A DNA stretch of 45,084 bases from Gemmatimonadota bacterium (GTDB lineage: Bacteria > Gemmatimonadota > Gemmatimonadetes > Gemmatimonadales > GWC2-71-9): NCBI GenBank assembly GCA_003221005.1, contig QHTZ01000069.1, forward strand, positions 1-45,084, given 5' to 3'. The notes under the pieces are model-generated. The model was not told the origin of the DNA. It saw only the letters and a program-made list of their open reading frames with translations, and made no database searches. This document shows positions 1-45,084 of this stretch, piece by piece. How positions within the stretch are numbered: the first letter of the stretch is position 1; each line of letters starts with the position of its first letter. The position numbers and the translations under genes are program-made.

Positions 1-2
1 AC

Positions 3-599
3 TCCCAGGCGTGGGAATCCTGGCTGGCGCACATCCCCGGCCTCAAGGTGGTGAGTCCCGCAACGCCCGCCGATGCCAAGGGGCTGCTCAAGTCGGCGAT
101 CCGCGACAACAACCCCGTCATCGTGCTCGAAGGCGAGATGCTGTACAACACGAAGGGCGACGTGCCCGAGGGCGAGTATCTCGTGCCCATCGGCTCGGCC
201 GACGTGAAGCGGCCGGGAACGGACGTCACCATCGTGTGCCATTCCAAGACCGTCGTCCCCGCCCTCAGAGCCGCCGAGCTCCTCGCCGGCGAGCATGGTG
301 TGAGCGCGGAGGTCGTGGATTTGCGCACCCTCCGGCCGCTCGACGAGACGACGCTCGTCGCCTCGGTCGTGAAGACGAACCGGTGCGTGGTGGCGGAGGA
401 GGGGTGGCCGCACTGCGGCATCGGTGCGCAGGTGGTGGACGTGATCCAGCGCGACGCCTTCGACTCGCTCGACGCGCCGGTCATCCGCGTCACCCAGGCC
501 GACGTCCCGATGCCCTACAACAAGCAGCTCGAGCGGGCAGCCAAGCCATCCCCCGAGAGGATCGTCGCCGCCGCGCGCCGCGTCCTCTACCTCGACTGA
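3..599 (+). CDS. pdhB: Pyruvate dehydrogenase E1 beta subunit (5'-truncated by window edge)
   Basis: Frame is open from base 3 (SQAWESWLAHIPGLKVVSPATPADAKGLL...EVVDLRTLRPLD...DAPVIRV..DVPMPY), a transketolase C-terminal domain. Lies directly upstream of E2 and E3. Confidence 0.93.
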   Translation, partial: SQAWESWLAHIPGLKVVSPATPADAKGLLKSAIRDNNPVIVLEGEMLYNTKGDVPEGEYLVPIGSADVKRPGTDVTIVCHSKTVVPALRAAELLAGEHGVSAEVVDLRTLRPLDETTLVASVVKTNRCVVAEEGWPHCGIGAQVVDVIQRDAFDSLDAPVIRVTQADVPMPYNKQLERAAKPSPERIVAAARRVLYLD

Positions 600-601
600 C
601 G

Positions 602-1864
602 ATGGCGACTCCCGTCTACATGGAAGCGCTCTCCCCCACGATGGAGGAAGGGCGCCTCGTGAAGTGGCACAAGCGGGACGGGGACGCGGTGAAGGCCGGC
701 GACACGCTTGCCGAAGTCGAGACCGACAAGGCCGTCATGGATCTCGTGGCGCGCGCCGACGGGGTGTTGCGTCAGATCGCGGTCACCGAGGGACAGACGG
801 TCCCCGTCGGCAAGGAGATCGCGGCGATCGTCGCGCCGGGAGAGGCGGTCGCGACACCGCAGGGACGGGGGACGGGGGACGAGCGACCGGTGGTGACGGC
901 CCCAACGCCAACGGCGCCAGCGCGTACGGTGGCGGTCGCCGCACCAGCGGCCGTAGCGGACGCGACCCGCGTGAAGGCTTCGCCGCTCGCGAAACGGATT
1001 GCGAGGGAGACGGGTCTCGATCTAAAGCAGGTGACGGGTTCGGGACCAGGCGGCCGCGTGGTCAGGAAGGACCTGGAACTGGCTGCGGTGGCCACGCCCC
1101 CCGTTACCGCTCCCAGCGCCGCACCGACTCCACCCGTCCCCCGTCCCCCGTCCCCCGTCCCCGTGTCGCGCACCGGGGCGCCCTACGAAGACGCGCCCCT
1201 AACGCAGATCCGCAAGACGATCGCGAAGCGACTGGCCACCTCGCTCGGGCCGATCCCGCACTACTTCCTCACGACCGAGGTGGACATGGAGCGAGCCGCC
1301 GAGGCGCGCGCCGCGCTCAACCAAGCCCTCGGCACGGAGGGCAAGATCAGCTTCAACGACGTTATTCTCAAGGCGACGGCGCTCGCGCTGAAGCAACACC
1401 GGGCCTGTAACGCCTGGTTCGCGGAAGACCACATCCGTTACTGGAACGAGGTGCACCTGGGCATGGCGGTCGCGGTGGACGACGGCCTGATCACGCCGGT
1501 GATCCGCAACGCCGACCTCAAGTCTCTGTCCGAGATCGGCCGCGAGGCGCGCGAGCTTGCCGAGCGGGCGCGGGCGCGCAAGCTCCAGCCCGCTGAGTAC
1601 ACGGGCTCGACCTTCTCGGTATCGAATCTCGGGATGTTCGAGATCGATCAGTTCACAGCGGTGATCAATCCGCCCGAGGCGGGGATCCTCGCCGTGGGCG
1701 CGGTCGTCGCGAAGCCGGTAGTGGTGGACGGCCAGGTGACCACGCGGCGCCGCATGCGCATCACGATGAGCTGCGATCACCGCGTGATCGATGGCGCAAC
1801 GGGCGCGGTGTTTCTGCGCACGCTCAAGGGGATGCTGGAGAATCCGCTGGCCATGCTGTTATGA
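602..1864 (+). CDS. pdhC: Pyruvate dehydrogenase E2, dihydrolipoamide acetyltransferase
   Basis: Start reassigned to ATG 602. Lipoyl domain (MEALSPTMEEG...EVETDKA), E3-binding domain (ASPLAKRIA...GSGPGGRVVRKD), catalytic DHRVIDG. Confidence 0.95.
   Translation: MATPVYMEALSPTMEEGRLVKWHKRDGDAVKAGDTLAEVETDKAVMDLVARADGVLRQIAVTEGQTVPVGKEIAAIVAPGEAVATPQGRGTGDERPVVTAPTPTAPARTVAVAAPAAVADATRVKASPLAKRIARETGLDLKQVTGSGPGGRVVRKDLELAAVATPPVTAPSAAPTPPVPRPPSPVPVSRTGAPYEDAPLTQIRKTIAKRLATSLGPIPHYFLTTEVDMERAAEARAALNQALGTEGKISFNDVILKATALALKQHRACNAWFAEDHIRYWNEVHLGMAVAVDDGLITPVIRNADLKSLSEIGREARELAERARARKLQPAEYTGSTFSVSNLGMFEIDQFTAVINPPEAGILAVGAVVAKPVVVDGQVTTRRRMRITMSCDHRVIDGATGAVFLRTLKGMLENPLAMLL
862..889 (+). repeat. 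In-frame heptamer array (GGGACGG)n in PdhC linker 1
   Basis: GGGACGG GGGACGG GGGACGA GCGACCG read directly from the sequence. Confidence 0.8.
1134..1161 (+). repeat. In-frame heptamer array (CCGTCCC)x4 in PdhC linker 2, reverse complement of the 862-889 unit
   Basis: Four perfect CCGTCCC copies, encoding PVPRPPSPVP. Confidence 0.9.
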
Positions 1865-1936
1865 ACGCGGAACGTGGAACGGGGAACGCGGAACATCAGT
1901 CACCGGTTCCGCGTTCCGCGTTCGTCGTTCCGCGTT
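1863..1936. repeat. Intergenic inverted heptamer-array hairpin (GAACGCG)n / (CGCGTTC)n
   Basis: GAACGCG GAACGTG GAACGGG GAACGCG GAAC, an 11-nt loop, then GTTC CGCGTTC CGCGTTC GTCGTTC CGCGTT. Confidence 0.92.
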
Positions 1937-1951
1937 AGGGGAGGGGGATCG

Positions 1952-3343
1952 GTGGCAAATCAGTTTGACGTGCTCATCTTGGGGGGCGGCCCGGCCGGCT
2001 ACGTCGCCGCCATCCGCGCGGCCCAACTCGGCATGGCGACCGCGCTGGTCGAGCGCGAGAAGCTCGGTGGCGTGTGCGTGAACATCGGGTGCATCCCGAC
2101 CAAGGCGCTGCTCCACTCCGCCTATCTCGCCAACGCGCTGCGCGACGCCGCCGAGTTCGGCGTCGAGGTCGGTGGCGTCAAGACCAACTACGGCGTCGCG
2201 ATGAGCCGCTCGCGCCGGGTGAGCGACCAGAACTCGAAGGGCGTCGAGTTCCTGATGAAGAAGAACAAGGTCACCGTCGTGAAGGGCAGCGGCACCTTGC
2301 AGGCGGGTCGCAAAGTCAAGGTGGGCAACGACACGTACGAGGCGAAGAAGGCGGTGATCGTCGCGACGGGATCGCGCGTGAAAGGCCTCCCCCAGATCGG
2401 CCTCGAGATCAACAAGACGACCGTGATCTCCTCGGACGAGGCACTGTTCCTCGAGCAGGCTCCCCCGTCGATGGCGATCGTCGGCGCCGGCGCCGTGGGC
2501 ATGGAGTTCGCCGACATCTTCAACGCCTTCGGCACCCAGGTCACCCTGATCGAAGTGCTGCCGCGCATCCTGCCGCTCGAGGACGCCGACGCGTCCGACG
2601 CCCTGGCGAAGAGCTACAAGCAGCGCAAGATCGAGGTCCTGGCGGGGGCGAACGTGAAGAAAGCTGCCGTGGCGAAGGACAGGGTCACGCTCGAAGTCGA
2701 GGCAGGCGGAGCGACCCGCAAGGTCGAAGCGGCGGTCGTGCTGATGGCGGCAGGCCGCGCCGTGAACACCGAGAACGTGGGGCTCAAGGAAACCGGCATC
2801 GAGCTCACCGAGCGGGGCTTCGTCAAGGTGGACCGCAACCTTCAAACCACCGCGCCCGGCTACTACGCGATCGGCGATGTGGCGGGCCCGCCGATGCTGG
2901 CTCACAAGGGGTTCCGCGAGGGCGTGGTCGTCGCGGAGCAGCTCGCGGGTCTGAAGCCACACCCGATCAAGTACGACAACGTCCCGAGCGTGACGTACTG
3001 CCACCCCGAGGTCGCGAGCATCGGACTCACCGAGGCGCAGTGCAAGGAGCGCAAGCTCGACTACGTCGTGGGAAAATTCCCCTTCGCGGCGAACGGGCGC
3101 GCCCGGGGAACGGGTGAGACCGAGGGCTTCGTGAAGATCATCCGCGACAAGAGGTACGGCGAGATTCTGGGCGCACACATCGTGGGAACCCCCGCGTCGG
3201 AGCTGATCCACGAGCTCGCGGTCGCGCGCGAGAACGAATATACCGTCGAAGAAGTGGAGCTCGCGATCCACGCGCATCCAACGATGGCCGAAGCGGTGGG
3301 CGAGGCGGCGCTCGATTCCCTCGGCCGCGTGATCCACCTGTGA
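1952..3343 (+). CDS. lpdA: Dihydrolipoyl dehydrogenase (E3)
   Basis: GTG 1952 follows a GGAGGGGG RBS. Motifs GGGPAGY, GGVCVNIGCIPTK (redox disulfide), GAGAVG, HAHPTMAE. Confidence 0.96.
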   Translation: MANQFDVLILGGGPAGYVAAIRAAQLGMATALVEREKLGGVCVNIGCIPTKALLHSAYLANALRDAAEFGVEVGGVKTNYGVAMSRSRRVSDQNSKGVEFLMKKNKVTVVKGSGTLQAGRKVKVGNDTYEAKKAVIVATGSRVKGLPQIGLEINKTTVISSDEALFLEQAPPSMAIVGAGAVGMEFADIFNAFGTQVTLIEVLPRILPLEDADASDALAKSYKQRKIEVLAGANVKKAAVAKDRVTLEVEAGGATRKVEAAVVLMAAGRAVNTENVGLKETGIELTERGFVKVDRNLQTTAPGYYAIGDVAGPPMLAHKGFREGVVVAEQLAGLKPHPIKYDNVPSVTYCHPEVASIGLTEAQCKERKLDYVVGKFPFAANGRARGTGETEGFVKIIRDKRYGEILGAHIVGTPASELIHELAVARENEYTVEEVELAIHAHPTMAEAVGEAALDSLGRVIHL

Positions 3344-3804
3344 GAGACCCGCTCGCCGTGGGACTGGGCGCGCTCGCCTGCGGCGCTGGCCTCGGCGGCG
3401 GCACGGTCGTCGCGGCGCTCGTCATGGTCCGGGTGCTCGAGCGCCACGTGACCGCCGTGAACTACCAGGAGAGCGCCGCCGATCCCGTGCTCGCCGGCAC
3501 GATCGCCGGCCTCGCCGTGGCCGCGACGTTCGGCTGGCGGCGCAGCCGGGCGATCGACAACGTGTGGCAGCGCGGCGTGATCGCGGTGATGTCGGCGGTC
3601 GGCGCCCTGCTGGTCGGCTTCATCGCCTGGCCGGTGGATCGGTTCCTGGGCATCGTGACCCTCGTGGTGTGGGGCGTGGCCGCGTTCGTGCTCGGCGGCG
3701 CCGGGAGCGCCTGGGCCACGAGAGGGAGCCGCGAAGATGCCATCCCAGAACCGGGGACGGGGGACGCGGGCCGGGGGACGGGGACGGGGACGGGGACCCG
3801 ATGA
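3340..3804 (+). CDS. Hypothetical membrane protein (about 4 TM segments)
   Basis: Coupled to lpdA by a GTGA overlap and to lipB by an ATGA overlap; several hydrophobic segments. Confidence 0.75.
   Translation: MRDPLAVGLGALACGAGLGGGTVVAALVMVRVLERHVTAVNYQESAADPVLAGTIAGLAVAATFGWRRSRAIDNVWQRGVIAVMSAVGALLVGFIAWPVDRFLGIVTLVVWGVAAFVLGGAGSAWATRGSREDAIPEPGTGDAGRGTGTGTGTR
3752..3797 (+). repeat. G-rich GGGACGG/GGACGG array encoding the C-terminal tail of the membrane protein
   Basis: GGGACGG GGGACGC GGGCCGG GGGACGG followed by GGACGG hexamers; encodes GTGDAGRGTGTGTGT. Confidence 0.8.
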
Positions 3805-4472
3805 GCGAGCGCGTGCTCGAGGTGCTGGATGCGGGGCGGGTCCCGTACCGGGAGGCGCTCGAGTGGCAGCGCAGCGTCGCGCAGGCCCGCATCGGTGCGC
3901 AGCTCGACCACGACGTGTTGCTGCTCCTCGAGCACCCAGCCGTGGTCACCGTGGGCCGCACGGCGCAGCCGCGCCATCTCCTCGACACCGCGGGGATCGA
4001 GGTGGTGGAGGTCGAGCGCGGCGGCGACGTGACCTACCACGGTCCCGGCCAGCTCGTCGGCTATCCGATCCTCGACCTCCGGCGGTACCGCCCGGACCTG
4101 CACTGGTATCTGCGCGCGCTCGAGCAGACGCTGATCGAGGCACTCGCGCGGCTGGGAATTCCCGCGCAGCCGCGGGCGGGCTACACAGGCGTCTGGGTGC
4201 GCGGACGCAAGATCGCGAGCATCGGCGTGCACGTGAAGCAATGGGTCACCTGGCACGGCTTCGCCCTCAACGTGAGCACCGACCTCGCGCAATTCGACCG
4301 GATTATCGCGTGCGGGATTCCGGGCGTGGAGATGACATCGGTTGAACGGGAAGGGGGACGGGGGAAGGGGGAAGGGGCGGTGTGGGAGCAGGCCACGGCT
4401 GCCGTGATTGCGGGCTTCGAGCAGGTGTTCGGCGTGACAGCTACAGCAGGTGAGCTCGCCAGTCCCCGGTGA
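3801..4472 (+). CDS. lipB: Lipoyl(octanoyl) transferase
   Basis: ATG 3801. Motifs LLLEHPAVVTVGR, RGGDVTYHGPGQLVGYPI, KIASIG, HGFALN, IIACG. Confidence 0.95.
   Translation: MSERVLEVLDAGRVPYREALEWQRSVAQARIGAQLDHDVLLLLEHPAVVTVGRTAQPRHLLDTAGIEVVEVERGGDVTYHGPGQLVGYPILDLRRYRPDLHWYLRALEQTLIEALARLGIPAQPRAGYTGVWVRGRKIASIGVHVKQWVTWHGFALNVSTDLAQFDRIIACGIPGVEMTSVEREGGRGKGEGAVWEQATAAVIAGFEQVFGVTATAGELASPR
4348..4375 (+). repeat. In-frame heptamer array (GGGAAGG/GGGACGG)x4 in LipB
   Basis: GGGAAGG GGGACGG GGGAAGG GGGAAGG, encoding REGGRGKGEG. Confidence 0.8.
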
Positions 4473-5128
4473 CGAAGTTCCTCGACGAGCTGCGGGAAAA
4501 GTCCGGCGCAACGCGGGAGCGCGTCCCTCCGGGTCAGGTCGTCACCGCCAAGTGGCCCGTCCTCCACTACGGCGACGTGCCGCGCGTGGACACGGCGACC
4601 TGGACCTTCGAGGTCTCCGGGCTCGTCGCCCGACCGTTCACCCTCACCTACGACGAGCTACTCGCGCTGCCGCGCCGGACGGTGCAATGCGACATGCATT
4701 GCGTCACGCGCTGGAGCCGGCTCGACAACACATTCGAGGGTGTACCGGTGCAGCAGCTGCTCGAGCGGGCGGGGGTGCAGCCGCAGGCCGCCTACTGTCT
4801 CGTGCTCGCCGAGCAGGGGTTCACGACCAATCTGCCGCTTGCGGACCTCGACCGGCCCGACAACCTCATCGCGCTCAAGTGGAACGGCGAGTCGCTGATG
4901 CCAGAGCACGGCTGGCCCGCTCGCCTGCTCGTGCCGCACCTCTATCTCTGGAAGAGCGCCAAGTGGGTGCGGGGGTTCGAGTTGTTGGAGGGGGACATGC
5001 CGGGCTTCTGGGAGCAGAACGGCTACCACATGCGCGGCGACCCGTGGCTGGAAGAGCGGTACGGCGGACGGGGGCTGACGCAACACGAGATAAACAAACT
5101 ACGAAACCGCAGTAAGAAAGACGTCTAG
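4469..5128 (+). CDS. Sulfite oxidase-like molybdopterin-dependent oxidoreductase (YuiH-like)
   Basis: Motifs PPGQ, DMHCVTRWS, EHGWPARLLVPHLYLWKSAKW, GFWEQNGYH. GTGA overlap with lipB. Confidence 0.9.
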   Translation: MTKFLDELREKSGATRERVPPGQVVTAKWPVLHYGDVPRVDTATWTFEVSGLVARPFTLTYDELLALPRRTVQCDMHCVTRWSRLDNTFEGVPVQQLLERAGVQPQAAYCLVLAEQGFTTNLPLADLDRPDNLIALKWNGESLMPEHGWPARLLVPHLYLWKSAKWVRGFELLEGDMPGFWEQNGYHMRGDPWLEERYGGRGLTQHEINKLRNRSKKDV

Positions 5129-5211
5129 GAAAGACGTCTAGGAAAGACGTCAAGAAAAACCGTCGAGAAGAGACGTACGGTGCTCCTCGACGGTTTTCCT
5201 CGACGCCTTAG
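5116..5211. repeat. 13-bp-period tandem array with an inverted arm (hairpin) between convergent genes
   Basis: GAAAGACGTCTAG x2, GAAAGACGTCAAG, AAAAACCGTCGAG, AAGAGACGT; inverted arm CTCGACGGTTTTC CTCGACGCCTTAG. Confidence 0.88.
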
Positions 5212-5214
5212 TCT

Positions 5215-6555
5215 TTAATCACTCCCCGGCACATGCGCGAAGACCAGAATGCAGCCCGACGTCTGGACCGCGGCGCCGAACTGCGTGCAGGCGGTCGCCG
5301 TTGTCGCATTCGCGGGAACGACGGCAAAGATGTGATTGTTCTCCGCCGCGGCCGTGGGATTCGTAGCGTTGAGGGCAGTCACATACTGCCGTATCGTGCT
5401 GCTGCGTGCGTCGATCACGCCGAGTGAGTTGGGGCCGGCGGGAGTAATACTGAAGTTCGCTCCCGTCACGTAGAAGTTGCCGTCGCCGGGATTATACCAA
5501 GTCTCATTGCCGCCCCCGACTGGCAAGATGGTGATCGCGCCCGTCCGCACGTCCGTGATGAGCGCCCTACCGCATCCCGGGATCACCATCTTTCCGTCGG
5601 GCCCGAGCGCGGGATCGTTAATACCAAATACCGCTCCTGGAGTGGCAGCGAGCCCGAGCGCAAAGCAATCGATGTCGTAATGCTTTTCGACCGTGAAGGG
5701 CCGAACCGTAGGATCGATGACGGCGACATACTGTGGGAATACCGTGGTGCCCGCCAGCCTCCCCGACACGGCTGTCAGGATGCGGTGCTGGTCGGGGTCC
5801 CAGACCGGCGCCTCCTGCCCTCGACGGTCGGCAAACGCGATCGTACCTACCTTCGCGTACGGAGGATCTGCCGAAATGAACGTGGCATAGGTGTCAATAG
5901 CGCCGTGGGGGGCCGCGACGGCGAGCGGGGAAGGATTCTGGACGAACACGAGCCGATGTTCGGGATCGAACGTGATTTCGTTGGTGCGACCACAGTAGTG
6001 CGTGGTCGCGGTCCCGCCATCGCAGGCCGCGATCGACGTGTTGACCGAAGCAATCACCTGCCTCGTCGCGAGGTCCACCACACGTACTGTGCTATTGCCG
6101 TCCGACACCCAGGCGTGCCCGTCTCCGCTGAGCACGATGCTGCTCGGTCCCTGGCCGTTGGTCGTCGCCGTACCGCCACCCGCCCCGACGTTCCCAACCA
6201 TCCCGCCCACGAAGCCCACAAAGTCGTGAGACACGGCGTCCCAGATGTACAACCCGGCGTTGCCGAGCTCAGTGACGTAAAGGTTCCCGCCCTCGGCCCA
6301 GAGTTTGGTGCCGTTCACAATCGGCCCACTCCCTGGCGGAAGGGTCATCGCACAGAGCAGCTCGACGGGAGCGTTGGGCCGGCGCGCCAAGTGGTTCCCC
6401 GGCTTATCGCGACACGCCTGATCGAGGCCCGGGGCCGTGCTCCTATCGAACGAGGGCGCAAGGCGCGGGCCTGATGCTTGATCGGGAACGCAGCTGACGA
6501 ACAGAGCCGCAATACAGCTGAATAACAATGGAGACAAGCGCGCCACAGGCTTCAT
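5215..6555 (-). CDS. Secreted lipoprotein, probable YVTN/YncE-like beta-propeller
   Basis: AGGAGG RBS; signal peptide ending ALFVSC; repeated blade-like strands (AWVSDGNSTVRVVD, YVAVIDP, LGVIDA). Confidence 0.7.
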   Translation of the reverse strand: MKPVARLSPLLFSCIAALFVSCVPDQASGPRLAPSFDRSTAPGLDQACRDKPGNHLARRPNAPVELLCAMTLPPGSGPIVNGTKLWAEGGNLYVTELGNAGLYIWDAVSHDFVGFVGGMVGNVGAGGGTATTNGQGPSSIVLSGDGHAWVSDGNSTVRVVDLATRQVIASVNTSIAACDGGTATTHYCGRTNEITFDPEHRLVFVQNPSPLAVAAPHGAIDTYATFISADPPYAKVGTIAFADRRGQEAPVWDPDQHRILTAVSGRLAGTTVFPQYVAVIDPTVRPFTVEKHYDIDCFALGLAATPGAVFGINDPALGPDGKMVIPGCGRALITDVRTGAITILPVGGGNETWYNPGDGNFYVTGANFSITPAGPNSLGVIDARSSTIRQYVTALNATNPTAAAENNHIFAVVPANATTATACTQFGAAVQTSGCILVFAHVPGSD

Positions 6556-6724
6556 AACAACCTCCTAAGAGGGACGACCGGTGGTCGCTCGATCGGCGTG
6601 GCGTCGAACGAAGGCGTCAGAGCGAGGAAGAGACCACCCAGGGGCGGTTCAGGCCATCGGCCTGCTGCGCAAAACATGACGCCCGGCAAGGGAAGTCGCT
6701 AGACCCGGTACGAAACCGTATCCA

Positions 6725-6816
6725 GAAATGCGTTTAGAAAAGTCGTTGAGCAGAGGCGTTGAGAAGAGAAGTGTTACATCCTCGCCACACGTCGACGTTG
6801 CCCCTCAACGCCGCTT
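6725..6816. repeat. Degenerate second copy of the 13-bp-period array with an inverted arm
   Basis: GAAATGCGTTTAG AAAAGTCGTTGAG CAGAGGCGTTGAG AAGAG ... GTCGACGTTGCCC CTCAACGCCGCTT. Confidence 0.65.
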
Positions 6817-6895
6817 CGCTGCGTCCTTGCCGCTGAGCCGCCGCCGTGCGGGCACCGACTGAGAGCACGTCGCTAACTCTTAGTGCTTCAGGATG

Positions 6896-8242
6896 TTAAG
6901 AACGGGCGTCAGCGTTGCCGCGCCCCAGCAGCTCGTAAAACCGCCGGAACACGTTGATCCCGTCCCACAACTGCTTCAGGTCGAGCTTCTCGTTCGGTGC
7001 GTGCAGCCGGTCGTCGGGGAGCCCGATCCCCGTGAGAATCACCGGCGCCCCGCTGCGGCCCAGCGCCGGCACGACAGGGATCGAGCCGCCGGCGCGCACC
7101 GGCACCGTCCCCCGCCCCACCACCTCGCGAAACGCCTGATCGAGCAGCCGGAACGCGGGATGCGTGATGCGCACCTGCGCGGGGTCGGCGCCGTGCATGA
7201 ACTTGACGCTCGCGCTCACGTACTTGGGCGCGAGCCGCTTGACCGCCGCCGCTAGCTGGCGCTCCACCGTCTTGAGCTTCTGGTTCGGCACGAGACGGAG
7301 GCTCACCTTAGCCGTCGCCGCGGCCGGGATGACGGTCTTCGCTCCGTCGCTTGTGAACCCACCCATGATGCCGTGAATCTCGAAGGTGGGAAGCGCCCAC
7401 AGGCGCTCGAGCACCGAGTGCCCCTTGAGGCCGGTGAGCCGCTTCGCCCGCACCCGCTGTTTGAGGAAGTCCGCCTCGCGAAACGGCAGCTTCCTCCATG
7501 CCGCGAGCTCCGCCCGGGACGGTCGCTTCACCGCGGCGTAGAGCCCGGGGATGTTGATCTTGCCGTCGGGCCTCTTCAGCCGGCCGAGCAGCCTTACCAG
7601 CTCCTCGTGGGCGTTCGGCGCCGCGCCTCCGAACTCCCCCGAATGCAGGTCGGACTGGGCCGTACGCACGCTGATCTCCGCGTAGCACAGTCCGCGCAGC
7701 GCCGTGTACACGGCGGGCCAGCGCGGCGCGACGTAGGCCATGTCGGCGATGAGCACCGCGTCGGCGCGCGTGCGCTCCGGCTCACGGCGCAACAGGTCGA
7801 ACAGCACGCGGCTGCCGTATTCCTCTTCTCCCTCGATCAGAAACCGGAGGTTGACGGGAGGGCGCCCCGCGGCCGCAATCGCCCTGAGGAGGCAGAACAC
7901 CTGGCCCTTGTCGTCGGCCGAGCCGCGGGCGAACAGCTTACCGTCGCGGACGGTGGGCTCAAACGGCGGCGTGACCCACTCGCCGAGCGGATCCGGCGGC
8001 TGCACGTCGTAGTGGCCATAGATGAGAAGCGTCGGCGCACCAGGGACGTCGGGGCCCACGCCCCACACGACCGGGTGCACGTCGCTCGCGAGGAACGCCA
8101 CCTCACGGCACCCGAGCCGTCGCAGCTCGGCCGCGACCCATTCCGCCGCCCGGCGGCAGTCGGCGTCGTGCGCCGGCAGGGTCGACACCGAAGGAATCCG
8201 CAGAAATTCGACGAGCTCGCGCAGCATCGTGTCGGCGTCCAT
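6896..8242 (-). CDS. M20 family metallo-dipeptidase
   Basis: Motifs YGHYDVQP, ARGSADDKGQ, EGEEE, DLHSG, HAPNE. Confidence 0.93.
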   Translation of the reverse strand: MDADTMLRELVEFLRIPSVSTLPAHDADCRRAAEWVAAELRRLGCREVAFLASDVHPVVWGVGPDVPGAPTLLIYGHYDVQPPDPLGEWVTPPFEPTVRDGKLFARGSADDKGQVFCLLRAIAAAGRPPVNLRFLIEGEEEYGSRVLFDLLRREPERTRADAVLIADMAYVAPRWPAVYTALRGLCYAEISVRTAQSDLHSGEFGGAAPNAHEELVRLLGRLKRPDGKINIPGLYAAVKRPSRAELAAWRKLPFREADFLKQRVRAKRLTGLKGHSVLERLWALPTFEIHGIMGGFTSDGAKTVIPAAATAKVSLRLVPNQKLKTVERQLAAAVKRLAPKYVSASVKFMHGADPAQVRITHPAFRLLDQAFREVVGRGTVPVRAGGSIPVVPALGRSGAPVILTGIGLPDDRLHAPNEKLDLKQLWDGINVFRRFYELLGRGNADARS

Positions 8243-8295
8243 GGCGCGAGAATCTAGACCCCGCGGACGCGCCTAGCCAGCAACCACGGCGCGGA

Positions 8296-8307
8296 TATAT
8301 TCGCGCG
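8296..8307 (+). promoter_or_regulatory. Putative -10 box (TATATT) of a leaderless TPR-gdhA transcript
   Basis: TATATT at 8296-8301 lies exactly 6 nt before ATG 8308; there is no SD sequence. Confidence 0.55.
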
Positions 8308-9438
8308 ATGCGGACGACGGCGTCGTACGACTTGTTTCCGGACGCGCCGAGCGAGCGCGCCATCGCCCGCGCCCGCTGGCTCGCGCGCGAGGGGCGGATC
8401 GCCGACGCGGAGCAAGCGTACCGCGGCGTGCTCGCCACGCATCCCGATCTCAAGGCGGGCTGGGCAGAATGCTTCGAGCTGCTGCGGCTTCATCACCGCG
8501 CCGAGGACGCGCTGCGCCTCGCCGAGGGCGCGCTCGGCCACTTCGGGCTCACCGCCTTCCCCTTCACCCTCCAGGGCGCCGCGCTGATCGAGCTGGGACG
8601 CTATCGCGAAGCGTTCGCCGCGCTGGAGCAGGCGCTGGAGCGCGATCCCGACCTTGCCCTCGCCTGGCACGAGCTCGGGTACGCCGCGTATCGCATCGGC
8701 GACCCCAGTCGCGCGCTGCTGGCGCTCGACCGCGCGTTCGGACTGGAGCCGCACACGGAGACCCTGCGGCTGCGGGGCCGAATTCTCCGCGAGGGCGGCC
8801 GCTACCAGGCGGCGGAGGTGGCGTTCGAGGGCGCGGCGCAGGCGGCGGAGCACCGCGAGCAGCGCGAAGTGGCTGAGCACGAGATCCTCGCGACGCGGCG
8901 CTTCGCCTTCTACGCGCCGCGCCGGCCCGACGACCTGAGCGCCGCCGAGCGCTGGTTCGCCGAAACGGGGACCGTCGTGCTGGCGCCCGACGCGGGTCCG
9001 GTCCCGCCCAGTGACGATGCCCTGGTGCAGGCCTTCCTCGAGGTCTCCCACGACTCGGGGTGGCGCTTCGGGCAGGTGGTAGTCGCGGGTCCCGCGCTTC
9101 CGATCTGGAGCACGCTCGCCGAAGGATTGCGCGCCCCGCGTGTGGAATGGACGGCGCTCGATCCGGCGACCTGCCCGGTCGTCGTGGCGCCGCGCCCGCT
9201 GCCAGCGGATGCCGCCTGGCCCGTCCTCACTCGTGCGGTGGCGGAGCACGCTGCAGGTCTCGTCTTCGTGCTCGAGCACGCTGCGGACCCCTCGGCTGCG
9301 GTCGGCGCCGACGTGATCGGCGTGCTGGCTGACGGGGACGTGCGGCGCAGCCGCATGCCCAACACGGCCCACGCGCTCGCAGAGTCGCAGCATCCGGCGG
9401 TGCGCTACGCCGGCCGGCGGATGCGACCCGCCCCATGA
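8308..9438 (+). CDS. Tetratricopeptide repeat protein with an unknown C-terminal domain
   Basis: TPR patterns (GAALIELGRYREAFAALEQALERDPD; AWHELGYAAYRIGD). ATGA overlap with gdhA. Confidence 0.8.
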   Translation: MRTTASYDLFPDAPSERAIARARWLAREGRIADAEQAYRGVLATHPDLKAGWAECFELLRLHHRAEDALRLAEGALGHFGLTAFPFTLQGAALIELGRYREAFAALEQALERDPDLALAWHELGYAAYRIGDPSRALLALDRAFGLEPHTETLRLRGRILREGGRYQAAEVAFEGAAQAAEHREQREVAEHEILATRRFAFYAPRRPDDLSAAERWFAETGTVVLAPDAGPVPPSDDALVQAFLEVSHDSGWRFGQVVVAGPALPIWSTLAEGLRAPRVEWTALDPATCPVVVAPRPLPADAAWPVLTRAVAEHAAGLVFVLEHAADPSAAVGADVIGVLADGDVRRSRMPNTAHALAESQHPAVRYAGRRMRPAP

Positions 9439-10703
9439 CCGCCACCGCCCGTGCGCCGCGCGCGACGATGTCGGGAAAGTCCATCGCCGACAGCCAGTTC
9501 GACCGCGCCGCCAACCTGATCGACCTCGAGCCGTACATGCGTCGCATCCTGGGCTCTCCATTCCGGGAGGTCCAGGTCGAAGTGCCGGTGCGGATGGACG
9601 ACGGGCACATCGAGGTGTTCACCGGCTACCGCATCCAGCACAACGGCGCGCGGGGGCCGTGCAAGGGCGGCATCCGCTACCACCCCGACGCCGACCACGA
9701 CGAGGTGCTGGGCCTCGCGACGATCATGACGTGGAAGACCGCCCTGATGGACATCCCGTTCGGCGGGGCGAAGGGTGGCGTGACCGTGGATCCCAAGCGG
9801 CTCTCGAAGCTCGAGCTCGAGCGCCTCACCCGTCGCTTCACGCAGCGCATCTCCATCATGCTGGGACCGTACCGCGACGTCCCCGCGCCGGACGTCAATA
9901 CCAACGCGCAGGTGATGGCGTGGATCCTGGACGAGTACTCGAGCCGGCACGGCTACACGCCCGCCGCGGTCACCGGCAAGCCGGTCTCGCTGGGTGGGTC
10001 GCTGGGCCGGGAGGAAGCGACGGGACGTGGTGTGATGTACGTGATGATGGAATACGCACGGGACTTCGGGCTGCCGCTCCAGGGCAGCCGGGTGGTGATC
10101 CAGGGCTTCGGGAACGTGGGCGGCCACCTGGCGCGGCTGGTCGCCGCCGAGGCGGGCGCCAAGGTAATCGCCGTCTCCGACGTGGACGGCGGCGTCGTGA
10201 ACGAGAAGGGGCTCGACGTCCCCGCCCTGCTCGCCCACACCGCCGGCCGCGGCCGCGTATCCGAATGGAAGGGCGGCACCGCTATCACGAACGAGCAGCT
10301 GTGGACGCTCCCCTGCGACTGGCTCGTCCCCGCCGCGCTGGGCGGCGTGATCACCAAGGAGCACAACGCACGCACGCTCGCCTGCAAGGTCGTGGTGGAG
10401 GGCGCCAACGAGCCGACGACGCCCACCGCCGACCTGATCCTGGAAGAGCGCGGGATCCCCGTGATCCCGGACTTTCTGGCGAACGCGGGCGGCGTGACGG
10501 TGAGCTACTATGAGTGGGCCCAGAACCTCCAGCAGTACCGCTGGACCCACGAACAGGTGAACCGCGAGCTGAAGGCGACGATCACCAAGGGCTACGTCGC
10601 GGTGCGCGATCTCGCCAAGCAGCGAGGCGTGACATTCCGGACAGCGGCGTACGCGATCGCATTACAACGGGTCGCGGAGGCGGAGAGGCTTCGGGGCAAT
10701 TAG
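9435..10703 (+). CDS. gdhA: Glu/Leu/Phe/Val dehydrogenase, most likely glutamate dehydrogenase
   Basis: Motifs GPCKGGIRY, PFGGAKGG, DVPAPD, VTGKP, ATGRG, QGFGNVG, EGAN, NAGGVTVSYYEW. Confidence 0.9.
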   Translation: MTATARAPRATMSGKSIADSQFDRAANLIDLEPYMRRILGSPFREVQVEVPVRMDDGHIEVFTGYRIQHNGARGPCKGGIRYHPDADHDEVLGLATIMTWKTALMDIPFGGAKGGVTVDPKRLSKLELERLTRRFTQRISIMLGPYRDVPAPDVNTNAQVMAWILDEYSSRHGYTPAAVTGKPVSLGGSLGREEATGRGVMYVMMEYARDFGLPLQGSRVVIQGFGNVGGHLARLVAAEAGAKVIAVSDVDGGVVNEKGLDVPALLAHTAGRGRVSEWKGGTAITNEQLWTLPCDWLVPAALGGVITKEHNARTLACKVVVEGANEPTTPTADLILEERGIPVIPDFLANAGGVTVSYYEWAQNLQQYRWTHEQVNRELKATITKGYVAVRDLAKQRGVTFRTAAYAIALQRVAEAERLRGN

Positions 10704-10758
10704 GCGGTCGGGTAAGGCGGCGGACGGAGGAGACGGCGGTCGAAAACGGCGGCGGTCA
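10703..10758 (+). repeat. Left arm: 16-bp-period GGCGGTC array flanking the four-helix-bundle gene
   Basis: GGCGGTCGGGTAAGGC GGCGGACGGAGGAGAC GGCGGTCGAAAACGGC GGCGGTCA. Confidence 0.85.
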
Positions 10759-11139
10759 TGCGAGCGAATCGTCAACGGACGCGCGTCCACCCTTGACGGC
10801 ATCGTAGAGACGCCACGTCAGCCGGCTGGCGTGAATCCGTAGCGGATTGAGCTCCACCCACTGCTCCTCCGATAGCAACTCGAGCTTCCGGCACAGCTGC
10901 AGAGTGTAGGACAGTTCGGACAGCGAGCCGATCGCGATGTCTAAGTAGCGCCGGAACTCACGGCGGCCATGCTTTGCGGATCCTTCCGCGATGTTGGCCG
11001 CCGCGCTGAACGCGGCCCGCCGCGCCTGCGACGTCAGTCCATAAAGCTCGGTGCGAGGAAAGCGCTCGGTGGCCCGATAGACCGCGACTACGAGAGCGTC
11101 GCAAGCATGCCACGCCCGAAATCGTTCGTACGGCTGCAT
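10756..11139 (-). CDS. Four-helix-bundle protein (23S rRNA intervening-sequence protein / TIGR02436-like family)
   Basis: 127 aa from ATG 11139: MQPYERFRAW...FPRTELYGLTSQARRAAFSAAANIAEG...EFRRYLDIAIGSLSEL, matching the family signature FPxxExYGLxSQxRRAxxSxxxNIAEG. Confidence 0.92.
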   Translation of the reverse strand: MQPYERFRAWHACDALVVAVYRATERFPRTELYGLTSQARRAAFSAAANIAEGSAKHGRREFRRYLDIAIGSLSELSYTLQLCRKLELLSEEQWVELNPLRIHASRLTWRLYDAVKGGRASVDDSLA

Positions 11140-11203
11140 AAGCGGGACATTGTGTCGGGCGCCGAGCGTGAACGGTATCGGATTCGTGCGTAGCGTACCA
11201 CCC

Positions 11204-11282
11204 GACCGCCTGACCGCCGCACTACTCGTCCGCCGCTTGAACTCACCGCCGTCGTTCCCGACCGCCGCCTCATCCGACCGCC
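11204..11282 (-). repeat. Right arm: inverted GACCGCC array flanking the four-helix-bundle gene
   Basis: GACCGCC-like cores at 11204, 11212, 11228, 11244, 11260 and 11276. The reverse complement of 11245-11282 matches 10703-10740 at 31 of 38 positions (counted by hand). Confidence 0.85.
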
Positions 11283-11287
11283 GTCTC

Positions 11288-12394
11288 TCATGGCGGCATA
11301 CCCGGCCGCGAATACAGCGCGCGATACGGATCCTCATCCGGCTGCGTGAACAGACGCACCTCGATCGCCCGGATGGTCTCCGCAATGTCGGCGCCGTTCT
11401 GCACGTAGACCTCGTCGAACAAGTTGAGGTTCATCCGGTAGAGCCGTTGCGCGATGACGACCGCGTTGTTGAGCGAGGCCTGAGCGAACCAGCGCCAGTC
11501 GTACGTCTCGAGCGACTGGCCCACCACGCCCGTCAGCTGGGCCCGCGCCCACCCGAACAGCGTGGCGCGCGCCCGCTCGAGCGCCGCCCCCGTGAGATCG
11601 CCCGCGTACGCGGAATCGAGCCGGCGCGCGAGCTCGGCATAGAACACGTCGAGGGTGCGCTCGTCGCGCCAGCGCGCCGCCGCCCGCTTGGCGTCCGCCG
11701 AGTCGCCGCGCGAGCGGAAGAATGCCGCGGCGCCATGGTAGCCCACGAAGCTCGCGAAGCTCTCGTTGAACGGCGTCTGGCTCTTCACGTACAGCGTGTT
11801 GTGCGTCAGCTCGTGGATAACGGTGGCGACGAGCTCCATCGTGTCCCGCGTCAGGGCTGTGGACAGCAACGGGTCGCTGAAGTAGCCGAGCGTCGAGAAC
11901 GCGGGGGCGGGCCGGAGATAGGTGTCGTATCCCTGGCGCTCGAGGTCGGCCGCGGTCGCGCGCGCCCGCGCGAAGTCGAAGAACCCCTTGTACGGCACCA
12001 CCCCGACGATCGGGTAGCTCCAGGTGTACTCGCGGAGCCGGTCGCGCCGGCTCGCCTGGAGCACCAGCACGAGCGTGTCCCGCCCCACGTCTGCATACGT
12101 CGTGTAGGTGTCGCCCGCCGAGAGGTGCAGCGAGTCCGCCGCATAGGCCCGGGCCGCGAGCACCAGCGCGAGGCGCTGCCGCAGCGGGGCGGGCGTTCGA
12201 GCGTCCGCCACGAGCTTCCGAATCGGATGCCGCTTGAGGAGGATCCGCGCCTCCTCGCACGCGGCGCGGGCGAGGTAGCGCACCTCGGCGCTCACGAGTA
12301 ACGCGAGGACTAGGACGGTCGGCACGCCCACCAGCACCCAGGCTGCGAGTCGACGCGCCACCCGCCCCCAGTTCGGGGGCCGGCGCTCCCTCAC
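11288..12394 (-). CDS. Putative zinc aminopeptidase, membrane-anchored or secreted
   Basis: GTG start overlapping the upstream stop (GTGA); N-terminal TM; WSYPIVGVVPYKGFF, AFSTLGYFSDP, HELTH followed by FNESFA (HExxH...E). Confidence 0.85.
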   Translation of the reverse strand: MRERRPPNWGRVARRLAAWVLVGVPTVLVLALLVSAEVRYLARAACEEARILLKRHPIRKLVADARTPAPLRQRLALVLAARAYAADSLHLSAGDTYTTYADVGRDTLVLVLQASRRDRLREYTWSYPIVGVVPYKGFFDFARARATAADLERQGYDTYLRPAPAFSTLGYFSDPLLSTALTRDTMELVATVIHELTHNTLYVKSQTPFNESFASFVGYHGAAAFFRSRGDSADAKRAAARWRDERTLDVFYAELARRLDSAYAGDLTGAALERARATLFGWARAQLTGVVGQSLETYDWRWFAQASLNNAVVIAQRLYRMNLNLFDEVYVQNGADIAETIRAIEVRLFTQPDEDPYRALYSRPGMPP

Positions 12395-13296
12395 GGGGTC
12401 CATCGCACCCCGAAGCGGTGCCGGGCCCCGGCCGGCTGATCGAACGACTGATAGGCGTAATCGAGGTGCAGCCGCCCGAGCTCGAGGCCCGCGCCAAGCG
12501 TGACGGGCGAGCCGTTCCCGGGCTGCGCACCGCTCCCGCCCCCAGTCGCGCCCACGCGCCCGACGATGCCCACGCCGCGCGCGACCACGCCGCCCTCCGC
12601 GCCCGCCACGAAGCGCGCATGCTGGCCGGCCGCCCCGCTCACGGGCCACTGGCCCTCGAACGTCGTGAGGAATCGCGCCGTGCCCTGGGGATCGACGTAG
12701 TTCATGGTGAACCCGACGCGCGCGCGCCGGGCGAGATGCGCACCGCCCCCGAAGTCGCCCCCGAGATTCTGCACGCTCGCCCCGAAAGCCATGATGTCGA
12801 ATACGGCGATCGCCACCCCCGCGTCGCCCGCCCAGGCGTCCACTGGCGCCCCGCTGATCGCTTCCCGTACGTACTTGAGCGACGTCCCGAGCGCGACGAG
12901 CCCGTGGCGGAACACGAGCGCCGTGAGTCCCAGCACGTCCGTGGGCTGGTACGTGGGCCCAGCGGGATAGTCGAGGGCCTGGGCCGCGACCCCCCAATCG
13001 AATCGCCCCACGCGCACCGCGAGGGCGGCCGACGAGAGCGTCGTCCCCGCGAGGTACGCCTCGTACGAGCCCTCCGCGGCGAAGCGGTGGATCGTAGCGA
13101 TCCCGGCGGGGTTCGTGAACACGGCGCCGGCGTCCCCGACGAGCGCAGCCCCGGCGCCGCCGAGAGACGCCGAGCGTGCCGATCCCGGGAGGTCCGCGAC
13201 GCCTTGGGCGGTCAGGCGGACGGGCGGTCCGGCAGTCAACAGGCCGACAACGGCTCCAACCGCCAGACCGCCTGACCGCCCGACCGCCGGCTTCAC
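12391..13296 (-). CDS. Outer-membrane beta-barrel, PorV/FadL-like
   Basis: N-terminal motif ARSASLGGAGAALVGDAGAVFTNPAGI; alternating beta-strands; C-terminal LDYAY...HRFGVRW. Confidence 0.7.
   Translation of the reverse strand: MKPAVGRSGGLAVGAVVGLLTAGPPVRLTAQGVADLPGSARSASLGGAGAALVGDAGAVFTNPAGIATIHRFAAEGSYEAYLAGTTLSSAALAVRVGRFDWGVAAQALDYPAGPTYQPTDVLGLTALVFRHGLVALGTSLKYVREAISGAPVDAWAGDAGVAIAVFDIMAFGASVQNLGGDFGGGAHLARRARVGFTMNYVDPQGTARFLTTFEGQWPVSGAAGQHARFVAGAEGGVVARGVGIVGRVGATGGGSGAQPGNGSPVTLGAGLELGRLHLDYAYQSFDQPAGARHRFGVRWTP
13207..13288. repeat. 8-bp-period inverted GGCGGTC/GACCGCC hairpin inside the signal-peptide coding region
   Basis: GGCGGTCA GGCGGACG GGCGGTCC GGCAGTCA, a loop, then AACCGCC A GACCGCC T GACCGCC C GACCGCC. 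Confidence 0.9.
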
Positions 13297-14948
13297 CTGA
13301 TCCGGATCACATTCAGCCGCGGCGCCGTCGTCTCCCGGAGCTGCGCGCCGCTGCTGTCACTGAACAGGATCTGGAACGCGCCTCCGCCCGGCGCCTGCAG
13401 CACGCGCTGGTACACTGCTCCGGTTCCGGCGCGGAGCGTGCCCGACACGCTCACGCTCGCCGGCGCTCCAGCAAGCGCCACGAGCGGGTAGGCGATGGAA
13501 CTGCCGCACCTGCCGCTCACCCTAGGGAACCCCGTACGAAAGGCCCACGACGTGTAGGTGAGGGCGGCGGGCGCGGCGAACCCTGGCAAGTCGGAGACCC
13601 ATTGGGCGAGCGCCCACCGGCTCACCACAGTCCCGAAGAGGTCGTTCGTCTGCGCCGCCACGTTAGTCGCGCCCGTCAGCGACGTGTTGTCGAGCTTGCG
13701 GGTGAAGGCGTCCTGCCCGGCGAGTCCGGCTCCTTGCGGGTACTGATCGGCCAGGTACCGCACGAACAGCCATCCCGCTCCTCGCTCCGCCAGCCCGCCG
13801 ATCCCCGACGTATCCACCAGGGGATGGCTCGCTAGGTCCCCCCAGTAACCCACCGCGTTGGAGATGTCGCTCCGCACGTAGCGGCAGAACGCCACAGTGT
13901 CCGGGAGGAAGGCTCGCCCCCCGCGCTCCTCGGCGTAGTGGGACAGTCCCTCGTTCAACCACAACTCCTCCGCCTCTTTTCCACGCACCAGCACGTGCTG
14001 AACGTAGCTGATCATGTGCTGGAACTCGTGCGCGAACGTGGTGGGGACGAGCTGCTTGACCTGGGCGACCGTATGGGCGCAGCTCAGCGTGGCGAGCGGG
14101 TCGGGCACGATCGCGTAGAAGATCTCCGCGTTATTGAACAGCCTCCGGTACAGCGGGTCGACGTCCCCGCCAAAGAAGAAGCCGGCGACGTAGGTCGCGC
14201 ACGGATTGCCGACCATCTTGTTGACGGTGTTGGTGAGCAGCACGATCACCACACCGTTGCCGTCGATGTCCGATTCGCGGCCGAAGGCCGCCGTGTCGGT
14301 GGGATAGAGCACGCTGTCGAACACACTGCGCAGGGTGTCGAGGTCGAACGCCGACAGACCCGGCTGGGGCGCGGCCGTGTCGATGAAGATCGCGATGTGC
14401 TGTCCCACCTTCCGCGCGACGGCCGTGATGGTGTCGAGTGAGAGGCCGGTAAGCGTATTCAGTACCTTGAACCGGCCCCTATCCCCCACCGTGATCGTCG
14501 CCGATGGACGTGGCGGCACAGGTGTCGTGGGGGGTACCGGGGCGGGCGCGCCCGCGCTCCCGCCGTACGCGCGCGTCCGTTCGAGCTCGCGCAGCCGATC
14601 ATGAAACCGCTCGGCGGGCGAGCGTGGCGACGGCATGACCTGGGCGCCCACGGCCAGCGCGGGCGCGGCGGCGGCGGCGCTCCCCGCCAGCATGAAGCTG
14701 GTCGACAGGTCGGGACTCCCGGTCGTGGCCTGCGGCACGAGGAGGTACTCGGCCGTGTCCGGCGAGCTATTCGCGGGAAAGACGACGCAGCCGTCCACGG
14801 GTTGGAGCGCCGCGTATTTCCCCATCGCCAGGACCTGGAGTGGCGCGTTGCTGGGACAGAAGGCCGCCGGCGGGGCGTTCGGCTGGCTGCTGCACGCCGC
14901 CACGAGAAGCAGCGACCACCGCGCCACCCCCGCGCCGAACCCGCGCAA
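13293..14948 (-). CDS. Zinc metalloprotease lipoprotein (HEFQH...WLNEG; M30-like), paralog B
   Basis: Lipobox LVAAC; FGRESDIDGNG; AHEFQHMI; WLNEGLSHYAEE. Exact start uncertain. Confidence 0.8.
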   Translation of the reverse strand: MRGFGAGVARWSLLLVAACSSQPNAPPAAFCPSNAPLQVLAMGKYAALQPVDGCVVFPANSSPDTAEYLLVPQATTGSPDLSTSFMLAGSAAAAAPALAVGAQVMPSPRSPAERFHDRLRELERTRAYGGSAGAPAPVPPTTPVPPRPSATITVGDRGRFKVLNTLTGLSLDTITAVARKVGQHIAIFIDTAAPQPGLSAFDLDTLRSVFDSVLYPTDTAAFGRESDIDGNGVVIVLLTNTVNKMVGNPCATYVAGFFFGGDVDPLYRRLFNNAEIFYAIVPDPLATLSCAHTVAQVKQLVPTTFAHEFQHMISYVQHVLVRGKEAEELWLNEGLSHYAEERGGRAFLPDTVAFCRYVRSDISNAVGYWGDLASHPLVDTSGIGGLAERGAGWLFVRYLADQYPQGAGLAGQDAFTRKLDNTSLTGATNVAAQTNDLFGTVVSRWALAQWVSDLPGFAAPAALTYTSWAFRTGFPRVSGRCGSSIAYPLVALAGAPASVSVSGTLRAGTGAVYQRVLQAPGGGAFQILFSDSSGAQLRETTAPRLNVIRIR

Positions 14949-14949
14949 C

Positions 14950-16638
14950 TCAGCGGATCCGCAGGACGTTCAGGCGTGGCACGACCGTTGCCTTCAGTAG
15001 CGCGCCGGTGGAGTCGCTGAACAGGACCGTGAACCCGGCCGCGCTGGGTCCCTGCAACGCGCGCTGGTACGCCGCACCGGAGCCCGTCCACATGACGCCT
15101 TTCACATTGATGCTCGGCCCCGCACTGCCAACTGCCACGAGCGGGAAGCTCGCGGGCAGCCTGGAGCTACAGGTGGCGTTCATCCGCGGGTACGCCGTGC
15201 GAAAGGCCCAGTGCTTGTACCGGAGGGCGGGGGGGGCCGTAAAGCCCGGAAGATCAGACACCCAGTTGGCGAGGGCCCATTCCTCCACTGTCTTCGCGAA
15301 CGCCTGCCCGGTCGCCTGCGTCACGTTCAGCGTGCCGGTCGACAGCGTCTGGTCGATCAGCCGCGTGAACGCAGCGGCTGCGGCGATCGTAGTGTCCGCC
15401 GCGAACCGGTCCACCAGGTAACGGACGAACAGCCAAGCATTCCCCCGCTCCGCCAGTCCACCGATCCCGCCCGTGTCGACAAGAGCGTGTAACCCCGGGT
15501 TCCCCCAGTACAATGCCGCGTTGTACAGATCTCCCAGGACGTGGCTGCAGAAGCGCACGCTGTCCAAGCCCCCCGTCCCCGCGAGGATCGCCCGCCCGCC
15601 AAGCTCCTCGGCGTAATGCGACATCCCCTCATTGAGCCACAGCGCTTCAGCCCGACCGCCCCGCAACAGCACGTGCTGGTTGTAGCTGATCATGTGCTGA
15701 AACTCGTGCACGAACGTCACCGGGACGACCCGCTTGATCTGGGAGTTGGGATGCGAGCAGCTCAGCGTGGCGCCCGAGTCCGCGATCATCGAGTAAAAGA
15801 GCTCTCCGTTGTTCCACATGGACGCGACGCTTGGGTCGATATCCGCCCCGAAGAAGAACCCCCCGATGTAGCCGGTCGCCAGGCAGTCCGACGCGCTCAC
15901 CAGCGTGTTGACCGCGTTGGTCATGAGCACGATCACGAGGCCGTTCCCGTCGATGTCCGATTCGCGTCCGAACGCGGTCGTGTCCGTGGCGTACAGCAGG
16001 GTGTCGAACACCGAGCGCAGCGTGTCGAGATCCTGCGTCGACAAGCCGTTCGGAGGCGCCGCGGCGTCCACGTAGATCGCAACGTGCTGCCCGACACTCC
16101 GGGCGATCGCCGTGACGTTGGTAGGGGGCAAGGCGTAGTTGGTGAGGCTCGACAGGACCTTGAACACCCGCTGGTTCCCAACAGTGTCTGGGCCAGACGT
16201 GAGCGCCGCCTGGGCACGCGCCCGGGGGGCGCCGGAGACGCCCGGATACGCTCGCGTCCGCTCCATCAGACGCAGCAGATTGTGGAACTGCTCGGCCGGC
16301 GACAACGGGGCGCCCTGGAGCAGCGCGGCGACCGGAGGTGCGGCCGTGAGGGGCTGGCCACCCGCCAGCTTGAAGCTCGACCTAAAGTTGGGAGCCTCGG
16401 CAGTCACCTGTGGCACCAGGAGGTACTCCGCCGAGTCCGTGGTGGACGCGTTCGCGGGGAAGCTCACGCACCCTGCCGTTGGCCCGGGGTCGATCGCCGT
16501 CGGTTGTCCCACGCTTAGCAAGAGCGCCGACACTCCGGAACGGCAGGCGGCCAGCTCCGGAGCGATCGGTGAACCCGCGCAGGCCGCTGCCAGCGCCGCC
16601 GCCCAGAGCCCGGCTGGTAACGCGTTCTTCCCCACCAT
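14950..16638 (-). CDS. Zinc metalloprotease lipoprotein (HEFQH...WLNEG; M30-like), paralog A
   Basis: GGAGGGAG RBS; lipobox-like LAAAC; FGRESDIDGNG; VHEFQHMI; WLNEGMSHYAEE. Confidence 0.82.
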   Translation of the reverse strand: MVGKNALPAGLWAAALAAACAGSPIAPELAACRSGVSALLLSVGQPTAIDPGPTAGCVSFPANASTTDSAEYLLVPQVTAEAPNFRSSFKLAGGQPLTAAPPVAALLQGAPLSPAEQFHNLLRLMERTRAYPGVSGAPRARAQAALTSGPDTVGNQRVFKVLSSLTNYALPPTNVTAIARSVGQHVAIYVDAAAPPNGLSTQDLDTLRSVFDTLLYATDTTAFGRESDIDGNGLVIVLMTNAVNTLVSASDCLATGYIGGFFFGADIDPSVASMWNNGELFYSMIADSGATLSCSHPNSQIKRVVPVTFVHEFQHMISYNQHVLLRGGRAEALWLNEGMSHYAEELGGRAILAGTGGLDSVRFCSHVLGDLYNAALYWGNPGLHALVDTGGIGGLAERGNAWLFVRYLVDRFAADTTIAAAAAFTRLIDQTLSTGTLNVTQATGQAFAKTVEEWALANWVSDLPGFTAPPALRYKHWAFRTAYPRMNATCSSRLPASFPLVAVGSAGPSINVKGVMWTGSGAAYQRALQGPSAAGFTVLFSDSTGALLKATVVPRLNVLRIR

Positions 16639-16823
16639 GCGACTCCCTCCTTGAGGTCATCTTGACCTGCCTAGCCGAGCCGGACGGCCCGGCCTGCCCA
16701 CTTGCCAAGCGCCTCGGCGTGTGGCCTAGGCGTTCGCCGGGAAGACCACGCGCCCTTGCGTGGGGACCGGATTGACTGCGGCATACTGCCCCACCCTGAA
16801 GCACGAGCAGGTAATACACGGGA

Positions 16824-18200
16824 TTACAGACGGCCAATGGGGGACCCGTCACCCGGGCGGCGGAGGCCGCCAGCAGCCCCGACCACGGCCCCATCTGCGA
16901 GCGTCACCGCGCCAACATCCGCGACCTCTTTGACGTCCCGCACGCGCACCAGGGCTCGACGGAAGCAGATCGGACCCACGACCTCATACACCGCAACCAT
17001 CGCGACCACCAACGCCTGGAGCGAAATCCCCCAGGCCGGAAACGCCAGCCGGGCTGCGGTCGCCAGCCCCAGCACGGCACCGGCCTGGGAGATAAGCCCC
17101 AGCCACCCCTCCCGCGCAAGGGCGAGCGTCACAACCGGGCTGCGTCCCGCCCACAGGGTGCCGTAGCGCAGCGCCACCGCCCGCAGTCCGGCGAGCAGCA
17201 GCACCCACGGCCAGAGATCGGCGAGCGCCTCAAGGCGGAACCCCGCCCCGGCGAGAAGAAACGTGACCGCGTAAACCGGGAGCGCCGCGCGGGCCAGCTC
17301 CGCGCGCAACCGCTCCGCCTCCTCCTGGATGACGCTCCCGACGTAGATCCCGGCGGCGAGCGCCACCAGCAGCGCTTCCCCCTGCAGAAAGCTAGCCACG
17401 ATCACTGGCACGAACGCCAGGGTGACGAGCACGAGCGCGGCATCTCGCCTGACCAGCCTGAGGTATTGCGAAATGAACGCTCCCAGCGCCACGCCGACGG
17501 CGAGCGATCCGGCCAACCGCGCCAGCGCCGCTGCACCCACGCCCAGATGGACTGCACCGGCACTGCCCCCGATCCGCGCGACCGCCAGGACCAGAGCCAG
17601 GAGGACAATCAAGACGACATCCTTCACGATCGTCACGCCGAGCACGGCTCGGGCGAACGGCCCACGCGCGTCGAGCTCGTCCATGAGCGCGAGCGTCACC
17701 ACGGGGGAGGACGCGACTGCGATGGTGCCCAGCGCCAGCGCCACAGCCAGGGCATTACCAAATGGCTGATGCACGGTGAGCGGGAACCACGGGCTGACGC
17801 TGAGCGTCACCAGGGTTACCGCGGCGAACGGGAACGCGATCGTACCACCGGCGAGGCGGCCGAGCGCCGCGCGCTCCGCGCGCAGTGTAGCGAGCGGCAC
17901 CAGACTTCCGGCCGCAAACGCGATGAGCGCCGTGCACGCGTCGCCGACGAAGCCGAGGGCGGCTACCTCGTCCGCGCGCACCAGGTTCAGCCACGCGGGG
18001 CCGGCGCACAATCCGAGCAGTACGAACGCCGTGATCCGCGGCAGCCGCGCCCGGCGCGCAACCTCACCGGCCGGCCACGCGGCGACGAGCAGGAACCCGA
18101 GCGCGAGTGCGGCTCGTGCAGCGACCGGGCTCGCTGCGGTGAGGCGATGAAAAAGGGCCATCATCAGGCCCAGTGCGAAAAAACCCGCGACCCACCGCAT
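16824..18200 (-). CDS. Cation:proton antiporter (CPA family)
   Basis: About 12 TM segments; [41 protein letters not shown]. Start reassigned to ATG 18200. Confidence 0.82.
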
Positions 18201-18206
18201 GGCGCG

Positions 18207-18258
18207 AAAATATGCGTGCGCGCGCGCTTTTGACAATGCAGGGGAGCGCCGATATCTT
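18207..18258. promoter_or_regulatory. Overlapping divergent sigma70-type promoters (hisIE-dnaE operon and antiporter)
   Basis: Plus strand: TTGACA(18230-35)-N17-TATCTT(18253-58)-N6-GTG 18265. Minus strand: TTGTCA-N18-TATTTT(18212-07)-N6-ATG 18200. Confidence 0.7.
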
Positions 18259-18264
18259 GACCAA

Positions 18265-18867
18265 GTGATCGCCGAAAATTGGATTGAGGCCGTGCACTTC
18301 GGGGACGATGGACTCGTCCCCGTCGTCGCTCAGAGCAGCCTGTCGGGCGAAGTCCTGATGGTCGCGTACGCCGACCGCGCAGCGTTGCAGCGCACCCGCG
18401 ACACCGGGCTCGCCCACTACCACAGCCGCAGCCGCGGCGTGCTCTGGAAAAAGGGCGAGACCTCCGGGCACAAGCAGGAGGTGCAGGAGGTGCGGGTGGA
18501 CTGCGACGGCGACGCCGTGCTCTACGTGGTGCGCCAGCACGGCCCCGCCTGCCACACGGGAGCGCCCACGTGCTTCGGCGAGCCGACGGGGGGCGTGCTG
18601 ACGCGGCTCGCCGGCATCGTGTCACAACGCGCGCGCACGCGCCCCGCCGGCTCGTACACCGCGCGCCTGCTCGAGGACGGCATCGCGAAGATCGCCCAGA
18701 AGGTGGGGGAGGAAGCGGTGGAGACCGTCGTGGCGGCGACGAGCGAGGACGCGGCGCGCCTCACGAACGAGGCGGCGGATCTCCTGTATCACCTGCTGGT
18801 GCTGCTCGAGGCGAAGCGCTTGCCGCTCGACTGCGTCTTCGAGGAGCTCGAGCGGCGAGCCCGGTAG
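18265..18867 (+). CDS. hisIE: Bifunctional phosphoribosyl-AMP cyclohydrolase / phosphoribosyl-ATP pyrophosphatase
   Basis: Motifs [58 protein letters not shown]. Confidence 0.95.
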
Positions 18868-18872
18868 CAGCG

Positions 18873-22331
<3,459 letters not shown>

Positions 22332-22335
22332 CGCG

Positions 22336-23295
22336 ATGGCGACCCACACCCTGGAGTTCGAGCGCCCACTGCTCGAGCTCGAGCGCCAGATCGAGGAGCT
22401 GAAGCGCGTCGCCGGTGAAACCGCGGTGGACGTCTCCAAGGAGATCGTCCCGCTCGAGCGCAAGCTCGCGGAGCTGCGCCAGGAGATCTACCGCTCGCTC
22501 ACGCCGATGCAGCGGGTCCAGGTGGCGCGCCACCCGAAGCGGCCTTACACCCTCGACTACCTCCGCACCGTGTTCACCGACTTCGTGGAGCTGCACGGCG
22601 ACCGCCTGTACCGCGACGATCCCGCCATCGTGGGAGGGTGGGCGCGGCTCGACGGAGCGAGCGTCATGGTGATCGGGCACCAGAAAGGGCGGGACACGAA
22701 GGAGAACCTGCGGCGCAACTTCGGGATGGCCCACCCCGAGGGATACCGCAAGGCACTGCGTCTCATGCGGCTCGCGGAGAAGTTCGGCGCGCCGGTGGTG
22801 ACGCTCGTGGACACGCCGGGGGCGTACCCGGGGTTGGGCGCCGAGGAGCGGGGCCAGGCCGAAGCGATTGCCCGCAACCTGCTCGAGATGTCGGGGCTGC
22901 GCACGCCGATCGTCACGGCCGTAATCGGCGAGGGGGGGTCGGGGGGAGCGCTCGCGGTGGGGCTCGCGGACCGCGTCATCATGCTCGAGAACTCCGTGTA
23001 CTCGGTGATCTCGCCCGAGGGGTGCGCCGCGATCCTGTGGAAGGACGCGAGCCAGCGCGAGCGCGCCGCTGAGGCCCTCAAGCTCACGGCGGAGGACCTG
23101 CTCGACCTGGGCGTGATCGATGAGATCGTCCCCGAGCCGCCGGGCGGGGCGCACGCCGATCCGGAGGCAGCCGCCCAGGCGCTCGAGGAATCCTTGCGCC
23201 GCCACGTGCGGCAGCTCCGCAAGCTGAAGATCGAGAAGCTGCTGGCCCGACGCGAGGAGAAGTACCTTTCGATGGGTGCGCTCAGCGAGAAGTGA
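22336..23295 (+). CDS. accA: Acetyl-CoA carboxylase carboxyltransferase alpha subunit
   Basis: Motifs [53 protein letters not shown]. Classic dnaE-accA synteny. Confidence 0.97.
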
Positions 23296-23296
23296 C

Positions 23297-24160
23297 GTGA
23301 CCGCGGTCGTGGAAGTCCGGTTCAAGGGGAACCGCAAGGAGTATTTCGGCTGGTCGGCCGACCAACCGCTCGCCGTCCAGGACCCCGTGATCGTCGAGGT
23401 GGACCGGGGCGAGGACTTCGGGCGGGTCTCCGCGACGGGCGACCTCGCGGTGCGCAAGTGCGGCGGGGGGTGTCACGGCTGCTCGCTCGCCGCGCCCACA
23501 CCGGTGCTGACCCCCGAGCGCCAGATCGTGCGGCGCGCCAGCGTCGACGAGGTCCGCATCGCCGACGCGCTGCGGGCCGAGGAGGAGGCGGTGCGGCTGA
23601 AGGTCACCGACCGCGCCCGCAAGCACGATCTCGCGCTCAAGGTCTCCGACGCGGAGTGGCAGTGGGACCGCCGCAAGTTGACGATCTACTTCACGGCGGA
23701 GCAGCGGGTGGACTTCCGCGCGCTGGTGCGTGATCTCGCGAGTCTGTTCCGCGCGCGCATCGAGCTGCGCCAGATCGGCGCGCGGGATGAGGCGAAACGG
23801 CTCGACGGCGTGGGGCGCTGCGGGCGGCAGTACTGCTGCTCGAGCTGGCTCCCCGAGCTCCGCCCCGTGAGCCTGTCGCTCGCCAAGGACCAGCGCCTGT
23901 CGCTCAATCCCTCGCAGATCTCCGGCGGCTGCGGCCGGCTGTTGTGCTGTCTGCGCTATGAGCACGACTTCTACGTGTCCACGCGCCGGCGGTTCCCCAA
24001 GGAGGGAAGGGTCGTCCGCACCGGTGCCGGCGTGGAGCGCGTGCTCGCCGTGGACATCTTCCGCGAACAGGTGACGTTGCGGGCCGAAGATGGCGGGGGC
24101 AGCGCGCGCGTCGTGCCGCTCGCGCAGTTCCAAGCGGAGCTCGAGCGCGCCGGTGCCTAA
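23297..24160 (+). CDS. ricT: PSP1-domain / RicT (YaaT) regulatory Fe-S protein
   Basis: VEVRFKG; YFTAEQRVDFRALVRDLA..FRARIELRQIGARDEAK; GRCGRQYCC; ISGGCGRLLCCLRYE. Start approximate. Confidence 0.88.
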   Translation: MTAVVEVRFKGNRKEYFGWSADQPLAVQDPVIVEVDRGEDFGRVSATGDLAVRKCGGGCHGCSLAAPTPVLTPERQIVRRASVDEVRIADALRAEEEAVRLKVTDRARKHDLALKVSDAEWQWDRRKLTIYFTAEQRVDFRALVRDLASLFRARIELRQIGARDEAKRLDGVGRCGRQYCCSSWLPELRPVSLSLAKDQRLSLNPSQISGGCGRLLCCLRYEHDFYVSTRRRFPKEGRVVRTGAGVERVLAVDIFREQVTLRAEDGGGSARVVPLAQFQAELERAGA

Positions 24161-25700
24161 GTTCTACCTCACAACCGCCATCGACTACTCGAACGGCGAT
24201 CCGCACGTCGGCCACGCCCTCGAGAAGATCGGCGCGGATTGCATCGCCCGCTACCGGCGGCTGCGCGGCGACTCCGTCCACTTCGTCATGGGGATGGACG
24301 AGCACAGCCAGTCGGTCATCCAGGCCGCCGCCCGCGTCCAGGTGACGCCGCAGGCGTGGGTGGACCGCATGGCCGACACCTTCAAGCAGTATTGGGAGCG
24401 CCTGCGTTGCAGCAACGACGACTGGATCCGGACCACGGAGCCGCGCCACGCGCGGGCCGTGTCCGCGCTGCTGCAACGCATCCAGCAGGGGCACCCCGAC
24501 GATTTGTTCGAGGCGGAGTACGAAGGGCTGTACTGCACCGGCTGCGAGGAGTTCAAGACCGAGTCGCAGATCGCGAACGGCCACTGCATCGAGCACCCTA
24601 CCCTCGAGCTGATCCGGACCAAGGAGCGCAATCACTTCTTCCGGTTGAGCGCGTATCGCGACGCCGTGCTCGAGCGCGTCCGCTCGGGGAGCCTCGCCGT
24701 CGAGCCGGAGATTCGTCGCAACGAGATCCTGCGGCTGCTCGAGGCAGGACTCCAGGACATCTCGATCTCGCGACAGCGGCAGACGTGGGGCGTGCCCTTC
24801 CCCGGTGACCCGCAGCAGACCGTGTATGTCTGGTTCGACGCCCTCATCAACTACCTCTCGGCGACGGGATTCCCGGACTCGCGGTACGAGCGGCTGTGGC
24901 CCGCGGACCTGCACGTGATCGGGAAGGGCATCACCCGCTTCCATTGTGTGATCTGGCCCGCGATGCTCCTCGCCGCCGAGCTCCCCGTCCCCCGCAGCGT
25001 GTGGGCGCACGGCTACGTGCAATGGTCGGGCGCCAAGCTGAGCAAGACCGCCGGGACGGCGGTAAGCCTCGACGGAGCGATCGAGCGGCACGGCGCCGAC
25101 GCGCTGCGGTACTTCCTGCTGCGCGAGATCGGCTTTGCCGGCGACGGCGACTTCACCTGGGAGCGCTTCGACGCGCGCTACACCGCGGACCTCGCCGACA
25201 CCCTCGGCAACCTCGTGTCGCGCTCGCTCTCGATGATCCGCCGCTACCGAGAGGGCGCCGTTCCGCGCGACCCGCGCGGCTTCGACACGCCGCTCGAGCA
25301 GGCGGGCCGTGACGCGCTCGCGGCGTATGGCCGCGCGATGGACGCCTACGCGCTCCAGGAGGGCGCGGCGGAAGTGATCGGTCTCGCGACGCGAGCGAAC
25401 CGGTACGTCGAGGAGACCGCGCCGTGGAAACTCGCCAAGGAGAAGAAGCAGGCGGACCTCGACTCGGTGCTCGCAAACCTGGCGCGCACCGTCGCGCGGC
25501 TTGCGGGGCTGGCCCAGCCGTTTCTCCCCGCGACCGCGGAAACGATCTGGGGCCTGCTCGCGATGGGCGGGCCCCTGGGCGACGTCCGCTGGGCGGGGCT
25601 GGCCGACCTCCCGGTGGAGGGGCGGCACGTCGCCCCGCCGCCGATCCTGTTCCCCAAGCCGAGCAGCGACGCTCTTCCTGCCCAAAACGTCGTGACGTAG
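24153..25700 (+). CDS. metG: Methionine--tRNA ligase (short form without the C-terminal tRNA-binding domain)
   Basis: GTG 24153; FYLTTAIDYSNGDPHVGH (HIGH), GMDEH, YVWFDAL, IGKGITRFH, KLSKT (KMSKS). Confidence 0.95.
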   Translation: MPKFYLTTAIDYSNGDPHVGHALEKIGADCIARYRRLRGDSVHFVMGMDEHSQSVIQAAARVQVTPQAWVDRMADTFKQYWERLRCSNDDWIRTTEPRHARAVSALLQRIQQGHPDDLFEAEYEGLYCTGCEEFKTESQIANGHCIEHPTLELIRTKERNHFFRLSAYRDAVLERVRSGSLAVEPEIRRNEILRLLEAGLQDISISRQRQTWGVPFPGDPQQTVYVWFDALINYLSATGFPDSRYERLWPADLHVIGKGITRFHCVIWPAMLLAAELPVPRSVWAHGYVQWSGAKLSKTAGTAVSLDGAIERHGADALRYFLLREIGFAGDGDFTWERFDARYTADLADTLGNLVSRSLSMIRRYREGAVPRDPRGFDTPLEQAGRDALAAYGRAMDAYALQEGAAEVIGLATRANRYVEETAPWKLAKEKKQADLDSVLANLARTVARLAGLAQPFLPATAETIWGLLAMGGPLGDVRWAGLADLPVEGRHVAPPPILFPKPSSDALPAQNVVT

Positions 25701-25716
25701 CTCACGCCGGCCCGTG

Positions 25717-25745
25717 TTGACGGCCTCGAGGGCGTATCCTATTAT
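25717..25745 (+). promoter_or_regulatory. Putative sigma70 promoter of the M23 gene
   Basis: TTGACG(25717-22)-N17-TATTAT(25740-45). Confidence 0.65.
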
Positions 25746-25839
25746 TGCAGTCCCTTCGGGGTACCGGACCCAACGCCCTGTCCGGATGTAGGTTGCCGCA
25801 GAGCCCGATCAACGTTGGACACGAGGTGTTCGAGCACCG

Positions 25840-26778
25840 ATGCGCAAGCGTGCGGAGCGCCGCTGGACGGTGATGTTGGTGCCGCATGGCTCGGGCTCCT
25901 CCCGCGCCGTCGAAGTGTCGCACACTCTGATGAAGAGCCTCATGGGGATCGGGGGCGTGCTCGTGCTCCTCGTCGTCGTGCTCGGCGTGACGGCGATCGT
26001 GCGCGGCGTGAACATCACGCGCAACCGCGCGCTCGAGCGCGAGAACCGCGTGCTCGGCGACGAGGTCCAACGGATGCGCGAGCGCCTCGTCGGGCTGCGT
26101 GACACCATCAGCTCGATCGGCCAGCGCGAGCAGGAGCTGCGTCTCCTCGCGGGGCTGAACCCGATCGACCCCGGCGTCCAGCAGGGCGGCATCGGCGGTC
26201 CGTCGGGCACCTGGTTGGAGCGCGACACGCTCGCGGCACTCGGCGCGGACGGGCAGCATGCGCTCGCCGCGCGCATGGACATGGACGGGCTGATCCGCCG
26301 CGCCAACATCCTGGTCCGCTCGGTGAGCGAGGCCTATGACTCGCTGCACAGCCACCAGGCGCGCTTCGCCGCCACGCCGTCGATCATGCCCACCAAGGGA
26401 TGGCTCTCGAGCGCCTTCGCGGCCGAGCGCGTGCACCCCATCCTGCACCTGGCCCGCCCGCACGAGGGCATCGACGTCTCCGCACCGATGGGCGCCGAGA
26501 TCGAGGCACCTGCCTCGGGGATCGTCGCCGACGTCAGGTGGGAAGAGGGTTACGGCAACCTGCTCACGATCGACCACGGCTACGGCCTGGTGACCCGCTA
26601 CGCACACTGCTCCAAGATCCTCGTGGCGCGCGGGCAGCGGGTGAAGCGCGGGCAGAAGATCGCGCTCGTCGGCTCGACCGGATTGTCCACCGGTCCTCAC
26701 GTTCACTACGAGGTGTGGGTGAACGGCAAGCCGGTGGATCCGAAGAAGTTTGTGCTGCCGGATGCGATCGTAGACTAG
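25840..26778 (+). CDS. M23 family metallo-endopeptidase with N-terminal TM and coiled coil
   Basis: TPSIMPTKGWLSSAF, HEGID, YAH, STGPHVHYEV. Confidence 0.93.
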   Translation: MRKRAERRWTVMLVPHGSGSSRAVEVSHTLMKSLMGIGGVLVLLVVVLGVTAIVRGVNITRNRALERENRVLGDEVQRMRERLVGLRDTISSIGQREQELRLLAGLNPIDPGVQQGGIGGPSGTWLERDTLAALGADGQHALAARMDMDGLIRRANILVRSVSEAYDSLHSHQARFAATPSIMPTKGWLSSAFAAERVHPILHLARPHEGIDVSAPMGAEIEAPASGIVADVRWEEGYGNLLTIDHGYGLVTRYAHCSKILVARGQRVKRGQKIALVGSTGLSTGPHVHYEVWVNGKPVDPKKFVLPDAIVD

Positions 26779-26870
26779 GCGGCAACAGGCGGCAGAGGAC
26801 GGCAAAGGGCGGCAAGCGCAACTGCGCTTGTCGCCCTTCTCATTGCCGCCCTATGCCGCCCGTGCCGCCT
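26778..26870. repeat. 10-bp-period inverted GGCGGCA/TGCCGCC hairpin between convergent genes
   Basis: GGCGGCAACA GGCGGCAGAG GACGGCAAAG GGCGGCAAGC GCA, then TGCGCTTGTCGCCC ... TTGCCGCC CTATGCCGCC CGTGCCGCCT. Confidence 0.88.
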
Positions 26871-26875
26871 TTGTT

Positions 26876-28225
26876 CTACGGTGCCGTGTTCGGCGGTCGC
26901 CGGTCGATGATGAAGAACACATTGGGGCGCGTGAAGTCCAAATCACCTCGCCGGAACACCGGGAGACCTGTCGCTGGCGACGCGGCAGGAGTGCCGTTCG
27001 TCGTATACGTGAAGGTCGTCGCGTTGGAGACCGTGACCGCGAAAGCGCCATTGTACGCAGCTTCGTTCGCACCGTTGATCGTGACGATGGAGTCGGTCGC
27101 CAGCCCATGGGGCGCGAGGGTGACGACGGTTGCCGTCGTGCCGGTGGAGGTGAGCGACGTGATCGGGTTGCCGTTGAACGACGCCGCGAATGACGCCCGA
27201 AACCAGTAGACGTACCCCGTCGCCGCCGCCGCCTGCGCGGTCGGCGTCGAGATGCCGTAGGTGAACGTGTTCGGGTCCACGACCTTGACCGTCTTGGTCC
27301 CGTTGTACGCACCCTGCACCGCGCCGTTGACCACGATCACATCGCCGGTGCTCAATCCGTGCGGCGTCGGCGTGACCGCCGTCGCGATCGTGTCAGCTAC
27401 CGTGGTCCCGGTCGTCGTCACCGACGTGAAGGGCAGGATCGCGGTGAACGCGAACGGCGCGCGGCTTCCCGGCACGGACTGAGGCATGACAAGCGCCGTG
27501 ATCGCCGTGCCTTGCCGCGTCGTGCCACCGATCGGGTTAAGACTGTCGCCACCCTGTAAGCCGACCGGTATGTTCGCCTCAAAGAGAACCGGCGCGGTCG
27601 TGCCAGCCGCCGTGAACGCCATCCTATAGGTGCCCACGGCCACGGGCGCATGCGCGGTCACATCCTCGAACGCGACGTTGGGGATAGTGGGAGACCCGGA
27701 CAGCGCGGCGCCGCCTCTCGCCACAACCCATGCGTCGAGGGACGTCGTGGCCAGCGGTGCTAGCGTGGACGCGAGCTGGATCACGCGTACGTGAACGAGG
27801 CCAGTCGCGACCGCGGGAGGAGCGGCTGTCGTGATCACGACCTTCTTCGCAGGCGTTTGGCCAGCACGCGCGTAGCCGTAGGCCAGGAACGTGTACTCCG
27901 CGTCCGCTGTGAACGCCGACGTCTGGTCGAACATGACCGTCGACGCGACGGCGGGATTGGTGCCGTCCATGAACACTCGGATGTCACGACTCCCTGCCTC
28001 GATCCCCTGGGCGTACGCGTTCATCCCCCGGAACGCGACTCCGAACAGGCCGGAATTGGAGACGATGTCCACGACGCGAAACGCCATCGCTCCTGTGTCG
28101 GGTATCGCGTTGACGTAATGGATGCCGGCCTTCGGGACCACGGGCGAGTTCGTGACGGCATCGGGGTGGCACGCGGCGACCGAGCTGGCCAGCACCAGGC
28201 ACAGTGAAAACCGGAATCGAGTCAT
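26876..28225 (-). CDS. DUF4397-like surface lipoprotein with two C-terminal beta-rich repeats
   Basis: GAGG RBS; lipobox VAAC; AGIHYVNAIPD...VRVIQLA DUF4397-like pattern; two 'PHGL...V.NG....YNG...V......TFTY' repeats. Confidence 0.72.
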   Translation of the reverse strand: MTRFRFSLCLVLASSVAACHPDAVTNSPVVPKAGIHYVNAIPDTGAMAFRVVDIVSNSGLFGVAFRGMNAYAQGIEAGSRDIRVFMDGTNPAVASTVMFDQTSAFTADAEYTFLAYGYARAGQTPAKKVVITTAAPPAVATGLVHVRVIQLASTLAPLATTSLDAWVVARGGAALSGSPTIPNVAFEDVTAHAPVAVGTYRMAFTAAGTTAPVLFEANIPVGLQGGDSLNPIGGTTRQGTAITALVMPQSVPGSRAPFAFTAILPFTSVTTTGTTVADTIATAVTPTPHGLSTGDVIVVNGAVQGAYNGTKTVKVVDPNTFTYGISTPTAQAAAATGYVYWFRASFAASFNGNPITSLTSTGTTATVVTLAPHGLATDSIVTINGANEAAYNGAFAVTVSNATTFTYTTNGTPAASPATGLPVFRRGDLDFTRPNVFFIIDRRPPNTAP

Positions 28226-28235
28226 CGCATGGTCC

Positions 28236-28694
28236 TCATTGGTTGTCCCCTCCGCTGCCCTGGCCGCCTGACCCCTGACTGCTCGGCCCACCGACGCCCA
28301 ACGCGCGCGAGGCGATGAACGCTGCCGCCCCTGCGGCAAATGCCCCGGCAAACAGGTAGGTCCGAGACCGCGAGAGGCGCCGTGTGTAGGAGTTGCCGAC
28401 CCAAGCACGGGGCACGATCACCCTCTCGCCGCTCCACTTGGTCACGACCCCGCGGATGTCGCGTACGCTCGACACCTGGAGCAGGTAGGCCGTGTCGTTG
28501 ACCTGTGCCACCCGGCCTTCCACGCGATCCAACGCTGGGCCCAGCGTGTGCGCCGCTTCCACGCGGCCCTGGTCCGTCAGTGCCAGCGCGACGTCAACCT
28601 CCGACCGCGGCATCACGGTCTCAAGTGGCGTATAGACGTAGCACCTCGCGAACAGCAACGGCAGCGCCACCGCACCCAGCGTCTGCATCCGCAT
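28236..28694 (-). CDS. Hypothetical exported protein, possibly a lipoprotein
   Basis: Fills the operon gap in the same orientation; signal-like N-terminus ending ..LFARC; hydrophobic C-terminal helix. Confidence 0.65.
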   Translation of the reverse strand: MRMQTLGAVALPLLFARCYVYTPLETVMPRSEVDVALALTDQGRVEAAHTLGPALDRVEGRVAQVNDTAYLLQVSSVRDIRGVVTKWSGERVIVPRAWVGNSYTRRLSRSRTYLFAGAFAAGAAAFIASRALGVGGPSSQGSGGQGSGGDNQ

Positions 28695-28695
28695 T

Positions 28696-30396
28696 TTAGT
28701 AGACACCACCGGCGAACAGGCCGTAGTTGCCCCGCCCCGAGCCGCCGGGCAGGCCCACGCCCCCGAGCCCGTAGATCGGCACCTGGCGAACCTGAAGCTC
28801 CTGGTACGGCGCCGGCCAGCTGACCGCCGTGCCTTCCGGTAGATCGCCCCAGCCGCGGGCCGCGAAAAACCACATCCCGTACCCTGTGAACGCTGTCTCC
28901 ATGCGGTATTCCCACTTCAGCGCGTCCCACATGTTCCCGCACTTCGTCCTGCGATAACCCTGCGCCGCGTCGGGGACGCGTGGCACGCAGGCGTTGCCGC
29001 CAGGCACCACGGCGCTCGTGTCGGTGGCCGTGATGTCGACCGGCGGCAAGCCACCCTTGGCGACGCGCGAGATGTTGATCAGCTTGGCCGCCGAATCGAT
29101 GTTCGCCGCGCCACCTTGCCGGAGCAGCCCCTCCGCGTTGAGCAGGTGGATCTCCGCCGCCGTCATGACCGGGTAGGGGCCATTCCTGCTGCTTGAAAAG
29201 AAGCCGAACGAACGTCGGAAATCGTACATCGAGATCTGCAACGGGTCACCGGCGGCGTCCGAACTCGGCGGACGGTTCCGAAAGTACCGCGTGGATGCGA
29301 AGCTGGCCGGCTGCGAGTCGTTGTTCTGCGCCCCTCGGTTCGTGCCCTGCGGGAAGCGTTTGTCCGGTGTCACCACGAGGAACGGCGCTCGGCTCGCGGG
29401 TGCGAGCAACAACCAGGTGTCGTAGCCGCCCGAGGTGTCCGCCATGCCCATGAAGAACTGCGACATCTGATGCCAGCTGGCGGAGCCTGTCGCGTAGTGC
29501 TGGACGGGCCACGATACGTCCCAGCCGTTGGTGGGCGACATCAAGATGTTGAAATCGCTCGTTATCCCCAGGTTAGCCTCCGCGATCACCTGCGCCCAGT
29601 TCACGTTGTTGGCGCGATCGGCAGGGGAGCGGGCCACCCCCGCCAGGAACCGCGCCTTGTACGAGTGCACCAACTGGATGAACTGAGCCTGCGTAATGCT
29701 CGCGGTCGCCTGGTTGATCCACGTCGCTGGAAGGGGGAACCCGTCCGGGGCGGTCCCCACCATGCCCGCGATTGTAGCGGCGGAGTCGAGATCAAAGAGA
29801 GCCGCTCTCATAACCGAGTCGTATCGCGCCAACGGCACCGTCGCATCGTTCGCATTGTCCTCGGTCAGGACGGCCGCGGAGTCGTAGGCCAGCGCGAGAT
29901 TCCCGAGCCCCACCCCCTCCACGAACTTGCCGAACGCGCGCGCGCGACGGTCGCGCGTGACAGTTCCCAGGCTCCCTAACACCTTCAGGCGCGCGAGTGC
30001 CAGACTGGCGAGCCGCGCGGCGCTGTGCTCGACGAAGAAGTCCCGCAGGTTGCCGATGCTCCCCTGTCCGTTGATGCTGTTGTCGATCTGGTTACGCGGG
30101 ATCGCGCTGCGCGGGCCCATCGCGAAGTTGGCGAGGCCGGACACGCTTTCCATCCCCATCGTGATCAGCTGCGGCTGGAGACCATCGTTCGCGCCGCCGG
30201 AGAGCACCTTCGCGTCACCGAGCGTCCCCGAGTGCGCAATCGCGTACGTGCTGCCCAGGAATGTCTCGAGGTCGGTCGCAGTACGGAAGGCGCTGTTGCG
30301 ATCCGGGTTGTTCGTGTTGTCCACGGCCAGCGGGTTCGTGCAGGCTCCAACATCGAGCGCCAGCGCTCCCACCAATGCGTAAAGAAATGCTCTCAT
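28696..30396 (-). CDS. RagB/SusD-like nutrient-binding lipoprotein
   Basis: Directly downstream of the SusC gene; lipobox VGAC then LAVDNTNNPD; AEIHLLNAEGLLR, INISRV, EYRME SusD-type C-terminal motifs. Confidence 0.8.
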   Translation of the reverse strand: MRAFLYALVGALALDVGACTNPLAVDNTNNPDRNSAFRTATDLETFLGSTYAIAHSGTLGDAKVLSGGANDGLQPQLITMGMESVSGLANFAMGPRSAIPRNQIDNSINGQGSIGNLRDFFVEHSAARLASLALARLKVLGSLGTVTRDRRARAFGKFVEGVGLGNLALAYDSAAVLTEDNANDATVPLARYDSVMRAALFDLDSAATIAGMVGTAPDGFPLPATWINQATASITQAQFIQLVHSYKARFLAGVARSPADRANNVNWAQVIAEANLGITSDFNILMSPTNGWDVSWPVQHYATGSASWHQMSQFFMGMADTSGGYDTWLLLAPASRAPFLVVTPDKRFPQGTNRGAQNNDSQPASFASTRYFRNRPPSSDAAGDPLQISMYDFRRSFGFFSSSRNGPYPVMTAAEIHLLNAEGLLRQGGAANIDSAAKLINISRVAKGGLPPVDITATDTSAVVPGGNACVPRVPDAAQGYRRTKCGNMWDALKWEYRMETAFTGYGMWFFAARGWGDLPEGTAVSWPAPYQELQVRQVPIYGLGGVGLPGGSGRGNYGLFAGGVY

Positions 30397-30424
30397 CGGT
30401 CCCCCTGAAGACAGGAAACGAGGA

Positions 30425-33400
30425 TCAGAAGCGCGTGGACACTCCGATTGTGAACGTGCGCAAGTTCGGGAACGTGAAGGCGTCGACCGCGTTGATCGCA
30501 GCGGAGTTCGCCTGCCCGCTCGGCCCCGAGGCGACGCCCACTTCGGGGTCAAACCCGCGGTAGTTCGTGAACGTCACCAGGTTCCTGCCGACGATGCTCA
30601 GCTGCCAGTCTCCCACGCCGCGGATCGGGCCGATGTGGTACGAGACGAGCGCCTCGCGCAGCTTGGCGTAGCTCGCCTTCTCCACCGAAAAGCTGTTGGG
30701 GGCGAGGATGTCGTATAGACCGCCGATCCCGGCCGCGTTGTCGGGGGGTGCGGCGCGGTAGTAATACCCAATTGGCTTCGCGCTTTCGACTGTGGCCCCG
30801 GTCTGGTCCACGTCCTTCGACAGGAAGTCGAGGTGCGCCCAGTGGAACCCCTGGTCCCACACGCTCTGCCCAATCGCGGCATCGAGCAGGGCGTAGAGCG
30901 TGAGCCGCTTGTAGGTGACCGTCTGCGTGATCGCAAAACGGAAGTCGGGAAGCGCGTTGCCGAGCGGCACCTGCTTCGCCGTCTGTTGGTTCGCCCCATC
31001 GCCCCGCAGGATGATCGGCATCCCCCAGTTCATCGCCACTCCCCATGGCGCCTGGCTCCCCGGTAGTTGCGCCTGCCACAGGTTGTGGGTGATGCCCATC
31101 GTGGGGTCGTTCCCGGCGCCGACCCAGACCAGGAAGCCTTGGTCGTTCGTCTGGAACGCCTTGCCCGCGCCGCAGTCCGCACTGAACGGCGCCGGCAGCA
31201 AGCCGCAGTCGCCGTAGCCCGTGAGGAACTTGCGGCCGTAGAACTCGGCGTACCGCTCCCCCTCCTGGGCGTAGAAGATCTGATCGGTCGCCTGGAGCGA
31301 CGCACCATAGAGGTACGGCGGGACATCGAGCTTGGTGATGACCGACCGGTTGCGATCGTAGCTCACGCCCATGGTCCAGGAGAAGTCGCGCGTCTGGACG
31401 AACGGGAGATTGAGCGTCAACTCCCATGTCTTGTTGAGGAGCTCGCCCGCGTTCTGCCACTGCCGCTGATAGCCGCTCGCGGCGATCAGCGGGACCGGGA
31501 GGATCTGGTCGCTGATGCGGGAGCGGGCGTACGTGGCCGTCAGGCCGAACCTGCCCAGCAGCTCGATGTCGGCGCCGAGCTCGATCTCATGGGACACCTC
31601 GGGACCCAGATTCCTGTTGCCGAGGAAGTTGGCCTGCGGAATTCCCCCCGGGCCGATCCCGAATGTCTCGTATTGGCTGGAGAACCCGGGGGAGCTCCCC
31701 GCGGTCCCGTAGGACGCGCGCAGCTTGAACTCCGTGACCTGGCGCAGGAACCACCACGGCTCGAGGCCGAGCCGCCACGCGCCCGAGACCCGCCCGAAAT
31801 TCGCCCAGCGATGACCCGGGCCGAACAACGACGAGCCGTCGCGGCGGACCAGCGCGTCCAGGATGTAACGGTCCTTGTACGTGAAATTCGCCCCGCCGAA
31901 GAGTCCGATCTGACGAATACTCTGCGCCCACGATGAGTCGACCTTGTCCTGGGTCACGTTGGTGAGCGCGTCGATCCCCCTGAACGCGAGGAAGTCTCCC
32001 TGGCCGAACACGAGATTGCTGTCCCGCTGCGCGTAGGAGTAGCGCAGGCTGTAGCGCGTCTGGAAGTCGCTGCCGAAGTTGTGTCGGAACGTGGCGTTCA
32101 GCCCCGTGTTGAACTCCTCGCTTGACGTCGAGTTGCGCAGGATGTTCCCCAGGTTCGTCGGGGCGTCGGGATTGGGGCCGGTGGACCGAAAACCCTTGTC
32201 GCGGAACTGGCTCGCACCGGTGCTCCGCAAGTCGTAGCTGAAATTCGCCTCGAGCTGCACCCAGCTTGCCGGCGTGTACTGGGTGGTAACCCCGCCGATG
32301 AAACGCTTGGTAAGGTCCGTGCGATGCACGTTCGCGAGGTAGTAGAGAGGGTTGTAGTTCTGAGCGCCGCCCTGCTGCAGGTTGGGCCGGATGAACAAGC
32401 GACCCAGCGTGTCGTACTGCAGTAGGTTCGCGATGCCTGGAGCGCGGGTGAGCCGGAAGAACGCCCCACCGCCTGCGTCACCGGGCGTCGGCTGGGCGCC
32501 TCCCTCTTGGTTCAGCCCGTCCTGCGAGCTGCGACTGTAGAAAGTGCGCACGGCGATATTCAGATCAGACCCGATCGCCTGATCGACGTTTGCCCGGAAG
32601 GAATTGCGCTGCAGCCCCTGCAGGAAGCGGATCGCCCCCTGGTCGGTCAGGTTCGACCCGCTCGCGTAGAAGCGGGTGCCGCCGAACGCCCCGGTCATAT
32701 CGACGTCGTTCTGCGTATACGGATGCTGGGTCACGACCTGGCGCACGGCGTTGTATACCTGACCCGGCCACGGATCGATCTGGAACCGCTGACGCAGCGG
32801 CCCCCCGCTGAGCGTTGCGCCCGGGTCGATGGGCATACTCGGCGGCGTTCCGGCCCAGTCGCTCGCCTGGTTGTTGATGACCTGTTGCCAGAAAGTGTAG
32901 TCGAACGTCCGCGCGCACAGCGGCTGGCCGGTCTCGGCTTGGCAGAATTGCGTGTTGTTCTCGTTCATCAGAAGCGCCGTGCGCTGCGCGATCCCGAAGT
33001 CCCGCTCGATGTCCGAGAGCCCGGCCTCGGTCCGCACGCTGAACTGCACTCCTTCCGCCGCCCGCCGGCCCGACTTGGTCGTGATATTGATGACCCCGTT
33101 CCCTCCCCGCGCCCCATACAGTGACGCCGCCGCGGCGCCCTTCACCACCTCCACGCTCTCGATGTCGCTCGGGTTGAGATCGGGGAGCGCGCCGTTGATG
33201 ATGACGCCATCCACGATGTACAGGGGATCCTGGCTGCGACCCTGCGCGTTGAGCGACGTCGGCCCGCGCAGCAACACCGCCGGCTGCGCGCCGGGGCGCC
33301 CGCTCGCGGACACGATGTTCGCGGGTAGCTTGCCCTGCAGCAGCGTCAACGGGTCCGCCGCTGGGACCTGCAGCTTCGAGGCGTCGATCGTCGTCACGCT

Positions 33401-33805
33401 GAACGGCACCTTGATCCGCTCGGTCGCCTCCTGCACGCCGGTGACCACCACCGCCTCGAGCTGGTTGACGTCCGTGACGAGCGAGAAGTCCTGGGTCTGT
33501 TCGCCTGCGCTCAACACGATCGGTCGACTGGTCGGCTTGTGGCCGATCGTGCGCACGCGCATGGTCACGGTCTGCCCCGAGACGCGGGCCGCGGGCACGA
33601 GGATCGTGTACTGCCCGTTGGTCCCCGTCAGGACGGCGACGTTCAGCTCCACGAGCTGCACGTTCGCCACCGACAGCGCGTCGCCGCGATCGTCGGTCAC
33701 CTTGCCGTGCACCACGGCGTCCTGCGCCCACGCCTGCCCGGCCGCGGCGAGCAGGGAGGCGAGCATGGCAACGCCAAGCCAAGGGCCACGATGCGATTGG
33801 GTCAT
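30425..33805 (-). CDS. SusC/RagA family TonB-dependent outer-membrane transporter
   Basis: ATG 33805; N-terminal carboxypeptidase-regulatory-like domain; plug PLYIVDG, DIESVEVVKGAAAASLYGARGGNGVINITTK; RRDGSSLFG; KLRASYG; YRGFDPE; ends in F. Confidence 0.93.
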   Translation of the reverse strand: MTQSHRGPWLGVAMLASLLAAAGQAWAQDAVVHGKVTDDRGDALSVANVQLVELNVAVLTGTNGQYTILVPAARVSGQTVTMRVRTIGHKPTSRPIVLSAGEQTQDFSLVTDVNQLEAVVVTGVQEATERIKVPFSVTTIDASKLQVPAADPLTLLQGKLPANIVSASGRPGAQPAVLLRGPTSLNAQGRSQDPLYIVDGVIINGALPDLNPSDIESVEVVKGAAAASLYGARGGNGVINITTKSGRRAAEGVQFSVRTEAGLSDIERDFGIAQRTALLMNENNTQFCQAETGQPLCARTFDYTFWQQVINNQASDWAGTPPSMPIDPGATLSGGPLRQRFQIDPWPGQVYNAVRQVVTQHPYTQNDVDMTGAFGGTRFYASGSNLTDQGAIRFLQGLQRNSFRANVDQAIGSDLNIAVRTFYSRSSQDGLNQEGGAQPTPGDAGGGAFFRLTRAPGIANLLQYDTLGRLFIRPNLQQGGAQNYNPLYYLANVHRTDLTKRFIGGVTTQYTPASWVQLEANFSYDLRSTGASQFRDKGFRSTGPNPDAPTNLGNILRNSTSSEEFNTGLNATFRHNFGSDFQTRYSLRYSYAQRDSNLVFGQGDFLAFRGIDALTNVTQDKVDSSWAQSIRQIGLFGGANFTYKDRYILDALVRRDGSSLFGPGHRWANFGRVSGAWRLGLEPWWFLRQVTEFKLRASYGTAGSSPGFSSQYETFGIGPGGIPQANFLGNRNLGPEVSHEIELGADIELLGRFGLTATYARSRISDQILPVPLIAASGYQRQWQNAGELLNKTWELTLNLPFVQTRDFSWTMGVSYDRNRSVITKLDVPPYLYGASLQATDQIFYAQEGERYAEFYGRKFLTGYGDCGLLPAPFSADCGAGKAFQTNDQGFLVWVGAGNDPTMGITHNLWQAQLPGSQAPWGVAMNWGMPIILRGDGANQQTAKQVPLGNALPDFRFAITQTVTYKRLTLYALLDAAIGQSVWDQGFHWAHLDFLSKDVDQTGATVESAKPIGYYYRAAPPDNAAGIGGLYDILAPNSFSVEKASYAKLREALVSYHIGPIRGVGDWQLSIVGRNLVTFTNYRGFDPEVGVASGPSGQANSAAINAVDAFTFPNLRTFTIGVSTRF

Positions 33806-34094
33806 ACGGGAATCCCTTATCTGAGCGGTGAACTGGTGTGGAAGGAGAGGAATCGTCGTGACCCGGCGCGCGCACGCTGCCAGCAGCGGCCGCGCCGGGA
33901 AGTTGGTCGGCGGCCGAGGCGCGCAACGGGCACGCAGCGACGGGCGAAGCAGCTCGAGCCTGACGGTCATGGGCGCTCGGACAGCCTGACGCATTAAGTA
34001 CGCCACGTTGGGCTGGGCGTCAAGAGCCCAAAACAGGTCTTTCCAAACCGCCGGGCGGCCCATACTATCGAGTTGTCGGGGAACTTATCGTCCC

Positions 34095-34850
34095 ATGGCA
34101 CGCCGGCTCAGCCACCTCGGCGCCTTTGCGCTGCTGGCCGCCTCCCTTCCCGGTGTGGCGGCGCCGCAACAGGTACCCCCAACTGCATCCATCGTGGGGC
34201 GCCTGGTGGACGTGGAGTCCCGCGCACCCGTGGGCCGGGCCCGCATCGCCATCCTCGGCGCGCACCACGAGTTCGCGTCGGACAGCGAGGGCAGGTTCGT
34301 GGGCGACCACCTGGCCTCTGGCACCTACGTCCTACAGGCGCGGGCGATCGGGTACGCCGTAGGATCGTGGGTCGTCCAGCTGGGCGACAGCGAGACGGTC
34401 ACTCAGGTGTTCGAGCTGAAACGCCTCCCTTACGTGCTCGACCCGGTCGTGGTGCAACGCCGGCTGACCTTCAGCGCGGAGCGGCTGCGGGCGTTCGAGC
34501 GCCGGCGCGCGTCGGGGCGGGGTTACTTCATCACCGCGGCTCAGATCGAGGCGGAGCATCCCCATGCACTCGTGGACCTGCTCCGCAACGTCCCCGGCGT
34601 CCAGATGATCTGCGCCGGCGCGTCGCGCTGCACGGTTCGCATGTTGCGCTCCCCGCGCAACTGCAAAGTGGATTATGTCCTGGACGGCTTCCCCGCCACG
34701 AATTCCACCAGTCCCGACATGGCGACGGTCGGCATCATCGGGATCGAGGTCTACCGCACGTTGAGCGAGACTCCGCTCGAGTTCCTCCGAACCGACAACG
34801 TCTGCGGGACAATCGTCATCTGGACACGCTCAGGGCCCAACGAACCCTGA
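34095..34850 (+). CDS. Secreted protein: carboxypeptidase-regulatory-like domain plus TonB-plug-like domain, no barrel
   Basis: Signal peptide; IVGRLVD...GTYVLQARAIGY; GRGYFITAAQI, DLLRNVPGV, GIEVYR, CGTIVIWTR. Confidence 0.75.
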   Translation: MARRLSHLGAFALLAASLPGVAAPQQVPPTASIVGRLVDVESRAPVGRARIAILGAHHEFASDSEGRFVGDHLASGTYVLQARAIGYAVGSWVVQLGDSETVTQVFELKRLPYVLDPVVVQRRLTFSAERLRAFERRRASGRGYFITAAQIEAEHPHALVDLLRNVPGVQMICAGASRCTVRMLRSPRNCKVDYVLDGFPATNSTSPDMATVGIIGIEVYRTLSETPLEFLRTDNVCGTIVIWTRSGPNEP

Positions 34851-34856
34851 CGCGCC

Positions 34857-35744
34857 TCAGGGGCGCCAGCGCGGCACGACATCCGTGAGGACGTTCCCGC
34901 TCGTGATCTGCCACGCTTGCGAGCCGTCCGCTCTCGCCACCCAGATGTGCTTGGCGCGGTCGAAGGCGATGTACGCCGCGTCAGGAGACCACGAAGGGAA
35001 CTCGGCCTGCAGCTCACCCGAGGTCACCTGCACGACGCCCGTCCCGTCCGCGTTCATGACGTAGATCTGCTCGCCGCCATTCCGATTGGACATGAAGGCG
35101 ATCTTCGTGCCATCGGGAGACCACGCCGGCACATCGTCGTATGCGAGAACGTTGTTCGAGAGGTTCACTGGGTTGGTCCCGTCGGCATTCATCACGTAGA
35201 CCTCGTCGTTGCCGTCCCGGTTGGTGGCGAACGCGATCTTGGTGCCGTCCGGCGACCAGGTGGGCTGGGCGTCCGACAGAGAACCAGACGTCAGCTGCGT
35301 CACACCCGTGCCGTTCGCGTTCATCACGAAGATGTGGTTGATCCCGGCGTCCCGGTTGGAGACAAACACGATCTTGCTGCCATCCGGGGACCACGCCGGC
35401 TCGCCCTCCAGGGTCGTGTCGCTGGTCAGCTGCACGACGTTCGCGCCGTCGGCGTCCATGACGAAGATGTCCAACGGTACCGTCGCGTTCACAGAACGGT
35501 CAGACTGAAACGCGAGCTTGGTGCCGTCGTGGGACCAGGCCGGCCACTCGTCCCTCGCGAGCGAGTTGGTGACGTTCGTCATCCCGGTGCCGTCGGCGTT
35601 CATGACGAAAATGTCGAGCTGGCCCAACGGGCCCCGGTCGCTCACGAACGCGATCTGCCCGGGGAGCGGCGGCAGCGGCGCCGTCACGTCCTTGTGACAC
35701 GCGCTCAGGAGCGCGACGAGGGCGCAGCGGGTGGAGGAGCGCAC
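34857..35744 (-). CDS. TolB-like PD40-repeat beta-propeller lipoprotein
   Basis: Lipobox LSAC; 5-6 repeats of P(A/T/S)WSPDGxKIAF...IxVMNADGT. Confidence 0.9.
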   Translation of the reverse strand: MRSSTRCALVALLSACHKDVTAPLPPLPGQIAFVSDRGPLGQLDIFVMNADGTGMTNVTNSLARDEWPAWSHDGTKLAFQSDRSVNATVPLDIFVMDADGANVVQLTSDTTLEGEPAWSPDGSKIVFVSNRDAGINHIFVMNANGTGVTQLTSGSLSDAQPTWSPDGTKIAFATNRDGNDEVYVMNADGTNPVNLSNNVLAYDDVPAWSPDGTKIAFMSNRNGGEQIYVMNADGTGVVQVTSGELQAEFPSWSPDAAYIAFDRAKHIWVARADGSQAWQITSGNVLTDVVPRWRP

Positions 35745-35746
35745 GG

Positions 35747-36310
35747 CTACCTCGAGAAGTCCACCTTCGGCACCTCGGCGGCCCCGGGCGTCTGCAGCTC
35801 GAAATACTGCCGCGGGCCCTTGCCGATCACCTTCGCCGTGAGGACCTGCGGGAACCGGCGGATGTAGGCGTTGTAGCGGTTCACCGCCTCGTTGTAGTCG
35901 GTCCGGGCGACGGCGATCCGGTTCTCCGTCCCCTCGAGCTGGTCCTGGAGCGCCCGGAAGTTCTCGTTGGACTTGAGCTGCGGGTAATTCTCGGCAATGG
36001 CGAGCAGGCGGCCGAGGGGCGCCGTCAGCGCGGCGTTGGCCGCCGCCATGTCTTGCACGTTCCCGCTCTGCACGGCGCCGGCGAGCTTGGCCCGCGCCTC
36101 CGCCACCTCGGTGAAGATCGTCTGCTCCTGCTTCGCGTAGCCCTTCACCGTCTCCACCAGGTTCGGGACGAGATCGGCGCGCCGCTGCAGCTGCACCTTG
36201 ATCTGGGACTCAGCGGCACTCACCTGCTCGTCGTACGTCTGAATCGTGTTGTAGCCGCACCCTGCAACCAGCGCGAGGCCGACAAGCAACGAGCGCTGCA
36301 ACGCGTTCAC
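35747..36310 (-). CDS. lemA: LemA family lipoprotein
   Basis: GGAGGA RBS, GTG 36310; AGCGYN, LQRRADLVPNLVETVKGY, ENYPQLKS, LEGTENRIAVAR..YN. Confidence 0.93.
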   Translation of the reverse strand: MNALQRSLLVGLALVAGCGYNTIQTYDEQVSAAESQIKVQLQRRADLVPNLVETVKGYAKQEQTIFTEVAEARAKLAGAVQSGNVQDMAAANAALTAPLGRLLAIAENYPQLKSNENFRALQDQLEGTENRIAVARTDYNEAVNRYNAYIRRFPQVLTAKVIGKGPRQYFELQTPGAAEVPKVDFSR

Positions 36311-36321
36311 AGGATTCCTCC

Positions 36322-37044
36322 CTATGTAAGCCGGTTCACGAATTCGGCGGTCCGCTCCAGGGCCGCCAGGTACGCGGCGGGCAGCGGATCCCCCGTCCCC
36401 AACTTGAGCGTGCGCCCGTCGGTCGCGTGCGCGACGAGCGCGGTCAGACTCTCGGGCGGCCACCCCATCGTGGTCCCCGCTTCCCGCACCAGCGCCTCGG
36501 GGGCATCCGGCAGCGTCCTGCCGGCGAGCCGCAGTGCGGCCCGCAGCATCGTGAAGAAGCCACCGGTGCTGCCCGCGATCACGCGCGCCAGCTCTCCCTG
36601 GTCGCCTCGCAGGGCGGCGTAGGCTTGCCGCAGCCGCACGAGTTTCCCCTTGAGCTCGTGCTCGAGCTGACGCCGCACGTCAGCCCGCTCCACCGTGATG
36701 CCCGGCCACGGGTCCCTCCCGGCGAGCACCCGGTGCGCTTCACGCAAGTCCGCGTATTCGATGGGAAACGCGTCGGCGGACTCCCGCCACTCCCGTTCCG
36801 TGAAAATGAGCGGGGCGCGATGGCCGGCGCGCACCCAGCTGCGCACGACGGGCCCGAGGGACGCGAACAGGTGCTCGTCCGCGGCGTCGCAGATGAGCAG
36901 GGTGTTCACGTCGGCGCGCCCCCGCCCCGCGACGTGCACCCCCGGTCGCCGCGCCGTCGAGCCGTACAGCAGTAGCGAGACCAGGCGCTTCCCGAGCGCC
37001 TGACTCACCTCCTGCGCGAAACCTTCCAGCGTGAGCTTCGCCAT
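36322..37044 (-). CDS. Nucleotidyltransferase (Pol-beta fold)-like protein
   Basis: ATG 37044; LVSLLLYGSTAR...ADVNTLLI; FPIEYADL; helical C-terminus. Confidence 0.75.
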   Translation of the reverse strand: MAKLTLEGFAQEVSQALGKRLVSLLLYGSTARRPGVHVAGRGRADVNTLLICDAADEHLFASLGPVVRSWVRAGHRAPLIFTEREWRESADAFPIEYADLREAHRVLAGRDPWPGITVERADVRRQLEHELKGKLVRLRQAYAALRGDQGELARVIAGSTGGFFTMLRAALRLAGRTLPDAPEALVREAGTTMGWPPESLTALVAHATDGRTLKLGTGDPLPAAYLAALERTAEFVNRLT

Positions 37045-37046
37045 TA

Positions 37047-37820
37047 TTAGAAGCTCCTCCCCGCGCCGCCGCCACTCGTGCCGCCGCCACCGCCGAAGCC
37101 GCCGAATCCCCCGCCGAACCCTCCGCCCCCGCCCCCACTCCATCCTCCCCAGCCCCCGCGCCCACCTCCAAATCCCCCCAGCCAAAACGGAAGCCAGAGA
37201 ATCCGGCCCCGGCTGAACAGCAGCAGGAAAATAATGAGCGCGACGAGCCAGCCGACCGGAATCGCGGGCCGCCCGGAGTCGTCCCCCCCCGGAGACGCCC
37301 GCTCCGGTTGCGACGTGAGGGTCACCCCCATCGCGTCCGCGAACGCGTGGGCGATGGAGTCCACCCCGCGGGCCGCCGCCGCGCCGTAATCTTCCCGCGC
37401 CAGCTCCGGGGTCATGGCGTCGGTGGTGCGCCCGGCACGCGCGTCCGGCAGGAACCCTTCCGCGCCCCGCCCCGTGAGGAGGAACACCCGCCCGGTCCCA
37501 GGCCGGTGATTCCGGCGCGGCACGATGAGCAGCAAGGCGCCCAGGTTCCTGGCCGGGTCGCCGGCTTCCGCCGTCCCTCCCACGCGCCACTGGCGGTAGA
37601 TCTCCACCGCGACATCCACTGGTGCCCGCTGTCCGATGTCGGGAAGCGTCACCACGACGATGTCTCCGCGCGTCTTCTCGCGTACTTCGGTGATCTCTGC
37701 TTCCATCCGCGCGACGGGGCCGGGATCGAGCACGCCGGCGAAGTCGTTCACGAACCCTCGCGGCGAAGGAATCGCAAGCTGCTGGAGAGCGAGGAGGAGG
37801 CCGACGCAGGCGGAAGCCAT
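37047..37820 (-). CDS. TPM-domain (YgcG-like) membrane protein with Gly-rich tail
   Basis: GFVNDFAGVL, IVVVTL, GALLLI, TGRGAEGFLPD, a TM helix, GGFGGG...SGGGAGRSF. Confidence 0.9.
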   Translation of the reverse strand: MASACVGLLLALQQLAIPSPRGFVNDFAGVLDPGPVARMEAEITEVREKTRGDIVVVTLPDIGQRAPVDVAVEIYRQWRVGGTAEAGDPARNLGALLLIVPRRNHRPGTGRVFLLTGRGAEGFLPDARAGRTTDAMTPELAREDYGAAAARGVDSIAHAFADAMGVTLTSQPERASPGGDDSGRPAIPVGWLVALIIFLLLFSRGRILWLPFWLGGFGGGRGGWGGWSGGGGGGFGGGFGGFGGGGGTSGGGAGRSF

Positions 37821-37956
37821 GGGGCGCGTAAATCTTACGCAATTCGGGGTGGCCGTGCTTCAACCGGCGCCGCCCGGTAGTGGCGCCAATTCCGGGCTCT
37901 CGCTATGGTAGTGCGAGCCGCAGCCCGAGTCGTTCCCAGAACCGCAAGGAGATCGA

Positions 37957-38583
37957 GTGCGCTGGACCCGGCTTCCGCTGCTTGGCTGCCTCGCGCTGGC
38001 GTGGGCGCAAGGCGTGGGTCTCGCGTCGCGTTCCAAGGGGCGACCCGACGCTCCCATCACCGTGTACGAGATGTCGGACTTTCAGTGTCCCTACTGCCGG
38101 CAGTTCGCTCTCGAGACCATGCCCGTCCTGGAGCGAGAGTACGTCGCGACCGGCAAGATCCGTTTCATCTATATCAACCTTCCACTCACCAATCTTCACA
38201 AGCACGCCGTCGCCGCCGCCGTGGTGGCCATCTGTGCCGCGGAGCAGGGCCGGTTCTGGCCGGTGCACGATCGCTTATTCGAGCGGCAGCCGCAGTGGGC
38301 CGCGCAGGCCGATCCCGGCCGCTACCTCGCCGCCCTGGCCGACTCCGCCGGCGCCGACCACGCGCAGCTCGCCCGCTGCCTCGCGGGCAAGTCAGCCGAG
38401 GCTGCCGTGCAGGCCGACTCCCAGGCGGCCGCGCGTGCGGGAGCCTACAGCACGCCCACCTTCTATATAGAAGGCGGCCTCATCGACGGTGCTGCTCCCG
38501 CAGCGGTGTTTCGCGCGGTCCTGGATTCCATCTACCGGTCCAAGGCGGCCCGCCCGGCCGCTCCCGCACCCTCCCCGCGCTGA
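37957..38583 (+). CDS. DsbA/BdbD-family thioredoxin-fold protein
   Basis: KGRPDAPITVYEMSDFQCPYC and cis-Pro loop STPTF; signal peptide. Confidence 0.88.
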   Translation: MRWTRLPLLGCLALAWAQGVGLASRSKGRPDAPITVYEMSDFQCPYCRQFALETMPVLEREYVATGKIRFIYINLPLTNLHKHAVAAAVVAICAAEQGRFWPVHDRLFERQPQWAAQADPGRYLAALADSAGADHAQLARCLAGKSAEAAVQADSQAAARAGAYSTPTFYIEGGLIDGAAPAAVFRAVLDSIYRSKAARPAAPAPSPR

Positions 38584-39893
38584 TGGCCCGTCCTTCCTTT
38601 ATTTACCGCCTCACCGTGAGCCTCGCCGGGAAGGCGGCCCCGCTCGCGGCGCGCTTCGACAAGAAGCTGGCGCGGGGTCTCGATGCGCGACGGGGGCTCG
38701 TGGAGCGGGTGCAGGCGTGGGTCGAGGCGCACCGCGATCTCAAGCGACCCCTGGTGTGGGTCCACGCTCCATCGGTGGGGGAGGGTTTGCAGGCGAAGCC
38801 GGTCCTGGAAGCGCTGCGGGCGACGCAGCCCCACTGGCAGCTCGTGTACACGTTCTTCTCACCGTCGGCCGAGCGGCTGGCCCGTACTCTCCCCGTGGAC
38901 ATGACCGATTATCTGCCGTTCGACCGCCCGCGCGAGGTGCGCGCCGTCCTCAAGGGTCTTGAGCCCACCGCGCTCGTGTTTTCGAAGCTCGACGTCTGGC
39001 CCGAGCTGGCGCTCGCGGCCGCGCGCGCGGGGGTGAAGCTGGGGCTGATCTCGGCGACGGTGGCGCCTGCGAGCTCGCGGCTCCGCTGGCCAGCGCGGCA
39101 ATGGGCCCACGCCGCGTACCGGGCCCTCGACCGGATCGGCGCGATCAGCCAGGACGACGCGCGGCGGCTCGAGCGTCTCGGCGCGCGCGCCGACGCGATC
39201 CAGGTGACGGGCGACACCCGCTACGACAGCGTGGCGGAGCGCGCCGAGCGGTTCGACCGGTCGCGCGAGCCGTTCGCGCGGCTGACGGCGGCCACCGGCA
39301 CCTTTACGGTCGTGGCCGGGTCAACGTGGCCGGCGGACGAGGCGGTCGTGCTGCCGGCCTTCGCCGACCTGCTCGCTCAGGTGCCCGGGGCCCGTCTCCT
39401 GCTCGCGCCCCACGAGCCCAACCCCGATCATCTCGCCGGCATTGCGGAGCAGACGACGGCGCTCGGCTTGCCGCGGCCCGTGCGACTCTCGCAGCTCGAG
39501 CACGCGCCGCCCGGGCCCGTGATCGTGGTGGACCGGGTCGGCATTCTTGCCGACCTCTACGCGTTGTCGGACGTCGCGTTCGTCGGTGGGGGTTACCATC
39601 GGGCGGGACTCCACTCGGTGCTTGAGCCCGCCGTGTTCAGCGTCCCCGTGACTGTGGGGCCGCACTGGCAGATGAGCCGTGACGCCCAGCTGCTCATCGA
39701 GCAGGGAGGGGCCGTCGCGCTGCCGGCGGACGGGCGGCATCCGTTGCACTCACAGTGGCTCGTCTGGTTTCACGATCCGGCGGCGCGCCGCAAAGCGGGC
39801 GCGGTGGGGAAGAAGCTGGTGCAAGCGGGGCGCGGCGCCGCCGACCGGACGACCGCTCTCGTACAGCAGCTGGTGCGCGGCGCCGGGCGCTAG
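38583..39893 (+). CDS. waaA: 3-deoxy-D-manno-octulosonic acid (Kdo) transferase
   Basis: ATG 38583 (TGATG coupling); WVHAPSVGE, TFFSPS, YLPFD, TGDTRYD, AGSTWPAD, APHE, HSVLEPA. Confidence 0.9.
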   Translation: MARPSFIYRLTVSLAGKAAPLAARFDKKLARGLDARRGLVERVQAWVEAHRDLKRPLVWVHAPSVGEGLQAKPVLEALRATQPHWQLVYTFFSPSAERLARTLPVDMTDYLPFDRPREVRAVLKGLEPTALVFSKLDVWPELALAAARAGVKLGLISATVAPASSRLRWPARQWAHAAYRALDRIGAISQDDARRLERLGARADAIQVTGDTRYDSVAERAERFDRSREPFARLTAATGTFTVVAGSTWPADEAVVLPAFADLLAQVPGARLLLAPHEPNPDHLAGIAEQTTALGLPRPVRLSQLEHAPPGPVIVVDRVGILADLYALSDVAFVGGGYHRAGLHSVLEPAVFSVPVTVGPHWQMSRDAQLLIEQGGAVALPADGRHPLHSQWLVWFHDPAARRKAGAVGKKLVQAGRGAADRTTALVQQLVRGAGR

Positions 39894-39914
39894 GCAGCGC
39901 GCGCGTCGGCAGCA

Positions 39915-40280
39915 CTATTTCCCGACGACGATCCCCTCGTAGGTGACCGAGCGTGGCGCGACGAGCCCCAGCGTGAGCGCGGTGACCAACACGTCGCTCC
40001 AGCGGCTGCGCACACGGATCTTGAGACTCGCGATGGACGCCCCGGCACCGAGCTGGCCTGCGAGCAAGTCCTCCAGTTTCGGCTCGGAGAGCGTAAACAA
40101 CCCCATCACCAGGTAGACGGGGTGCTTCGTCACGCGAAACGCCGTGCCCGCGGTCGACGCCTCCTTGGGCTCGGCCATCGTCGCGGTGACGCCCAGGTGC
40201 GAGCTGTCGAACGTGATGGCGCAGCCGCTCGCGGCCAGCGCCAGCGCGACCGCGGTCGCGCGTGCGACTCGAGATTTCAC
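39915..40280 (-). CDS. Small lipoprotein, Bor/Iss-like
   Basis: Lipobox ASGC; C-terminal DVLVTALTLGLVAPRSVTYEG resembles the Bor family. Confidence 0.6.
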   Translation of the reverse strand: MKSRVARATAVALALAASGCAITFDSSHLGVTATMAEPKEASTAGTAFRVTKHPVYLVMGLFTLSEPKLEDLLAGQLGAGASIASLKIRVRSRWSDVLVTALTLGLVAPRSVTYEGIVVGK

Positions 40281-40292
40281 ACGGCTCCTGGG

Positions 40293-40323
40293 AAACAAAA
40301 AGGCGCGCCGGGAACGGCGCGCC
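40293..40323 (-). terminator. Rho-independent terminator
   Basis: Minus strand reads GGCGCGCCG-TTCC-CGGCGCGCC-TTTTTGTTT, downstream of the gene ending at 40360. Confidence 0.85.
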
Positions 40324-40359
40324 CCAAAGGTAGTCGCTTCAACTGCGAATGTGAACCCG

Positions 40360-41022
40360 TCAGAGGCCGAGGGACGGGCGGATGTCTACGTGGAGACCGA
40401 CGCCGAGCGTCGTGGTGTGGCCACCGCCTGGAAAGTTTTCGTAGTCGATCGCCGCGTGGAGGCCGACCAGGCCGAAGCCGAACGTCAGGCCGCCTGCGAC
40501 CCCGAACTGGGTGTTCGTCTGGGATGGGGTCACGCCGCTCCCCCCCTGGTGATTCATGCGCAGTCCGGGTGCCACCCATGGCTCAAGGCTCAGGCCGGGC
40601 ACCGGGAGGTCGACGGCAAGCCCGAGCGCCGCGGTCGCCCGCGTGCTAGTGACGCTGGACTGGCTGAAGCTCGCGAACCCGCCCTGGAGATTGATGGAGA
40701 TCGGGATCAGCGAGCCGCCGATGAGGCGGTACGCGGCCGCGCCACCGTACTCGGTGACGTTGGAGCCGGCGCCGGTCGGATTGCGCACTCCCACGGTAGC
40801 GCTGAGCGTTAGCGCGGAGAGGCCGAGCGCGGCCCGGCCCGCCACGGTCGTCCCCTTCCCGCCCGCCGAATCAGGCACACCGACGTCGGCCGCGACCGAC
40901 ACTCGGGTGCCGCCGCGCGGGCTGTTCCACACGGGCATCCCGGGGAGCTGGGCGGGCGCTCGCGCGGGAACCGTGGCCGCGGCTACCGCGACGACTGCCA
41001 TAACGAGCACTGCGCGCTTCAT
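40360..41022 (-). CDS. Outer-membrane beta-barrel protein (small, OmpA/OmpW-like)
   Basis: GGAGG RBS; signal peptide MKRAVLV...APA|Q; amphipathic strands. Confidence 0.7.
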   Translation of the reverse strand: MKRAVLVMAVVAVAAATVPARAPAQLPGMPVWNSPRGGTRVSVAADVGVPDSAGGKGTTVAGRAALGLSALTLSATVGVRNPTGAGSNVTEYGGAAAYRLIGGSLIPISINLQGGFASFSQSSVTSTRATAALGLAVDLPVPGLSLEPWVAPGLRMNHQGGSGVTPSQTNTQFGVAGGLTFGFGLVGLHAAIDYENFPGGGHTTTLGVGLHVDIRPSLGL

Positions 41023-41062
41023 GAGATGCCCTCCGCCCATAAGACGTGAAGCCGACTCGCAA

Positions 41063-41091
41063 ACGCTAGGAACGCCCGCGCGGCAAGTCAA
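41063..41091 (-). promoter_or_regulatory. Putative sigma70 promoter
   Basis: Minus strand TTGACT-N17-TAGCGT, upstream of the 41022 start. Confidence 0.5.
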
Positions 41092-41103
41092 CACTGTATC
41101 GCC

Positions 41104-41709
41104 TCAATGCACCCACACGACGCCGATCGACACGCCGTCCAGGTCGCCGAGACCCGCGCTGAGCCGGGCGTCGAGCGTGCGGCCGAACCGGAAGTCGGCA
41201 CCGAGCCCCAGCGTGAAGTCGAGGTTAGACCCGCCGTCCGCCACCAGCGTCGCCGTGGGCTGCACGTACGGCACGATGCTGACGGTCGACCGCTTGGGGT
41301 CGACCCGCCGTCCGAGCGACAGACCCACCGGGATGAACACGACCGAACTGCCGCTCACGAACGCGCCGCCGATCCCGAAGACGAGCGCGCCGTCGAGCGG
41401 GAAGTCGATCGTGTGCGTGATCACGCGCTCACGCGCCTCGGCGCCGAGCAGCAACTCCGTCTTGAAGGATCCGCCAGGATCGTACATCCCGCCGCGAAAG
41501 CCCACGTCGAAGTTGGACACGGCGTAGCGGTACACCCCTTCGAACGCGGCGCCGTTGCCGTTCGGAAAGCTCGCCACCACGCCGAACTCCGAGCGATGGA
41601 ACGCCCGATACGGCGCGTTGAACGACGGCATCCCCGTCGACTGCGCGCGCAGCGCTGGCGCGAGACTCACGAGCAGCCCCGCTATCAACCACGTTGCGTG
41701 ACGCCGCAT
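41104..41709 (-). CDS. Outer-membrane beta-barrel protein
   Basis: GGAGGGG RBS; signal peptide ...ALRA|Q; strands; C-terminus VSIGVVWVH. Confidence 0.72.
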   Translation of the reverse strand: MRRHATWLIAGLLVSLAPALRAQSTGMPSFNAPYRAFHRSEFGVVASFPNGNGAAFEGVYRYAVSNFDVGFRGGMYDPGGSFKTELLLGAEARERVITHTIDFPLDGALVFGIGGAFVSGSSVVFIPVGLSLGRRVDPKRSTVSIVPYVQPTATLVADGGSNLDFTLGLGADFRFGRTLDARLSAGLGDLDGVSIGVVWVH

Positions 41710-41777
41710 ATCCCCTCCTAGGATCGGGGAAAGGTAGTGACCTGTACCCGAGCGTTGCGCCGTCGTTCCGCCGGCGC

Positions 41778-41814
41778 AAACGAAACGGCCCGCCCACCTC
41801 TCGTGGACGGGCCG
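41778..41814 (-). terminator. Probable intrinsic terminator
   Basis: Minus strand CGGCCCGTCCAC-GAGAG-GTGGGCGGGCCG-TTTCGTTT. Confidence 0.6.
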
Positions 41815-41852
41815 CTGGGTGTGACGCCGCTCACCGAGCATCGGCCCGGTGA

Positions 41853-42425
41853 TCAATGCCAGAACGACAAGCCGATCCGTGTACCGATTGCGAAGTTGCT
41901 GGGGTAACCGCCGCCCTTGAAGGTGTAGCCCAAGAACCCTTCGATCCGCCCTGCCGCCGTCTCGAAGGGGACGCGCGTCCCCACACCGCCACCGAGCGAG
42001 AACTGCGTGCCGCTCCCCCCCGGCCCCCCGACATCGAACAGGTTAAGCGCTACACCGCCGGTGACGTAAGGCGCGCGGATCAGGTTGCGCGTCCCGGTGC
42101 CGCGCTTGAGCTGGTACAGCACGTTCAGCCCAGGCGCCAGTGAATACGTCGTCCCTCCAGCCGTGTTGAGCAGGAAGGCGAGCCGGGGCTCCCACATCAG
42201 CTTGGACCGCGAGAGGATTCCGAGGCGAACGTCGACGGGGGCTCCCATCTGGATGCCACCACTTCCCCCCGACGGCTTGAAGTAGTATCCCGTGAAATCG
42301 ACACCGATCTCTTGGTGGTAACCGCCCGTGGGCGCGCTCGTTGCCGCCCTTTTCTGAGCAGCCGCGGGCGTCGCGAGGAACGCGAGACCTCCCACCAACA
42401 ACGCACTACCGAGGAGCTTGACCAT
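41853..42425 (-). CDS. Outer-membrane beta-barrel protein
   Basis: GGAGGA RBS; signal peptide ...PAAA|Q; PYVTGGVAL, FSLGGGVG; C-terminal IGLSFWH. Confidence 0.75.
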   Translation of the reverse strand: MVKLLGSALLVGGLAFLATPAAAQKRAATSAPTGGYHQEIGVDFTGYYFKPSGGSGGIQMGAPVDVRLGILSRSKLMWEPRLAFLLNTAGGTTYSLAPGLNVLYQLKRGTGTRNLIRAPYVTGGVALNLFDVGGPGGSGTQFSLGGGVGTRVPFETAAGRIEGFLGYTFKGGGYPSNFAIGTRIGLSFWH

Positions 42426-42510
42426 TGCAGTTCCTCCGGGAAAGTACGGGTTGCTGGATTGCCTAGGGCGCCCTAATGCGCACAACCTCTAAGAGACTGC
42501 CTCCGATCTG

Positions 42511-42759
42511 TCAAGAGTTTTCCGCCCGGTCCGCTACGGCGCGCACGCTTTCACCCACCACCTGGAGGAACCCGCCGGTCACCCGAAAGGCGCTGCTCGA
42601 GCCCCCCTGGCGCACCGTGAGAGTGCCCGCGCCGAGCAGCGTGAGCAGCGGGGCGTGATGCGGCAGGATGCCGACGAGGCCGTCGAACGCCGGCGCGACC
42701 ACCGCGTCGGCCTCGCCGTCGAACAGCGCGCGCTCCGGGGAGATGACGGTGACGTGCAT
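42511..42759 (-). CDS. atpC: ATP synthase F1 epsilon subunit (short, 82 aa)
   Basis: VTVISPE..LFDGEA..V.AP..DG..GILPHHAPL..LL..G...GGFLQV; directly after atpD. Confidence 0.93.
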   Translation of the reverse strand: MHVTVISPERALFDGEADAVVAPAFDGLVGILPHHAPLLTLLGAGTLTVRQGGSSSAFRVTGGFLQVVGESVRAVADRAENS

Positions 42760-42762
42760 GGC

Positions 42763-44294
<1,532 letters not shown>

Positions 44295-44297
44295 GCT

Positions 44298-45084
44298 CTA
44301 CCCTTGCAGCGCCTCCGCGCCGCCGACGATCTCCGCGATCTCCTGCGTGATCTGCGCCTGCCGCGCCCGGTTGTAGGTGCGCCGCAACAGGTCGAGCATG
44401 TCCCCTGCGTTGTCGGTGGCGTTCTTCATCGCCGTGCGGCGCGCGCCATGCTCGGCGGCCGCGGTCTCGACCAGCGCGCGGAACATTTGATTCTCGACGT
44501 ACAGCGGGAGCAGCCGCTCGAGGATCGCGTCTGCGGAGGGCTTGAGAATGTAGTTGGCCGCCTGACCGCCCGACCGCCGGTCCGCCCGGGGCGGGGAGAC
44601 GGGGAGGATACGCTGCACGGTCGGCGGCGTCGAGATCGCGCTGTTGAACTTCGCGAACACGACTTCGACCGCGTCGAGCGCCCCGGTCTCGAATGCCCGC
44701 ATCAGCGGGGCCACCAGCTCCGCGGCGTGGGCCGCCGTCGGCCGGTCCCCAATGTCCGCGCGTTGCGAGGCGACGGAACGGCGGGTGAACCGAAAGAACC
44801 CGATCCCCTTTTTCCCGACGAGATGAAGGTCCACGGCCGTCCCCTGGGCCTCGAGCTCCTGGAGGCGACGTCGGGCCTCGCGGATGAGGTTTGCGTTGAA
44901 CGCCCCGCACAGCCCGCGGTTCGACGTGATCAGCACGAGCGCGACCTTCTTGACGCCGGCCGCGCCCGGTTGCCGCAGCAGCGCGAACCGCTCGGCCAGG
45001 GCCGGGGAATAGAGGTCCCCGATCACCTCCGCGAGCGCCGCCGCGTACGGGCGCGCCGCCACCACCCGATCCTGCGCGCGCTTC
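44298..45084 (-). CDS. atpG: ATP synthase F1 gamma subunit (5'-truncated by window edge)
   Basis: ITSNRGLCGAFN, EHGARRTAMKNATDNA, YNRARQAQITQEIAEIVGGA. Confidence 0.97.
   Translation of the reverse strand, partial: KRAQDRVVAARPYAAALAEVIGDLYSPALAERFALLRQPGAAGVKKVALVLITSNRGLCGAFNANLIREARRRLQELEAQGTAVDLHLVGKKGIGFFRFTRRSVASQRADIGDRPTAAHAAELVAPLMRAFETGALDAVEVVFAKFNSAISTPPTVQRILPVSPPRADRRSGGQAANYILKPSADAILERLLPLYVENQMFRALVETAAAEHGARRTAMKNATDNAGDMLDLLRRTYNRARQAQITQEIAEIVGGAEALQG
44556..44586 (+). repeat. 8-bp-period GACCGCC array in frame inside an AtpG loop
   Basis: GGCCGCC T GACCGCC C GACCGCC G GTCCGCC, encoding RADRRSGGQAA on the minus strand. 44558-44580 is identical to 13268-13290. Confidence 0.8.

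Follow-up and report, generated by a model that had tools for sequence, protein, structure and literature searches.

Why should a protein family named for the 23S rRNA intervening sequence (IVS), whose founding paper reportedly dates from 1993, be encoded between two protein-coding genes and inside a pair of inverted tandem repeats? The locus that raises this question lies in the window, the 45,084-nucleotide Gemmatimonadota contig analyzed here (we refer to its assembly as the window genome), and fills the whole gap, 10703 to 11287, that separates two convergent genes: gdhA, encoding a Glu/Leu/Phe/Val dehydrogenase (9435 to 10703, plus strand), and a putative aminopeptidase gene (PF10023, 290 bits; 11288 to 12400, minus strand, with its true start further upstream). 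The PF05635/TIGR02436 gene itself (10756 to 11139, minus strand) comprises an ORF of 127 codons (10759 to 11139) and a stop codon (10756 to 10758). Its left arm (10703 to 10757; the 3′ arm in the sense of the gene) repeats a 16-nt unit with GGCGGTC or GGCGGAC cores 3.4 times; its first nucleotide is also the third base of the gdhA TAG (10701 to 10703), and its other end runs into the PF05635 stop codon. The right, or 5′, arm (11200 to 11287) carries GACCGCC cores with periods of 16 and 32, and its end (11285 to 11287) is followed directly by the aminopeptidase stop codon (11288 to 11290). Tandem Repeats Finder reported period 16 in both arms, at 10703 to 10757 (3.4 copies) and 11245 to 11285 (2.6 copies), and positions 10703 to 10740 pair as an inverted repeat with 11245 to 11282 over 38 nt (31/38, 82%); longer registers extend over 42 nt (83%) and over 60 nt (72%). 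A preliminary description of this DNA had reported the ORF, the inverted arms, the 16-bp period and the 31 of 38 matches; every detail was confirmed, the right arm proved longer, and repeat and fold analysis bore out the position of the gene in the loop. Contigs from four soil DNA runs also confirm the element; a single 971-nt contig spans it whole, in one contig the right arm is shorter, and none carries an empty-site allele of the locus. An Rfam search of the locus region (C52:9340-12621) gave no match to rRNA or any other family.

The protein is a clear member of the family to which it had been provisionally assigned. PF05635, its sole Pfam match, scores 96.3 bits (cut-off, 33.8) and TIGR02436 scores 90.9 bits (cut-off, 24). 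An AlphaFold2 model with four long helices (pLDDT, 93.1) matches 2GSC in Foldseek at a TM score of 0.88 (rmsd, 0.9 Å; 39 to 40% identity), and the same entry, XCC0516 of Xanthomonas campestris, is the closest solved structure by sequence (E = 6.6e-20); its function is equally not known. PDB entries 2GSC and 2RLD contain five chains each. To our knowledge, no catalytic activity or catalytic residues have been assigned to PF05635, and despite the solved structures we know of no function for the family outside diversity-generating retroelements (DGRs). A relative has been described as a pentamer (PMC4990558, available text), and the published family motif, GxxRxxxSxxxNxxE with the core R-x3-S-x3-N-x2-E (PMC3936711), is present here as RRAAFSAAANIAEG, with Q replacing the leading G. 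Among 39 aligned sequences there is no change at N49 and hardly any at R40, S45 and E52. The protein is basic (pI 9.3), as is most of the family (median pI, 9.4; above 8 in 83 of 107 proteins). It is under purifying selection: dN/dS is 0.03 against the G009 orthologue, a pair for which dS is saturated, and 0.02 to 0.17 across 8 pairs, with dS not computable for 2 further pairs. The noncoding parts of the element are constrained as well, since in each of two pairs the flanks exceed third codon positions in conservation (78% and 75% versus 55%; 69% and 73% versus 49%).

The fold is shared with Avd, the accessory variability determinant of DGRs, within one superfamily (Foldseek TM scores of about 0.7 to 4DWL and to DGR ribonucleoprotein entries). 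Avd, the one characterized relative, is also basic, has a quaternary form like that of the five-chain 2GSC and 2RLD, and sits in an RNA-protein complex, as judged by the titles of 8UB7 and related entries. We nevertheless rejected an assignment of the window protein to the DGR Avd proteins: with the window genome 94% complete, RVT_1 detected no reverse transcriptase anywhere in it (0 matches). In addition, the Avd equivalog NF033474 scores 18.7 bits, below its cut-off of 80, identity to Avd is 11%, and the neighbors are gdhA and the aminopeptidase gene. PHROGs returned a weak Avd match alone (20.6 bits), and the PADLOC defense-system library gave no match to the protein.

Comparison of the gdhA-aminopeptidase junction among relatives shows how the locus came to be occupied. 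The junction measures 2 nt in G016, 15 nt in G004 and 25 nt in G002, where a single unit-like word, GACGGCGGTCGG, is present. In G017 it holds a 78-nt hairpin with no gene; in G003 it is 246 nt long, with homologous period-16 arms and an interior that resembles a remnant of the 5′ end of the gene. G009 carries the same element (82% identical), with an arm that is perfect at 60/60 positions, and G001 carries a PF05635 gene that is only 58% identical, lies in the opposite orientation and has other arms. The element is thus an insertion, its site being empty in three relatives and occupied by a decayed copy in one and by a different, inverted copy in another. Stable synteny across the phylum had been named in the preliminary description as an outcome contrary to its reading; since the gene is not stably syntenic, the junction being empty, decayed or replaced in relatives, that objection falls away. 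No target-site duplication was seen in comparisons of filled with empty sites, and no transposase domain was found in the element (Pfam); an IS element or MITE was rejected on these grounds. PF05635 paralogues within a genome are all at most 72% identical to each other, so there is no sign that gene-carrying elements were copied recently.

Inverted arms around PF05635 genes are the rule and not the exception. We scored the inverted match between 200-nt flanks under one scheme throughout, with 600 random segments from the window genome as the control; the window locus scores 24.5. Among the pooled Gemmatimonadales loci, 89/107 score at least 20 and 98/107 at least 15, compared with 0/600 and 23/600 of the random segments. 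In the window genome and 24 relatives, 32 of 35 loci lie above all 30 of their shuffles (L031 and L032 marginally; L001, L015 and L016 are the misses), and of a further 72 loci from Gemmatimonadales, 65 reach 15 or more. Within the window genome, where the flanks of the paralogues bear directly on the preliminary reading, arms are visible by eye in 6/6 and clearly above the shuffle null in 5/6. The pattern extends to plasmids of Nostocales, Pseudanabaena, Stanieria and Azospirillum, on which 9 of 10 PF05635 loci have inverted tandem-repeat arms, mostly heptamers. Arm sequence varies among loci yet follows protein similarity: protein identity correlates with the number of common arm 6-mers (Spearman, 0.42; reached by 0/500 Mantel permutations), and the correlation is 0.40 after removal of 129 same-context pairs. 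The arms, in other words, travel with the gene.

Hairpins of the same kind also occur with no gene inside them. The window genome contains 101 short-loop inverted tandem arrays, or 64 as counted by a general hairpin finder; periods of 7 (92 arms) and 8 (52 arms) are found, and 10, 14 and 16 also occur. Nine GGCGGT-type hairpins with no gene were found, including a GGCGGTC/GGCGGAC hairpin with a 36-nt loop in the window itself (13207 to 13289), in support of the earlier suggestion that the locus is a repeat element with cargo. A second gene-less hairpin in the window, built of GGAACGC heptamers (1863 to 1936), lies between the E2 and E3 genes, and its unit matches the arms of the PF05635 paralogue on contig C66. 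Comparison with sister genomes shows that it, too, was inserted; at the same point G001 has a hairpin of another family, and the empty site holds a single unit-like word, TGAACGG. In G025, gene-less hairpins are homologous to the complex, nontandem arms of a PF05635 locus. The commonest hairpin families of the window genome lack an exactly matching gene in the assembly: the 10 AATGCGG hairpins have a unit one base off that of the C66 arms, and the AAGGACGG (7 hairpins) and AAACGGG (6 hairpins) families have no matching gene arms there. By common 7-mers, 67 of the 101 hairpins matched arms of the same genome, against a control mean of 59 (49 of 200 draws reached at least 67); own-genome arms thus matched the hairpins no better than did arms of other genomes. 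A search for decayed PF05635 sequence in gene-less hairpins, with an HMM built from 107 proteins and a six-frame translation, returned only the six known genes.

Across genomes, the hairpins co-occur with the PF05635 family and with the matching subfamily. Six PF05635-free genomes, among them G004 (same genus as the window genome) and G022 (a congener of G020), yielded 0 hairpins in 1,014,080 bases, and six PF05635-bearing genomes yielded 19 in 1,022,203 bases; these counts come from samples of 63 to 328 kb per genome in related and hence nonindependent genomes, the bearing ones being better assembled on average and the G003 contigs having been picked in the knowledge that they held PF05635 genes, and the 63 kb sampled from G013 being too little to judge by. 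At the level of single families, GGCGGT ×3 arrays (at least 20 per genome) and a close homologue of the window protein are both present in 6 genomes and both missing from 23; the exceptions are G013, with the gene and no arrays, and G007, with arrays and no close gene. GGAAYGY ×3 arrays occur in 5/5 genomes that have a close homologue of the C66 protein and number at most one in 22 genomes; four genomes (G015, G001, G003 and G006) have the arrays, and no gene was found in them. The same pattern read backwards, used as a control, had 0 matches in all genomes.

These counts bear on two other accounts of the repeats. One is that the arms are functionless products of local slippage and inverted duplication, associated with the gene by chance or as a side effect of GC-rich, low-complexity sequence. 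Arm copy number does vary, as in the metagenome contig with the shorter right arm, and single unit-like words stand at the “empty” sites in G002 and between E2 and E3. Against this stand the arm scores, which no random segment equalled in the range where 89 of 107 loci fall, the recurrence of identical units across genomes and at no fewer than 10 dispersed loci, and the silence of the backwards GGAAYGY control. A slippage origin is strongly disfavored, and we regard it as very improbable. The other account is that the hairpins are independent of the protein, being host terminators or MITE-like repeats, and that PF05635 cassettes merely prefer to land in hairpin loops, the protein never contacting the repeats. 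It would explain why gene-less copies are far more numerous than gene-carrying ones, why the gene-less ones sit straight after stop codons as terminators do and why loop sequences differ inside a single hairpin family. It does not predict that arm sequence should follow protein similarity even across genomic contexts, since a cassette that lands in any hairpin available would not be expected to show such tracking, or that array families should go with the matching protein subfamily. The absence of hairpins wherever PF05635 is absent in the sampled genomes also weighs against it, although a gene that needed a hairpin would look alike in this respect. On balance we consider this account unlikely.

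Could the arms instead work at the level of RNA? In design, the window element is homologous to the ORF-bearing IVS of 23S rRNA in Leptospira, Coxiella and others: both are about 0.4 to 0.6 kb long, carry an ORF of the identical family and have terminal inverted repeats that form a long stem enclosing it, and the IVS is likewise regarded as selfish and horizontally acquired. The likeness that the preliminary description had drawn to an IVS is real, in that the Coxiella IVS has a 28-bp terminal stem and, ahead of its PF05635 ORF, heptamers (GACAGAT ×3 to 4, in variable copy number) (PMC4990558, in the part available). The differences are equally plain. The IVS sits in a 23S rRNA helix and the window element between protein-coding genes; unlike the IVS, the latter has arms made wholly of tandem repeats and many gene-less copies; and the window protein is under purifying selection, whereas the Coxiella ORF is decaying and apparently untranslated.

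By analogy with the IVS, the arms might pair on an RNA read through from the aminopeptidase gene, a double-strand-specific RNase then cutting the stem so as to release or stabilize the PF05635 mRNA and split it off the host message. The arms are indeed paired over about 80 nt in the minimum-free-energy fold of the minus-strand RNA, for which the z-score of the whole region is only −3.1. The stems, of at least about 30 bp, are comparable to the 28-bp Coxiella stem at which, beside tandem heptamers, RNase III cuts out the homologous IVS with its ORF (PMC4990558, text seen in part); an effect on transcript stability has also been proposed for the cyanobacterial short tandemly repeated repetitive (STRR) hairpins (PMC2670836, likewise in part). 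However, PF00636 and TIGR02191 detected no RNase III in any of the 31 related genomes, the window genome among them, and a third model, PF14622, gave no match in the window genome. Excision by RNase III is therefore unlikely here, and the release of the ORF RNA by this enzyme, as put forward in the preliminary description, is not upheld. Nor does the sense strand have a significant excess of G:U over A:C mismatches in the arms (150 versus 131; P = 0.28), as selection on an RNA stem would predict. The lack of RNase III from all 31 Gemmatimonadales searched may, as a separate matter, bear on the tolerance of long perfect stems.

The inner 5′ region, between the right arm and the start codon (11140 to 11199, minus strand), points the same way. 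In the 55 loci where a start codon opens the match, a position-specific motif is enriched within the 5′ arm, with its peak at −40 to −36, and the TGGTAC (about −62) and CGATAC (about −40) of the window fit the motif of their subfamily; we infer that the region is a putative promoter or operator. Among loci with enough upstream sequence, some relatives also have a terminator-like hairpin followed by a T-run inside the 5′ arm. From this combination of motif and terminator-like hairpin within the arms, the gene is probably transcribed from inside them and would not rely on an operon transcript. A scan of 10500 to 11500 for a consensus sigma-70 promoter and an intrinsic terminator gave no match. 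We found no RNA runs that contain the locus. With a promoter-like motif inside the 5′ arm, the gene's own mRNA would be without that arm. Of the proposed pairing on an operon transcript, then, the predicted fold stands; the strand bias is missing and the motif inside the arm speaks against it. IVS-like processing would also leave the absence of hairpins in PF05635-free sister genomes unexplained, and we think it improbable. The data agree better with the alternative offered in the preliminary description, recognition of the arms as ends for insertion, than with RNA release, and the interpretation given there is, as a whole, partly supported.

The reading we prefer, to which we give somewhat better than even chances, is that 10703 to 11287 belongs to a family of hairpin elements and is a copy with a gene; it would be a protein-repeat element inherited as a unit, comparable to RAYT/REPIN and the rRNA IVS. 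Such an element consists of two inverted arms of about 30 to 90 nt, made of short tandem repeats, that enclose a promoter- or operator-like region and a PF05635 gene. Arms and gene are gained and lost as one block, at intergenic sites immediately 3′ of stop codons, and the gene-carrying form coexists with many gene-less hairpins of identical repeat units. The basic protein probably forms a pentameric ring, as in its solved relative, and it may recognize the units repeated in its own arms and in matching gene-less hairpins, either single stranded or as a stem. By analogy with RAYT/REPIN, the protein could maintain, spread or control the repeats, and the long stem might allow transcribed DNA to tolerate the insertions. 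In this organism the route would not be canonical cleavage by RNase III.

The RAYT/REPIN parallel is close in organization. There, too, each family has one diverged gene copy with inverted repeats of its own family around it, dozens of gene-less hairpins are scattered between genes, and repeat families track the presence of the matching gene (PMC3116915, in the part available, together with general background); at the window locus, similarly, the gene is bracketed by inverted copies of a repeat, and other copies of that repeat are dispersed with no gene. The two differ in their parts: RAYT, the REP-associated tyrosine transposase, is a Y1 HUH transposase, whereas the window protein is a 127-residue four-helix bundle, and a REPIN is one conserved palindrome, whereas arms of the window type are tandem arrays of 7- to 16-nt units. 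Hairpin-ended, single-strand transposition is a known mode of the Y1/IS200-type family. This leads to a further account, in which an unrelated trans-acting enzyme, such as a Y1/IS200-type transposase or host recombination and repair, moves the hairpins, and PF05635 is a passenger with some other role. The window genome encodes two Y1_Tnp (PF01797) proteins, and PF05635 has no known catalytic residues. But the Y1 gene on C27 is flanked by quite different, REP-like direct repeats of its own (about 120 nt) and the one on C66 by no tandem-repeat arms, and a RAYT as the driver was rejected for these reasons. Moreover, a passenger would not be expected to retain one diverged copy per arm family, or array counts to follow its own subfamily. 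We hold a trans-acting enzyme to be a poor candidate, about as improbable as IVS-like processing.

The co-inherited protein-repeat element may have counterparts well outside this phylum. STRR of filamentous cyanobacteria are likewise short tandem units, of 7 nt, that form intergenic hairpins; the window locus has tandem units of period 16 that form a hairpin, and its genome, from Gemmatimonadota and not from cyanobacteria, has periods of 8, 10, 14 and 16 besides 7. The function of STRR is described as still not known in the available text of PMC2670836. STRR are described without a protein partner, whereas the Gemmatimonadota hairpins come with PF05635 and the arms of PF05635 genes on Nostocales plasmids are STRR-like heptamer arrays. 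A search of the open-access literature and bioRxiv found nothing that links the PF05635 family to tandem-repeat hairpins outside rRNA. One tentative possibility, which we consider appreciably less likely than the element itself, is that tandem-repeat hairpins of several phyla (STRR, the Gemmatimonadales hairpins and IVS stems) have their missing protein partner in PF05635. Each protein subfamily would then read its own repeat unit, perhaps as a pentameric ring spanning about four to five tandem units, and the hairpin population would depend on the protein for its spread or upkeep.

Our results show gene and hairpins to be a single unit, inherited, gained and lost jointly, in at least three phyla. 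This brings two puzzles, a protein family named for the IVS and the heptamer hairpins of cyanobacterial STRR, together into one testable question; the hypothesis that the matching protein recognizes its repeat unit sequence specifically is open to simple binding assays. It also suggests that “four helix bundle protein” genes wedged in operons may be insertions rather than functional members, as in the plasmid examples between nrdB and nrdA and between cas6 and cas4; 18 such genes have been recorded inside cas loci (PMC3936711). If PF05635 does turn out to be the missing partner, these protein-repeat elements, mobile or symbiotic, would constitute a new class that works without any known transposase.

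The 585-nt gap (10703-11287) between gdhA (plus strand, 9435-10703, with its TAG stop codon at 10701-10703) and a putative aminopeptidase gene on the minus strand (ending at 11288-11290 and matched by profile PF10023) contains, exactly as the preliminary description had it, a 127-aa ORF between inverted period-16 arms that match at 31 of 38 positions. The ORF is on the minus strand (10759-11139, stop codon at 10756-10758). The left arm (10703-10757) is a tandem array of 3.4 copies, and the right arm (11200-11287) includes an array of 2.6 copies at 11245-11285; the 38-nt inverted match (82%) pairs 10703-10740 with 11245-11282, and longer registers cover 42 nt (83%) and 60 nt (72%). A near-identical locus is present in soil-metagenome contigs from several studies, one of which, 971 nt long, holds the entire element. 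In one low-depth soil-metagenome contig, 72 nt of the right arm (window 11211-11284) are skipped, which suggests that right-arm copy number varies within the population.

The proposed family assignment was upheld by profile search, since the ORF scored 96.3 bits against PF05635 (cut-off, 33.8) and 90.9 bits against TIGR02436 (cut-off, 24); it did not reach the Avd equivalog NF033474 (18.7 bits; cut-off, 80). AlphaFold2 predicts a four-helix bundle (pLDDT 93.1) that superimposes best on XCC0516 (2GSC; TM 0.88, 39 to 40% identity), followed by BT_0352 (2RLD), with Avd (4DWL) and diversity-generating retroelement (DGR) ribonucleoprotein entries ranking lower (TM about 0.7, 11% identity); a sequence search of structures agreed with this ranking. 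Because a search of the source genome turned up no reverse transcriptase, the element is not a DGR. The protein is basic (pI 9.3; median of 107 proteins, 9.4), and dN/dS was 0.02 to 0.17 in eight close pairs, with dS saturated in several and not computable in two further pairs.

The source assembly (G000; 2.79 Mb in 141 contigs, 69% G+C, 94% complete) encodes six PF05635 genes, and a custom HMM run against its six-frame translation found no extra fragments. As the preliminary description would lead one to expect, inverted arms surround all six, each with a different repeat unit: the GGCGGTC type at period 16 in the window, GGCGGTAAGG on contig C135, GGGGACGAG on C118, GGAACGC on C66, an AATGTCC type on C39, and a weak TAGACGC pair on C132, the sole locus of this genome that failed to beat shuffled sequence. 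The C39 paralogue (positions 1-833), whose arms are AT rich, is encoded on the strand opposite to the rRNA and follows immediately after the 23S 3′ end and 5S rRNA, adjoining the rRNA operon and not within it. Because paralogues are at most 72% identical and their arms are unlike, the genome appears to carry one old copy per family, with no recent burst.

Among 31 related Gemmatimonadales genomes, spanning genus, family, and order, 25 have PF05635 matches (1 to 13 each), and at 32 of 35 loci the inverted flank match outscored all 30 shuffles, in two cases marginally (the misses were L001, L015, and L016). When the window protein was searched against species-representative genomes, 79 of the best 80 loci carried the label of a Gemmatimonadales, Gemmatimonadota, or Gemmatimonadetes metagenome-assembled genome and one the label Acidimicrobiia; of the 72 with at least 150 nt on each side, 65 scored at least 15. 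Could such arms arise by chance? The window locus scored 24.5, and none of 600 random source-genome segments of the same geometry reached 20. When the loci were pooled and mismatches penalized slightly less, 98 of 107 scored at least 15 and 89 at least 20, against 23 and 0 of 600 random segments. As an account of the arms, chance is barely credible.

The association extends to other phyla. A tblastn search of plasmids gave 18 matching records (17 from cyanobacteria, 1 from Azospirillum), and inverted tandem-repeat arms, mainly of heptamers (e.g., GTCAGAA, GGGTGTA, GGGAGTA, AGCTAAA, and GGCAGAA), closely surround the gene in 9 of the 10 loci inspected; in the exception, on a plasmid of Nostoc PCC 7120, a single array borders the gene, whose other side is occupied by an ISL3 transposase gene. 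At three cyanobacterial plasmid loci (L272, L274, and L268), heptamer-armed PF05635 genes sit inside gene pairs (cas6|cas4; nrdB|nrdA, on the opposite strand; and two toxin-secretion transporter genes), where they look like operon insertions rather than operon members. The rRNA-borne intervening sequence (IVS) of Coxiella resembles the window element in this respect, being described as having a 28-bp terminal inverted-repeat stem and, ahead of its ORF, three or four GACAGAT heptamers in tandem, in variable number (PMC4990558).

Orthologous gdhA-aminopeptidase junctions differ widely. The junction is empty in G016 (2 nt), G004 (15 nt), and the closest relative, G002 (25 nt, with a single GACGGCGGTCGG word kept; flanking proteins 83 to 88% identical). 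G017 has a 78-nt gene-less hairpin of other units, G015 a 475-nt unrelated segment without arms, and G001 a PF05635 gene that is 58% identical, reversed in orientation, and flanked by GGCGGGAAG arms. G009 carries the same element as the window (82% identical) with a perfect 60/60 arm. In G003 (246 nt), intact period-16 arms homologous to those of the window enclose a loop of about 130 nt, an apparent remnant of the 5′ end of a PF05635 gene; by its sequence, this locus looks like an intermediate between the gene-carrying and gene-less forms. In G005 and G006 the two flanking genes are not adjacent. Given these differing states, the gene is not stably syntenic, and the site has been occupied at least twice. 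Similarly, a 74-nt gene-less hairpin of GGAACGC heptamers lies between the E2 stop and the E3 start (1863-1936) and is absent from the orthologous site in five congeners (G002, G003, G005, G006, and G004); in G001 the exact insertion point is occupied by a GGCGGTC-type hairpin. Both sites are intact and empty in G004.

Gene-less hairpins are abundant in the source genome, with 101 short-loop inverted tandem-array pairs, or 64 hairpins (22.9 per Mb) by a general hairpin finder. Arms have a median of 31 nt (about four units) and loops a median of 23 nt, and periods of 7 (92 arms) and 8 (52 arms) predominate, with 14, 10, and 16 also found. Unit families occupy up to 10 dispersed loci each, their loops and surroundings varying. 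Nine gene-less hairpins, including one at window 13207-13289, share the window element's GGCGGT-type core, and in G025, where arms are complex and non-tandem, plain homology connects gene-less hairpins with the arms of one PF05635 locus.

Several other arrays in the window deserve mention. Mutually inverted arrays at 862-881 (GGGACGG, 2.9 copies) and 1133-1162 (CCCGTCC, 4.3 copies) lie within the E2 acyltransferase ORF, in apparent linkers on either side of its small subunit-binding domain; these coding linkers may have taken up hairpin-type repeats. G-rich arrays at 3751-3797 and 4348-4377 (GGGGACG and GGGAAGG types) are in direct rather than inverted orientation, as single arms flanking a short ORF (about 3802-4345). 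Other intergenic hairpins or half-hairpins, at 5116-5210, 6730-6810, 26777-26869, 44240-44295, and 44556-44590, have units of period 13 (GAAAGACGTCTAG), 10 (AGGCGGCAAA), 7 (AGACGTC), and 8 (GACCGCC). On contig C27 (17600-18420), a Y1_Tnp (RAYT/IS200-like) gene has on each side a copy of a structured REP-like element, about 120 nt long and in direct orientation; this repeat system is distinct from the tandem-repeat hairpins.

In partial samples of related, hence non-independent, genomes, hairpins scoring at least 20 numbered 0 in 1,014,080 bases of six PF05635-free genomes (G004, G010, G011, G012, G014, and G022; one run of N left out) and 19 in 1,022,203 bases of six PF05635-bearing ones (G001, G003, G013, G020, G023, and G025), the latter being on average better assembled and including G003 contigs picked with prior knowledge of their PF05635 genes. 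The 63 kb sampled from G013 had no hairpin. G004 is a congener of G000, G001, and G003, and G022 of G020; fragmented assemblies such as G000, G002, and G009 are nonetheless array rich. Whole-genome pattern counts agree with this at the level of subfamilies: at least 20 triple GGCGGT arrays coincide with a close window-protein homologue in six genomes, the gene occurs alone in G013, the arrays alone in G007, and neither in 23. Each of the five genomes that encode a close C66 homologue has triple GGAAYGY arrays (5 to 48), as do four further genomes in which no gene was found (10 to 24 each); the remaining 22 have at most one, and the motif read backwards gave none anywhere. Mobilization by a third-party enzyme we consider improbable.

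Arms also vary with the protein. Across 98 loci, protein identity correlated with shared arm 6-mers (Spearman 0.42; 0 of 500 Mantel permutations as high), and still did so (0.40) once 129 pairs with similar outer flanks were removed. Cores in the window-protein subfamily (49 to 74% identical) are nearly always GGCGGT[A/C]-type or close kin, at periods 8, 10, and 16, and other subfamilies have other cores. Because shared descent gives related sequences common features, this correlation by itself shows co-inheritance and not recognition. Non-coding flanks were better conserved than third codon positions in two pairs (78% and 75% versus 55%; 69% and 73% versus 49%), a hint that these non-coding parts are constrained. 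From co-variation, co-occurrence, and arm constraint, we infer that the protein may bind its own repeat units. Alternatively, PF05635 genes might target hairpin loops, without any binding of the repeats; the abundance of gene-less hairpins favors this idea and the arm-protein correlation opposes it, and we think it unlikely.

The preliminary description, noting that rRNA IVSs are excised by RNase III, also envisaged that the arms could pair on an operon transcript and release the ORF as a separate RNA, and the predicted minus-strand RNA fold does include about 80 nt of arm-arm pairing. However, RNase III was found in none of the 31 genomes (PF00636 and TIGR02191), nor in the source genome with PF14622, although control genomes matched as expected and several of the 31 are 99 to 100% complete in 3 to 10 contigs; nor did arm mismatches prefer G:U on the sense strand (150 versus 131; P = 0.28). 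Moreover, the stretch from the 5′ arm to the start codon is enriched in the motifs TGGTTA, TTGAT, TGGTAC, and ATGAT. Of 53 occurrences, 22 fall at the peak, 36 to 40 nt ahead of the start, and a second cluster lies some 20 nt upstream of that; in the window, TGGTAC and CGATAC stand at these positions. We read this region as a putative internal promoter or operator, in which case the gene's own mRNA would exclude the 5′ arm. A short hairpin and T-run directly follow the 5′ arm in some relatives; in L070, L072, L073, and L082 the last arm unit pairs with a short complement ahead of the T-run, an arrangement resembling an intrinsic terminator that would separate the arm from the promoter-like motif. 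Taken together, the failure to find RNase III, the lack of G:U preference, and the internal-promoter reading make RNase III excision from an operon transcript unlikely here, and RNA processing in general is an unlikely explanation of the element.

Our search of open-access papers and bioRxiv preprints found no link between the PF05635 family and tandem-repeat hairpins outside rRNA. The papers it yielded concern rRNA IVSs, the Avd proteins of DGRs, and rRNA insertions in CPR bacteria; 18 PF05635 genes are reported within cas loci (PMC3936711), and STRR hairpins were described with function unknown (PMC2670836). The best-supported interpretation is a protein-repeat element inherited as one unit, in which a PF05635 gene and its internal control region lie between tandem-repeat arms. 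Its nearest counterpart in ancestry is the ORF-bearing rRNA IVS and, in behavior, as far as sequence reveals the element, the RAYT/REPIN system. Such a unit would insert as a block immediately after stop codons, would then decay into gene-less hairpins or multiply in that form, and would persist solely where the PF05635 gene family persists.

Follow-up and report, generated by a model that had tools for sequence, protein, structure and literature searches.

The Rickettsia palindromic elements (RPEs), which Ogata et al. are said to have described in 2000, reportedly measure 100-150 bp, lie in frame inside genes and are translated as extra peptide segments. The hairpin analysed here is likewise a small palindrome in frame in a gene, with orthologues that have the element and orthologues that do not. 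RPEs are set apart by not being built of tandem short units and by occurring in another phylum; they are probably unrelated in sequence to the present repeat and are not known to supply whole signal peptides. REP sequences and REPINs are short imperfect palindromes with many copies near gene ends, mobilised by RAYTs, and a REPIN-like hairpin measures about 80-100 nt. In contrast, the units in our genome lack the GT[AG]G head, their arms are tandem arrays and many copies are intragenic. Mobilisation by a RAYT finds no support, since nothing ties the two PF01797 (Y1_Tnp) genes of the genome (C27 and C66) to the repeats and the units carry no such head. In rRNA intervening sequences with a 23S_rRNA_IVP ORF (PF05635), the ORF lies in the loop of a long stem, as in the six PF05635 genes of this genome, whereas the loop of the present hairpin is free of ORFs and the hairpin lies outside rRNA.

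Three further systems come closer in single features. In Yersinia pestis YPO1552 an enterobacterial RU-2 (MITE-like) element forms part of a signal peptide, a single in-silico case in which the repeat is only a part of the signal (Delihas 2007, PMC2759123). In contrast, in our hairpin the whole n-, h- and c-region would lie on arm, loop and arm, the repeat consists of tandem octamers, and in one genome at least six genes show the arrangement, as do 21 of the 112 public loci. The 'class 1' repeats of Geobacter metallireducens (GTTGCTYN) are paired sets of four tandem octanucleotides on opposite strands, interpreted as binding sites of a regulator (Aklujkar et al. 2009, PMC2700814). They share with our family the four 8-nt units, the inverted partner at variable distance and the many copies per genome, which in related classes lie both between and within genes, but differ in unit sequence and phylum, and the available part of that paper mentions no signal-peptide coding. 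The G-rich Xanthomonas heptamer GGGAATC and its Nostoc counterpart GGGGA(C/T)T have been read as G-quadruplexes and are mostly intergenic, with 7-11% intragenic (Rehm et al. 2015, PMC4692102). Similarly to our units they prefer four copies, within about 50 bp of stop codons and mostly between co-directional genes, but they are 7 nt long and are not described as inverted, peptide-coding pairs, and the term 'signal peptide' occurs 0 times in PMC4692102. Thus only partial precedents were found, and the tandem-octamer palindromes of Gemmatimonadales are undescribed in print as far as searched.

The hairpin at the start of a PorV/PorQ-like gene

On the minus strand at 13207-13288, four tandem GGCGGTCN octamers, a loop of 20-22 nt and four inverted octamers form an 82-nt palindrome, which covers codons 3-30 of a gene at 12391-13296 (minus strand, 301 aa, GTG start) of a soil Gemmatimonadales bacterium. 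The 5' arm in the mRNA (13258-13288, minus strand) holds the units GGCGGTC-G, GGCGGTC-A, GGCGGTC-T and GGCGGTT-G, in an exact 8-nt period from 13288 to 13258, and is followed on the same strand by the loop (13238-13257) and the 3' arm (13207-13237), in which two of the four inverted units have one mismatch each. The preliminary description had claimed that an N-terminus is encoded by four octamers, a loop and four inverted octamers, and this was confirmed by the unit positions and by the translation; the N-terminus quoted there is the translation of the ORF 12391-13296 from its GTG. A repeat search delimited the arms as 13207-13236 and 13259-13288 (30 nt each, 83% complementary, 22 nt apart), and also returned a direct family of three copies with 8-nt spacing. 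Within the window, that is the whole stretch of 45,084 nt that was analysed, the two-unit pattern (at most two mismatches) occurs 14 times, compared to 3.5 +/- 1.8 in shuffled sequence, and none of the 100 shuffles reached 14. Run X7, which belongs to another study, has a contig that spans 12922-13900 with one difference; as it bridges the hairpin, the hairpin is no artefact of the present assembly. In the DNA runs X5 and X6 the contigs break at the hairpin, as is expected for a repeat.

The gene matches the NCBIfam PorV/PorQ model NF033709 from residue 36 onwards (E 3.5e-15), but the score of 56.4 bits is below the curated cut-off of 90 and that of Pfam UPF0164 is 15.9 against 21.4, so we call the product only a PorV/PorQ-like outer-membrane protein. 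Its reading frame is intact, with a GC3 of 0.89 downstream of the hairpin. Upstream lies a co-directional gene for a HExxH protein (13293-14948, minus strand, 551 aa), which ends right next to the hairpin: its TGA stop and the GTG that starts the PorV-like gene overlap as GTGA (13293-13296, minus strand), and the hairpin starts 4 nt past the TGA. Because of this overlap the whole element falls within the first 31 codons of the PorV-like gene.

The sense strand, folded as RNA, reaches -82.7 kcal/mol, compared to -56.8 +/- 3.9 in 200 dinucleotide shuffles, none of which did as well (z -6.69). In the MFE fold the start codon and the overlapping upstream stop are themselves paired at the base of an extended stem. 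The strong stem just after the start codon that had been described is hence real, and any regulatory effect of it is an inference only. A search of Rfam 15 at the gathering score returned no match; the sole hit was mir-341, whose 26.2 and 20.6 bits fall far short of its gathering score of 90 and which is a chance match to a long hairpin. A scan for promoters and terminators over 12300-17000 found nothing at the hairpin, and no U-tract. From metatranscriptome run X20 we obtained a single 237-nt contig of a relative of the gene, about 96% identical over 12884-13120, plus a match to an arm only, which comes from another locus; neither transcription nor processing follows from these matches.

The hairpin as a probable signal peptide

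The first 31 codons are one copy of the palindrome, which is very likely, judging from the sequence, translated as a Sec / signal-peptidase-I signal peptide. We put the probability at roughly three in four for the joint explanation, in which a copy of a repeat family located after a stop codon is translated as a signal peptide, has replaced the old signal and possibly couples translation of the two genes. The 5' arm would give the positively charged n-region (K2, R7) and the beginning of the h-region (A-V-G-R-S-G-G-L-A-V), the loop the hydrophobic core (G-A-V-V-G-L-L), and the 3' arm (T-A-G-P-P-V-R-L-T-A) the c-region, in which Pro-Pro would break the helix ahead of the cleavage site, with L-T-A at -3 to -1 and Gln31 (CAA, 13204-13206, minus strand) as the predicted +1 residue. 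Read from the translation, K2 and R7 of the predicted n-region are followed by 17 uncharged residues (S8-P24) including L-A-V-G-A-V-V-G-L-L, and the predicted c-region agrees with the rule of small or neutral residues at -3 and -1. The c-region is atypical for a Sec signal in its length of 8-9 residues and in the Arg at -4; other copies of the hairpin have Asp and Arg there. A signal peptide is expected in the PorV-like protein, as the outer-membrane barrel family needs export, and the GTG that overlaps the upstream stop would be what places a post-stop hairpin inside the coding sequence.

Signal peptides are generally regarded as specific to their gene and quick to change in evolution. On the present reading one copy of a repeated DNA palindrome would provide the entire export signal, and many unrelated secreted proteins of the bacterial order would share this solution.

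In each of the 19 orthologues examined, the N-terminus carries a hydrophobic segment that closes with [AG]Q, a few residues ahead of the conserved 'LPGS.RS.GLGGAG' block, and in 14 of them the signal is an ordinary, repeat-free one of 15-26 residues. Comparison of orthologue signal peptides, which had been proposed earlier, thus places ordinary signals with the same [AG]Q ending in the same slot. Four orthologues carry the hairpin (G000, which is the present genome, G001, G002 and G009). Their loops differ in DNA but are all hydrophobic, and the hydrophobic loop and the A-Q junction are kept in the four species. The GGCGGTC hairpin pattern was found in four of 41 relatives, exactly those with the hairpin signal in this orthologue. 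From the upstream stop to the start of the mature part there are 89 nt here and 86 nt in G003, which has a degenerate hairpin copy, compared to 61 nt in G004 and 68 nt in G006 (61-68 nt in hairpin-free orthologues of the same genus). The difference of 89 against 61-68 nt indicates that the old signal was replaced, as an addition would have brought 82 nt; the element would have taken the place of an ordinary signal peptide of about 20-24 residues. The earlier suggestion of a repeat domesticated into, or invading, an export signal is supported, with invasion fitting these distances better than simple insertion. With filled, degenerate and empty sites in close relatives, the locus is a clean natural case of repeat DNA turning into functional protein sequence.

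A family of tandem-octamer palindromes

The 82-nt element belongs to a group of small palindromes that occur mainly in Gemmatimonadales and have arms of about four tandem 8-nt units, the unit in this lineage being GGCGGTCR. Members of the family usually begin 0-10 nt past a stop codon. The genome contains 16 octamer hairpins and 81 arrays, compared to 4-14 arrays in shuffles. In six of the 16 hairpins (C52, C60, C62, C75, C77 and C88, of which C60 is an M16 peptidase and C88 TolB-like) a start codon lies 1-5 codons upstream, GC3 is 0.84-0.94 downstream and the N-terminus is signal-peptide-like. Other in-frame copies lie in the linker of RadA, in the linker of an anthranilate/PabB-type synthase and in Era, and further copies are intergenic. 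Whichever frame is read, the octamer array gives the same peptide in cyclically permuted form, GG-x-AV-x-RS in the G-rich arm and TA-x-PP-DR-x in the inverted arm, and of the stop codons only TGA can arise, in a single frame of the inverted arm. The period of 8 with nearly all frames open thus allows the element to sit inside coding sequence; by the same openness, gene starts and export signals are prone to wrong annotation at these hairpins. Unit types with TAG in every frame are spanned by no coding frame and are unreadable as protein.

In public genomes we found 112 GGCGGTC-type hairpins, with Gemmatimonadota making up 78 of 80 among the records listed. Signal-peptide-like, with a start codon at most 10 codons upstream and a strongly coding frame downstream, are 21 of them, so that together with the six such N-termini in this genome the motif is not the one-off that had been considered earlier. 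The other classes include 39 loci without a coding frame and 35 in N-terminal or 5' positions that lack signal features. The signal-peptide-like copies have hydrophobic loops (maximal 8-residue Kyte-Doolittle mean 2.2-3.2), while the loops of the remaining classes are hydrophilic. Gln stands immediately behind the last unit in 16 of 21 signal-peptide-like loci versus five of 91 others, and Leu stands at -3 in 13 of 17 versus 13 of 44; neither residue played a part in defining the class, and the locus counts include orthologous genes of related genomes and are not independent. In the proteome, [AG]Q follows hydrophobic N-termini in 143 of 596 candidates, a noisy set, compared to 395 of 3742 background windows, which lends weak support.

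About 2 kb away lies a four-helix-bundle gene (PF05635/TIGR02436; 10703-11286, minus strand, with the PF05635 match at 10840-11121) between inverted arms at 10703-10762 and 11207-11286 (42 nt, 83% complementary) that carry GGCGGTC units, so the shared core noticed in the preliminary description is present. All six PF05635 genes of the genome are flanked by inverted tandem-repeat arms, and one set of arms has the GGCGGTC unit of the signal-peptide hairpin.

Alternative explanations

The hairpin could be a selfish or neutral, REP/MITE-like repeat without a function of its own, tolerated because the signal slot accepts almost any basic-hydrophobic-polar sequence. We consider this a serious possibility, though short of even odds. 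It would agree with the patchy distribution of the unit type (four of 41 relatives), the degenerate copy in G003 and the in-frame copies in tolerant linkers of cytoplasmic proteins, and also with the gene tree, in which the hairpin-bearing rows do not form one clade and G002 groups with the hairpin-free G005 and G006 (support 99/97; the tree omits L013 of G022, a partial match, and G002 and G008 are untrimmed at the N-terminus). This tree lends no support to a single origin of the hairpin-bearing orthologues. The arms also show no covariation: family-wide there are 10 compensated double changes, where shuffles gave 8.8 +/- 2.7, and complementarity is missing at the N positions, with Watson-Crick pairing in 112 of 316 compared to 121 expected. 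Selection on the stem as such is therefore not supported, and the conservation of the arms could reflect recent spread or homogenisation. Anecdotally, the G002 orthologue has two compensated units. On the other hand, tight placement after stops and the preference for 4+4 units (52 of the 112 public loci) require a targeting mechanism or selection, and the two Y1_Tnp matches are without link to units that have no GTAG-type head. The arms are, moreover, 81-94% identical among the four orthologues compared to 63-73% in the mature part (46-59% at third codon positions), which exceeds the level of second codon positions across a protein divergence of about 40%.

The main role might instead be at the RNA level, as a post-stop junction element that couples or throttles the next gene, or protects or processes the upstream mRNA, with coding of the signal secondary. 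Such a role is compatible with the signal-peptide reading, and as the main role we find it less likely than not. Near the 112 hairpins, 49 of 106 strongly coding upstream ORF ends have their stop at -2 to +10 nt from the first unit, the start codon and overlapping stop are paired in the MFE fold at our locus, and the arms are far more conserved than the rest of the gene. The tandem heptamers described from Xanthomonas and Nostoc, likewise rich in G, are found within 50 bp of stops with four units preferred (PMC4692102). In 15 of the 21 signal-peptide-like loci the more stable fold is that of the sense strand, but in 24 of 35 other coding loci it is that of the antisense strand, and these opposite asymmetries are probably a by-product of codon choice. 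Neither the missing covariation nor the N positions argue for a selected stem, the hairpin has no U-tract or terminator-like site, and the mid-gene copies in RadA, Era and the synthase have no junction to regulate. Within the signal-peptide reading, translational coupling may nonetheless be suggested, with less firmness, since the start codon is base-paired in the stem, which lies 4 nt past the stop of the upstream gene: the PorV-like gene would in that case be initiated mainly by ribosomes that finish the HExxH gene and open the stem. The idea of coupling derives from the fold and the GTGA overlap only.

Strict post-stop placement, the four-unit rule and the conserved arms point to a process of targeting or maintenance, perhaps connected to translational coupling in operons. 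A novel and, in our view, improbable proposal is that the palindromes are an actively maintained, sequence-specific junction module of Gemmatimonadales, in which a factor recognising GGCGGTCR would install or homogenise arms directly after stops; candidates are the four-helix-bundle proteins, whose genes themselves lie between arms of this kind. At overlapping genes such a module would act as a swappable signal-peptide cassette, and its stem would tie translation of the secreted protein to the gene before it. An exchange of arm type between species at one and the same tolB site, together with the replacement of the old signal, would then be traces of its activity.

It is very improbable that the hairpin is untranslated intergenic DNA, with the true start downstream or with a pseudogene whose signal was destroyed by insertion. 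Arms open in every frame do let a longest-ORF rule extend ORFs through them by default, and many copies are 5' or intergenic, including the 39 and 35 public loci mentioned above. Between GTG 13296 and the conserved mature domain, however, the frame has just two other start codons, a TTG that is codon 20 and falls in the loop, and a GTG that belongs to the conserved motif. Starting at the TTG leaves no signal, so GTG 13296 is the sole start that gives an export signal; a start downstream of the hairpin, which the earlier account had allowed for, does not hold. The barrel family needs export and each of the 19 orthologues has a signal in the slot, the ORF is intact with its high GC3, and the loop and A-Q junction are kept in four species. 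Simple-sequence contingency loci are known in Haemophilus and Neisseria, and non-triplet tandem units in the 5' part of a gene for a surface protein, as here, are typical of them. A phase-variable switch, in which slippage gains or loses one 8-nt unit, shifts the frame and turns the outer-membrane protein off, is nevertheless hardly credible: an array of four units offers little room for efficient slippage, the number of units is firmly set at four (the 4+4 loci above), the contigs of three independent soil DNA runs, which hide rare variants, list no indels, and the same arrays occur in essential cytoplasmic genes.

The hairpin and the start of the PorV-like gene

The PorV-like gene (12391..13296, minus strand) is an ORF of 301 aa, and its product matches the NCBIfam PorV/PorQ family (NF033709) from residue 36 with an E value of 3.5e-15, a match below the curated cut-off, and Pfam UPF0164 weakly. 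Its N-terminus lies on an 82-nt palindrome (13207-13288, minus strand) in which a 5' arm of four units with an exact 8-nt period (13288-13258; GGCGGTC three times and GGCGGTT once, one variable base after each) and a 3' arm of four inverted units (13237-13207; a single mismatch in two of the four) flank a loop of about 20 nt. The repeat search of the window returned arms of 30 nt with 83% complementarity and a spacing of 22 nt, and the double-unit pattern shows an enrichment there, with 14 matches vs 3.5 +/- 1.8 in shuffles. The hairpin is real DNA, because a contig of an independent soil run spans 12922-13900 with one difference.

Both the repeat architecture and its placement next to the stop and start codons are seen directly. 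The GTG start and the TGA that ends the upstream gene, for a 551-aa HExxH protein, share bases (GTGA), and four nt separate this stop from the first base of the hairpin, which holds codons 3-30 and is followed by Gln31. The 5' arm is translated as A-V-G-R-S-G-G-L-A-V, the loop as a hydrophobic core and the 3' arm as T-A-G-P-P-V-R-L-T-A, in agreement with the preliminary description of an N-terminus encoded by four octamers, a loop and four inverted octamers. The start very probably does not lie 3' of the hairpin, as the frame offers only two further start codons before the conserved domain, a TTG within the loop and a GTG that is itself part of the conserved block. The strong stem proposed near the start was recovered in the fold of the sense RNA (-82.7 kcal/mol, z = -6.69; 0/200 shuffles equally stable), and the MFE structure places both the GUG start and the UGA that overlaps it in base pairs at the foot of the stem. 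Because start and stop are both paired, initiation on the PorV-like gene could perhaps need ribosomes finishing the upstream gene. The two genes 5' of the PorV-like gene (13293-16638, minus strand) encode paralogous HExxH proteins of 551 and 562 aa, for which the only family match is a weak one to a MXAN_6640-type metalloprotease; by eye, both N-termini resemble lipoprotein signals, with a hydrophobic stretch followed by Cys.

A signal-peptide slot filled by a repeat

The PorV-like protein was matched in 32/41 related genomes, a tally that takes in the unpublished genome G020 (used for no other result), and the N-termini of 19 orthologues were compared. Every one of the 19 carries at its N-terminus a hydrophobic segment that closes with [AG]Q, a few residues ahead of the conserved block. 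The full hairpin is present in the window's copy and in three orthologues (G001 and G002 of the same genus, G009 of another), the G003 copy is degenerate, and the other 14, including those of the same-genus genomes G004, G005 and G006, have repeat-free ordinary signals of 15-26 residues. Since orthologues without the hairpin have ordinary signals there, the hairpin fills exactly the signal-peptide slot. Between the upstream stop and the mature start there are 89 nt in the window's gene and 86 nt in G003 vs 61 nt in G004, 68 nt in G006 and 104 nt in G015 (a spacer plus a 15-residue signal), which argues that the 82-nt element replaced a former signal and was not added to it.

Arm identity among the four hairpin-bearing orthologues is 81-94% vs 63-73% for the mature part (46-59% at third codon positions), and their loops are different DNA, all hydrophobic. 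Four of the 41 relatives carry the strict GGCGGTC hairpin pattern, exactly the window's own genome (G000), G001, G002 and G009. The hairpin-bearing rows are not monophyletic in a maximum-likelihood tree built on the mature domain with 19 rows, where G002 joins the hairpin-free G005 and G006 with support 99/97 and G009 falls outside the genus clade.

It is likely, with a probability of roughly three in four, that the hairpin is translated as the signal peptide of the PorV-like protein. The translated hairpin would then act as a Sec/SPI signal with a predicted cut before Gln31. The hairpin position is equivalent to that of the orthologues' signals and the hairpin recurs in secreted proteins; together with the hydrophobic loop, this supports the earlier proposal that a repeat hairpin probably serves as an N-terminal export signal.

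The repeat family in this genome and in public genomes

The genome (2.79 Mb, 141 contigs, GC 69%) contains 81 arrays (core G[GA]CGG, 8-nt period, at least three units) vs 4-14 in three shuffles, and 16 form hairpins. Unit types include GGCGGTCN, GACGGAAN and GACGGTCN, plus a TAG-bearing type with no open frame. As a period of 8 nt is not divisible by 3, each arm is read in its three frames as the same peptide, cyclically permuted; judging from the units, the sole possible stop in the readable arms is a TGA, which arises when the inverted arm is read in one of its frames. Six hairpins (on contigs C52, C60, C62, C75, C77 and C88) begin 1-5 codons after a start codon and have a hydrophobic loop, an A-Q end and a strongly coding frame downstream (GC3 0.84-0.94), so that the motif is no one-off; the products include an M16 peptidase (C60), a TolB-like protein with PD40 repeats (C88) and a protein with an M42-type peptidase domain (C75). 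The TolB-like signal is hairpin-encoded in several species, with GACGGAA-type arms here (locus L137, C88:51044-51141) and GGCGGTC-type arms elsewhere (compared loci L022, L074, L077 and L093), so the arm type has been swapped at an orthologous site.

Other copies are in frame in the RadA linker between zinc ribbon and ATPase (L138, C106:63793-63863), in the interdomain linker of an anthranilate/PabB-type synthase (L139, C100:3797-3868) and between the GTPase and KH domains of Era (L142, C40:8403-8431), and further hairpins lie in 5' leaders. The TAG-unit hairpins (TAGACGGG type; C38:42487-42609, C68:12757-12843 and C120:21490-21599) are interrupted by a stop whichever frame is read, and no long coding frame runs across them, unlike the stop-free GGCGGTC and GACGGAA types. 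Since copies occur in cytoplasmic proteins, 5' leaders and non-coding sites, the repeat is a DNA-level element independent of export. A solo array (44556-44586, minus strand) with three to four units of GGCGGTC type is in frame in a putative atpG (ATP synthase gamma subunit, named by eye on its translation), where it falls in a loop that precedes the conserved C-terminal helix. At comparable stringency, 7-nt-period arrays outnumber 8-nt-period ones in this genome (143 vs 40).

Searching a species-representative genome collection with an exact pattern (two units, a gap of 18-48 nt, two inverted units) gave 112 loci, which are not independent because genes such as tolB and one beginning 'DSLPAGYG' turn up in several species. 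Among the 80 matches listed, 78 are from Gemmatimonadales or Gemmatimonadota MAGs. The two actinobacterial ones (L039, a Streptomyces sp. plasmid, and L049, Glycomyces arizonensis) carry only 2+2 units each and may be chance or unrelated matches. The loci were sorted by preset rules, which asked for a start codon no more than 10 codons upstream, a loop that is hydrophobic and a GC3 of 0.8 or higher downstream. By these rules 21/112 loci are signal-peptide-like, which extends probable repeat-encoded signals beyond this gene, 17 are internal and in frame, 35 are N-terminal or 5' without signal features and 39 have no coding frame; loops are hydrophobic solely in the signal-peptide-like class. 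Two features outside these rules also mark this class: Gln right behind the last unit (16/21 vs 5/91 others, two of these five resembling near-misses) and Leu at -3 (13/17 vs 13/44). Strongly coding upstream ORFs stop within -2 to +10 nt of the first unit in 49/106 cases, and among the values listed for the signal-peptide-like class the distances cluster at 0-3 nt. Exactly 4+4 units are found in 52/112 hairpins. On each G-rich arm a purine takes the variable position, without complementarity to its partner, and compensated arm changes across the 112 loci showed no excess over shuffles.

Known systems, the residue at +1 and related elements

Rickettsia palindromic elements are one known system for comparison, and translated intragenic palindromic repeats are familiar as such. 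New here would be a complete signal peptide from one palindrome, order-wide; the case is notable because the whole signal peptide maps on arm, loop and arm and recurs across an order. Our full-text literature search, which paired signal peptides with palindromic or repetitive elements and Gemmatimonadetes with REP, returned nothing on this tandem-octamer family. Related papers describe an enterobacterial MITE-like repeat forming part of one predicted signal peptide (Delihas 2007, PMC2759123), paired four-tandem-octamer sites on opposite strands in Geobacter metallireducens, function unknown (Aklujkar 2009, PMC2700814), and four-unit heptamers close to stop codons in Xanthomonas and Nostoc (Rehm 2015, PMC4692102).

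The 19 orthologue signals (L002-L020) close with [AG]Q and most hairpin signals with A-Q. These ends suggest that Gemmatimonadales follow a 'Q-rule' like that of Bacteroidetes, with Gln at +1, and a crude proteome check gave 24% vs a 10.6% background; the paper on this rule (PMC5837995) does not mention Gemmatimonadetes in its main text.

All six PF05635 (four-helix-bundle) genes of the genome are enclosed by inverted arms built of tandem repeats; every gene has a repeat unit of its own, 7, 8 or 10 nt in length. The arms of the window's element (10703-11286) use GGCGGTC, and the core said to be common to it and the hairpin was indeed found in both. The others are at C132:17435-17970, C135:470-995, C118:61265-61740, C39:307-835 and C66:3746-4180, and the genome also has two Y1 transposase-like genes. 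The C39 copy lies just 3' of an apparent 5S rRNA gene.
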